From assembly GCF_009914755.1 (NCBI RefSeq), contig NC_060941.1: a stretch of 64,000 nt of DNA. One strand, written 5' to 3'. Below are positions 1 to 64,000 of the stretch, piece after piece. The notes under the pieces are model-generated. The model searched no databases. It saw nothing but the letters and a program-made list of their open reading frames with translations, and had not been told where the DNA came from. Both the position numbers and the translations under genes were made by a program. Numbering within the stretch: position 1 is the stretch's first letter; every line of letters starts with the position of its first letter. The DNA is from the human T2T-CHM13v2.0 reference genome, Homo sapiens.

Positions 1-282
1 GAACAAAGTATAGAGGAACAACAAAATATATAATTAGCCCTCCCTCCCCCCCATAAAGCAATTCACGGATACAGAATACATTCTCTTCACAGTAAACCTA
101 AGAACACTTGTAACAATTGCCCACAGCGCGCATGCTAACTAAAGTAACCTCTTTTGAGAAACACTTAAGACAAAATTGTCAAACCAAAGGGGGTGGGTGG
201 AGGAGGAAAAGAGAGAAGCCAGAGAGAAAGCCAGCGAGCTGGGGGGTTGCAGAGGGGAGAGAGGATTGGGAGGGGAAATGAG

Positions 283-345
283 GACGCAGCGAGAGAGAGC
301 GAGAGCGAGAGCGAGCGAGCGAGAGAGAGAGAGAGAAGGGAGACA
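283..345. repeat. (GA)n/(GAGC)n simple repeat in HOXB8 3'UTR
   Basis: gagagagagcgagagcgagagcgagcgagcgagagagaga... Confidence 0.85.
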
Positions 346-364
346 GAAAGAATTACGGCGTGAA

Positions 365-386
365 TAGGCAGTTTCATGTTGTTGGG
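365..386 (-). promoter_or_regulatory. miR-196 near-perfect complementary cleavage site in HOXB8 3'UTR
   Basis: Plus strand taggcagtttcatgttgttggg matches mature miR-196a UAGGUAGUUUCAUGUUGUUGGG (encoded at 20128-20149) except position 5, which gives a G:U wobble on the mRNA. Confidence 0.97.
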
Positions 387-796
387 AGAACTTAGCAGAA
401 ATCGGTACCTTGGTCATTACAAAGAAGCACGTTCAAAGGAAAAAAAAGACAATTGCACAAGGAGGCTTTTTACACGGGGAGGGGAGGGGCATGGGGGGCT
501 CAGCCGGGCCTTTGCCGCTCGCCCTCACAGGGCGAGGGAGCCTTTGCTTAAATCCTTTTCTTTCCCCCCGGCCCCCAAGAGAAGGGAAGGAGATCCACGG
601 TAGCTCACACACAGAAGCTATTACGAGATACTACCACTAGCGGGGACTGGCGCGGCGGGGGACGCTGCGGTGGGAGGCCCGGCTCCTGGCCCCGCTAGCG
701 GGGCCAGAGCTCTCTCGGGCAGGGGCGCGCGGCGGCGGCGCGGCCGGGACCCGCGGACGTGCGGGCGGCCGCGGCCCTGGCAGTCCCAGCTGAAGC

Positions 797-1104
797 CTAC
801 TTCTTGTCGCCCTTCTGCGCGTCGCCCTCGTCCGCCGCCTCTGGGGCCCGCTCCAGCTTCTGTTTCTCCAGCTCCTCCTGCTCGCATTTGCTGCTGGGGA
901 ACTTGTCTTTGTTGTTCTCTTTTTTCCACTTCATCCTCCGGTTCTGGAACCAGATTTTGACCTGTCTCTCTGTCAGTCCCAGGGCGTGCGATACCTCGAT
1001 TCGCCGCTTACGAGTCAGATAGGGATTAAATAGGAACTCCTTCTCCAGCTCCAGGGTCTGGTAGCGGCTGTAGGTCTGTCGGCCTCGCCTGCGTCCGGCG
1101 GCTG
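797..1104 (-). CDS. HOXB8: Homeobox protein Hox-B8, coding exon 2 (homeodomain)
   Basis: Acceptor TTCCCAG|CAGCC. Encodes [64 protein letters not shown]...GDKK*, TAG at 799-797. 424+308=732 nt = 243 aa + stop. Confidence 0.99.
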
Positions 1105-1887
1105 CTGGGAATGGGGGAAAGGGCGAGACAGAGGGGAGGGGAGGGTGGGGGAGGGGGCAGGGACGGAGAAGGTTGGAAGATTCGTGAACGAGCCTGGGAG
1201 ACCATTATAATAAGGGCAGGGGACCTTCTACCCCGTGCGGGGGCGGGGGGGGCGCAAGAAGGCCGCGGTCGGCGGCGGAGGAGGGGCGAGGGGGATTAGA
1301 CACAAGTGAATCTAAGGGAGCCAGAAAGGGGAGCCCCCTCCCCCGGTAACCAGCACCAGAGTTGTGTAGGAGGTGGTTCAGATCTATTAGAAGTGCCATA
1401 AACTTTAGGAGGAAGGATGTGAAGGAGGGGGGAAAATAAGAATAAAAAAGCCGGGTGGGGACGAATGGACCCACCTTGAAAAGCCCCCAGAGCCTCTGCC
1501 CCAGAAGAAAAGTTTCTTCAGGGTAATTAAACTATAAAGCAATTGAGAAGTGCAAAAGTTGAGCGCCCCCACTCCCACCACCCTCTCTTCACTACCCCCC
1601 ATAAAACAGTAAAAGGGGAAAAAAAGGAGGAGAAGAAGAAGAAAAGTAAGGCAGGGTGAGGGGTTTATAGATTCAGGAAATGTTTCTAAGCGACCCCCTT
1701 CAAGGGAAAGAAAAAAGAAAGAAGAAAGAAAGATAAGAAAGAAAGGGGAAAAGCGGCAGGCGATCGGAACGGAGCCGGCAAGTCTTCCAGAAGCTGGAGG
1801 AAATGCGCCCCGGCCTGCCAGGCCCCCTGCCCGGCCTTGGGCCCTTCCGGCCCCCTCCTGCCCTTGTCGGCCCCGAGGCGAGCTCAC

Positions 1888-2311
1888 CTTGCGGGCGCAT
1901 CCAGGGGAAGAGCTGTGTGGGCGACGGGCTCTGCTCGGAGCCCTCGGCCTCCTCGCCCAGGCCGCTGGCGGCGGCAAGCTTGCAGTCTGCGTACTGCACC
2001 AGGTCTGGATCCTGCGCACCGAATAGGCTCTGGCGTTGCAGCGGGTCGTAGCCGTAGAAATTGCCGGGGTCCCCGTGGCACGCCACGGCGCACGGGTTCT
2101 GCTGGTAGGGAGCCGTGGACAGCGACGACGGCCCGTGGTAGAACTCCTGGATTTGCGACGGGTGCTGGAAGCTGCCGCCGCTGCTGGGACCGTACACCAC
2201 GGTGGGTCGGCCGCCCAGGTCCTGGGCGAAGCCGCAGTCATAATAATTGGGGCGCAGGGACTCCCCGGTTTTGTATTTGGAGAACAGTGAGTTGACGAAA
2301 TAAGAGCTCAT
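1888..2311 (-). CDS. HOXB8: Homeobox protein Hox-B8, coding exon 1
   Basis: ATG at 2311 gives [28 protein letters not shown]...[10 protein letters not shown] (hexapeptide FPWM). Donor CAAG|GTGAG, intron starts 1887. 424 nt, phase 1. Confidence 0.99.
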
Positions 2312-2689
2312 TTTATTGAATTTTGAGGCGGCGGCGGCGGCGGAGGCTATAGTTGGGGGCTGTTGGGGAGGGGGTGGGGAGGGGGAAAGGGAGGGAGAGA
2401 GAGAAAAAAACGCGGATTCGCCGGCTCCTAGTCACCCTCGCCAGGAAAGGAGAGGGAAAGAGAGGAGGGAAAAAAAGAAAAGAAAGAAAAGGCGAAGAAG
2501 ATCTCGAAGCCGACACACTTTTTGTGGTTTCCAGGAATAGAAAAGGACAGAGAAGCCTCCAAAAGTCTAAGCTTGCATGGCAGCCGCGGCTCGCTCGCCC
2601 TCCCCCCACCCCCCACCCCCCAAACAAAAATATACCACCACTTAAAGAGGTCCTCGCTTTACATTTCGAAGAAGGGATGCCAGTTCATA

Positions 2690-3000
2690 AACAGTTTTCG
2701 GTGATTTACTTCCCTGCAAATGAGTTGTTTCATATTTTGCACTGTCTTTTCATGATCATTTGCATCCATTAGAGACCCCGCATCCTATTGGCTTCTTCGT
2801 ACTCCTCCCGGACAGAACGCAGAGCGAGGGTGAGAGCGAGAGAGAGCGAGCGAGAGAGAGAGCTAGAGCGAGAGAGCGCCAGGGAGTGAGGAGAGAGCGG
2901 AAAAAAAAAAAGGAGGGGAAGAAAAAAACACCCAGGGAGAGAGAGGGGGAGAGGGGGAGAGAGAGGGGGAGAGGGAGAGGGGGTGAGAGAGAATGAATAC
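2690..3000 (-). promoter_or_regulatory. HOXB8 proximal promoter region
   Basis: PBX/HOX-like TGATTTAC at 2702-2709, CCAAT box (attgg 2787-2791), purine (GA)n tract 2820-2992. Confidence 0.55.
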
Positions 3001-3229
3001 GGATTAAATCTGTTTAACTACCTACATTAATGAGATATCTCTCGCCTCACAACAAATCAAATACCTTCGCAGACCACCCCCAAAGACTGATGTGGGGGAG
3101 TCACGGAAAAAAACACGCACACACACATACACAACGCGCCAGGCGTAGGCACGCTGTTAATTTCGCGATTTTAACGAGGCAATTGGAGTCTTTCTAAATG
3201 TCAGGGTCGCTTCGGAAAAATGTAAAAGA

Positions 3230-3562
3230 ACACGGTTTAATTGCGCCGAGTTTTAAAAGGTCCTATAAATGTAATTGGTATTTTAATACAAGTTATCAAA
3301 TCATACAGCTTCCTCTCCTAAACGTATTTTCAAACAAACGAGGTAGTCATATTTAAAGCTTTAATGATCAATTTCCTTATTATTGATAAAGGTTTAACTA
3401 TCGTGTGGAGGGAATTGGCTGGATAACCGGCCCCCCAAAAAACGGCTGTAAACTCTTTAAGAAACTATAAAACGCAATAAAGCCGGAGTCTGTTGTTGTT
3501 TATGCCGCAGCGCATAAAAGCTGTTAGCATTTTACGAGTTCTTTCCTCTACAGCTATAAAAC
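3230..3562. promoter_or_regulatory. Cluster of CDX/posterior-HOX sites upstream of HOXB8 (candidate Cdx-responsive enhancer)
   Basis: Six or more TTTAT/TTTAC motifs in ~100 bp: ctataaaa ~3466, caataaaa ~3475, tttatg ~3499, cataaaa ~3513, ttttacg ~3530, ctataaaa ~3554. Hoxb8 is a known Cdx target. Confidence 0.6.
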
Positions 3563-6346
3563 TGCAGCTTCGATCGCCCCCGCCGCCCGACTGCAGCACG
3601 GTGGGGGTGACGAAGCCGAAATGAGAATGATTATGGGGATTTTTTTTGGCACAAACGGTGACTTTTCTGAGATTTTCACCTCCTTCTGTCCTGGCAAGCA
3701 CCTGCCCCCACCCCTTCTCTGGAGCCCCCAAAAGGTCCCTTCTCTGCCCTGCCCTCTCTGCCCTGCCCTGGCCAGTCACAAAACTTCCTCTCATTAAACA
3801 AATAAGCAAAAATTTTCTGTGAAACAGGGATCTGGGAGATCTTGAGGAGGGAACGGGAGGGAAGAAGAAACTTTCTGGTTAATGAGCAGTGGTTGAAGCA
3901 CAGAGCAAAGTTCGAGCTGCCACTGCCGATTCTGCAGGTTTGTGCACTCTCTGCTTGCTGAAAAGGGGGTCTCCTGAAGGCCCTTCAGCCCATCAGCACT
4001 TTTGAGGGCAGACTTTGCATGAAGGGAGAGGGCCTGATGCCATCAGAGGGATGAAGCCCCAATGGGCTACCCGACACTTGCACCCAGGCCTTGGGACCCA
4101 GTAGCCAAGCCCAATTATTAATAGCTCCCAACCTTCCCAGGCCGACCCCCACACCTTCTGCAGTGCCTAAGGGTGAGAGGGGACCACTGAGCCCATCACT
4201 GCATCAAAAGGAAAGAAGGTTGGGTATCAGGCCCTGGCACCTGGCCTTCGTGTCCGCTGTCCTATGCTCTCAGCCACCCTAGGCAGTGCCTGCAGAGTAT
4301 GTGTTGGGAGGGCATCTATTAGTCCTCAGTGTCCCCAAGACCTTTTGAGCCACTGTCACCACCTAAACTGACTTGGGTGTGGAATTCAGATAAAGCAAGG
4401 TTGCTGAGTCTCCCATTTTCTCTCCTTTCGCCTTGGGGAGCCTGTAGTTAAACCTGGCTCTCCCTGCAGACCTGGGAACCAGAGGTCTGAACACGGAAAG
4501 CTGGAACAAGCTGACTGGGTGCCACACTCTGTGGCCACTGCGTTCCCTGCCTACCCGGCTTCACGATGGTGGTGGCCAGGCTTTAGAAGGCCCCAGTCTG
4601 AGGGTCAGAACCAGTAGCCTCCTGTAGCAGTAGATTGGCAAGGGAGAGGAATGAGAGACAGAAAGAAAATTTTGAGCAACAAAAGTGGAGGCTTTACAAA
4701 TATATTCAATCCATTGTTTATTCAGGAAACAGTGGTTTGTTTTTTTGACGGGCACCTTTTGGGGACCCCATACACCCCAACATTTGTAAAAATGAAACTA
4801 TCACTTTTCCAAAGGGAACCTTACCAGTGAGGTCATTTGGTTCTTCAAAAGTGAACCTAGAGAATGAGAGAGGGGCTAGAAGCGGGAGAGAGATAAAGGA
4901 AAAGAGGAGGAATGGAGAGAACCAGGGCTTTGAATTTTCAGCGCGTGGCTGAGGGGACCGTGAGGCAACGGAGGGCCGAGTTAAATTGTTGCCGAAGCAA
5001 ACATTTTTATCAAGTGCAGAGGATTTTATGGTCATTATTTGAAAACTCACCGGCGAGGTACAAATTCAATGGCTTGTTCTAAATCATCTCTACACCGTGC
5101 CAGAAATTCCTGATGGAAGGAAAATGTTTCTGTTATAGGAAAAAAAAAAAAAAAACGAAAGAGCGAGGAGACAATTTATAAACACCCAGCGGAGCGCAGA
5201 TTTATTAGAGAAACTCAAGTTGAGGAGAAACTCCGCTTACCTCCTTGCACTAAGTCCTGGTGGGGGAGAGGAGAGGCTGCAGCTGGGGTGATTTTGAGGG
5301 GGTGGGAGTATCTATTGCTGGCGCAGGTTTGTCGGATGGAAGGCAGGGATCCGGCGGGGCCGGGAGGACACAGGAGATTTGGAATGCAAGGGGCTGTGAA
5401 CAACCAGGGTGCGGGTCTCAGAACGAAAGTGCCCGGAGTCCAGACCTCCAGCTGCTCAATGAGGAAAGGACCGGCGCCCCCAGGTTTGCCTGCGGCCAGG
5501 GCCAAGGCGCACTGAAGCCGCACCTCTCACCTGGAAGCCCAGGAACCCAGGGAGAACAGAGCTCCTGCGTCCTGACGCCGCGCCCGCCTTCGCGCCCATG
5601 GGAAAACGCGCATTCTTTGGGAGCGCGCAAAGCATCCAGAGACCACATCCGAGCCTTCCCGCACCCTGCTGCCCTGGGGAGCCCCTGCCCCGTGCCTAGG
5701 TCGCCCTGCGCGAGCCCAGCCCAGCCCTGGACTCATACAAAGGCTCCAGAGCTTGCGCCCGTGCGAAGCCGCCCTGCCGGCTTTGGGCATCTCCGAATCC
5801 CCACAAAAGCTATGGCTCCATTCCCCCACACACACAAACTGGGGGGTCTCGGGCTGGCTTACGTGATTTTCTCTCCAGCCGATGGGCAGCTTCCTCTCCA
5901 TCCTACCTTCTTTTGCCGGCTAGCCCCTCTCACCTGACCTGCTGACCCGCATCCAGGGACATTCCTTTCGCCTCCTTTCACGGAAAATCTCGTTGTTTCG
6001 AATCAATTCTCCTTTTGGATTTGGACCCATTATTCCTATTATTACTATTATTCCCCGTTTTCACGCATTTGTTGCCCCACCGAACACAGCAACTGGGTGA
6101 GAATCACTGAGCCCTCCTCTTGGGGAAAATTCAGAAAATTGACCATTTGAGGAGATGGGGGAACACTACTATAACTGAAATCTATAAAATGGGGGTAAGG
6201 CCATAACGAGCCCTATTTTTTTTATTAGGTACAAATTATTCATGACTTTTGGTAGCACTCAGTTCCTGGATTCAGGGCCGACCAAGGCGCGGTGCCGGGA
6301 GCAGACATCCGCAGCTGCCGCTCCAGGGAGTTTCACATGGAGCAAG

Positions 6347-6366
6347 GGTGCCATCTAGCGGCTGCT
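6347..6366 (-). promoter_or_regulatory. CTCF motif between HOXB8 and HOXB9
   Basis: Minus strand GCAGCCGCTAGATGGCACCC fits the CTCF core CC(A/G)(C/G)(C/T)AG(A/G)(G/T)GGC(A/G) at every position. Confidence 0.75.
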
Positions 6367-6825
6367 CTGCGAAAAGGCGCCGCAGCCACCGGCTCCACCA
6401 GTTTTCTGGGAGAGCAGCCGCAGAGGTGGCCAGCAGGAGAAACTTTCATAACTAGCAGTAAAAGGGGAGGGATAGGGAGTGGGCATCGGAATCAGGAAAC
6501 GGTTCATGAAATTGTGTAGATAAGCTAAAAAATAGAAAAAAAACACAACAGAGGGGAGGAAAAAAAAGAAGCCCTAAGCTTTTTTCTTTCTACGTACACC
6601 TCCCACCCCTGCCCCTAATTTCTAGCGGAGACCGCAAAGCAGTGCGCCCTTTATGGCGTGTAAAAAGGGGGACCGAGCAGTTTTCAAACTCCACGCGATT
6701 GTTTCAAATTCTGAGGAGAAACAGTTGGGCTTTTTGTCGGGGGAGAGGAGGCCTGAGAGGATAGGATGAGACTGTAAAAGAATCAAGAGGCTGCCCGCGC
6801 CCAGACGTCTGGCCCCGCCGGACCT

Positions 6826-6827
<2 letters not shown>

Positions 6828-6872
<45 letters not shown>

Positions 6873-6877
6873 CGCGC
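6828..6877. repeat. (GT)n(GC)n microsatellite
   Basis: About 18 GT units directly followed by about 6-7 GC units. Confidence 0.95.
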
Positions 6878-8751
6878 AGGAGGCTCCTCGTTTCCGACGC
6901 CTGATTCTGGAGGGGGTGTGAAGAACAAAGACAAGAGCCCCAGTTGCAATTTCTGAAGCATTTGCGACAACAAAGTGTTCTTTCCCGGCTTCTCTCTTCT
7001 CCCTCTCTGCCCCCTGCCACCCCCCGCCCCGGAAGCCCGGAGCCCCGTGTTCTGTGCGGGTGAGGGTGAAGGCTGCCGGAGCGGGGCCCACCCATTCCCC
7101 CGCCAGGCCGGGAGCCCCGGCCCAGCTGCGGCTCTCTCAGCTCCGGAAAGTTTCCCCTCGCTGTTTGCTTTGCTGCTGTTTAGTTTCTTAACCTTCAGAA
7201 ATTTATACGCTATAAACTTTTATAGCGGTCATATTATTTTATTGCTGCGCACACGGCATTGAATTCCTCTCCCGGCTTCTCTCTGCCTCGCACTCTGGCG
7301 GTGTCCCTCTCTGAATCTCTCTTTTATGACAACTGATTTCCCCATCTCCGGCTTCCGAGCCTCCGCATCTTCGCCTTTGTTTGTCTTTAAAGAAGCAGCC
7401 CTGGGCTGGGGACCCAGACGCTGCAGGCAGAGGCCCCTCCAAGCGCCCTCGCCCCTACCACGCAGCACTCCCCTCTGTTCCAGCCTCGCTGAGCGTTTGC
7501 TTTAGGCAGAAACCGACCTTCTGTCTTTGCTGTCAGCACCGGCTGGGCCTGGGTAGCCCAGGATGGGGCAGGAGCCTGGTCTACACCAGCTGTAAAGCCA
7601 GATTCATTTTGCATCCCTAATGAAACCCTCTTTGGAGGGTGCCTGTCCGGGCCTGCCTGATGCGGAGCTCCGCTTTCTCCTGCCTCCCGCCGTCTCTTGG
7701 ATCAGTTCGTCCTTTCGTTGGAGGAGGGTAGGCCTGGCCTTTTCACTTGCAGTCTCCCTTCATTCGGGCCATGCTTCGTTCCCAACTCTACCCCAACTCG
7801 CAGGGTCTCCGCGGGCCGCAGTGTTGCCGGCTTGGGTTGGGGAGAGGCTCCTGAGGTAGGCGGGCTCGGGAGCGCCGGCCCGCCGAAGCGGAATCCCAAG
7901 GCCTGGATGAGAAGCGCAGGCTGCCGAGAACTGCGATCTTCATAAGAGGCTCTGGCGAAATCCCTCAGTCTGAGAGGGACAAAAATGTGCCACTTGAAAC
8001 TGAGTTTAATTCTGGGGTCCTTTTGGGAGGTGAATTTTTCTACTGAGACATTTCTGCTTCACACTCAATGACCTCTCCACCCTTTGCAGAGGTGCTCACC
8101 CAGGGCTCAGCCCCTACCAACCCAGCCCACCTCAGACCAAGGCTGCTACCCTGTGGCTCAAACTGGAGCCTCCAACCCCAGGTGGGGGCCGAGAACCCTA
8201 AGGCGTTGGCTCCCTTTGAATGGAAGGAAAGAGATTCCAGCCCTCTGGAGGCCTCTGTCTAGACCTAGGCACCCTACTGCAGGGAAGAACAGAGGGAAAT
8301 TACTGTGTTCCTCCCTTGCATCATATTTTAAAGCGGCCAAACTAAGGTGACATTCTCAGTGGCTGAGGGAGGAGAGCTACCCCCAGGAGGTGCAGGAAGA
8401 CCTACCTTCCCTCCTATTCTCTAGTCAATGAGGAGGTTTCAGGACCTCATTGCTCCCCAGACCCTGTGCCCTCTCCAAACAACCCACATTTCCTTCCCTC
8501 CCCGCTCGTTTTCCAGTTCTCCTGTTGGAAGGCTCTTGATCAGTTTAACCAGTAGTCTTGGGACCTGGGGTCTGGGACTGGCTCTCAGCTCCACCTCTAG
8601 AGAGCTCTGCAGGGGACCTTGCCCTGCAGGGTGTAAGGAGAAACCTCCTGGACTCAGCAATCTTTTTTTTTCCAAGCCTTTCTCCCGACAACTGGGATCT
8701 CTACCTATGGTCAGGCCCAGAGAGCCAACACAGAATAAGACACAGGAGAGA

Positions 8752-8757
8752 TTTATT
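8752..8757 (-). terminator. HOXB9: Likely HOXB9 polyadenylation signal (AATAAA)
   Basis: tttatt on plus = AATAAA on minus, ~1.74 kb after the HOXB9 stop, with GU-rich sequence downstream. Confidence 0.6.
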
Positions 8758-10495
8758 TTCTAGAGTGATATATATTTTTTGTTCTTTTTCTTTTTTTCTT
8801 CCAAAACAAACAATTAGAGCTCTAGGCCCCTCGCCCTCCCCACTCCCACCCAGAACCCTCCCATATAATCGACAACTGAAAACAAGCGAGACAATCACCC
8901 CCAAAGAAATCACGAAACACAAGCACAATTTCACGACAGCCACCGACAAAGCAAAAAACTTCTACTGGAATGTCCCCTTGCAGGATCAGGAGAAGCAGGA
9001 GCAAGAGTCTACAAATTGAAGGGGACTGAGAAGTAGGGGAGCAGGGGGAGGAACGGAAGCAGAGAGTAAGCTTCCATCTGATGCTTAGGTGCCATTTTGC
9101 CCCTTTCCTTTGCACGCGGGACTGTTTCCCAGAAGCGCGCGCACGCACCAGCCACGCAGATCTGCATCCAGGCCCATGAAGCAGGAGGCCAAGCCCGGCC
9201 CTGGGGCGGGTCTCCTTTGGCGCTGGGGCTAGAGCCGCCAAGCCCGGGGCTTCTCTGCGTGGGTCGAGAAGCCGACGGGATTCGGAGGAACGCGCAGAGC
9301 GTTGCGCGCTGGGGCCGTTGCTCCTCCCTGTCCCAGACCACTTGTCCCGGAAGGGAGCTTGGGAATCGATTCACAATAAATTCTCATTCGGACTCTCCTG
9401 GCCTGGCTTTCCTGTCTACAGTGGGGTTGACCTAGCGGGGAACGGAAGGTGGAGGGATTTTTCTACAAGGGGCGGCTTGACTTGCGGGTGCAAGGTGGAT
9501 ACGACCGAAGAGAGTTGATTTCAGAGCTAGGGAGGGTGCGGAAGAATGCAGGGCCGGTCGAGAGCAAGAGAAGCTACAGTCTGTCAAGTGGTGCACAGAT
9601 GAACAGGAGGACAACATTGTCAAGGCTCTACGACCCACAGTTTGACCTTCTTTTGTTGGAAGGAGAGGGAAACATCATGCGGAATTAAACATTTCCTGCA
9701 ACAAAATGTATATGTTGGTGGGAGGTGGGGAGTAGCTCCACCTAAGATACCTTCATAAAACCACGTGCTGCCTTTTCTTGTACTTTCTAGCCCACCGGCT
9801 TGGGGGCTAGGTTTGCTCCATCTTCCCCATGGCCCTTGGCCTGAGAATAGTTGGCAACTCCATGGGAATGGTATGGCAATGCTGCAGCCTTTGGGCTGCA
9901 ACTCCTCACTCAGGAGTCTGCCTCTAGACATCTCCCTGGTGGGTATTTGCATTAGGGGTAGAACCCGGGCTTGCCTGACAGTCTGAGGGCTGTTTTGCCA
10001 AATTTGGTGTGCGATGGTCTGCAACTGGAGTGTCACCTCACTTGACTGAATGGTGGTTGTGAGCTCACCCCATTACTGTGTGTGGATGTCTGCTGAGCTG
10101 TGTAGAGTTGGAGTGTCCCTGGGTGACTTTTGGGTGGGTGTAGAGAAGAAACAGGCAAGCTGGAAGTGAGGGGCTAGGACTTCCCAGAAAAATTACAGGG
10201 CATACTAGGAGCTTGACTGGGGTCTCTCTTTCCTTGTGGCCCATCACATTCTTAGGAACCAACTATTTCTATCTTCTAAATCAACAAAACTTTCTCCTGA
10301 CACCTAGAGAGAAGAGAGAGACAGGTAAGGGCAAAGGAAAGGAGGGAGGTTCTAGGTGCAGATAAAGGACTTGGAAGAGAGACTCCCTTCCCCATTCACT
10401 TGAATACATCCCAGACAGCACTGGCTTTGCAGTCGTCACATAACTAAGAGTGAGATGGGGAAGAGCTAGGGAGGACTGGGGGTAATCTTTAATCT

Positions 10496-10731
10496 TTACT
10501 CTTTGCCCTGCTCCTTATTCATTTTCTTCATTTTCATCCGCCGGTTCTGAAACCAGATTTTGACTTGTCTCTCACTCAGATTGAGGAGTCTGGCCACTTC
10601 GTGCCTACGGTCCCTGGTGAGGTACATATTGAACAGAAACTCCTTCTCTAGCTCCAGCGTCTGGTATTTGGTGTAGGGACAGCGCTTTTTCCGGGAAGAG
10701 CGAGCGTGCAGCCAGTTGGCGGAGGGGTTGG
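10496..10731 (-). CDS. HOXB9: Homeobox protein Hox-B9, coding exon 2 (homeodomain)
   Basis: Acceptor CTCTTTCAG|CC. Encodes [81 protein letters not shown] at 10498-10496. Confidence 0.99.
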
Positions 10732-12399
10732 CTGAAAGAGAAGCAGCGATAGAATCAAAGAAAGGAAGGGGGTGAAGGGCCCCAGATCAAGAGGGCACTC
10801 CCTTGGTCTCCACTCCCCATCTTGCACTGGAGAAGAGGCCACCTGGGTCTTCAAGCTCCCAGGAAGGGTGTCACAGATGGGCCAGCCATTGCTATAGACA
10901 CCTCCAGGTGAGAGGCTGTGTGGAAAGGATGGAGCCAAACGTGGGCCCAGGCTTCCTCAGCACTTCCAAAGCTCTGCCTACATCAAGTTCCCTCTCAATT
11001 TTTCTCTACTTGGGTCCAAACTGCTTAGGACTCAGGTCAGAGTTCAGCATGGTTGAAGTCCCACCAGCAGCACTCCCAGGCTGACTAGGGGTGGGTGGCT
11101 GACCTGAAGGGTCCTGGCTCTAGGAGGTGAGAGGAGGAGTTGGGTGGGGAAGTGAGATGTCTGTTCAGTCACTGCATTTGGGGTGTCACTTCACCCCAAG
11201 AGACCTCTCAGCCCTTCAGTCCAGTCCCAATATCCCCTGCCTTGATCACAAACAAGCTTGTGTCTCTAGACCACATGGCAGCAGGCATGTGTGTCTGCGT
11301 AGAAATCTCCCCCCCTGCCACCACCACACACCACGAATATGGGTCTGCACTTAGAGCCACAAACAGCCAGCACACTCCAATTCACACGCAATGCAATTGC
11401 AACCATTTATCAACTCCAGCTTATGGACAGGGGAGCACTGGGGGCTCACAGATAACTTATGGTTGCAATAGTCTCTCTCCTTTTCAGCTCCTGCTCAGCT
11501 CACAGTTTGGTTAACGCAAGTGCAGGGAAATTAGGGAATAAAATTGCTCCAGTCCCAAGGTGGGGAGCCAGGGGTGATGTGGAGGTAAAAGGAAGCCCTT
11601 CACAGCACACCTAGCCTTAATTGATCCTATGTGGGGGCTGGAGGGGAGAAGAGGGTAACCGAGTGGAAGAGAGGAAACAAAAATATATACAGGCTTCTCT
11701 TCTTACCTTCTCTCCCCCTACTCTGGAACTCAAAAAAGTTGCCAAATAAAGCTAAGCCAATTAAAAATAACAGCCACCAGCTACTAGCTTCCTTCTCCCC
11801 AAGTGAAAAACACTGGATTTTTTTATATAAAAAATTTGGTTCATCCTACACTAAGTACCGTGTCTTACCAATTTGCAGCGCTATTTCCTTAATGTGATTG
11901 CCTGGGATGGGACCCGCAGCCGCATTAAATATGAAAGAGGGAAAAAACTGTTAATAATTGATCCTAGCCAAATGGCTGCCTTGCCATAATGGGCTTTTCA
12001 GGCAGAATTTGGGGGTTTAGGGTGGGGGATCTGTTTGGGAGTGTGCGGGGAGGGTTGGGGAAGAATGTGTTCCCTAAATGCCAGCTCTTAGGATTCCACC
12101 TGGCAGGTTGGAGGTGACAGGACCCTGCAAGGAATGGGGCTGCTCTTTACTCTCCAGCAGGCAAGGATGCTCTAAAGGGCCCTGGGGACACTCCGTCAAT
12201 GGGAAATCTAGCAGGGCAAGGAGAGACTAAAACATCCCTACTTCCCAAAAAGAGTAAGAAACGAGGACCTGATCCACCAGCCTGCGAGTCATTGTTTGAG
12301 GCTGAGTTCCCTCACCGATGAGCCCTTCTCAACCTTAAAAATAAATAATAGGAGAACCCTCTCTTCTCATCTAGTAGCACCTCCTGAAAATCAGCCAGA

Positions 12400-14420
12400 C
12401 TTGGCGTTCTGGCCGGGGTGCTTTTGAGGAGTGGGAGGTGACGGGAAACTACCCACAAAGGGTAAAGTTCTCCGCCTCTCTGCAACTCTCTCTTCCCCCC
12501 ACCCCTCCTCTCCCCGGGGTCCCTTCGAGATGCCCCGATATTCGGAAGCGATTCCCCGACTCCCCAAGAGGCGGACAGCCCGGGCTGGGGCTCGGGAGCC
12601 CCGCAGAGAGCAGCGGGGGACCGCAGAAAAGGAAGCGGTAGCCCCTGCGAGGACGCCGAGGAGGAGAGGGGCCACCGGAGGGAAGGCTCCCGGGGAGGGG
12701 CCGGCGCATCCGGGGAGGGGGCTCAGTCACCGCGTCCTGGGCTTCCCCCGCCCCTCCTGTCGCCGGTTGCGGACTCTGCGCGGCTACAGCGCGAGATCTG
12801 CTAGGAACAATCCTCCGCCAAGCTGTTGCATCGCAAATAAAATCCTAATGAGCTCCCTCCCCCTTCCCCTTGGCCGACTTTTACGGTCTGCGCGTGGCGC
12901 GGGGAGCTCTGCCAGCCGCACGGCCCCGGGCAGCCCAGTGCGCTCCGGCCCTTGCCCTCGCCGGCTCTCGGCCTCGCTGGCCGCTGGCCCCGGCCCCCGC
13001 CAGCTCCTCTCCCGGCCGTCGCCGGTCTCTGGCCGGGCTTTCAGCTGGGGCCTCCGGGAGAGAGGGGGAAAGAGGGCCGAGAGAGCTGCAAGTCGATCCC
13101 CGAGCCCCTGTTCCCCGCAGGACTTGGAGAAGTGGGGGCAGCGCTCCTCTGGCGGCCTCAGTCTCCCCTTCTAGAGCACGCAGCTTTCCCCTTCCCTCCG
13201 TCTTTCCTTCCTCTCCCCTCCTCCTCCCGGCCCGCTCTCCGGCCACCGCCGCAGTTTCCCTTCACATTGTCCGCAGTTTATTGCCTTTCCCCTCCCCGCC
13301 CCCCTCCTGGCCTTCGGCCTGGGTATTTCCTCACTTTTTATAACTTACTTTGATCCGGCCTCTCTTTGTCCTCGCTTCCTTCGCAAATTTTATTGTCCCC
13401 GTAGCCGGGTCTTTGATTAGACAGCACGGCCTCCCTGCCCGCCGAAGTTTCCAAACTGTACTCGGGCGTGCCCTGTTTGAGCAGCTCCCCAGGCGCGCCC
13501 AGCAGCGGCTCCGCCTTCACCGCCGCCTGGCCCTGCCCCGGGGCCGCTTCGCCGCGCGGCGCCGGCTCCAGCCAGGTGCGGAGGTACCTGCTCTCGGCCG
13601 GCGGGACGCCCTGGGGCTGGATGTAAGGGTGGTAGACGGACGGCAGGCTCCCGGACGCGTGCGGGCTCAGCGGCGCCCAGGAGGCGCCGAACACCGGCGC
13701 TTTGGGCTGGAAGCTGCACGAGGGGAACTCCAGGTGCTCCGCGTGGCCCGGCTGCCGCGAGCTCGCGTACTGGCCAGAAGGAAACTTGGCTGGAGGCGCG
13801 TCCTCACTCTCGTGACTTATGATCGAGTCGACATAATAGCTGCTAAGCGTCCCAGAAATGGACATTCTCAGACATTATCCGGGCGCTTGCAGGGGGAAGG
13901 GAAGCGCTCGCGCGGCGGCGCCCAAGCAGGGAGAGGTGGCACCCGGACCGGTGTGAGGGCTTTCGGACGCGACCCCCCCAGCCCCCCACCCTCCCACCCC
14001 CACCCCCTGCTCAACTTCTCAGCCAACAAAGTACAGTGGAGCAGCCCGTCTCAGCTCTCCTTGCAAAATGATTGGTCAAAGTTTTTCCGACTGCCTGATA
14101 AAGCGTCAGCTCCGACATAAATCAATCGGGCGAGGGGGCTGCGCTCTCGCTGTCATCCGTCCGCACCGCACTCCATATCGAGGATGGATTGTTTTATGCT
14201 GATGCAATGTGCTATCACGTCAGGGCTCCGGCGGCCACGTAACCTCAGCCCCAGCTACCGGCCGCCCGGTCCCCCCCTCCCGCTGCAGGAAGGGGGGCAG
14301 TTCTCAACATGGGGCGGCGGGGGCGGAGGAGAGGCGGAGGGAAGCGGCGGGCTGCCTTGGGAGGGACGCAGGCTGTAGAGCCCTCTCCCCAGGCGGGTCG
14401 GGGAGGGAGGGAGAGCAAGG
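12400..14420. promoter_or_regulatory. HOXB9 CpG island and promoter
   Basis: High CpG density. CCAAT box (attgg 14071-14075) and PBX-HOX site TGATTTATG (minus, 14116-14124). Confidence 0.8.
13349..13865 (-). CDS. HOXB9: Homeobox protein Hox-B9, coding exon 1
   Basis: MSISGTLSSYYVDSIISHESEDAPPAKFPSGQY...EDKERPDQ. Donor CAAA|GTAAG. 517+236=753 nt = 250 aa + stop. Confidence 0.99.
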
Positions 14421-16353
14421 GCGGAGGGAGGGAGAGAGCCCCAGCCCGGGGAGAAGCCATAGAGGCCCGAGAGGATACTGGAAGAGGAGGTGCTCCTGTC
14501 CCCCCACACACACCTCCACCCCGCAGGCCCTCATTTCCTCTTCTCTTTCCCCTTGACAAAAGATGTTTATTAAACAACAACAGCAGCAGCAATCCACAGG
14601 AGATGAAGTAAAATGATGAGGGGAAAAGTTGGGGATTTTAGGACGTTGTCCGCTTTGGAGGGGGCTCTCCTTGCACTCTTTGTAGAGATTTACATGACTG
14701 CGAGCTTCCCTGGGCCCCTCAGTAGCTGAGGGAGGAGGAGAGAGGTGAATAAAACGACTGAGTGTCCAATAATCCACTATCTGTCCTGAAATTAGAAACT
14801 ACTTGAGGTTAAAGGGATCCATCAGGTCCCGGAAACGTGAGCCTAGGAAAGAGTTTAATACAAGGAACCAGAGCGCCTTTACATTTATTGGGCCTTTCTC
14901 TGACTCTGGCCAGAAGGATGGATTTAAGATGGTGGTGGTGACGTGGGGGGTGGGGGTGAGGGAAGCCATTTCTCCTTTTCTCCACTGAATAACCACCCAG
15001 GCCCCTAAATTTGCCCTGATGAGGGAGCTAAATAGGAGAAAGGGTTAAGGCCACTTTCCTGAGGTGTGACCAGAGCAGAGGCCTGGGAAAGGATCCCCAG
15101 TCAGCAAGGGAAGGGGTCCCAAGTTATCTCCCCTTCCATCCAAAGAGGAAGGAGCCTGGGCTGAGTTTTCAGCCCTCCTGTACTACTCCTCTCACCTGAG
15201 GCTCCTGCTCTGGAGATTTCCAAACACCGATATAGGGGCCAGTGTGGACAGCGAGCCCATGGTCAGTCTCTTCCCCTCACTGCCTTACCCCCTGCAGACC
15301 CCTTCATTGGAGCTTCCAAATAGCCCTTTTTATATATATCTATTCTGTGGCCCTGCACAGGGACTCCCCCGGGGCCCACCGACTGGCTTCCTCGCTCCTC
15401 TCCCAGCCCCTGCTCCTCAGCTTCTGCCCTGGTTGCAGTCGCCTCTCCTGGCACTTGGGGAGGTGTGACCCCTGGACAGACCCAGTTCTCCTCTGGTTAG
15501 GCTCAGGGGTAGATTGGGGTGGATTTCTCGGCAACTCTCTGACTCTGAGTCCTAATAAGGCAGGCTGCCCTCAGTCCGGTCCTTTTAGCAAAAGAGGGGC
15601 CACTCTAACTTGAGTCCGTATCTTTTTGGCCACCTACCCCTCTGCCTTGTAGAAGGCTGCGGATCACCTCCCACACAGGCACACACTCCCACCCGCTTGT
15701 CTTTCCAAATGAAGCCATCTCGTGTCATTACACGTGAAATACGAGGGTGAAGCGCCATATTTCTTCACATTATGGCGATTTCAAAATGATTTTTTAAAGA
15801 TCAATGCCGGCGCCCATCTGGCCCCCTCCTTTCCCACCCCTGCTCTCCGAGGGTGACAGCCCGGCAGATCCGTAACCAAACAGCATGAAGGTCTGCCTTT
15901 TCCATAGGACCCAAGTGGGGAAACAAAAATCCGATGCAAATTCTTCCAAGCAGAGGTTGGACGCTTGGGAAAGTCGAGGGAGCTCCCCGGACTCACCAGC
16001 GAAAAAGCTGGGCACTGAGCGAATGAATCACAGTTAAGGCAAAGCACCTGTTCTCAATTTGCCAGCCCTATGAAGTCTGCTGTTGGCTTTACCTGTCATA
16101 AATACACTCTTCAGGAAAAAAGATTCCCTCCCCCGCCATAAATAATGGTGTTATGAAGCATGGTGGGCTGAGTATATGATTTCTGTAGTATATAAATTAG
16201 GGCCTAAAAGGACATGTTTACTACGGACTGGGGTTTTTTTATTTATTGAAAAGTCACAGCGCTGGGCTGTCCTTAAGACCCAAGCAAAGCAGGCACTGCG
16301 CTCTGACTGCCGTCTTCCTGGTTCCCCTTCCCTCTCCTGCCCTGACTTTGCAG

Positions 16354-16454
16354 CTGCCTCTCTGCAACAAGAGAGGAGTCAAGAGGACCACTCAGTTTAG
16401 GGAAGAAGTTAGAGGAAGAAGAACACTTGGGCTGATGGCTTGTGCTCTACAAGG
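16354..16454 (+). ncRNA. Candidate exon of an antisense HOXB lncRNA (possibly HOXB-AS4)
   Basis: Pyrimidine tract plus TTTGCAG acceptor at 16351-16353 and AAGG|GTGAGT donor at 16455. Further plus-strand donors at 17248 (CCG|GTGAGT) and 20868 (CAG|GTAAGA). Name from recollection only. Confidence 0.35.
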
Positions 16455-19400
16455 GTGAGTTCTCCCAGCAGACAAGATTTGGGTTTGTGGGTTGCTGTCT
16501 GTCTGAGGAGTTGCCCTTTATTCCCTGGTGGCTCCTGAGTGCTGGGTGAGAAGGGGACTTAGGCCTCTTTTCTGAGATCGGAACTTAGCCTTTGCTCATG
16601 AAGAAGCTGGAGAGTGGAGACAATTTTAAAATGACAGGTTTTGGAGGTCTTGGTCTTCTCAGGGAGCAATGACTCCAGAGGAAAGAGAATGAACTGGCCC
16701 CTAAGCCCTGTAGTCTGCATCCCAGCTCTTTGCCGTCCAGGTAAATGCACCAAGCAAGGAGTCCCACCCCAGCCAAGCTTTCTGGAAAGCACTGCTGCCC
16801 CAAACTGGAGTTCAACTCCAGCTCAGGCAAATGATTAAAGGGTCAGCTGAGAGACTGTGGACTCCCTCCCACCAAAAAAGCCTTGTTTTCTCCCCAGACA
16901 ATGGTACCCACCATGAAGGAGGATAGCAAACAGGATTGTGGCTCCTGGAGCCCAGCTTCCAAAGACACTTAGTAAAGGGGTTGCTTCAGTGGGGGTCACC
17001 TTATCCTAAGAGAGCAAAACTGCTCCATACCCCACCCCCAATCCTAAACAGAAAGAAGGAAAACCCTGCCTTCCCTTGCAGCCTTTTGCCATTCCCTGCA
17101 CTGGAGCCTCGCCTGAACACAGCTGGGGCCAGTAGCTGGTAGCTTGGAGAAGGGCAAGCAGGGAAAAAAGCGCAGCTCCTGGCCACACTGGGGCCCAGAG
17201 CAGCCAACAGTGAGGCCGAGGTTTGAAGAGCAGAGGCCGACCAGCCGGTGAGTGCCTATGCTGTGGGGGTGACTTTTGGAAGGGTCCTTGTCAGTAAGAA
17301 GAGAGAGAAAATCTAGAGGAAGGGAAGGAAATGGGAGAAGAAAGAAAAACAATAAGTGAGAATGGGGAAAAATAGTTTGTTTTTAATTAATAAGCTTAGC
17401 TGAAATTTACGCGTGTTTAATGTAAATAGATGTGTGTGTCCTATATGTATATTTCAAATCAATATTTCTGTATGGGGAACCCAGTGTGCAAATGCACTCT
17501 GCTCTATACTGTATATAGAATATGTAATAAATAAATCTGCCCAACTATGAAACTTGCTGTGCTTGGGCGTTCGTGTATGCAGGATCTAATCGTGCATATG
17601 TGGATGCATGCATAACCTCTGTGAGTGATGGAGGTTTCTGATTCTGCTCGTGTAAGAAGATCAGTTACCCAAAAGGTTGTGTGTACATTTTTATAACCAT
17701 CACACACCTATGGAAAAGGCAAAAGCTTGGGTATTTGTGTACTTGAATTATGGCTATAAAATATTAGCTAATTCAGATGTCGCACTTGAAAATCTGTCCC
17801 TTGACTTGATATTCAAGCAAAATATACAGCGTATCCTCAAACAAGTGCATATGACTTAACACTACGTTGATTCTACGACAACTTCTTTCCAAAATGTTTC
17901 TCTGGAAGGTAAAATAAATGCTTCAAAGTGGCCCAGAAGAGGTTATGAAATTTTGTGACTTCTTTGTTTGACCATAAAATCCTTTACTGTGTTTCTTACC
18001 CAAGACCGCAGGGACGGTGTGCATTGTGTGATGCCTATTTCATGACAGCGATGAGCGCGGGGGTGGAGGCACAGTTACTTATAAGCACATGTGTCTCACA
18101 GAATTATGAAGCAGAGGTGGACAGAGATGAGCCGAGTGTGAAAGTGACTGTGGAGGTCAAGCAAAAGCACTGCTGTGTACAACAAAATTAGAAAAGTCCC
18201 CAAATCTATGTCTCCAAGCACCAGAGGTATTTCTTCAGACTCAAGATCACAGTCCAGACCCACTCTGGGAAAGAGTGAGGCATGAGGACACTTGCCCCAG
18301 TGGGAAAGGACACAAGATCGCAAAATCCTTACCCTTTATGCAAAACGGCCTCCAAAACAGGTATCACATCGAATCTGCATACTCAGGTTCAAATCTCGGT
18401 GCTTCCACACCCCCCAAGTGGGGATCTTAATTGTGAAGTAATGAAATCTTCTGCCAAACCTCCCTCCCAGGATGTCAGAGGTGAAAGGAAGGACTGAGAG
18501 GTCAGTGGCCCAAGCCCACCTCAGGAATCTTCTTACCAACTCTCAGCCATCAAGGATATCCAAGGCGATGGGGGTGGCTGACTCCTTGGGAGGGGGCATC
18601 CAGGAGGCCAAACGGGGTGGGCGGCAGGCAGGCGGAAAGGAGGCGAGCAGGTAGAAGGTTATTACGAAATTGCTTCCATAAAACCTGTGGCTGTTGTAAA
18701 ACTCTGCTTTCCAAAGACTTTATTTCCTCCTTTCTCTCTAACATTCTCCTTTTTTCTTTTTACAGCACTTTTCCTGGGAGGGGGTGGCCAAGGGACACCA
18801 GGGATGGAAGACAGTCAGGCTCTGAGTGACTGGGCAGGTTTGTGAGAGGCCCAGGGAGAAGTGAGATAAGGCCGCAGGGACGCGCCAGGCCATCTCCACC
18901 CAGACCAGAGGATGAGAAACTGTCAAGGGACAGAGTTGTTAGCCTTTGCTTATCAGGACAGTGGGTTGAAGGCTCCATTTCCCCTAGGCTAGGGGTGGGT
19001 CTCCCTAATGCCCCTCTGCTCTAGCAGAAGCCCCTTGTTCAGAGACCCCCTGGCCCTCCAAGTCAGCCTGGCGCCGAAGCCCCATCCGGTCGGGCCTCTT
19101 TCCCGGGCCCCTTTGCACATTTCCTCTGCCTCAAGCAGCAGGGGGAAGGTTTGGGAACAAAAGTTAGCTTATGCTTTGGAAAGTCCCCCTTCTTCCACCA
19201 GCACTTCTAGTTATTCCTTTCCTGGGCACAGGGCCAACAGCCTTAAGAGGACCGAGGTCAGAGAGGGTATCAGAGTCTTGCCCTGCCCAACCCCTGGTTT
19301 CATCCCTTGTCACTGCATCAGTCGGGGTTGAATTGTCCAACAACCTGGGCTCCCCATTAGCTTGCAAGTCAGGCCCCTCTCCAAGGAGGTGGCACTCAGG

Positions 19401-20085
19401 ACCTATGTGTACCCCCAGCCCAGCCCAAGGCCAGTGGGAAGCCTTTGGCCACTGGGGTGGGTGGGGAGGAAAAAGTCAACTGAGGGATTAGGAAAGGAAG
19501 GACTTTTCGGACCTACTTCTGTAGGTCTGGTCCCATAGGGGGCCTTCGACAGGACCCTGAGGGCTTTAGGCTGAGATTGCAAGAGCTCTCAGTGTTTGCC
19601 TTTCAGAATGAGACCTACTGAGCCCTCTTCAAGGACCTGAAGCTTCCTGCTGAGGTGGAGCACCAGCCCGCAAAGAGTTACAAAAACCTCAAGAACCCCC
19701 TGCATTTCTTTTGAAATCAAATATTTGTGAAGTTGGGGAGAGTTTCTCTGGAAAGTTCTGGATGTAGTTGAGAGCTCAGAGACCCTAAGGCTGGAAGTTG
19801 GAGCTCTGACTGCCATCTTTGGGTTGGGCTGAACAGCCCAACAGGGCCAGGGAGGTGCCTCGGGAGAGTTGACTGCTCCTCATCCCCCTTCCCCTCCTAA
19901 CACACACACAAAAAAACATTCAGAAGTGGGAAGACACTTCCCAGATCTCTTCTCTGGGGGAACATCCTTGTTGCTCCTGGATGAAGGACCTCAAACCTCT
20001 TCCCCATTTTGCAAGGTTGATCTTCCAGTCCTGATTCTGCTCCCCTCCCCCAACTCCTCCAGCTAAGCGAGGAGCAGTAACTGCC

Positions 20086-20155
20086 GTGAATCGGGTGGTT
20101 TAATGTTGTTGTGTTCAGAAACCCAGGCCCAACAACATGAAACTACCTAATTCAC
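20086..20155 (-). ncRNA. MIR196A1: microRNA precursor mir-196a-1 (mature 5p at 20128-20149)
   Basis: Minus strand GUGAAUUAGGUAGUUUCAUGUUGUUGGGCCUGGGUUUCUGAACACAACAACAUUAAACCACCCGAUUCAC forms a 70-nt hairpin, located upstream of Hox9 as expected. Confidence 0.98.
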
Positions 20156-20979
20156 TCAGCAGTTCCAATTCAAGCTCTAGGTCAAGAGCTCACTGGGGGC
20201 AAACCCTGTGGCCATTTTTTTGTGGGCCAAAAAGCGGCTTAACTTCATTTTGCTCCACCTCTTCCCCAACAGAAGAACCCAGTTGCTACTAAACAACACA
20301 TCGGAAGAACTGAACCCAGGACTCTAGGTAAAACCATTTTGGAGCCGGTCCTGATAGCTCAGATTCCAGAGACATTTGCTGCCTTCCAGGAGCCCTGGCC
20401 AGAGAAGAAGACCCTAGACACAGGCACAAGCCTGGGCAGGGCCTCTTTGATATACCTGCTCAGTCTCTGCCTCTCAGCCCAGCTGGAGGTCTCCACAGAT
20501 AAAAAGAATTCTCAACTTCAAACAGATACGAAGGTGCATCTATACTCAGCACCCTGCTAGCCCCTGTATTCCAGGTCACCCAGCCTCCCAGTGTAGCTCT
20601 GAGAGGCCAGATCTTCAAGTCCTACACACCCCCCAGCTTTGAGATTGGGGCTCAGACAGGAGAGTGAGACAAAAGAGTGCTGAGAAAGAAAGTGACAGAG
20701 AGAAAGGTGGAAAAGCAGAGTGTCAGAAAGTTTCGGGAATTCTAGGGAACAAACAGAGGAAGAATGGGATTTGGAGGGGAAAGCCGGTTGATCTGAACAG
20801 TTGCTGTGAAGGCACCCTGCCCAAAATGTCCCAGGGCCCTGGCTCTGCAGAGGCCGAGCTGCCCCAGGTAAGACAATTCATTCCGAATCTTCGCAGAATA
20901 AGGACTGAGAGGCTAAGGACTGGGATTGGGACACAGAGAACAAATTTGCTTCCTCCTTCCTGACCTTCGGTCTGGGTCC

Positions 20980-21780
20980 TTGGCCCCCTAACGTGCCCGC
21001 TCCTCACCTCTGCCTCTCCAGACACCCGCCTGCTCACAGGTGCTCACGCTCACACCCGCACCCATCGCAAAAACGCAGCTGTGCAGGCCGAGGGCGGCGG
21101 CGGACTTACCTGGGCGGCGGCGGTGCCGGCAGTGCGCGGCCGTCGGAAGGTGCGGAGCCAGCGGCCGCGGCCCAGTCCAGGCTCCCTCCCGCCCTCGCCC
21201 AGAAGCGAGGGTCCGAGTGGCCACGTGTCCGGCAGGGAAGTCCGAGGTAGCGAGGGAGTCCACCTGGCCGCCCGCTCCCCCTCCCGGGTATAAATCTTGG
21301 GGACCGGAAATACAATAAAACTTCACCGTGTTGATGAACTTCAAACGGTTTACATCCCCTCCTGTCCTGAAAAGAAAGACGTCCGGGGGCGGATTAAAAG
21401 GAAGGGGAAACAAATTTACGAGCGGCAGAAGCACCCGCCTCGGCCCCTTTCTTTGCCCGCACACTTTGTCCGCGTGGAGAGAAGCAGCCCCAGCCCCCGG
21501 GACTTGGCCTCCGCCGAACCGGCCGCCAGGCGCGCTCTTCTCTCGGAGGAGTCGGCGCTGACCCAGCCCGCGCCCGGCAGAGACTGGAAGCCGCCGCCTA
21601 CACGGAAAATCCACAGAGCCCCGCGCAGACCCTATGATCGGCTCGGCCCGCCGGGCTTGGGATGAGGCTCCCTGCTTCTCGCTAGAGCAGAACTGGGCTC
21701 CCTGGCGCTTCCTTGCGAAAGCCCAGGCTCTCCCAACCACGCCCGGTGGCCTCCATTTTTTGCATCTTTCCGCTGAAAGC
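20980..21780 (-). promoter_or_regulatory. CpG island with a strong minus-strand splice donor: probable pri-miR-196a-1 / long-range HOXB transcript promoter and first exon
   Basis: CCCAG|GTAAGT donor (exon ends 21110), E-box CACGTG 21221-21226, tataaat 21288-21294, about 1 kb upstream of the hairpin. Confidence 0.6.
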
Positions 21781-21789
21781 GGGTTTTTT

Positions 21790-22083
21790 CTTTTTTCTTT
21801 TTTTTTGACAGAGTCCTGCTGTGTCACCCAGGCTGGAGTGCAGTGGCGCGATCTCGGCTCACTGCAACCTCCGCCTCCCGGTTCAAGCGATTCTCCTGCC
21901 TCAGCCTCCCGAGTAGCTGGAACTACAGGCGCCCGCCACCACGCCCGGCTAATTTTTGTATTTTTAGTAGAGACGGGGTTTCACAATATTGGCCAAGCTG
22001 ATCTTGAACTCCTGACCTCGTGATCCACCCTCCTCGGCCTCCCAAAGTGCTGGGATTACAGGCGTAAGCCACCGCGCCCGACC
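21790..22083 (-). mobile_element. Full-length Alu (AluSg-like) with TSD gggtttttt
   Basis: Canonical Alu arms, diagnostic acctcgtgatcc, flanked by gggtttttt on both sides. The only Alu in the first 35 kb. Confidence 0.95.
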
Positions 22084-24083
22084 CAAGGGTTTTTTGTTTT
22101 TGTTTTTTGTTTAACTTTACTTTTCTCTTTCCTTTTCCGTTTCTAGCGGCCAGACCTTTGCCCAGCCCTGCCCGTTTATTGCCGGGTACTTGCTGGAAGG
22201 GGACAGAAGATAAGACTCGGGGTGACTCCCAAGGCCTGAAGGGGGCTGATTGGGCCGGGGGCTCCCAGAGGATAAACCTAGGGGCCGGTCGGTCTTCCTC
22301 GGCGTGGAAGTGAGAGCCACGCGGCGTGGCGGAGCTCCACCACCGTCTCCTTATCTCTTTAAAGCCTCAAAATCAAACAAAACCACTACTACCCAGGCCT
22401 CAAGTTTCCACAGTTTTTGTCTGCTCTGGACCGTTTACTTTTTTTGAAAAAAGAGAACTTGGTGGAATCCAAATTCTCTACTAGGCCTCCGAACCAAAAC
22501 GAAGGAAAATCCGTTTTCTTCTTGGGCTTCAGAGAACTGGGATCGAAGTGATTGACTTCCTGCTCCTTTTGTCTGCTCCAGGGGCCTGGTTAGGTGCCCT
22601 TCTGGATGGGAGAGCAAAAGGTTCTCCATCCTGCCTCACAGTTATTCACCTCCAAAACAGTTTTGAGACACAATGGATGGCTAAGATTAGCTCAGGCTCA
22701 GGCAGAGTGTTCAGGTACAGGAGTGAGGTCCAGCTGCAGGCCCAAGAGGGGGTTTAGTGCACTGAAGGCACCCACCTTCCCATAGATACACACATAGATA
22801 ACCCCACTCCCCAACCCCAAGAAAAGGCACCAAAGTGCTGCTGGATATTTTAAAAATCTGATTAAAAAATAAACGGGCAGGGAAAATACTAGGCAGTATA
22901 GGTTTTGAATTTTCTGAAGGGTTAACTCTGCTGCAGGCAGTCCCACTCGGCCCCAGCTCTCCAGAGGTGGGTGGTGGTCTGGGGGCAGTGCCCTCTGGCC
23001 CCTTCCTAGCACCAAAAGGGAGGAATTGGGGAGCTCTTTAACAGCTGGAGGGCAGGAAGTATCTTATTTCTGGCCAACATTCATATTCCAGTATTTGCAT
23101 GGGGAGGCCCCTCCAGCCTCCCTCATTTGCTCTTTATCATGTTATATTTTCATTCAAAATACTGAGATGGCAGCTACTGGCTGTCACTTCTTCTATTAGG
23201 ATTTCCCTCTGGGAGGACGGCAGGACTGAGGGGCCAGCAGTTTCCAGACCATTCAAGAGTGTTATTACCCATCCCCTACCGGGCACCTGGTGGGGGCCGG
23301 TGTGCTGGCTCCCAGCCTACTGCTGGCCTGGGTCTCTGTGGCTCCCTGGCTGAGAAAAGGAGATGGAAACCTTTTATAGTCTTAGACTCTTTGGAAAAAC
23401 TGAAGAGGCCATAGCCTTAGGATGATGCACCTGCACACCCATATGTTTTGCATACATTTCCAGGGGCTTTGTGGCTTCCCCCTACCCCCATCCCAAGAAC
23501 CCAGGCCATGGATTCCAATTAAAAAAACAAAATTATCTGTATGGTGCCAAAGGACACCCCAAAGCCATTCCCATAGATACCAGCTGTGTCTTTCCGAGGG
23601 CTCCCCAAAGGATAAGTCAACTTTCAGAGGCTCAGCACAGACACCCATGGCCGGGGTGCTGGTGCCGCTCATACACTAACTAGCTGAGATGATGGTCACT
23701 CCGTGAGTAAAGGCCAGTTAGGCAACATTTCTTTTCACCCCCAAACGTTTTCCAAACACTTTTCCAAAAGCATGTTGACCTCCAAATTATTCAGAAAATT
23801 GATGGCCATGCTGGAGGGTTTAGAGGTAACTTCTCCCCACTCCCTTTCTTCCTTGAAGATAAAGCAGAGTTCTAGCGTAACTGGAGGGGGGCTAGACAAT
23901 TTGGTTGGTGAGAGGAGGCAGTGTAGACACAGACGCAGAACACAAGTTCCTTAAAGAAACAAAAATTGAGACCCTTTTCCATTTTGTGAGAGTCACAAGA
24001 ATAAATATTTCTGGGACTTCCTGGCCTGTCTCCCTTCACAGGGTTCATTACAGGCGGGGAGGGAGGAGACAGTCTCGGAGAAT

Positions 24084-24120
24084 TCAGAGGTGCCAGAAGC
24101 CGAGTTCCTAGACCCCAGCT

Positions 24121-24151
<31 letters not shown>

Positions 24152-24371
24152 CCAATTTCTGGCGGCGGGCGGCTGGGGAAGCAGCTCTGTGGTCTCCCGG
24201 CGGGTGAGGCCGAGACAGAGACCAACCTCTAGGCGGCGCCCTGGCGTTGAGTCCGCGCTGAACAAGATTCTCTCGCAGCTCTGCGTCCCGCGCCGGGTGA
24301 AGGGGCCTGTTCCTGCAGGCGCTCGGGGCTCGGCCTGGAGCTGGCGGCCGGCACGTCGCCTTTGGCGCCCT
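24084..24371 (-). pseudogene. Putative HOXB10 unitary pseudogene, exon 2 (decayed homeobox)
   Basis: Acceptor TTTAAC...TTTCTCTTGGTTGGCAG|AG. Reads (E)GAKGDVPAAS/LQAE..GPFTRRGT..LFSADSTPGRRLEVGLCLGLTRRE/SCFPSR..A28 tract..V*ELGFWHL*. Colinear with the in-window HOXB8/HOXB9 homeodomains and with the group-10 RRLE signature. Confidence 0.8.
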
Positions 24372-24465
24372 CTGCCAACCAAGAGAAACACGGTTAAATG
24401 AGTGCGCTGGGACAGAAATCCACAGCTAATCAAGGCCCCATCCGCTCCCACCCCCTGGCCCTTAC

Positions 24466-25090
24466 CTCCTAACTCCATCTCCGACGCTAGGGAGCCTTCC
24501 ACAGCCCGAATCTCCTTTGATGTCCCCAGCAGCCGGCTAGAGGGCAGCGCCAGCATCTTTAAACCCCTCCCCCAGCTTGCAAAAGAAGACACTGAGGTCC
24601 GAAGGAATTAAGTGATTAGCCCAAGATCGGAGCAGCTATTAAAAGTGGTGAAGCAGGGCTGGAGGAGGAGCCCTCTATTCCAAGTGGAATGTTCTTTACC
24701 CCAAATTACCACGACCATTCACCCCCTCCAAACGTGTCTTTCTTGTAAGCAAAATTCATCTCCAGAAAGGCAGCTTTTTGGTGTTTTCTATGTTGGAAGT
24801 TTGGCGTTTCTTGGGTTTCAAATTTGGGGAGGCCCATAAGAAAACTAGAGGCGGATATAGGGACAGCCAGGACAGGATTCAAAGCCAGGGCAAATCCAGC
24901 CCCCTCTTCCAAGAAATGCCAACTCCTCACTTATGACGTCCCTAGCTGCATGACCCTGGCCAAGTGCCTTAGGCCCCGAGGTGCCCAGATGAAGACCTAC
25001 TGGAAAGGGAAGTTGTGAAGTGTGAATGCTTTGTGAAAGAGACTCAACAACTAAGAGAAGCTGCCAGCAGCAGGACTGCTCCACAGCCCC
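24466..25090 (-). pseudogene. Putative HOXB10 unitary pseudogene, exon 1
   Basis: Frameshifted group-10 motifs in the right order: SSPAAGSF/LVVESL (25080-25037), SCS*G/VISEE (24953-24923), NPVLAVP/YIRL*FSYG (24879-24833), SKEIRAVEGSLASEMELG, then phase-1 donor GAG|GTAAGG at 24465. Confidence 0.7.
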
Positions 25091-25997
25091 CAAACGAGGG
25101 GGGTTAGGGCCAGTCAGGCCACTCTCCTTCTTGGCCCAAATAGGGCCTCTTTGTTAAATTCTTGTGGAGCAAGGAAAGAGAGGTCTTGTTCTGGAATGAG
25201 CCCCTCAGAAACGTCCAGGGCCTAGGAAGAGCAGGATAGGAGAAACCAGGGTCCCTCTTCCCCTTCCCCTGTGGCAGAGATGCCATTTTATACTGCAGAG
25301 CCCTCTGAGAGACATTTCTGCAAAGTTATTCCTAAAACAGAGGAGCCAGAGAATCACCTGCGGAGGAGGAAGGCAACAAGAGGAGGGACGGGCTGCTGGG
25401 ACCAGGCAGCAAAGGACAGGCACCTACTATGGGGCAGACTATGATGGGGCGCCTGCTGGGGTCTACAGTCCCACAAGAGGTGCATTTCCCAGCCGGGCAG
25501 GAGCTCTTGAGGATGCCTAATTACCCAGCGCACATCTGGAGCAGCTGCACCCTCGGACACATTATTTCGCTCCAACCCCTATTTTCATTCTGGAGGCTGA
25601 GTCATAAAAGACTGTAGAGGCAGAATAAAGTCGGGTCTGTATGTGTCAGCATTCCTGTGTGTGAGTGTGTGTGTGAATATGTGCACGTCTGGGGTGACGT
25701 CTGTGCATCTCACTGTGATTGCCCAACGGATTCGCTAAAGTTAGGGAAAAAAATGGAGCAACATCAGGCGAATTCAACTGCGAACATACTGTCAGCCTCA
25801 TTATCTGCCCATTTCAAGGGAAAGCATTTGGGTCTTGGAATTAGCCAGTTAATTGCCTCACTTCTTTGTTCACTTTAGGGCAGGAGGAATTATCTGCATC
25901 CTTTTAAAGCATCTATATTTCAAAACTTTAAGATCTCCGCATTCTCAATTTTCTTTATTTCTATCTTTATAACACTTGAGCACTCAGATCTGCCTGT

Positions 25998-26044
25998 ATC
26001 TCTCTCTCTCTCTCTCACATACACACATACACACACACACACAC
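25998..26044. repeat. (CT)n(CA)n microsatellite
   Basis: tctctctc...cacatacacac. Confidence 0.9.
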
Positions 26045-26077
26045 GTGCTTCATGCTTGAAAAGTAACTCTTAGTATC

Positions 26078-26215
26078 TGCATCTGTAAAATCTGGTGTCT
26101 TAACTCTTAAAGTTGATGTAAGGATTAATTAATGTACTATGATGTACTATGTGTCTAGCATTTAGCACAATACCAGGTGCACAGGCAGCATTTAGTAAAT
26201 AGTAACTATTAATAA
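26078..26215 (+). mobile_element. MIR fragment
   Basis: catctgtaaaat...aaggattaa...ttagcacaatacc...tttagtaaatagtaactatt, typical of the MIR 3' half. Confidence 0.6.
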
Positions 26216-26789
26216 TAAGGAGGAGGACGAAGAGAAAAGAGGAGGGGGAAAGTGGTATGGGGGGTGGGGGTGAGTGGCAAGGAGGAAACCTGCTTTGTTC
26301 ACAGAGAGCCAGCCTAGGACGGAGGGTGTGTGTCTCAGCTGTATATGTATAATGTATTCTTTTGACTTAGAGCAATGTCTATAAAAGTGAGGCCCCTTGG
26401 ACCCCTTGGCCTGTAACTACCTCTTCAATAAGGTACAGAGAATTGGGGCAATTATCTGGCTCATTTCAGGTTCAAACTCCCTTTAGCCTGTAGTATCTGG
26501 ATCTCATAGGGGAAAGGTCTGAGAAGTGGTGGCTTGTATTCCTTTGGCTTTTCAAGGAGTTATTTCCCTTTGCTGTGGTGAGCACGGTCCTGCCTTAGAA
26601 AATGGGTAGACAAGAAATAGGGGGCCAGGAAGCTGGAATTAAACAAAACATCTAAGAAACGCTTGACAAAAATCAGGTCTTACCTACTTCCTGGGCAGCC
26701 AGGAGGAGGCCTTGAAGTTCTCCATACACTCGCCCCAGAGGACCACCACCCCACTAACAGAAGTCACAGCCTTTTGTCTGCTGGGGACT

Positions 26790-26860
26790 TTCATTCCACA
26801 TTCAGCAATCATTTCCTGAGCGCCTACTATGTGCCCAGCACTGGGCTGAGCTCTGGGGCT
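26790..26860 (-). mobile_element. L2 3'-end fragment
   Basis: cattcagcaatcatttcctgagcgcctactatgtgcccagcactgggctgagctctgggg. Confidence 0.65.
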
Positions 26861-28429
26861 TCAGCAGGGCTGCACCCCACCGGTTGGCAGTGCCGATGTG
26901 GCAGCCAGCAAGAGGTCTTGGCTCCTAGAAACAAGTCCAGGACACAAGAAGGAAGACAAGCCTGCTGGGCAAGAACTTCTGGCCAATAGCAGCACTGCCT
27001 TTTCAGGGCCAAGTCCTAGTGCAGGGGCGGAGCCAGAAGGTCGGGAGCACCCCCTTCTAATTGTCTATCAGAAAAAGGCCAACTCCATGGTGCAGATGGC
27101 CCAGTGCAGGGAGGGGTGGGGCAGGCAAAGAGATGGCTAGAGGCTCCTGACCCTCAGTTGGAAGTTTCTGAGAACACCAATTAGCTTTCTTTAATTAGTA
27201 AAGTAGGGAGCAAATGAGCATATATTTCTTCTGCTCTGATTAAAAGCATTTAGGTCAGGTTTTCACAGCCAAGATTATCCAGTTTAAGCTGTCCCAAGAA
27301 GAGAATTGTTTATTTTTTTCTTTGTATTTTCAGGCAGGGGTCTGAATACTATTAGCCAACCATTGGCTTCTTGTCACAGCCTCGAACTGCTGGGCAGGTG
27401 GGTGGTGGTTGTGCAGCACAGAGAGGGGCAACTAGAAATGAGTTGGAGTCTTTCCTGTGCCAAGTCACATTTGTTTGAAATGTATAGACAATTGAGGAGC
27501 AGCCAGGAGGGCTTGGGTTTGGAGTGTAAGTATGTATGGAGGGGGAGGGTACAATTAGCCAGATAATTTCCAGTTCTCCTAATTTGTCTTAACATAGTCC
27601 TTGAAAAAGGAAGTTTCTTTTTACTTCCCAGACCCCAAAGAAGCCTGATTTTTCTCCTGGGAGATCTAGCTTGGTCAATTCACACATGTGGGGAGATGGC
27701 CAGGAAACTTAATAGGCCGGGAAAGAAGAGCTAAGTCCTTCTTTACACTCTGTGTCTAAACAGGCCACAACACAAGAGGCTGGGCGTAATTAGGAGGTCC
27801 CCCAGGATAGTCAGGGGTCACATGCTGTTTATCTCTTACAAACAAGATTACTAAAATATTAGGGAGCAAATCCTTCCCCTTTAAGTTCAGCATTTGGTAT
27901 TCCCCAGCCTCTAACCTTGGCTAAATCAGCCCCAAGTAGAGCTGGGTCCCTGAGGAAATGGAATAAGTGAGTCAATAAGGGACACAAAGGAACATTCTAT
28001 TGCCCAGTCCCCATTTGCTTGACTTATAGGCAGCTTTAGTTAGGAGGCTGTTTCCAGATAGTCTTCCCTTCCAGGAGTTCTGGTATGGTTTTTAGTCCCT
28101 GGGAAGCTGCTTAAGCCTGATTTCCTTCCATTGCTGGTCCAACTGCTGGCCAGTCTAAGATCAGCTTTCCCCAGCAAAGCTCTTCCCACGTTCTCAGGCT
28201 CCCAGCTGCTGGGAAGGAAAGACTGACTCCCACTGGGAGCCCAGACCCTACAGGTAATGGTGGGGAGAGGACACTGCCACCGGAGTGTTTTTACAGGTGA
28301 AGGCTGGCCTGGCAAAATGGAGATGTCAGCCAAGAGAAAGGGTGAAGACCTACGTAAACTGACTATATTTGGCCTCGGCATTTCCCAGACACCAGCTCCT
28401 TTGATCTATCCAAATTGTAGTTGTTAACT

Positions 28430-28580
28430 TGGTGTCTGAGGAGTCTGAAACTCTCTGAAATTGTGGGATTTGGTGAGTACTACATACGCACATTTTTTTT
28501 CTGGGTAGAGGGGAATCAATATTGTTCATCAAAATTTAAATTATCATATCAGGGAGTGGCCCCAAAATGTTAAGAACCTC
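28430..28580. mobile_element. Old hAT-Charlie-type DNA transposon remnant
   Basis: ttttctgggtagagggg...ccccaaaatgttaagaacc terminal motif typical of MER/Charlie elements. Confidence 0.45.
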
Positions 28581-29249
28581 TCATCCACCATTCTTACACA
28601 ACCAACCAAAAATGTAATGCAGAGGGAGGCATTGTAATATACTTGGGGATCTGACAAGACAAATTAAAAGGACAAACAATTTATTGTTCCACAAGGTTGA
28701 ACAGATACTGTCACCTGGACTTCTTGGAACACCAGGAACCAGGTCACAGGTGCTGGGGACTCTTAGACTGAGACCAGTCAGGCCACAACACCCAATCACT
28801 ACCTCCTCCATATTTGCCTGTGCAGACAAGGAGTATGCAAGGTCTCTGTGTCTCTAATTAAATTAATATGGAGCTTTTATCCACTGGGGCCTGGACCTTC
28901 CGCCATTTGTCACCTTGTCCAAAGCTATCTCATACCGAAAGAGAATTGAACGTTTCAGGAAACTTCCCCTTTGCAAATGCCCTTCTCTTGGGGAATGGGT
29001 ATAGTGTCCAAATCTCCAGCTCCCACCATTTCTAGCCAGCCCTGAGGAATTGTCTGAGACCCGGGAGCCCAGAGATCATCAGCGGGGGCCAACAGCCATG
29101 ACCTTTGAGTTTTCTTGGCCGCTGGGCCACAAAAAGGGTGCAAGAGGCAGCTGGACAGGTAGACAGAAGTAGGCACAAAGAAAGGGGCCCTGGACGGTTG
29201 CCAGAGAAAAGACGGAGAATGACAAAGAGAGAAGTGAAATAGCTGGACT

Positions 29250-30680
29250 GGAGGCGGGAACTGGAGCGCAGCAGGCAGGTGGAGTGGCCAAAACCCGCGT
29301 GCTAAGAAGAGCCCACAGGGGCGGCAGGGGCGGCAGGGGCGGCAGAGGCGGCCAGGCGCGTCTCCGTTCCCCATCTTTACGGGGAGGTTAATGACCTCCT
29401 CAGCGCCCCCTCGTCCCAAACCACCCAATTACAACTCCTCAGGCTCCTTAATGATCTGATTAATTGGTTGGTTAGGGCGGATGGAGGTGCTTCTCTGCCG
29501 GGGACCTGGCGGGGTTTCGCTAGATCATTTGTTAATTGTGGGAAGGAAGGACGCATCCGGGGAGAGGAGATCCAGGGCTGGAAAAGTGGGTGAGCGGCGC
29601 TGGCGCAGGCGGCCAGGAGAGAGCAGATGAACTGTTCGTTAGGAGCAGCGAGGTAGTCGTGAGCGCTGAGATCCAGAGACTAGGACCCACTCCCTCTCTG
29701 AGCAGCAAATTGGGAAGAAGATGCTCACTCGGTAAGGGCGAGGGAGCCCGGCATGGCGCCCCACCACGGGCTCGGTCTATCTGCGCGCCAAGATCCCGCT
29801 TGGGGCGAGGCGTTGGGTCAGCGTTTAGAGCCACTCCCTGCGCTGGTGGCTGGACATAGCCTCCCTATCCCACCTCATCTTCCCCCATCCCCGACAGAGG
29901 AGGTTGTGAATCTACAGGCCCTTGACGTTGAGGCGTCGGAGGGCGCACCTTTGTAATTGCGGCCTCCCTTCGCCCCTTAAGTGCCGCTTCTGGGCGCCTA
30001 GGCTGGATATGAAAGCCCCGTTCCTAATCCTCTGCTCTGGTCCCCTCCTCTGGACTGCTGGGACTCTAAGCTAGGCCCTCCCCAGGTTCCATCACTGCGG
30101 CGCCAACCCGCGGCTGGGCTGTCCGCAAGAGGGAGTTGAAGGCGCGCGGAATCCCGAGGTGCAGCTGACCCTCCTCTCAACGCCGACTCTGCCGCTCCCG
30201 CCCGGCCACCTCCCTGTCGGGCAGACTTCCTGTTCTCCTGCTCACAGCAGGGAGGCAGTCGCCGAGCCGGTCAGCAGCGTGCACGGAGATCTTCACTCTG
30301 CGCCCAGCCCCGGGACACAGGTGCAGATCTCCAGCGGAGCACTGCGGAGTGCGCGCCGTCGAGCACTAGGGAATCCTAGACGGAGGACTTGGTCCATTCC
30401 ACGCAGTCCCAAGCAGGTCCGCAGCGGAGGGACGCAGCGGTCTCCAACTCCTGGTCACGACTTCGGCGACCCTCCACCCCCTGAGAGACCTGGTCCCACG
30501 GAGCTGTCCCCCCAGGAGCCGCAGCGGGAATAGCAAAGCAAAGGGGACCACTCAGCCCCCAGGAGGAGCCCTGAAGCAAAAAGGTTGCTGCGGGGAGCCA
30601 CGTTCCCTCTGGTTCACCTCGAAGCCCAGGAGCTCCGGTCCCTGGACCAAGGAGTGAACAGACCTGAGGAAGAGGTAAGA
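29250..30680. promoter_or_regulatory. Intergenic CpG-rich island; candidate lncRNA promoter/first exon (plus-strand donor GAG|GTAAGA at 30675)
   Basis: Elevated CpG density, TAAT-rich homeodomain motif cluster 29388-29540, strong donor site. Confidence 0.45.
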
Positions 30681-33600
30681 GGAGGTTTAACGAGTAAAAA
30701 TTTGGACTCTCTCCTCTTATACTGCTTTAAAGCATGAGGAATTTGGGCCCTGACTTCTCTCTCCTTGAAGAAGTTTCTCGCGTTCTGGCCAGTCCTTGCG
30801 TGTCTGCACCCAGGGCCGGCAACAATTTAAGGAGGAACTTTACTGGGTGGTCGAGGCTTGAGAGTTCATAGTTACCTTTTAAAAAAATCATTACTATTAC
30901 TTAATATCTAGGTTATTTTGGACTGAGCCCCCATCTTCGCTCCAGCCCAAATTCGGCCTTTAACAGTACTAGGGAGTGCTTCAAAAGAGGAGGGTCGTGG
31001 AGGAAGCGACTCAGACGGCCCCAAGAGGAGAGATGGGAAGGAGTGAGGGCTTTGGCCTTAATGATCTCTGCAAGTTAAAGGCCATTATTCCTATAACTAC
31101 AGCTGGGGAAAGGGCAGAGGAGGTAAGGACGGAAAGTGGGCTGAGGGTGGCCACTTTGGCATCTTCTTGAGAAAGGAGACATTTGAATTCCCGGCCCAAC
31201 TAAAAGCCCTGAGATGCTTGCCCTTTGCTTTACAGACAGTGATGGCAAAGAAATACTGCCACCAGGGTGTTTTTAAAGGTGAAGGTTGACCTGATAAGCA
31301 CTGAGATCAGACAAAGGAAAAAAAAAGTAAAGCATTTGGTCTTTCAGTTTTCTGGCTAAATCTGGCATCATTTTCCAGACACAAACTTCTCTGATTAATC
31401 CAAATAGCTCTCAACCTGAAGTTCAAGGAATTTGAAATCCTCTGAAATTGTGGGATTTCACAGTTCTAAAAGGAAGTCAGCTGTCACTTTCTGAGAAGCC
31501 CTGGGAGGGGAAGGAAGCAAGAGGAGGTATATGAGGAAAGGGGGTGAGAGGCCCCAGATCTAGCTCTCTAGACATTTAGTGCTGGACCCCCAAGCTCTGA
31601 AACTCAAGCTGACCCCATCTACACATTGCCAAACTGAGTAGAAAGTTGCAAGGCAGTCAAGGAGATAAATTTTATTTACTGCTTTAAGGATGAGTTTGGG
31701 TGTCTAAGCAGATTATAAATCTGGGTGTTTTCAGTATTTGTTTCTTTCTTTCAACTATTACTGATTTTTGGCCCAGAGTAGTTTCTGGGGCCCTTGGGGC
31801 AGTTAGGCAAGAGAGGGACTCAGACCTCCAGTCCCTTGATCTTGCCTTTACTTGGTGAAGAGCCCAAGATTCTCTACTGGCAGGCAAGGTCAGAACCAAG
31901 TTGGCCCTAGGCCTTGCCCCAACCCCCCAGCCCTCAGGACTCCTTTCTCTGAGACCAGGCCTCTGGCCAAACTGCAGACTCCCTCCACACCCGGTCACTG
32001 GAATAATGATGGCATTTTTGATTTCTCCCATTTTTGAAAACTATAGAAGCCCCAAGGAGGAAGGAGGTACCACTGGATCTTGGGGTGCTGGTGGGGGATT
32101 CTGGAATCAAATATCCTCTAAGCCTGTGAGGACAAGGTCTACTAGGATGACTTGGTGTCAATTACAGCTCTGAGTGCTGCCTGGATAGGTCAAATATTCC
32201 CTCCTTTCCCTCCTCATTCCTTCCGTTCAAGCCCAGAAAATTCACAGATTTTCTGTGTGGAGAGAGAGAAAAAAAATGGGCAAAACCTGGGAGTAAAAGG
32301 GAGATGAGGGAGAAGAAAATGAGGGAGAGAAACCAATAGACTAAAACAATGAAACTCTCTAACCCAACAGCACTTTAAGCTTGACTTTTAATCTGGCCAG
32401 AAAAAAAAAGAAGTTGGAGGCAGGGTGGGTGGGATGTGAAGTTCCCAGCCCAACAGATCCTCCTGTTGTCACGGGCTCTGTGCGTTCCCAGCTGGTGAGA
32501 ACCCTGTCTGTCCTGGGGGTGGGAGGGATGTCCTGGGTCTTTCAAGTTGCAGTGTGGGGAGTGAGGCTCTTTCTAAGGGTCTCTGAGGTCTCCCACAACA
32601 CCTTGCTTGGACTAGCAAAACCTTTCTTTGCATTTCCTCTGGGGCACTGTGTATGTGTATCCCTGTGTAGGGTGGTGTTCTAAACCACCGCAGAAGGTGA
32701 GCAATTCTCCTCCCAGCGAGCCAAAGGCTATATGTTTGGGGTGGAGGAGGCTTCATCCCTTCTGGACTGGAGAAATGGGGACTTGGAGCCAAGTGCGCCA
32801 GACTTTAGGGAAAGAGAGGAGCTCCAGCTCCAAAAGGGATTTGGAGGGAAGATCCTATCAGGAAAGGCCCCCCAGACTTGCTTCCTCAAAGGGTTAGGGA
32901 AGTGCACTGAGAAAAGAGAACTTTCACTTAACTCTTCTCCATTAGGCATCTTTGTGCTTCCATTTGTACTGGAAAGCACAGTCCTGGGCAGTCAGTTGCA
33001 CATTCCGCCTCTGGTATGTGGACTATGTGAAATATACCATGCAATGTTCTACTTTGCGAGGGGGGAGGCATATAGATGAAAATATGAATTTCCCTTCTAC
33101 TGCCTTTATTATTGAGCACAGTTGGGAGCACATAATTTCACATCTCTTTCGCATGTCTGTATAAATCCTCAATCTTTAAACGGTGCTTGACTACTCCGAG
33201 AGGCACAGTTGCTGTCATATAAGATTCCTAGCCGACTCCGGCGAGTTACTAATTCCTCTCAGACTCCACAATACCCACGATGCACGATGCACACCCCTTT
33301 ATGCTTGCTTTTCTTTACATGCCTTTTCAAAGGCGAATAATTTTTGTATTGACCCATGAGTCAGTCCATACAGTTTGAAATCCTTTGGATGCCCTCTGCC
33401 CACTCCCATAAACAACAGGTCCCTCCACAAAAATGCACATGCCCCGTTTTTGTGAGTGTGGGTTTCAAATAAGATGGCGTCTCCTGGCATTCCTTAGATT
33501 CAGATACACGCTCTCTCAGGCAGGAGGCTGCTCACAGTCCAGAGGGGAAGAAAACCTATGAGGCCCCCAAAAGCCAAAGCAAGAGACTCCCCCAAGTATT

Positions 33601-33779
33601 CTGCCCCCTCCACGCCAGGAGGCAGCTAGAGAGACAGCGCGCGGGAGAGCTGATTCTGCACCTTGGGGAGCTGGGGGCTTCTGTCTAGACCAAGAGTTCC
33701 AGGCCAATTCCTAATTTCCGTTAGGAAAAGTGGCCCTTCTTCCATCCCAAGCGATTCCTCACCCCCAAGGCTGCTCAGG

Positions 33780-34727
33780 GCGTCTGGCCCTTGCCTCTCT
33801 CACGGCATCCGCCTGGAATCCGGGGTTGTGAGCAGGAGGCCCAGGACGCAGGGCCTCAGGCTGGGCGGGGCACTGAGCACTCGGCTCTGGGGAGCCAGGG
33901 TTTCCGGTAGAACGAGGGGAGGCGACCCCCTTTCCCCACACACACACCTGTTGGAGAGGTAGGGTCGGGTGCGAGCGGACAGGGAGGCCAAGGCGTTTTC
34001 GGGTGCGCCCCGAGGCCCTACCCGGGAAGCTGCCTCGGTCTGGAGATCAAGGTTAAGCCGGTGGCCCCGGGAAGCCCACGCCTGCCACGGGCGGTTGGTC
34101 CTGAAAGCTCGGGCCACGGGGCTGCCCAGCTTGGAGAGGGGCCTTTCACGCCGCAGTCCCCAGCTGCGAGAGGAAGGGCTGCGCCCGCCTCCTCACCTAC
34201 CTCTCGGAACCACGCCGTCCCCCGCGCGTCTTCGTAGACTGCAGGAGTCCAGGGCGTCTGGGGACTGTGACGGCGCCCAAGGCGGGGGATGTGGCGGCTC
34301 TGGGTCGCCGCCTTCTGCCCCCGCCTCTGTGAGGCCTCTCGAGGCAGTGTCTGTGTCTGGGGCAGCGACGCCGACGGCGCTGGGGGCGCGAAGGGGCTCA
34401 CGCTCCTGCGTTCCCCTGGCGCCGGTGAGTGGCGGGCGAGGACAGGGTCCGGGAGGGGGATAGGCGAGAGCGCTTCCTGCCTCCGCCCGGGCGGGGCTCG
34501 GCCGTCTCACCTGCCCCCACCCACGGCGCCGTCGGATCCCAGAGCGGCTGGTGAGGAGATGGGCCTGGCGCGCCGCGGGGAGGCCAGAGGCGCGGAGGAG
34601 CAGCGCCCAGATGGCCGGAGAGAGCAGAGAGAGAGAGAAGAGAGAGAGAAGAGAGAGAGAGAGAGAAGAGAGAGAGAGGGAGAGAGGCAGAGAGGGAGAG
34701 AGGGAGGGAGAGAGGGAGGGAGGGAGG

Positions 34728-34765
<38 letters not shown>

Positions 34766-35150
34766 GAATATGAGAATATAAAAGGCAAGAGAGAAGCAGA
34801 TCCAAGGGCGCGCCCAGAGAAACATCAAATGCACAAATAGACAAAAGAGGTAGAGGAGAAAGCTGAGTCCCAGGGGCTGAAAGAAGCCATGGGCGTCTGA
34901 AGCGAGCGACAAGTTATCCTTGGGAGTTGGAAATGTGAGAGGGAGGGGCGAGGCCGAAGGAGGCTGAGAAGGGGAGGGGGCGCTCACACCCTGGGCGGGA
35001 GGCGACTGATCCACACTTAGGGCTCCGAATCCGGAGAAAGAGAGCGCCGGACCCTCCTCCGCCCACCTCCCGCCCCAGCCGCAGCCCAGCGACTTCCCGC
35101 CATCCTCGGCCACCGAGCGGCTCCTGCCTGGGGTTGTTCCACCGGGATGG
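33780..35150. promoter_or_regulatory. Distal CpG island with (GA)n tract, at the edge of the repeat-poor Hox domain
   Basis: CpG-rich, (GA)n/(GGGA)n 34620-34759, TATAAAA 34777-34783 (+), donors on both strands (+34425 GTGAGT; -34510 CAG|GTGAG). Confidence 0.7.
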
Positions 35151-35878
35151 CTGCACCAGGCTGAAGGTTGTCCCTCTACCTGCCTCCTTTCTTCTGTTCC
35201 CTGTGCCTTACATGGGTTCCTCCCTATTCTATGAACCCAGAGGGAACGACCTTGGCCAAGGTTAGAGAAGGAGCTTGAAAGTTTCACTTTCCATCTTAGC
35301 CCTCAGGACGCCTTTGCGTTTTGGCCCTTCGTTAGCGTGCTATCCTGGAATTGCAGGCTCTTCTCTTTATTTCTGAGACCCAAATAGAGGTTTAACCTCC
35401 TTAAAATCAGTGAAACTACGACAAACAGTGGCATTCCTGGCTGTCTGGTCTCTAAGGAGTGCCCCCCCTCCCTGACCTCAGCCCTGAGACCCTGCTTCCT
35501 CCTCAACCTGCATGGGACTGGGGACACCCCCTCACAATCCAGTCCCTTCCTGCAGGTGGTTGTCCAGGGGGCATGTAGAGGTGTGCCTGAGCTCTGTGTC
35601 CTAAGCCTGGCTCTGCCACTGACTTCAGCCCCCACCCCTTCTCCTTTTAGGCCTCAGTTTTTCCTCTGTAAAATGGGCAGAGTGATTTTACAAGTGATTT
35701 TACCAAGTGAGAACTGTTGAAATATCTTACTATAATTGTGGATTTGTCCATTTCTCCTTTCAATTCTATCATTTTCGGTGCTTCATATATTTTTGAAGCT
35801 CTGTTATTAGGTGTGTACATTTAAGGTTGATGTGTCTTCCTAGGTGTGTACCACATTTAGATTTAGGATTGATGTGTC

Positions 35879-36849
<971 letters not shown>

Positions 36850-38071
36850 TGATATATAGTATTATAGAACCTAATATTAAACCTCTGGCTCAATATATTT
36901 TTGCATAGATCCCATCTGTGTAACCACCACCTAGATCAAGATGTTTCCGGCTTACCAGAAGGCCCCATTGTAACTCCTACCAATCAATAGCTCTCTGGTC
37001 AATCCCTCCATACCCCCTAACAATTATTTGGCTTTCTATCACCATAGATTAGTTTTGTCTAATCCTTCAACTTCATATAAACATAAGTATGTATTCTTTT
37101 GTCTGGCTTCATCTGCTCAGTATTACTTGTGTGGGACTCATCCATGGTGTTGTATATGGCAGCAGTTCATTCATTTTATCATTGTGTCATATTAGTTGTA
37201 TGAATATATTACAATGTATTTAACCTGTTTGGCTCTTGGTGGACTTAAGGGTTATTTTCAGTTTGGAGCTATAATGAAAAAGCTGTTATGAACATTACAT
37301 CTGTGTCTTTTGATGGATGCCTGGACTTGGAGACCCAGGAGTGGAAATGCTGGATAACAGAGTAGGAATATGTTTGTTTGTTAAATAATGACAGTTTTCC
37401 AAAGTGGTTGACCAGTTTACACTCCCACTAGTAATGTGTGAGATCCATAGAGAAGTAAGCTTTACAAAAAAAAAAAATGACAGAGAGGACTCAGGATCCA
37501 GTTACTGCATATCCCTACCAACACCTGACACTGTCTCTCTTCATTCTGGTGGGTTTGTGGTAATCTTGCAATGAGGTTTTTTGCTTGTTTGCTTTTCGGA
37601 GTTGTTTTTTTTTTTTTTTTTTTTGTACATTTAAAAAATTGTGGTAAAAACATATAATAAATTTTACCATCTTAACCTTGTTTAAGTGTACAATTCAGTA
37701 TGTTAAGCACATTCACACTGTTGTGCCACAGATCTCTAGAATATTTCCATCTTTCAAAACGGGACTCAATACCCACTGAGTAAAAACCGCCCCCCCATTC
37801 CCCTCTTTCCCCAGCACCTGGCAATTATCATTTTACTTTGTTTCTATAAGTTTGAATACTTTAGATACCTCATATAAGTGGAATCATACTGTATTTGTCT
37901 TTTTCTGACTGATTTGTTTCACTTTGCATGTCTTCAAGTTTCACCCACACTGTAGCATGTGACAGGATTTCTTTATTTTTAAAGGCTAAGTAATATTCCA
38001 TTATATTTATATACTACATTTTGCTTATCCATTCATCCATTGATGGCCGTTTAGTTTGCTCCCACCTCTTA

Positions 38072-38451
<380 letters not shown>

Positions 38452-38457
38452 TCAAAA

Positions 38458-38492
<35 letters not shown>

Positions 38493-38644
38493 ATGAAGTA
38501 GTATTGCTGAGTCATATGGTAATCCTATTTTTAATTTTTCTGAGGAATCTGCATACTGTTTTCCGTAGTGGCTGCACCATTTTACAGTCCCACCAACAGA
38601 GCACAGCGTACAAATTACTCCACATCCTTGTCAGCACCTGTTAA

Positions 38645-38939
<295 letters not shown>

Positions 38940-39061
38940 TAGCCAGGATGGTCTCGATCTCCTGACCTCGTGATCCGCCCACCTCGGCCTCCCAAAGCGC
39001 TGGGATTACAGGCTTGAGCCACTGGGCCTGGCCTTTTTTTTTTTTTTTTTTTTTAAGATAG

Positions 39062-39205
<144 letters not shown>

Positions 39206-39402
39206 TAAAAAAGCACTGGGATTACAGGCATGAGCCTCCATGCACAGCTGTGGGAAGAGTTCTGATACAAATTCAATTTCTTGCCGGGCACAGTGGCTCA
39301 CGCCTGTAATCCCAGCACTTTGGGAGGCCAAGGCAGGTGGATCACCCGAGGTCTGGAGTTTGAGACCACCTTGACCAACATGGAGAAACACTGTCTCTAC
39401 TA

Positions 39403-39528
<126 letters not shown>

Positions 39529-40672
39529 CTACAGCCTGGGCAACAAGAGCAAAACTCCGTCTCAAAAAAAAAAAAAAAATTCAATTTCTTTTCATACATA
39601 AGACTATTCAGATTATATATTTCTTCTTGGGAAAGCTTTGGTAGTTTGTGTTTTTCAATAAATTTGTTAATGTATTCCATAGTGTTGAGTTTATTTGCAT
39701 ATAGTTGTTCCTAATATTTCCTTAGTATCTTCTTTTTAATGTCTATATGATCTGTAGTGATGTTCATTCATTCCTGATAATGGTAATTTGTGTTTTTTCT
39801 TTTTTTCTTGATCAGTCTGCCTTTTAAAAAACTGGCTGTTCTTAAAACTGGCTGGTTTCATTTTCTGTATTGTTTACACATTTTCTATTTCAGTAATTTT
39901 CACTCATCTATATTATTTCCTTCCTTCTGCTTACTTTGGGTTTAATTTGCTCTTTTATTTTTTTCTAACTTCTTAAGGTGCAAGCTTAAAGTGTTGCTGC
40001 CAGACCTTTCTTCTCTTCTAATGTAAGTATTTGATGCTATAATGTCCCTGTGAGCACTTCCTTAACTGCATTTACACTTTGTGACATGTGGTATTGTTCA
40101 ATTTCCTTTAGTTCAAAATATTTTCTAATTTTCTTCATGCTTTCTTATTTGATCTACGGGTTAAGTTTGTGTTGTTTCATTTCCAGATGTTTTGGCTATT
40201 GTTGTTATTGATTTTCAGTTTACTTCTGTTCTGGTCAGGGAACATAATTTATATAATTTCAATCCTTCTCAATTTATTGAGAATTAATTTATGGCTCAGA
40301 TTATGGTCTATTTTGGTGAATGTTCCATGTACACTTGAAAAGAATGTGGACTCCGCTATTGCTGAGTGGAATATCTGTAAAGATCGATAAGGTCAAAGTA
40401 TTTGATGTTGTTCAAATCTTCTGTATACTTACTGATTTTCTTTTTACTTCTTCTATCAGTTACCAAGTGAAGAATGTTGAAATATCCAACTATAATTTGT
40501 GGATTTCTCCTTTCAATGCTATCATTTTTGGTGCTTCATGTATTTTTGAAGCTCTATTATTAGGTATGTACCACATTTAGGATTGATATATTTTCTTAGT
40601 GAAATGACCCCTTTGTCATTATGTAATGCTCTTCTTTGTCCATGGCTATAGTCCTTGTTCTAAAGCGTAACT

Positions 40673-40681
<9 letters not shown>

Positions 40682-40708
<27 letters not shown>

Positions 40709-40769
40709 CTAGAATATATATACAATAGATTATGTATCTATATTCTATATATGTATATATATACTAGTA

Positions 40770-40856
<87 letters not shown>
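40682..40856. repeat. Compound (TA)n(GT)n(TA)n microsatellite
   Basis: Read directly from the sequence. Confidence 0.95.
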
Positions 40857-40859
<3 letters not shown>

Positions 40860-41030
40860 CAGCGTGGTGGCTCATGCCTGTAATCCCAGCACTTTGGGAG
40901 GCCGAGGTGGGCAGATCTTTTGAGTCCAGGAGTTTGAGACAGACTGGCCAACATGGCAAAACCCCACCTCTACTAAAGTATACAAATTATGCCAGACGCG
41001 GTGGCTCACACCTGTAATCACAGCAGTTTA

Positions 41031-41504
<474 letters not shown>

Positions 41505-41884
41505 TTATCCTTTTATTGTTGATCTATCTGTGTCTCTATATTTAAAAGCGATTTATTGTGGGCAGAATATGGTTGAGTCTTGTGTTTGTTTGTTTGTTTG
41601 TTTGTTTTTGAGATGGAGTCTTGCTCTGTCACCCAGGCTGGAGTACAGTGGTGCAATCTCGGCTCACTGCAAGCTCCGCCTCCCGGGTTCATGCGGTTCT
41701 CCAGCCTCAGCCTCCTGAGTAGCTAGGAGTCTTGTGTTTTTATTCAGTCTGACAATCTCTACTCTTATATTGATATTTAAACCTATTGACTTGGTTAAGT
41801 TGAAATCTACCATCTTGCTATCTGTTTTTTATTTATACTATCTGTTATTTGTTCCCCTTTTCCTCTTTTTCTGCCTTTTTTTAG

Positions 41885-42151
<267 letters not shown>

Positions 42152-42296
42152 TGATCTGCCAGCCTCGGCCTCCCAAAGTGCTGGAATTACAGGTGTGAGT
42201 CACTGGGCCTGGTCAGGATTTCTTTCATTTCAACTAACTGTTGGCTTATTAACCCTACTTTTTTGTTTTAATTTTTAGTGGTTACTGTTATTTTAA

Positions 42297-42773
42297 TGTA
42301 TTAGTCAGATTTTTCCAGAAAAACAAAACCTATAGGAGATAGATAGGTAGATAGATAGATAGATAGATAGACAGACAGAGGAGGATTTACTATAAGGAAT
42401 TGGCTTGCATGATTATGGAGGCTGAGAAGTCCCAAGATCTGCAGTTGACAAGCTGGGGACCCAGGAGCATCAGTGGCATAACTCCAGTCTGAATCTGTGT
42501 CTAAAGGCTGGAGAAGATCAGTGTTCCAGCTCAAAAACATTCAGGCAGGGAGAGCCTTCCACTACTGGCAGGAGCGCCTTTTTGTTCTTGTCAGTTCTTC
42601 AATCGATTGGATGTGGTCCACCCATATTAGGGAGGGCAATGTGCTTTACTCAGTCTATTGATTCAAATAATGTCATGCAGAAACACCCTTGTAGACGTAC
42701 CCAGAATAATGTTTAACTGAATATCTGGCACCCCATGGCCTAGTCAAGTTGACACATAAAATTAACCATCACA
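42297..42773 (-). mobile_element. MLT2-type (ERVL) solo LTR with internal (GATA)n
   Basis: tgtattagtcag...gctgagaagtcccaagatctgc...caagttgacacataaaattaaccatcaca. Flanks tttaa/tttga. Confidence 0.8.
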
Positions 42774-45030
42774 TTTGAGATTTATAATTTGCATCTTTAA
42801 CTTATCACGGTCTATCTGCAAAGAATATTATATCACTTAGCTGGGCGTAGTGCTGTGTGCCTATAGTCCCAGCTACTCAGGAGGCTAAGTGGGGAGGATT
42901 GCTTGAGCCCTGAAGTTCGAGGCTGCAGTGAGCTGCGATCACATCACTGCTCTCCAGCCTGGGCTACAGAGAAAGAGCTTGTCTCTAAAAAAATTAAAAA
43001 TAAAATAAAAAGAATATTACCTCATGTATGGTGATACAATAGTATACTTCTATTTCCTTCTCTTTTGTGGCTATTGCTGACATATAATTTATCTGTAGCT
43101 ATGAGCCCTGCAGTACATTGCTATTATGTTTTGCTTAAATAGTAAATTGTCTTTTAAATATATTAAAATGAAATAAGGTGTTTTATATTTATATGCATAT
43201 TTAACATTTGTATACTGCAGGTATGCTGGCGACAGTTTCTTTTAGCTTTTGTCTGAAATAGTCATTTAAAGGTAAAACATTTTAAAACTTTATAATTTGC
43301 AATAATATTATACTTATGAAGAATTACAAAATTGCCCAAAAAATTTCCATAAACCTATTTCCCAATTTCTTCATACGGTAACATCCACAAAACTACCATC
43401 CAAACTAAAAGATTGACATTGATACAATACTATTAGCTCACCTGGAGACCTTATTCCAGTTTTGTCCATTGTCCTACTATTGCCCCTTTTCTTGACCAGT
43501 ATTCAATCTAGGGTTGCTTATTGCCTTTAATTGTCTTTTCTTCTTAGTCTCCTTTAATCTGGGATAGTTCCTCAGGCTTCCTTTCTTGACACTTGTGCTG
43601 GTTGTTTGTGGTTGCCCTGCAGAGCAAAGATCAGCAACTCTACCCAAATGTGGTTTGAATGTGGAGACTGATGATGCCACATATACACAAAGAGGGCATG
43701 AGGCATTCTGGGCAGAGCACAACAGGCTCCCCAAAAGGCCCCAAAATGGCTTGAGAACAAGGGAGGGGCAAGTTGCCTTGGGTCTTATTGAGGTTAAGGG
43801 CTGGGGATAGGGCATGGTTTTCCCATGCACAGGCCAGTGTTTGAACTTCCCTGCTGGAGCCAAGGGAGGAAACACCTAGGCTTTTTTGTCTACCAAATGG
43901 AGGGCAAAAGATTAAGGAGGAGTTGTGGGGCTTCAAAGCTGTCAGTGGTCAAACATCAAATATGGAATTGGATTCTGTTACAATTCACCCCTGATGTTTA
44001 ATGGATTACTGAAATGTATCCTGTTTTTTTAAATTAAATTTAAACCTGTTTAAGTATGCTGTGATGGTACTCTATGAGGCCTGCAGCCTGAGGCCAGTAA
44101 GGGGGATAAAATTTCTGTTCAATGCCTTCTTATTAAAGAGCCTAATGTTATGTATTTTGAGAAGTGAAATGAATGCCTCGGTCACTCTCAAGAATGTATG
44201 GAACTCTGAAGGGGATAAGGAGTATCTTGGTGAGGCCTTGTATTGTGGCTTGAGTATGTGCAGAGATATATCTGACCTTGATTTATATTTCTGGGTATCT
44301 TCAAGCAAGACATTTCCAGAGTTCTTTACCCCAAAGAGGATGACCTTGGATAAAGAACTGTTGTTGCCATTAGTCAGACCAGATAGCCAGGTAATTGGCA
44401 ATGGCCTAAGGGTCTGAAAAATGTTAAGATGGGGTTGCTTATTGGGCAGGGCATCCTTTGTTGCTAAGATGACTGCTTGAAGTTTGGCAAATTGTGTGGA
44501 CCCTTGGGTCCTGTCTTTTATCAGGGATGTCTGTTAAGGGATGGAAAACACAAATAGAATCAGTTGTGACGGTAGCACTGCCATTTTTAAAGTATATGAA
44601 TTCCCTTTGCTGTTCACTCAGTTGATCCCAAAGGGATCCCCAAGAAGCCAAGGGGTCTGAGAGAGGAATGACCTCCTTCAGCACTGTGGTGTCTGGCCAG
44701 AAACTGAGGACAGGGGAGCCCATGGCCTCCTGCAGGCAGGATATGCTACAGGACCCAGATTTGGCTCCATACTGTAGATACTATTTTCATTTTAGCAAGG
44801 AAGCCTCAATAGCCATGCCAAGCTTTGGGGGTGTGCCTTCCATGGCCCAAGGCATAGCGGGCAGCTAGTGTGTCATGGTCTCAAGGCCTGTAAGAGCCTC
44901 CTTTTTTGGAAGAGTCCAGTATGCAGTCAGCTATTGTCACTCTAATAATGTATAGCATCAGGCTGAGGAAGGCGATTTCTTGCATCGGAAACCCACAGAC
45001 TATTTATGGCCATCATAAGTGAACCAAAGA

Positions 45031-45166
45031 CTCTGGAAGTATGAGAGGAGGTTGCTAAAGCCTCTACAGTGAAGGAATTTCTGGGGAGCACTAACAGTCT
45101 CTGGAAGTATGAGAGGAGGTTGCTAAAGCCTCTACAGTGAAGGAATTTCTGGGGAGCACTAACAGT
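45031..45166. repeat. Perfect 68-bp tandem duplication
   Basis: ctctggaagtatgagagg...gagcactaacagt occurs twice, identical (45031-45098, 45099-45166). Confidence 0.97.
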
Positions 45167-45214
45167 AGGGTCTGTCCTTTTGCAATTTGAACAGGTTTTA
45201 AGCCTTTTGTTTTA

Positions 45215-45583
<369 letters not shown>

Positions 45584-45959
45584 TTAAAATTTGCAAAGGA
45601 GGAACATGTTGCTTCAGAACCCCCAGAGTTCTAAAAGATACTGGGCTTTTAGCATTGTGGGTGCTAAGAGGGTCAATAGAGATTTCTTGACAATGTCAGA
45701 AATGTCAAGGATAAACAGCTCTCAATTTACCAAGTAATACCCAGAAATTTTACTGAGGTATACTTGTGCTTGTACCTTGTACTTTGTGTGGAAGAAATGA
45801 CCCATCCTTTTTCATGAGCTGCCTTTTGAATGTTTGTATGCGTTAAATTAGTGTATCAAATGAATTTCCACTGCACCCAACTACTTCAGGAGGCTGAGAG
45901 GGGAGGATCGTTTGAGCCCAGGAGTTTGAGGCTGCAGTGTGCTATGACTGTACTTGTGA

Positions 45960-46265
<306 letters not shown>

Positions 46266-46690
46266 TGATCCACCCACCTCGGCCTCCCAAAGTGCTGGGA
46301 TTACAGGCGTGAGCCACCGCGCCCGGCCTCAAGACCCTGTCTTTTTAAAAAATTAATTTCCTCTGAGAAGGATGTCATATATCTAACATCATACTTGTGT
46401 TTCTGGAGAGAGTTGGATGCAGTTAAGGTTTTTGTTTGCAAAGATCGTGTGCAATGGCAGGTCTGTTGGGGGTCCCATGGGTAGTTAGTATATTGTGTCC
46501 ATGCAATGGTAAAGACAAGCTGGCTGAAACGGGAACTTAAGAGAACATATTAGCCCAAATATATGATAGCAAAGTATTTGCCAGTTGCTGATTGGAGGGA
46601 GGCAGTAATTTTAGTAGTATAGAAGCTGGCCTGTTTTTTACTCACAACACTTCTGACACTAAATGTATGGGTTTTTTCCCCTATACCAAC

Positions 46691-47053
46691 TGATATGGTT
46701 TGACTGTGTTCCCACCCAAATCTCATCTTGAATTGTAACTCCCACAATTCCTACATGTCGTGGGAGGAACCCAGTGGGAAGTAATTGAAACATGAGGGTG
46801 GGTCTTTCCTGTGCTATTCTCATGATAGTGGATAAGTCTCACAAGATCTGATGGTTTTAAAAACGGGAGTTTCCCTGCACAAGCTCTCTTTCTCTTGCCT
46901 GCTGCCATCCGTGTAAGATGTGATTTGTTCCTCCTTGCCTTCTGCCATGATCGTGAGGCCTCCCCAGCCATTTGGAATTGTAAGTCCATTATACCTCTTT
47001 TCTTCCCAGTCTCGGGTATATCTTTATCAGCAGCCTGAAAACGACCTAATACA
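46691..47053 (+). mobile_element. THE1-family (MaLR) solo LTR inserted in a MER21-like LTR (~46617-47720)
   Basis: tgatatggtttg...cctaataca with TSD ccaac at 46686-46690 and 47054-47058. Confidence 0.85.
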
Positions 47054-47912
47054 CCAACCAATTCTCCAACTCTCTGAAAACCAACTGGGTGTCCAGCAAT
47101 TCAGTTTCATTCTGACACTATCTACCTGGAGTTCACATCAGTTCCCACGAGATTGCCCCATCTTTAGAGACCACTCACAAGTCCCAGGCCTCCTGTACTT
47201 CTGACTGGCCAGTTAAAAATCGGGTGTTCTCATGACCCCCTCCTCAGTTTCCATAATTTACTGGAATAGCTCACAGAACTCGGGAAAATACTTTACTTAC
47301 ATTTACTGGCTTATTATAAAGGATGCAATTCAGGAACAGCCAGATGGAAGAGATGCCCAGGGAAGGGTATTGAGCGGGGGTGGAGGAGGGTACCCCCAGA
47401 GTTTCCATGCCCTGAGTGCTTCACTCTCCCGGGACCTCCACGTGTTTACAGAACCCTGTAGGGTAGAAGGGACTTATGGAGGTTTAATTACCTAGGCATG
47501 ATTGATTAAATTATTGGCCATTGGTGACTGATTCAATCTCCAGCCCTCTCCCCGCCCCATAGGTCTGAGATGAGCCTGAAAGTTCCAAACTTTTAATGCC
47601 TTGGTCTTTCTGATCATCAGCCCCCATCTTGAAGCTATCTAGCACTCCCAGCTAATCATTTCATTAGCATGCAAAAGACACATATTAGCCTAAAGATTTC
47701 AAGGGTTTCAGGAGTGCCAGGAACTCTTAAGTGGAACTGCAGCATTATGATTGTGGTAATCCACCATCAGGCATCCTTCATTCATTCTAGGTTTAAGACC
47801 AGGACAATTTGGAGTGGAGAAAAACTGGGGACAATCACCCTTCTCTAAATAGGTCTTATATAATGGGTTTTGAGCTTATGGCTAGGTGCGGTGGCTCACA
47901 TCTGTAATCCTA

Positions 47913-48188
<276 letters not shown>

Positions 48189-48374
48189 TTATTTATTTTT
48201 TATACAGAGTCACTCTCAGGATACCTAGTTTTATCTGTGTGAACAGTTTTAATAGGTTATGATAAAGGCTCAGGTTCTCATTTTGTTAAGCCAGTTGTAA
48301 TTGCCAAAAACTTAATTTTGTTTTTGTTTAGTACTCACTAGGCCAGAGTACATGTCCATTGTGGAATATTTTAG

Positions 48375-48700
<326 letters not shown>

Positions 48701-48703
48701 TGA

Positions 48704-48919
<216 letters not shown>

Positions 48920-48996
48920 TAAATATCTTTTTATTGTATAGTTTTTAGAGTAAATTTAAGATTTGCAACTGGGTTAAATCATGAACCTCTGTTAAG

Positions 48997-49033
<37 letters not shown>

Positions 49034-49191
49034 TGGGGGGAGTTACTGGATGTACTTCAGGGGGAGGGAGCTTCTCTTCTCTGCTCATATTTACGTTTAT
49101 TCTTCTGGAGAGTCCCAAATCAGTACCCTCAGGGTTAGGGGCCACTTTCATGACAGCCATTTTCTTTTTTTTTCTTTTTTTTTTTTTTTGA

Positions 49192-49376
<185 letters not shown>

Positions 49377-50238
49377 TAGCCAGGATTATCTAGATCTCCT
49401 GACCTCGTGATCTGCCTGCCTTGGACTCCCAAAGTGCTGAGATTACAAGGCGTGAGCCACTGCACCTGGCCTTATGGCAGCCACTTTCATGGCAATTGTT
49501 ATTTTATTTGATTTAGGGACTGTAGACTTAAGTTGGATTTTTATTTATTTTTTATTTTTTATTTTTTGGCAGTCTCGCTCTGTCTCCCAGGTTGGAGTGC
49601 AATGGTGTGATGTTGGCTCACTGCAGCCTCAAACTCATCAGCTCAAGTGATCCTACCACCTCATCCTCCAGAGTAGCTGGGACTATAGGCACCCAACACC
49701 ACACCCAGCTGATTTTTGCATTTTTTGTAGAGATGGGGTTTTGCTGTGGTGCCCAGGCTAGTGGATTTTTTTTTTTTTTTTTTTGAGACAGGGTCTTACT
49801 CTGTTGCCCAGGCTGGAGTGCAGAGGCACAATCCCAGCTCAGTCCAACCTCTGCTACTAGGTTCAAGTGATTCTCACGCCTCAGCCTCCCCAGTAGCTGG
49901 GACTACACGCCCCCACCTCTGGCTAATTTTTGTATTTTTGGTAGAGATGGGGTTTTGCCATGTTGGCCAGGCTGGTCTCAAACTGCTGACCTCAAGTGAT
50001 CTGCCCACCTCAGCCCCCCAAGTGTTGGGATTACAGGTACAGGCATGACTACTGCACCCAACCCCTGGATTTTTTTAATGACAAGGTCTTACTCTGTCAC
50101 CCAGGCTGGAGTGCAGTGGCACAATCATGGCTCACTGCAGCCTCAAACTCCAGCAATCTTCTCACCTCAGCCCCCCAAGTAGCTGGGACTACAGGTACAT
50201 GTCACCATACCTGGCTAATTTTAAAATTTTTTGTATAG

Positions 50239-50627
<389 letters not shown>

Positions 50628-51438
50628 TTAAGATTACAGGCATGAACCACTGCACCCAGCCTTGAGTTGGATTTGAATGAATCCCTTGACAGTTTGATAA
50701 GCTGCAGCACTTAATCAAACCCAGCTTCTTTCTGGGTCTGTTTTATAGTTATCTGGTAGGGTGATGGTGGTGTCCTCTGACCCTTTAAGAGAGATGGAGT
50801 AAGGCATTCTGGCCTAGTTTTTATAAGGGTTCATGGCATGGAGTGCTATTGAGTGTTTTTATCTTTAATCCTGGTGACTGCGCTTCCTCACCGGAGCAAC
50901 CACCAGATGGCCCTGTATGTTGCACAGAGTATCAGCCTTTCTCCTGCACACTCTATAGAACATAGGCTAATGCCTGGTTGGGACATACAACCAACAGTCA
51001 CAAAATAATAAGTGTCATGCCCTTGAGCCTAGGATCGGCGATGGTTTATGCCAGAATCAAGACATACAATTCAATCTAAGATGCACAGATAGGTCCAGAC
51101 GGGGCTCACATTTTAGGGCCACTTTAAGGACATCCTCAATTTCATATTTCTGTCTCAAAATGCCAATTATAGAAACTTTCAATTCAGGTCAGTTACATCT
51201 GTAACAGAGATTTAGTAGTCCTCAGCAAATGTGGAACAAAGCAGCACAGCTCGAAGTGTAAGCTTGCCAATAGGCAGCAGAATCAATAGCAAGCCAAAGT
51301 GAGAGGAGAGAGACCCCTGATGGTGGGTGGCTATCATCTAAGGTACGCTGTTCCCTGTGCCAGTTGTCTTGTGATTGCCCCACAGAGGAAGGGATCAAAT
51401 CTCTACCCCAGATTTGGTTTAGACATCAAGATTGGTGA

Positions 51439-52043
<605 letters not shown>

Positions 52044-52126
52044 TAAAAGGGAAAGGAGGAGTGGGGGTGGGGGCTTGAAAACTCAGCAGTTGAACATCAT
52101 GGAATCAACTAATTTATTACACTGGT

Positions 52127-56500
<4,374 letters not shown>

Positions 56501-56907
56501 TGTAGTGGTTAATTCTTAATACTTTGGGGGTCACAGACTCCTTTGAGAATCTTACCTAAGCTACAGAACCTCACCACAGAAAAAAGCACATAATCACTTT
56601 TTTTATCATTTTGTGAATATTTCACATTCATCATGATAATTTCACCTGGTCAAGTGGATATTAAACGATAAGTAAAGGCTCATATATGTGTGGAGAACTA
56701 GTGCATACAGAATTATGGAGAAATGATGGTGGATCAGTGGAGCAACTGGGGAGCTGCTGGGGCACAGGAGAGTGACAGGACAGGGGCTCAGCATGCCTCC
56801 AACCCAATCAGCAAAGCATCCACACTTCCACAGCACTGTGCTGGGTGGGAAAGCTTGTTCTTGCCCTGGCTGAAAGACAAGATGCAAGCGATATAGTGCT
56901 TCATCAA

Positions 56908-57256
56908 TGTTGTAGACCGAACATTTATCTCTCTCCAAAATGTATATGTTGAAATAGAATCTCCAATGTGATGGTATTTGGAGGTGAGGCCTTTGAGAGG
57001 TAATTAGGTCATGAGCCTTCATGAATGGGATTAGAGCCTTCATAAAAGAGACTCCAGAGGGCTCCCTCACCCATCTGCCATGTGAGGATACTGAGAAGAT
57101 GACCATCTACGACCCAGGAAGCAGGCTTCACCAGACACCAAATCTGCCAGCGCCTTCACCTTGTCCTTCTCAGCCTCTAGAACTCTGAGAAGTGTTTGTG
57201 GTTTAAGCTGCCCAGTCTAGGGTGCTTTTGCTATGGCAGCTCAAACTGCCTAAAGC
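56908..57256 (+). mobile_element. MLT1A-type MaLR LTR
   Basis: tgttgtagacc...atatgttgaaat...ggtatttggaggtgaggcctttg...ctcagcctctagaactctgagaa. Confidence 0.7.
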
Positions 57257-57444
57257 AGTCAGTAACCTCAGGATAGGAGTGGGCTGCCAGGTGGAACCCT
57301 CCCGAAAGGTTTCTGGATGGAAGATTTGAGTCACTTAAATATATATCATGCATCATGTGTGCGTGAAGAGAGACAGAGAGAGGCGGGTGGGGCAGGAGAA
57401 TATGTACTGCCTCGTTATGCATGCTCATATAGTCCTGATTTGTT

Positions 57445-58348
<904 letters not shown>

Positions 58349-58930
58349 TAGGGATGGGGTTTCGCCATGTTGCCCAGGCTGGTCTTGAGCTCTTGAGCTC
58401 AAGCAATCTGCCCACCTTGGCCTCCTCCCAAAGTACCGGGATTGCAGACATGAGCCACCTCGCCCGGCTATTTCAATTTCTATAGTGCTAGTAAAAATCC
58501 ACTAAATTGTTTATCCAACTCATCAATAAGTTCAACCCACAGTTTGAAAACCCTAGTCTAGATTTTTTTCTTTCTATTCCCTTCAGTATGAACATGAGAA
58601 AGGCTCATCATCATTCCATATTTGATATTTTGACATAAATCTGCTGGATTTAGTTAAATTACAGTTCTCCCAAATAATCAGGAGAAATTTGACTAGAACT
58701 ATCTTGGTATTGCCCATGGTTGTTGCTTCTCTTTGACAGTAAACCAAAAAATTAAGCGCATGGTTATGGAGTCTGACCGCTTGAGCTGGCTGCCCCACCT
58801 GCCTCAGTTTCTTTATCAATATCTGGGACATCATCATCTTAATAGTAACTGCCTCTGGGTAAGCCATGTAAGACAAATTAACACAAGGCCTGGCACATAG
58901 TAAGTGCTCAAAAGATGTTGGCAACTATTT

Positions 58931-58984
<54 letters not shown>

Positions 58985-60539
58985 ATTTATTTAGTGACGG
59001 AGTCTTGCTCTGTCGCCCAGGCTGGAGTGCAGTGGCTCACTGCAACCTCCGCCTCCCTGGTTCACGCCATTCTCCTGACTCAGCCTCCCGAGTAGCTGGG
59101 ACTACAGGCGCCTGCCACCACTCCCGGCTAATTTTTTGTATTTTTAGTAGAGATGGGGTTTCACCGTGTTAGCCAGGTTGGTCTCGATCTCCTGACCTCG
59201 TGATCCGCCCGCCTCGGCCTCCCACAGTGCTGGGATTACAGGCGTGAGCCACCGCGCCCGACCTATTTATTATTTTTTAAACTGTCAATGTTGTTGTCTT
59301 ACAGCGGAGACCTGAAAGCAGCTTAGCCATGAGCAGCGCTCAAATAAGGAAAGAAATTCTTTGCAATAAATAGGGATCTTTGAAAGGTTTTACGTTGGAC
59401 CCGCCTTACCGTGGACAGACACTAGAGGGTGCTCCTCGCTCAGAAAGCCGAGTGTTTCCAGGCCCGGGACCTCTGCCAGGAAGCTCTTCGACTGCCGGTT
59501 CTGAAACTCTCTCTTTGGGTCTGGTAATTTACTGGGGAGAACTGGCTGCTGCCTTGGTTCTGAAACTAAAGGCTTTTTACGGAAGTAGGAGGAGACTGCA
59601 AGAGGCTATATGGAGCAGAAATGTGGCTCCTTCAAACTTTCACCAATTGGCGTTCTGCCGGACTGTGACTTGGAGGATTCCAGCAGTGTCTCATTCACCC
59701 ATGAGCCCCAGGGTCTAGCACACATAGTGTCTGGCAGACAGTGAGCGCTTTGTAAATATTTATGGAATGGGACCAACCGATGGAGGCGTCTGAGACCTAA
59801 ATAATTATAATTACAAATTGGCAAGTGCTGGCACGATGACCACAGACCATTAAGGGCGCTCCCAGAAGAGTGGGGGCTGGGGAGGATTGGCCAGAATGGC
59901 TTCCTGAAATTCAGGAGCCCTGGCACTCTCTGGGGTACACAGAAAAGATCTTCCACATCCGGCTTTTGGATATTTAAAAACAGCTTCATGCTCCATTTTT
60001 TTCATGTCCTTCCTGTGGAATGATTTCTAGGCTTTTCACTCAGTTGATCGCTCCCTGCAGACTTGTAGGAAGGCAAATAATAGGTTAGCACCTACTGGGT
60101 TCAAGCATCTCCTATGATCTCCATTATCTGATTTAATTGTGTCTTTATCTCATTTAATCCCCACAACAACTCTCTGAGACTAAGGCTATTATCCACATTC
60201 TACAGATTAGAACTTGGTAAGGTTTGATAACTGGCCCAAGATCACACCATTAGGGAGTGACAGGACCAGTATTTGAACCCAGATAGTCTAGCAGCAAAAG
60301 ATGCTTTTAAAAATTTTCACTTAAAAGAATAACAACAACAGCAACTAACAGTATGGAGGGGGCCAGATAGTTTTCTGTGTTTTACATTTATTAACTCATT
60401 TAAGTCATTTAATTGCTATACACCTAGATGTCATCCTTTCTATTAATACATTGTTAGTACTGAAAAGTGAAGAGAATGATACAACAAACACCCATGTACT
60501 CATCACCTGGCATGAAAAAAAGGTTAATGTTAAAGTTGA

Positions 60540-63905
<3,366 letters not shown>

Positions 63906-64000
63906 GAGAGAGAAAAAAGTTGATATTTTCTTCATAGATAGCTCCATGGTTCTCAAACATTTTGGTCTCAAAACCCCTTTAGACTCTTAACAATTACTGA

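What the first reader, a model, noticed from the sequence alone, without database searches (positions are those of the whole stretch)
24084..25090. Fossil HOXB10: a decayed two-exon paralog-group-10 Hox gene upstream of MIR196A1
Established: mammalian HOXB lacks groups 10-12, HoxB10 survives in some fishes (e.g. zebrafish hoxb10a, coelacanth), and miR-196 lies between Hox9 and Hox10. Seen: at that position and on the Hox strand, group-10 motifs occur in the correct order. (1) AGC AGT CCT GCT GCT GGC AGC TTC [TC] TTA GTT GTT GAG TCT CTT = SSPAAGSF/LVVESL, vs HOXD10 SSPAANTFLVDSL and HOXA10 SPAANSFLVDSL. (2) SCS*G/VISEE vs SCSFAQNIKEE and SCSYPPSVKEE. (3) CP/NPVLAVP/YIRL*FSYG vs [20 protein letters not shown]. 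(4) SKEIRAVEGSLASEMELG-E| vs HOXC10 KERAKAADSSPDTSDNEAK-E|. (5) Exon 2 EGAKGDVPAAS/LQAE vs EEIKSDTPTSNWLTAK. (6) A homeobox remnant. (7) V*EL vs IREL, followed by a TGA. Total coding length is roughly 300 codons. Inference: a unitary pseudogene. I do not know of a HOXB10P in standard human homeobox catalogues, but cannot check. Paralog sequences are recalled from memory.
Basis: partly seen in the sequence, partly recalled or inferred. Interest (0 to 1): 0.95.

Follow-up and report, generated by a model that had tools for sequence, protein, structure and literature searches.

The report
Decayed HOXB10 homeobox exon inside LINC03057

Summary
Partly supported. The quoted motifs are in the sequence. 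They split into two classes.

Exon 2 (homeobox) is supported. I laid a Hox10 exon-2 profile from that acceptor with Hox10 geometry. Colinear blocks then fall within -4 to +5 nt of the expected diagonal, from 24366 to 24122. Among 507,736 anchor positions, only the ten true Hox homeoboxes scored higher. No dinucleotide shuffle out of 20,000 reached the observed score. A reversed profile and nine other annotated acceptors scored at background. The distance from acceptor to homeodomain is 67 nt, against 68 in HOXC10 and HOXD10 and 65 in HOXA10. It is 53 in HOXB9 and 26 in HOXB8.

The caveats are real. I designed this test after seeing a tblastn hit. Standard tools are weak: tblastn E 0.14, HMMER E 2.6, Pfam nothing. 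No HoxB10 protein and no other vertebrate genome could be compared.

Exon 1 (motifs 1-4, the 94-nt intron) is at chance level.

The best reading is a HOXB10 exon-2 relic reused as a lncRNA exon. Confidence is about 0.7.

The parts
24371..24395 (-). Splice acceptor and pyrimidine tract. Position 24371 is the first base of the last exon of LINC03057 and the proposed first base of HOXB10 exon 2 (phase-1 split codon G|AG, as in HOXC10 and HOXD10).
   Evidence: RefSeq exon 22400-24371 is shared by all 3 LINC03057 isoforms. The anchored score plateau covers 24369-24372.
24340..24366 (-). Relic of the N-terminal arm of exon 2 (HOXD10 residues 251-259). It lies on the expected diagonal (shift 0).
   Evidence: Block score 7.9 bits.
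24269..24304 (-). Homeodomain positions 7-18 (PFTRR... against PYTKH...), shift -1 nt.
   Evidence: tblastn HSP. Block score 10.2 bits. HMMER alignment.
24197..24265 (-). Homeodomain positions 21-43 (LF...RRLEV...LT.R against LF...RRLEI...LTDR), shift -4 nt.
   Evidence: Block score 18.3 bits. tblastn. HMMER.
24168..24196 (-). The place where homeodomain positions 44-51 (the WFQN recognition helix) should lie. It is not recognisable.
   Evidence: No block was placed here by the traceback.
24153..24167 (-). Homeodomain positions 52-56 (RRQKL against RRMKL), shift +1 nt.
   Evidence: Block score 11.0 bits.
24124..24151 (-). A run of 28 A. It reads as a lysine run where the K-rich end of the homeodomain and the start of the tail would be. 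It is low-complexity and contributes 9.2 bits.
   Evidence: Sequence. Block 24148-24122. The result holds without this part of the profile.
24229..24231 (-). TAG stop in the frame set by the acceptor (phase 1), 46 codons into the exon. This is one of the disablements.
   Evidence: Translation.
22400..24371 (-). Terminal exon of LINC03057. The relic occupies about the first 250-290 nt. The rest stands where a Hox10 3' UTR would be.
   Evidence: RefSeq annotation. Human Hox10 second exons are 1.0-1.6 kb.
24466..25090 (-). It is not distinguishable from chance and lies inside the LINC03057 intron.
20083..20158 (-). MIR196A1 hairpin, the positional landmark. It lies 3.9 kb downstream of the relic's tail.
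   Evidence: Rfam RF00256, 76.6 bits. The paralogous spacings HOXA10 stop to MIR196B and HOXC10 stop to MIR196A2 are both 2.3 kb.

Best explanation
Window 24371 to about 24122 (minus strand) is the decayed second exon of HOXB10: N-terminal arm, homeobox and the start of the tail. HOXB10 is the paralog-group-10 gene that lungfish and coelacanth keep and tetrapods lack.

Shown here:
- It lies on the Hox strand between MIR196A1 and HOXB13.
- It starts at a splice acceptor that is still in use.
- Homeodomain-like blocks follow in the right order, at the Hox10-specific distance from that acceptor.
- It cannot encode a homeodomain. The blocks sit in different frames (shifts 0, -1, -4, +1, +5 nt). 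The acceptor's frame hits a TAG after 46 codons. The WFQN recognition helix is gone. A 28-nt A run has replaced the K-rich end.

Inferred:
- After coding function was lost, the acceptor and the exon body were kept as the terminal exon of the Hox-strand lncRNA LINC03057. This is probably the human counterpart of mouse Gm53, judged by position only.
- Whatever the locus does today is done as RNA or as DNA, not as protein.
- Exon 1 has either decayed beyond detection or been deleted.
For: 1. Anchored test at 24371. The score was T=46.1 (P=4) and 32.6 (P=6). No other anchor among about 125,900 in the window reached it, on either strand, with the true homeoboxes excluded. In 507,736 anchors with 196 kb of extra human DNA, only the 10 true Hox homeoboxes scored higher. 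0 of 20,000 dinucleotide shuffles reached it.

2. Robustness. It is top in 7 of 8 truncated-profile settings. With plain BLOSUM62 and single human HOXD10, HOXC10 or HOXA10 sequences it is top in 5 of 6 settings, for example 46.5 against a null maximum of 40.5.

3. Controls. The reversed profile gives 16.0 against a null mean of 15.7. Nine other annotated acceptors in the window fall at 1-97% of the null. The true HOXB9 and HOXB8 homeobox exons anchored at their own acceptors also score at null, so the test is specific to Hox10 geometry.

4. Geometry. The distance from the acceptor to the codon of homeodomain position 7 is 67 nt. It is 68 in HOXC10 and HOXD10, 65 in HOXA10, 53 in HOXB9 and 26 in HOXB8 (and the annotation).

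5. Residues. Identity is 19 of 42 aligned positions to each Hox10, against 14-16 for group 11 and 10-12 for groups 12 and 13.

6. Independent standard tool. In hmmsearch --max, the stop-free piece after the acceptor is the 4th best of 6,789 non-genuine pieces.

7. Position. The spacing to miR-196 resembles that in HOXA and HOXC. The DNA is unique and not a repeat.

8. Literature (passages seen). hoxb10 is present in lungfish and coelacanth and lost in tetrapods (PMC7875771; PMC3038165).
Against: - I designed the anchored test after I had seen the tblastn HSP and its distance from the acceptor. It is not fully pre-registered.
- The null maxima are close to the observed values: 45.8 against 46.1, and 31.4 against 32.6.
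- With a band of +-3 nt, 76 of 125,901 anchors reach the observed value.
- One truncated setting gives 11 of 125,245. HOXA10 with P=4 gives 5 of 125,089.
- A Gumbel fit to the shuffles gives only 1.2e-3 (P=4) and 7e-5 (P=6).
- Without the anchor the similarity is not significant. tblastn gives E 0.14-0.36 in 64 kb. HMMER gives 6.8 bits, E 2.6. Pfam reports 0 families at E<=10. The Atlas gives no usable hit.
- Homeodomain residues do not separate group 10 from groups 9 and 8 (19, 18-19 and 19 of 42; HOXC9, covered at 35 positions only, 15 of 35).
- The most conserved homeodomain motif (WFQN) is absent, and part of the score comes from a poly-A run.
- No exon 1 can be shown.
- No HoxB10 protein was retrieved, and no other vertebrate genome could be read.
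- The decay simulation fits K of about 0.4-0.6 substitutions per site. At K=0.8 only 0.4-2.4% of simulated relics score this high. A strictly neutral relic as old as the fish-tetrapod transition would therefore be unusually well kept.
Confidence: 0.72

Rival explanations
1. Chance resemblance. A GC-rich, arginine-rich open frame that happens to follow a lncRNA acceptor imitates parts of a homeodomain.
For: Unanchored statistics are weak: tblastn E 0.14-0.36, HMMER E 2.6, Pfam nothing. Null maxima come within 0.3-1.2 bits of the observed score. The segment is a local GC peak of 0.65. The test design was post hoc. WFQN is missing.
Against: 0 of 20,000 composition-matched shuffles reach the score. 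It is the best non-genuine anchor of 507,736, and it falls on the single annotated minus-strand acceptor of the interval. The reversed profile scores at the null mean. Five blocks are colinear over 250 nt at the Hox10 offset.
Confidence: 0.17
2. A real Hox homeobox relic of another gene: HOXB11 or HOXB12, or an old tandem copy of HOXB9.
For: The homeodomain blocks are as close to HOXA9 (19/42), HOXB8 (19/42) and HOXB9 (18/42) as to the Hox10 genes. HOXB also lacks groups 11 and 12.
Against: The acceptor-to-homeodomain distance is 67 nt, against 65-68 in group 10, 53 in HOXB9 and 26 in HOXB8. Groups 11-13 match clearly worse, at 10-16 of 42. It is the first Hox-strand unit 5' of MIR196A1, where Hox10 sits in HOXA and HOXC.
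Confidence: 0.06
3. A processed (retrocopied) pseudogene of HOXA10, HOXC10 or HOXD10 inserted here. The A run would be its tail.
For: There is a 28-nt A run inside the region.
Against: The similarity starts exactly at an intron-exon boundary, and no exon-1 sequence abuts it. The A run lies inside the homeodomain register, not after a 3' UTR. There is no DNA-level similarity to any paralog.
Confidence: 0.02
4. A still-translated small protein. LINC03057 isoform NR_189643 has a 167-aa ATG ORF that runs across the junction in the homeodomain-like frame.
For: The ORF was found. Its frame is open from 24370 to 23996.
Against: The sister isoform, whose donor lies 4 nt away, lacks the ORF. The ORF contains the poly-A run. 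No protein in the public sets matches it. There is no Pfam or Atlas hit. RefSeq calls the gene non-coding.
Confidence: 0.03

Closest known systems
Second exons of human HOXA10, HOXC10 and HOXD10
   Same: All have a phase-1 intron, with 65-68 nt from the acceptor to homeodomain position 7. The order is arm, then homeodomain, then tail. They lie on the Hox strand with a miR-196 gene 2.3 kb downstream in HOXA and HOXC. Identity is 19 of 42 aligned homeodomain positions.
   Different: The relic has frame shifts, a stop codon, no WFQN helix and a poly-A run. It shows no DNA-level similarity and no demonstrable exon 1. It fails Pfam.
hoxb10 of lungfish, coelacanth and ray-finned fishes
   Same: It has the same expected position in the HoxB cluster, and hoxb10 is the gene that tetrapods lack (PMC7875771 and PMC3038165, passages seen).
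   Different: I could not compare sequences. No HoxB10 protein was returned by the two paralog searches, and no vertebrate genome other than the human one is reachable here.
lncRNAs that are fossils of lost protein-coding genes (Hezroni et al. 2017, PMC5577775; PMC10195156)
   Same: A lncRNA exon on the same strand and in the same syntenic slot as a gene lost in mammals, retaining traces of its coding sequence and a splice site.
   Different: Neither main text mentions any Hox gene (find for Hox and homeobox: 0 occurrences).
Mouse lncRNA Gm53
   Same: It is a lncRNA next to Mir196a-1, 5' of Hoxb9, described as being of unknown function (10.1101/2024.07.20.604409, passages). Its knock-down changed Hoxb9 and Hoxb13 levels (PMC8920890, passages).
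   Different: Orthology with LINC03057 is inferred from position only. No mouse sequence was examined.

Membership tests
Hox paralog group 10 gene (as a relic) | Position on the Hox strand between the Hox9/miR-196 unit and the more posterior Hox genes | tested here: met
   The relic is at 24122-24371 (-). MIR196A1 is at 20086-20155 (-), HOXB9 at 8752-13954 (-), and HOXB13 lies further 5' (annotation).
Hox paralog group 10 gene (as a relic) | A homeobox in exon 2 | tested here: inconclusive
   When anchored at the acceptor it is significant: 0 of 507,736 non-genuine anchors and 0 of 20,000 shuffles reach the score. By standard criteria it is not: Pfam PF00046 is not reported at E<=10 and HMMER gives E 2.6. 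WFQN is absent.
Hox paralog group 10 gene (as a relic) | Group-10 exon geometry: a phase-1 intron 65-68 nt before homeodomain position 7 | tested here: met
   The relic shows 67 nt. HOXB9 shows 53 and HOXB8 26, and those two true exons score at null under Hox10 geometry.
Hox paralog group 10 gene (as a relic) | Group-10 diagnostic homeodomain residues | tested here: inconclusive
   19/42 to HOXA10, HOXC10 and HOXD10, but also 19/42 to HOXA9 and HOXB8 and 18/42 to HOXB9. Groups 11-13 give 10-16/42.
Hox paralog group 10 gene (as a relic) | Exon 1 with the N-terminal Hox10 motif and the internal conserved motifs | tested here: not met
   The exon-1 HMM gives no signal. Motifs 1-4 are at background. 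Chain scores are at 12.6-33% of real tiles.
Hox paralog group 10 gene (as a relic) | Orthology to fish, lungfish or coelacanth hoxb10 shown by sequence and synteny | not testable with these tools
   No HoxB10 protein was retrieved. No non-human vertebrate genome is available.
Unitary pseudogene | Disabling changes, and no intact copy at the locus | tested here: met
   The blocks sit in different frames (shifts 0, -1, -4, +1, +5). There is a TAG at 24231-24229 in the acceptor frame. No second copy exists in the genome.
Unitary pseudogene | A functional ortholog in other species | not tested
   From the literature only: hoxb10 in lungfish and coelacanth.
lncRNA derived from a lost protein-coding gene | An annotated lncRNA exon overlapping the relic on the same strand and reusing its splice site | tested here: met
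   LINC03057 exon 22400-24371 (-). Its acceptor is the start of the relic.

The most novel reading that the evidence does not exclude
The relic is too well kept for a neutral remnant lost at the fish-tetrapod transition. Its score fits about 0.4-0.6 substitutions per site. There are two ways to explain this. HOXB10 may have stayed under coding constraint well into the amniote or synapsid lineage and been lost independently in several tetrapod branches. Alternatively, its homeobox exon may have been under selection ever since as the acceptor-proximal part of a conserved Hox-strand lncRNA (LINC03057/Gm53) that regulates HOXB9, HOXB13 or pri-miR-196a-1. In the second case a Hox gene would have become a regulatory RNA in place.
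Probability: 0.25. Interest if true: 0.75.

Novelty: new member of a known kind. Interest (0 to 1): 0.6.

Why it matters
Textbooks and recent Hox papers treat HOXB10 as simply absent from amniotes. The 2024 preprint read here calls it 'elusive' and describes the neighbouring lncRNA Gm53 as being of unknown function.

A recognisable homeobox exon at the start of the LINC03057 terminal exon would have three consequences:
- It would give the first physical trace of the lost gene in the human genome.
- It would explain where this lncRNA and its splice site came from.
- It would make the timing of the loss testable, through disablements shared among mammals, sauropsids and amphibians.

It adds a Hox example to the known class of lncRNAs that are fossils of protein-coding genes. 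It does not change how Hox clusters are thought to work.

Tried and rejected
- **Whole-protein chain alignment.** A frameshift-tolerant, unanchored chain alignment over 23951-25250 was only modestly above shuffles: 30, 9, 10, 1 and 3 of 300 shuffles reached it at P=3, 4, 5, 6 and 8. I rejected it as a test because short colinear matches are too easy to find.
- **Retrieving HoxB10 proteins.** A HOXD10 exon-1 query returned 287 hits. The 120 listed were named Hox-D10 or were unnamed. A shorter query, meant to shut out full-length D10 by length, gave 43 proteins, named Hox-D10, Hox-A10, one Hox-A11a, or unnamed. No HoxB10 came back, so no B10-specific comparison was made.
- **The relic's own open frame as query.** It gave no protein, no Pfam family and no Atlas hit.
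- **DNA-level paralogy.** Against parts of HOXA, HOXC and HOXD, the only clear match was the miR-196 hairpin (E 6e-06). Five other matches of 18-26 nt had E 0.04-0.49.
- **Other relics (HOXB11, HOXB12).** The next-best Hox-strand anchors and pieces (48666, 53743) are lysine- and A-rich low complexity. Only 30 of the remaining 48 kb of the interval were held.
- **Alternative exon 1 upstream of the LINC03057 donor.** The stretch 26684-27368 is at background. The stretch 27369-28053 is marginal: 3-5 of 200 shuffles and 3.3-3.6% of 1,410 real tiles reach it. I did not follow it up.
- **Literature.** I searched 'hoxb10'+'pseudogene' (6 papers), 'hoxb10' alone (38 papers, listing seen), 'hoxb10/tetrapods/remnant', 'LINC03057' (2 papers, listing only), 'Gm53'+'Hoxb9', and one on Hox exon remnants. 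None showed a described mammalian HOXB10 relic. The coelacanth Hox-cluster paper is not held. Supplements are closed.
- **Technical failures.** timed out. Searches were hmmsearch option errors. One search crashed part-way, and I repeated it.
Full report
**What is there.**
The region is not repeat-derived: no masked repeat of 100 nt or more lies between 22140 and 34616. The 330 nt around the putative exon 2 match only themselves in the whole genome.

**First look with standard tools.**
I ran tblastn with the three human Hox10 proteins against the 64-kb window. Apart from HOXB8, HOXB9 and low-complexity HOXA10 hits, it found a single-frame match of the homeodomain to 24304-24194, extending to 24071 for HOXC10. 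Identity was 14 of 38, bit scores 24-25, and E 0.14-0.36. On its own that is not significant. Pfam hmmscan of the 100-residue open frame reported no family at E<=10. I then ran hmmsearch --max with a Hox10 exon-2 HMM against 6,800 stop-free pieces from 254 kb. The piece following the acceptor scored 6.8 bits, E 2.6. It was the fourth best of the 6,789 pieces that are not true homeoboxes. The Atlas search gave no usable hit.

**The anchored test.**
In HOXC10 and HOXD10 the intron is phase 1 (G|AG), and the codon for homeodomain position 7 starts 68 nt into exon 2. In HOXA10 it starts at 65 nt. In the window the corresponding codon (24304) starts 67 nt after the annotated acceptor. I therefore scored a Hox10 exon-2 profile laid out from a candidate exon start with that geometry. 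The profile came from hmmbuild on 141 Hox10 proteins. I allowed a band of +-6 nt and a fixed penalty P for each change of diagonal.

- At 24371 the score is 46.1 (P=4) or 32.6 (P=6).
- No other anchor among about 125,900 in the window reaches it, on either strand, with the true HOXB8 and HOXB9 homeoboxes set aside.
- With 196 kb of further human DNA there are 507,736 anchors in all. The extra DNA comprised the posterior HOXA, HOXC and HOXD clusters, more of the HOXB9-HOXB13 interval, and eight CpG-rich developmental loci. Only the ten true Hox homeoboxes score higher, and the relic comes next. The best null values are 45.8 and 31.4.
- 0 of 20,000 dinucleotide shuffles of the 293-nt segment reach the observed value.

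**The aligned blocks.**
The traceback places five blocks in order, at shifts 0, -1, -4, +1 and +5 nt from the expected diagonal:

1. the arm (24366-24340);
2. homeodomain positions 7-18 (24304-24269);
3. homeodomain positions 21-43 (24265-24197);
4. homeodomain positions 52-56 (24167-24153);
5. a lysine run encoded by a 28-nt A run.

**Controls and results that are less favourable.**
- Truncating the profile leaves the anchor top in 7 of 8 settings. The truncations were: without the K-rich end, homeodomain only, and positions 7-43 only. In the eighth setting, 11 of 125,245 anchors reach it.
- Plain BLOSUM62 with single human sequences gives the same picture. HOXD10 scores 46.5 against a null maximum of 40.5, and 38.5 against 30.0. 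HOXC10 is also top. For HOXA10 at P=4, 5 of 125,089 anchors reach it.
- A reversed profile scores 16.0 against a null mean of 15.7.
- Nine other annotated acceptors in the window lie between 1% and 97% of the null. The true HOXB9 and HOXB8 homeobox exons, anchored at their own acceptors, also score at null, because their homeodomains start 53 and 26 nt into the exon. The test is therefore specific to Hox10 geometry.
- Against the finding: with a +-3 nt band, 76 of 125,901 anchors reach the observed value.
- A Gumbel fit to the shuffles gives only 1.2e-3 and 7e-5.
- The null maxima are close to the observed scores.
- I built the test after seeing the tblastn hit.
It was made without the annotation, and 24371 is the only annotated minus-strand acceptor between HOXB9 and the end of the window.

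**Which Hox gene.**
Over 42 aligned homeodomain positions, the relic shares:

| Gene(s) | Identities |
|---|---|
| HOXA10, HOXC10, HOXD10 | 19 of 42 each |
| HOXA9, HOXB8 | 19 of 42 each |
| HOXB9 | 18 of 42 |
| HOXC9 (only 35 positions covered) | 15 of 35 |
| Group 11 | 14-16 of 42 |
| Groups 12 and 13 | 10-12 of 42 |

Residues therefore exclude groups 11-13 but not groups 8 and 9. The assignment to group 10 rests on two things. One is the exon geometry (67 nt against 65-68). The other is position: this is the first Hox-strand unit 5' of MIR196A1 (Rfam). In HOXA and HOXC the Hox10 stop codon lies 2.3 kb from miR-196. Here the tail lies 3.9 kb away.

**Exon 1.**

- In 33,000 overlapping tiles of 254 kb on both strands, motif 1 is matched or beaten by 9-10 tiles. 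These include six other sites in this very window, one of which is the real N-terminus of HOXB9.
- Motif 2 is matched by 15-20% of tiles, motif 3 by 3.9% and motif 4 by 37-59%.
- The exon-1 HMM finds nothing between 22 and 36 kb.
- The exon-1 chain score of 24466-25150 is reached by 33% and 12.6% of 1,410 real tiles.
- The proposed intron would be 94 nt, whereas the human Hox10 introns are 1.1-3.0 kb.
- The 685 nt immediately upstream of the LINC03057 donor at 26684 is at background too; the next 685 nt (27369-28053) is marginal.
- Exon 1 of Hox10 carries little information per residue, so its absence does not argue against the exon-2 relic. It cannot be claimed either.

**State of the relic.**
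The frame set by the acceptor runs into a TAG at 24231-24229 after 46 codons. The homeodomain-like blocks sit in other frames. Nothing resembling the WFQN helix is left at 24196-24168. The end of the homeodomain is an A run. It cannot encode a DNA-binding homeodomain.

**Age.**
I simulated decay starting from HOXC10 exon 2, with Jukes-Cantor substitutions plus indels and 1,000 replicates per setting. The simulation reproduces the observed score at about 0.4-0.6 substitutions per site. At 0.8 only 0.4-2.4% of relics score as high, and at 1.0 none to 0.2% do. My recollection, from no call, is that the neutral distance from the tetrapod ancestor to human is nearer 0.8-1. The relic therefore looks better preserved than a purely neutral remnant of a loss at the fish-tetrapod transition. 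That is the timing given in PMC7875771 and PMC3038165 (passages seen). This is either a warning sign or a hint of later loss or of selection on the lncRNA exon. The segment is also a local GC peak: 0.65 against 0.47-0.52 in the flanks.

**What it is and how it works.**
The best reading is that the acceptor and the first 250 nt or so of the LINC03057 terminal exon are what is left of HOXB10 exon 2. The transcription unit survived as a Hox-strand lncRNA. That the exon is transcribed and spliced is RefSeq's statement. That it descends from HOXB10 is inference from the statistics above. Any present function is inferred only from papers on the presumed mouse counterpart Gm53. One calls it a lncRNA of unknown function beside Mir196a-1 (10.1101/2024.07.20.604409, passages). 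Another reports that its knock-down altered Hoxb9 and Hoxb13 (PMC8920890, passages). Orthology of LINC03057 and Gm53 was not tested.

**Novelty.**
lncRNAs that are fossils of lost coding genes are a known kind (PMC5577775, PMC10195156). My searches found no description of a mammalian HOXB10 relic. The 2024 preprint still calls Hoxb10 'elusive'. Subscription literature, including the coelacanth Hox paper (not held), was not searched. I rate the finding a new member of a known kind, of moderate to good interest. My confidence that the exon-2 relic is real is about 0.7. I see no support for the exon-1 part.

Noticed in passing
window 26812-23993 (-), spliced as NR_189643 (exons 26928-26688 and 24371-22400): This isoform carries a 167-aa ATG-initiated ORF. 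It crosses the splice junction into the homeodomain-like frame and includes the lysine run. The isoform that uses the donor 4 nt away (26684) lacks it.
   Followed up: partly
window 24124-24151: A run of 28 A on the Hox strand sits exactly where the K-rich end of the homeodomain would be. It may be a microsatellite grown from A-rich lysine codons.
   Followed up: no
window 24200-24499: A local GC peak of 0.65 against 0.47-0.52 on both sides. It coincides with the relic and the acceptor.
   Followed up: no
window 27369-28053 (-): The Hox10 exon-1 profile chain score is marginally high here. 3-5 of 200 shuffles and 3.3-3.6% of 1,410 real tiles reach it. The stretch lies just upstream of the LINC03057 first exon and could be looked at as an alternative exon-1 remnant.
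   Followed up: no
window 48666 (-) and 53743 (-): These are the next-best Hox-strand matches to the Hox10 exon-2 profile in the HOXB9-HOXB13 interval. Both are lysine- and A-rich low complexity and do not look like HOXB11 or HOXB12 relics.
   Followed up: partly
window 13865-13900 (-): The Hox10 N-terminal motif profile picks up the true N-terminus of HOXB9 (score 20.4). This is a positive control, and it shows that the motif is shared among posterior Hox proteins.
   Followed up: no
window 20128-20165 vs L007 7537-7574: Between this region and the HOXA9-HOXA10 interval, the only clear DNA-level paralogy is the miR-196 hairpin (38 nt, 87% identity, E 6e-06). Five other 18-26 nt matches to Hox loci had E 0.04-0.49.
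   Followed up: no

What the first reader, a model, noticed from the sequence alone, without database searches (positions are those of the whole stretch)
24152..24310. Degenerate homeobox in exact register with real Hox homeodomains
Minus strand TTG TTC AGC GCG GAC TCA ACG CCA GGG CGC CGC CTA GAG GTT GGT CTC TGT CTC GGC CTC ACC CGC CGG GAG = LFSADSTPGRRLEVGLCLGLTRRE. This aligns without gaps to in-window HOXB8 [24 protein letters not shown] and HOXB9 [28 protein letters not shown] is the group-10 form. It is preceded by GPFT (CPYT) and followed, after a 1-nt shift, by AGC TGC TTC CCC AGC CGC = SCFPSR (IWFQNR). The recognition-helix W48/N51 are lost, so DNA binding is dead. The in-window comparison is the part of the HOXB10 case that does not rely on memory.
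Basis: seen in the sequence. Interest (0 to 1): 0.85.

Follow-up and report, generated by a model that had tools for sequence, protein, structure and literature searches.

The report
Decayed HOXB10 homeobox inside lncRNA LINC03057
The start of the last exon of the human non-coding RNA LINC03057, just upstream of microRNA miR-196a-1, looks like the decayed second exon (homeobox) of HOXB10, a Hox gene thought to have vanished from land vertebrates.

Summary
The minus strand at 24265-24194 reads LFSADSTPGRRLEVGLCLGLTRRE, which matches HOXB8 at 12/24 and HOXB9 at 10/24 without gaps.

Profile methods do not detect it: Pfam and a 21-HOX protein profile gave nothing, and nhmmer gave E=2.7. Protein similarity alone is borderline (2 of 90 block-shuffled windows reach its gapped score).

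DNA comparison with real group-10 exon 2 settles it. The stretch from the LINC03057 splice acceptor (24371) to the A-run aligns colinearly with HOXA10, HOXC10 and HOXD10 exon 2, from the acceptor to the homeobox end. Z-scores are 7-11 under three scoring schemes. None of 1000 shuffles and none of 5478 real 219-nt tiles from 303 kb of HOX-cluster DNA reach its score. HOXB13 and HOXB1 controls give nothing.

The core starts 106 nt after the acceptor (107 in HOXA10, 110 in HOXC10/HOXD10). The site lies 5' of MIR196A1 on the HOX strand, where Hox10 lies in the A and C clusters.

Four small indels break the frame, W48 and N51 are gone, and no exon 1 survives.

I read it as a HOXB10 exon-2 relic reused as a lncRNA exon (confidence 0.85). 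Cross-species evidence could not be obtained. The literature searches found no prior report.

The parts
24372..24373 (-). AG splice acceptor of the last exon of LINC03057 (ttggcag|AGGGCG). I propose it is the retained exon-2 acceptor of HOXB10.
   Evidence: RefSeq exon 22400-24371 (given annotation) and sequence. The ungapped LF..RRLE core starts 106 nt after the acceptor, against 107 nt in HOXA10, 110 in HOXC10 and HOXD10, 95 in HOXB9 and HOXC9, and 71 in HOXB8.
24321..24371 (-). Equivalent of the stretch between the splice site and the homeodomain. In the acceptor's phase it reads G-A-K-G-D-V-P-A.
   Evidence: The human group-10 genes read N-S-K-G-E (HOXA10), E-I-K-A-E (HOXC10) and E-I-K-S-D (HOXD10) at the same codons. 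Amia HoxB10 reads S-K-G-E-N. In the fixed-register test, 215 of 127,954 window positions score as well over 8 codons. The NWLTAK motif is not recognisable.
24141..24320 (-). Homeobox equivalent (homeodomain residues 1-60 as mapped through the MAFFT alignment to HOXA10). The frame is broken by small indels.
   Evidence: Coordinate map. MAFFT alignment A1 shows indels of 1, 2, 3 and 5 nt. Identity is 123/237 to HOXA10, 125/240 to HOXD10 and 119/240 to HOXC10. At columns where the three group-10 genes agree it is 94/162.
24296..24307 (-). GPFT, equivalent to CPYT (homeodomain residues 6-9).
   Evidence: GCCCCTTCAC against TGCCCCTACAC.
24194..24265 (-). Best-preserved core, homeodomain residues 21-44 (LFSADSTPGRRLEVGLCLGLTRRE).
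   Evidence: 12/24 with HOXB8. The 13-mer GCGCCGCCTAGAG is identical in HOXD10.
24162..24186 (-). Remains of the recognition helix (WFQNRR), read as C-F-P-S-R after a 1-nt shift. Extra bases follow, and then RRQKLEKK matches RRMKLKKM.
   Evidence: traceback; 5-nt insertion at columns 204-208.
24124..24151 (-). Run of 28 A, starting at the equivalent of the lysine-rich end of the homeodomain (K57-K58).
   Evidence: That it grew from the A-rich coding sequence is inference.
22400..24371 (-). Last exon of LINC03057 (also known as RP11-357H14.17). Its first ~230 nt are the relic. The remainder would correspond in position to a former 3'UTR, which I did not test.
   Evidence: Annotation. Aliases from PMC12388995 (passages).
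20086..20155 (-). MIR196A1, the synteny anchor. It lies 2245 nt 3' of the end of LINC03057.
   Evidence: MIR196B lies 1042 nt 3' of HOXA10 and MIR196A2 lies 1459 nt 3' of HOXC10, each between Hox10 and Hox9.
26684..26928 (-). First exon of two LINC03057 transcripts. It shows no similarity to Hox10 exon 1.
   Evidence: tblastn with human HOXA10, HOXD10 and HOXB9 exon 1 and with 10 fish HoxB10 N-terminal parts (all E>0.3).

Best explanation
The first ~230 nt of the last exon of LINC03057 (24371 down to about 24141, minus strand) are the decayed second exon of HOXB10. This covers the short stretch before the homeodomain and the homeobox itself.

It no longer encodes a protein domain. Small indels break the frame, the key DNA-contact residues W48 and N51 are gone, and exon 1 is unrecognisable.

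What survives is the transcription-unit architecture. The old exon-2 splice acceptor is still used, and the transcript still ends 1-2 kb upstream of the miR-196 gene that follows Hox10 in other clusters.

Shown: the DNA homology, its colinearity from the acceptor, and the synteny.

Inferred: the gene decayed where it stood rather than being deleted; the transcript was kept as a non-coding RNA; and the A-run grew out of the A-rich lysine codons. Any present function belongs to the lncRNA or to its transcription (mouse Gm53, in the same relative place, affects Hoxb9 and Hoxb13 when knocked down). It does not belong to the homeobox remnant.
For: 1. DNA local alignment of 24371-24125 against real exon 2 (acceptor to homeobox end) gave HOXA10 236 (null 92.6, sd 16, z 9.0; exon positions 6-239 aligned to HOXA10 positions 6-235), HOXD10 z 10.7 and HOXC10 z 10.8, with 0/1000 shuffles each. 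Controls: HOXC9 6.2, HOXB9 4.2, HOXB5 4.3, HOXA11 4.1, HOXB8 3.4, HOXB3 3.2, HOXB1 1.4, HOXB13 0.4, HOXD13 -1.0.
2. With the A-run removed and three scoring schemes, z was 7.2-11.2. 0/1000 shuffles and 0/5478 real 219-nt tiles reached the score for each group-10 query. In one search the candidate tile ranked first of 5470 tiles for all three queries.
3. An independent MAFFT alignment is colinear with only four small indels.
4. The splice acceptor sits at the group-10 spacing.
5. The position is 5' of MIR196A1 on the HOX strand, as for HOXA10/MIR196B and HOXC10/MIR196A2.
6. Frameshift-tolerant protein-to-DNA alignment gave z 6.7-8.9 for groups 8-10, falling to 0.8 for HOXB13 and -0.3 for HOXB1.
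7. RRLE, P7 and L21-F22 are group-9/10 features.
8. The other two protein-level look-alikes in the window have no DNA support (z -1.3 to 1.6), so the DNA test discriminates.
9. The zone poor in masked repeats extends to about 34.6 kb.
Against: - Pfam hmmscan found no family at E<=10.
- A 21-homeodomain HMM with filters off did not report the frame even at E<=1000.
- nhmmer with the 21-homeobox profile gave E=2.7, with three better chance hits.
- tblastn with HOXB9 at E<=10 missed it.
- The ungapped score of 51 is tied by two other window sites. The 27.6-kb site is as extreme at protein level (z 8.2 against HOXB13).
- Identity to group-10 exons is only 50-52%.
- At columns that separate group 10 from group 9, the candidate matches group 10 at 11, group 9 at 8 and neither at 4. 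Some of the group-9 matches are A-run columns.
- With the A-run included, the HOXC10 tile margin was 173 against 172.
- Fish HoxB10 proteins are no closer than the human paralogues.
- No trace of exon 1 was found.
- Only 23 of the 39 human HOX homeoboxes were used.
[quoted passage not shown] Survival of recognisable sequence for that long is a priori unlikely.
- No other vertebrate genome could be examined.
Confidence: 0.85

Rival explanations
1. Chance resemblance. A GC-rich lncRNA exon start happens to translate into something homeodomain-like.
For: All profile methods fail. The family-wise protein-level p is only about 0.02 (2/90). Equal-scoring protein hits exist at 27.6 kb and 17.9 kb. 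The site was found by scanning, and several supporting features were noticed afterwards.
Against: At DNA level, 0/1000 shuffles and 0/5478 real tiles reach the score under three schemes and three group-10 queries. The score falls off by paralogue group, with null controls. The alignment is colinear from an independently annotated acceptor at the group-10 spacing. The strand and the position relative to MIR196A1 are correct. The other protein hits have no DNA support.
Confidence: 0.07
2. A later copy of part of another group-9 or group-10 gene (HOXA10, HOXC10, HOXD10 or HOXB9), by segmental copy, gene conversion or retroposition, rather than the resident HOXB10.
For: The A-run next to the homology could suggest a retrocopy tail. 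HOXC9 and HOXB8 score well at protein level.
Against: - Identity to HOXA10, HOXD10 and HOXC10 is equal and low (52%, 52% and 50%), so no single paralogue stands out as a donor.
- The homology starts at a used splice acceptor and carries nothing from exon 1, which does not fit a processed copy.
- The A-run falls inside the homeobox equivalent, not after a 3'UTR.
- The stretch is single-copy in the genome by BLAST.
- It sits exactly at the expected Hox10 position.
Confidence: 0.05
3. A real Hox relic, but of a different gene: for example a decayed tandem duplicate of HOXB9, or a remnant of HOXB11.
For: At columns that separate group 10 from group 9, the candidate favours group 10 only 11 to 8. 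EV at residues 33-34 is the group-8/9 form. HOXA11 reaches z 4.1-6.5.
Against: DNA z-scores are 9-10.8 for group 10 against 4.2-6.2 for group 9 and 4.1 for HOXA11. The acceptor spacing of 106 nt fits group 10 (107 and 110 nt), not group 9 (95 nt). RRLE is the group-10 form. miR-196 lies between Hox9 and Hox10 in the A and C clusters.
Confidence: 0.03

Closest known systems
Exon 2 of human HOXA10, HOXC10 and HOXD10 (paralogue group 10 homeobox exons)
   Same: Colinear DNA homology runs from the splice acceptor to the end of the homeobox. The acceptor-to-homeobox spacing matches. Both have RRLE. The position 5' of a miR-196 gene and of Hox9 is the same for HOXA10 and HOXC10.
   Different: Identity is only 50-52%. 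Four indels break the frame. The NWLTAK motif, W48 and N51 are lost. Pfam finds no match, there is no recognisable exon 1, and a 28-A run replaces the end of the homeobox.
HoxB10 of cartilaginous and ray-finned fishes (P0226, P0240, P0249, P0258, P0275, P0276, P0277)
   Same: This is the expected orthologue by position. The homeodomain core and the S/T-K-G/A-E-N motif before it resemble the candidate's A-K-G-D exon start.
   Different: Only proteins could be compared, and they are no closer to the candidate than the human paralogues (z 5.7-8.2 against 7.5-8.6). Coelacanth and lungfish HoxB10 were not among the 120 hits listed. No DNA or synteny was available.
Protein-coding genes that decayed in place and live on as lncRNA exons (recalled from memory: Xist exons derived from Lnx3) and ancient unitary gene relics (recalled: vitellogenin remnants in mammals)
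   Same: A lost coding gene leaves recognisable exon remnants at its syntenic site, and splice signals are reused by a non-coding transcript.
   Different: [quoted passage not shown] Those comparisons are recalled and were not tested here.
Mouse lncRNA Gm53, next to Mir196a-1
   Same: It occupies the same relative position, within the 19 kb 5' of Hoxb9 that also holds Mir196a-1 (bioRxiv 10.1101/2024.07.20.604409, passages). Its knock-down changes Hoxb9 and Hoxb13 (PMC8920890, passages).
   Different: Orthology with LINC03057, and the presence of the relic in Gm53, could not be tested because no mouse sequence was available.

Membership tests
Homeodomain (Pfam PF00046), functional domain | Profile match at or above the family threshold | tested here: not met
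   hmmscan of the 199-aa frame and of the 57-aa stretch found 0 families at E<=10. A 21-HOX HMM with filters off gave no report at E<=1000.
Homeodomain (Pfam PF00046), functional domain | Intact reading frame with the recognition-helix residues W48, F49, N51 and R53 | tested here: not met
   The MAFFT alignment has indels of 1, 2, 3 and 5 nt. In the +1 register the residues read C-F-P-S-R.
HOX paralogue group 10 exon 2 (as a relic or unitary pseudogene) | DNA homology to group-10 exon 2 beyond chance, and stronger than to other groups | tested here: met
   z 9.0-10.8 against 6.2 or less for the other groups. 0/1000 shuffles and 0/5478 real tiles under three schemes. Top tile in the window.
HOX paralogue group 10 exon 2 (as a relic or unitary pseudogene) | Exon structure: splice acceptor about 47-50 nt before the homeobox | tested here: met
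   The core starts 106 nt after the LINC03057 acceptor, against 107 nt (HOXA10) and 110 nt (HOXC10, HOXD10).
HOX paralogue group 10 exon 2 (as a relic or unitary pseudogene) | Synteny: same strand as the cluster, between miR-196 and the posterior genes | tested here: met
   plus the given annotation.
HOX paralogue group 10 exon 2 (as a relic or unitary pseudogene) | Group-10 diagnostic residues or columns | tested here: inconclusive
   RRLE, P7 and L21-F22 are present. EV is the group-8/9 form. Diagnostic columns split 11 for group 10, 8 for group 9 and 4 for neither. The best protein score is with HOXB8.
HOX paralogue group 10 exon 2 (as a relic or unitary pseudogene) | Orthology to HoxB10 of species that keep the gene, and conservation of the relic in other tetrapods | not testable with these tools
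   No vertebrate genome other than the human reference was available. Only fish HoxB10 proteins were obtained.
HOX paralogue group 10 exon 2 (as a relic or unitary pseudogene) | Remains of exon 1 | tested here: not met
   tblastn with human group-9/10 exon 1 and with 10 fish HoxB10 N-terminal parts found nothing upstream.
Processed (retroposed) pseudogene | Intron-less copy of an mRNA with a poly(A) tail after the 3'UTR | tested here: not met
   The homology begins at a used splice acceptor, with nothing from exon 1. The A-run lies within the homeobox equivalent.
CTCF site as an explanation of the GC-rich patch | Match to the CTCF core motif (motif recalled from memory) | tested here: not met
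   The pattern with up to 1 mismatch gave 2 matches in the window, neither near 24.2 kb.

The most novel reading that the evidence does not exclude
HOXB10 was never deleted from the lineage leading to humans. Its transcription unit survived for several hundred million years as a non-coding RNA (LINC03057, also known as RP11-357H14.17, and perhaps mouse Gm53). That RNA still uses the old exon-2 splice acceptor, is still switched on colinearly with the posterior HOXB genes, and now acts in cis on HOXB9/HOXB13 or helps deliver miR-196a-1. This would be a Hox gene converted into a regulatory lncRNA, with the dead homeobox as its fossil.
Probability: 0.45. Interest if true: 0.78.

Novelty: new member of a known kind. 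Interest (0 to 1): 0.68.

Why it matters
Textbook Hox inventories say that tetrapods have no HoxB10, and the HOXB9-HOXB13 gap is treated as spacer DNA.

A recognisable exon-2 relic at the exact syntenic site would show that the gene decayed where it stood rather than being deleted. It would give a sequence handle for dating the loss across tetrapods, through shared lesions. It would also explain the origin and exon structure of a much-studied cancer-associated lncRNA (RP11-357H14.17, also known as LINC03057) and of the transcription unit just upstream of miR-196a-1.

It would also make one question testable: whether Hox-cluster lncRNAs can be former Hox genes that kept their colinear regulation.

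Tried and rejected
Searches and tests that found nothing:
- Pfam scan of the frame: nothing.
- tblastn with the HOXB9 homeodomain at default sensitivity: nothing.
- 21-HOX protein HMM against the six-frame window: the candidate was not reported.
- nhmmer with the 21-homeobox DNA profile: right register, but E=2.7.
- Search for Hox10 exon 1 upstream with human HOXA10, HOXD10 and HOXB9 and with 10 fish HoxB10 proteins: nothing.
- CTCF-motif explanation: no site.
- BLAST of the stretch against the whole reference: self only. This method is word-seeded and so cannot see 52% identity.

Other homeodomain-like hits:
- The protein-level hits at 27628-27554 (-) and 17875-18012 (+) were considered as further relics. 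I rejected them for lack of DNA-level support, although the first remains statistically odd at protein level.

Limits of the comparison set:
- The first protein search (HOXD10 exon 1) listed only HoxD10.
- Coelacanth and lungfish HoxB10 were not reached, because only the best 120 hits are listed.
- HOXC11 and HOXD11 homeoboxes were not in the stretches I guessed (L028, L029).
- Only 23 of 39 human HOX homeoboxes were used.

Literature:
- Searches.
- None of the papers seen (listings; passages for PMC7875771, PMC3038165, bioRxiv 10.1101/2024.07.20.604409, PMC8920890 and PMC12388995) reports a HOXB10 remnant in a tetrapod.
- Subscription journals and supplements were not searchable, so I cannot exclude a prior report.

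Full report
**What is in the sequence**

The core at 24265-24194 translates to LFSADSTPGRRLEVGLCLGLTRRE. Aligned without gaps to homeodomain residues 21-44, it shares:
- 12/24 residues with HOXB8 (BLOSUM62 score 50);
- 11/24 with HOXC9 and with HOXD8;
- 10/24 with HOXB9, HOXA10 and HOXD10;
- 3-9/24 with the other 14 human HOX homeodomains I had at that point, 21 of 39 in all.

GPFT lies upstream at 24307-24296, one codon closer to LF than CPYT is in a real homeodomain. C-F-P-S-R follows in the +1 frame at 24183-24169. A run of 28 A lies at 24151-24124.

The stretch is the very start of the last exon of LINC03057 (22400-24371). It is not masked as a repeat and forms a local GC peak of 0.66.

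**Tests that failed or were borderline**

- Pfam found no family at E<=10.
- tblastn with HOXB9 at E<=10 missed it.
- A profile HMM of 21 HOX homeodomains, run with all filters off on the six-frame window, did not report the frame even at E<=1000.
The score was only 2.8 bits (E=2.7), with three better chance hits.
- In an ungapped scan of 294.5 kb of real HOX-cluster DNA in six frames, its score of 51 was tied by two other sites in this window and beaten by a lysine-rich low-complexity stretch.
Another site at 27628-27554 also reached 54, and one at 17875-18012 reached 51.
- Shuffles: 1/4000 (ungapped) and 0/6000 (gapped) dinucleotide shuffles of the 249-nt region reached the real score. Window-wide, 2 of 90 block-shuffled windows reached 54.

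On protein similarity alone the case is therefore only about p=0.02.

**The decisive evidence**

The ungapped core starts 106 nt after it. The corresponding distance is 107 nt in HOXA10, 110 in HOXC10 and HOXD10, 95 in HOXB9 and HOXC9, and 71 in HOXB8. The window has only 6 annotated minus-strand acceptors.

I then aligned the DNA from the acceptor to the A-run with real exon 2, taken from the acceptor to the homeobox end.
- Scores were 236 for HOXA10 (shuffle mean 92.6, sd 16, maximum 187; z 9.0), 194 for HOXD10 (z 10.7) and 170 for HOXC10 (z 10.8), with 0/1000 shuffles each.
- The HOXA10 alignment ran from position 6 to 235 of the gene's exon against 6 to 239 of the candidate.
- Other groups fell away: HOXC9 6.2, HOXB5 4.3, HOXB9 4.2, HOXA11 4.1, HOXB8 3.4, HOXB3 3.2, HOXB1 1.4, HOXB13 0.4, HOXD13 -1.0.
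- On real DNA the candidate tile ranked first of 5470 tiles for all three group-10 queries. The margin was narrow for HOXC10 (173 against 172) while the A-run was included.
- With the A-rich ends removed, and under three scoring schemes, 0/1000 shuffles and 0/5478 real tiles reached its score for any group-10 query. HOXB13 and HOXB1 showed nothing.

MAFFT independently produced a colinear alignment with four indels of 1, 2, 3 and 5 nt. Identity is 123/237 to HOXA10, 125/240 to HOXD10 and 119/240 to HOXC10. It is 94/162 at columns where the three agree.

A frameshift-tolerant protein-to-DNA alignment, with parameters fixed beforehand, gave the same gradient and carried the match on to RRQKLEKK against RRMKLKKM. 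That places the start of the A-run at the lysine-rich end of the homeodomain.

In the acceptor's phase the exon opens G-A-K-G-D. The human group-10 genes read N-S-K-G-E, E-I-K-A-E and E-I-K-S-D there. 215 of 127,954 window positions match as well over 8 codons.

**Position**

MIR196A1 lies 2245 nt 3' of the end of LINC03057. MIR196B lies 1042 nt 3' of HOXA10 and MIR196A2 lies 1459 nt 3' of HOXC10, each between Hox10 and Hox9. The window has only two masked repeats before 34.6 kb and many after it.

**What is not there**

- No exon 1. Human HOXA10, HOXD10 and HOXB9 exon 1 and 10 fish HoxB10 N-terminal parts found nothing upstream.
- The NWLTAK motif is gone.
- Seven fish HoxB10 proteins have ordinary group-10 homeodomains and are no closer to the candidate than the human paralogues.
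- Columns that separate group 10 from group 9 favour group 10 only 11 to 8.
- The stretch is single-copy by BLAST, and there is no CTCF-like motif at it.
- The two other protein-level look-alikes have no DNA-level support (z -1.3 to 1.6), and no relic of groups 11-13 appeared.

**Interpretation**

The best reading is a HOXB10 exon-2 relic: a dead homeobox whose splice acceptor and transcription unit persist as LINC03057.

Identity of 58% at group-10-invariant columns corresponds to roughly 0.6 substitutions per site by the Jukes-Cantor formula. This is my own calculation, and it is biased low because the alignment was optimised. That figure is compatible with several hundred million years of near-neutral decay at rates I recall of 1-2 x 10^-9 per site per year. 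There are fewer indels than I would expect under full neutrality. These are inferences.

**Literature**

- Liang et al. list it among genes lost in mammals (PMC3038165, passages).
- The Hoxb13 insulation paper calls Hoxb10 'elusive'. It places the lncRNA Gm53 and Mir196a-1 in the 19 kb next to Hoxb9, and says the spacer is poorly conserved (bioRxiv 10.1101/2024.07.20.604409, passages).
- Gm53 knock-down alters Hoxb9 and Hoxb13 (PMC8920890, passages).
- LINC03057 is also known as RP11-357H14.17 and is discussed as a cancer lncRNA (PMC12388995, passages; 20 of 40 papers listed).
- None of the listings or passages seen mentions a HOXB10 remnant. Supplements and subscription journals were not searchable.

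**Verdict**

The missing piece is cross-species evidence.

Noticed in passing
window 27554-27628 (-): GSKKKLPFSRTMLRQIRRTGNYLAN resembles the N-terminal arm and helix 1 of the HOXB13 homeodomain (raw 54; z 8.2, 0/1500 shuffles). Nothing homeodomain-like follows it, and it has no DNA-level similarity to any group 10-13 homeobox (z -1.1 to 1.6). It is probably chance, but it is statistically odd at protein level.
   Followed up: partly
window 17875-18012 (+): A weak homeodomain-like translation on the strand opposite to the HOX genes, containing a stop codon (raw 51; z 5.4 against HOXB5). It has no DNA-level support, and I take it as chance.
   Followed up: partly
window 1-34600 versus 34600-64000: There are only two masked repeats (17293-17395 and 21779-22140) in the first 34.6 kb and dozens afterwards. 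The repeat-poor, Hox-like zone thus extends about 20 kb beyond HOXB9, across MIR196A1 and LINC03057.
   Followed up: no
window 24124-24151: A run of 28 A on the minus strand inside the lncRNA exon falls at the equivalent of the lysine-rich end of the homeodomain. It may have grown from A-rich codons. Its length in other assemblies is unknown.
   Followed up: partly
window 23993-24592 (-): A 199-aa open frame runs across the intron-exon boundary and through the relic. It has no Pfam match, and I did not treat it as a gene.
   Followed up: partly
L015:3124-3225 (+), upstream part of the HOXC10 region: A lysine/arginine/glutamate-rich low-complexity translation gave the highest non-homeobox score against homeodomains (60). 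It is a reminder that the basic ends of the homeodomain attract low-complexity false hits.
   Followed up: no
window 53651 (-) and nearby: An AT-rich stretch (GC 0.30) gives an ungapped score of 51 against the basic C-terminal end of HOXD10 and scores high against the A-rich HOXC10 DNA. This is a compositional artefact.
   Followed up: partly
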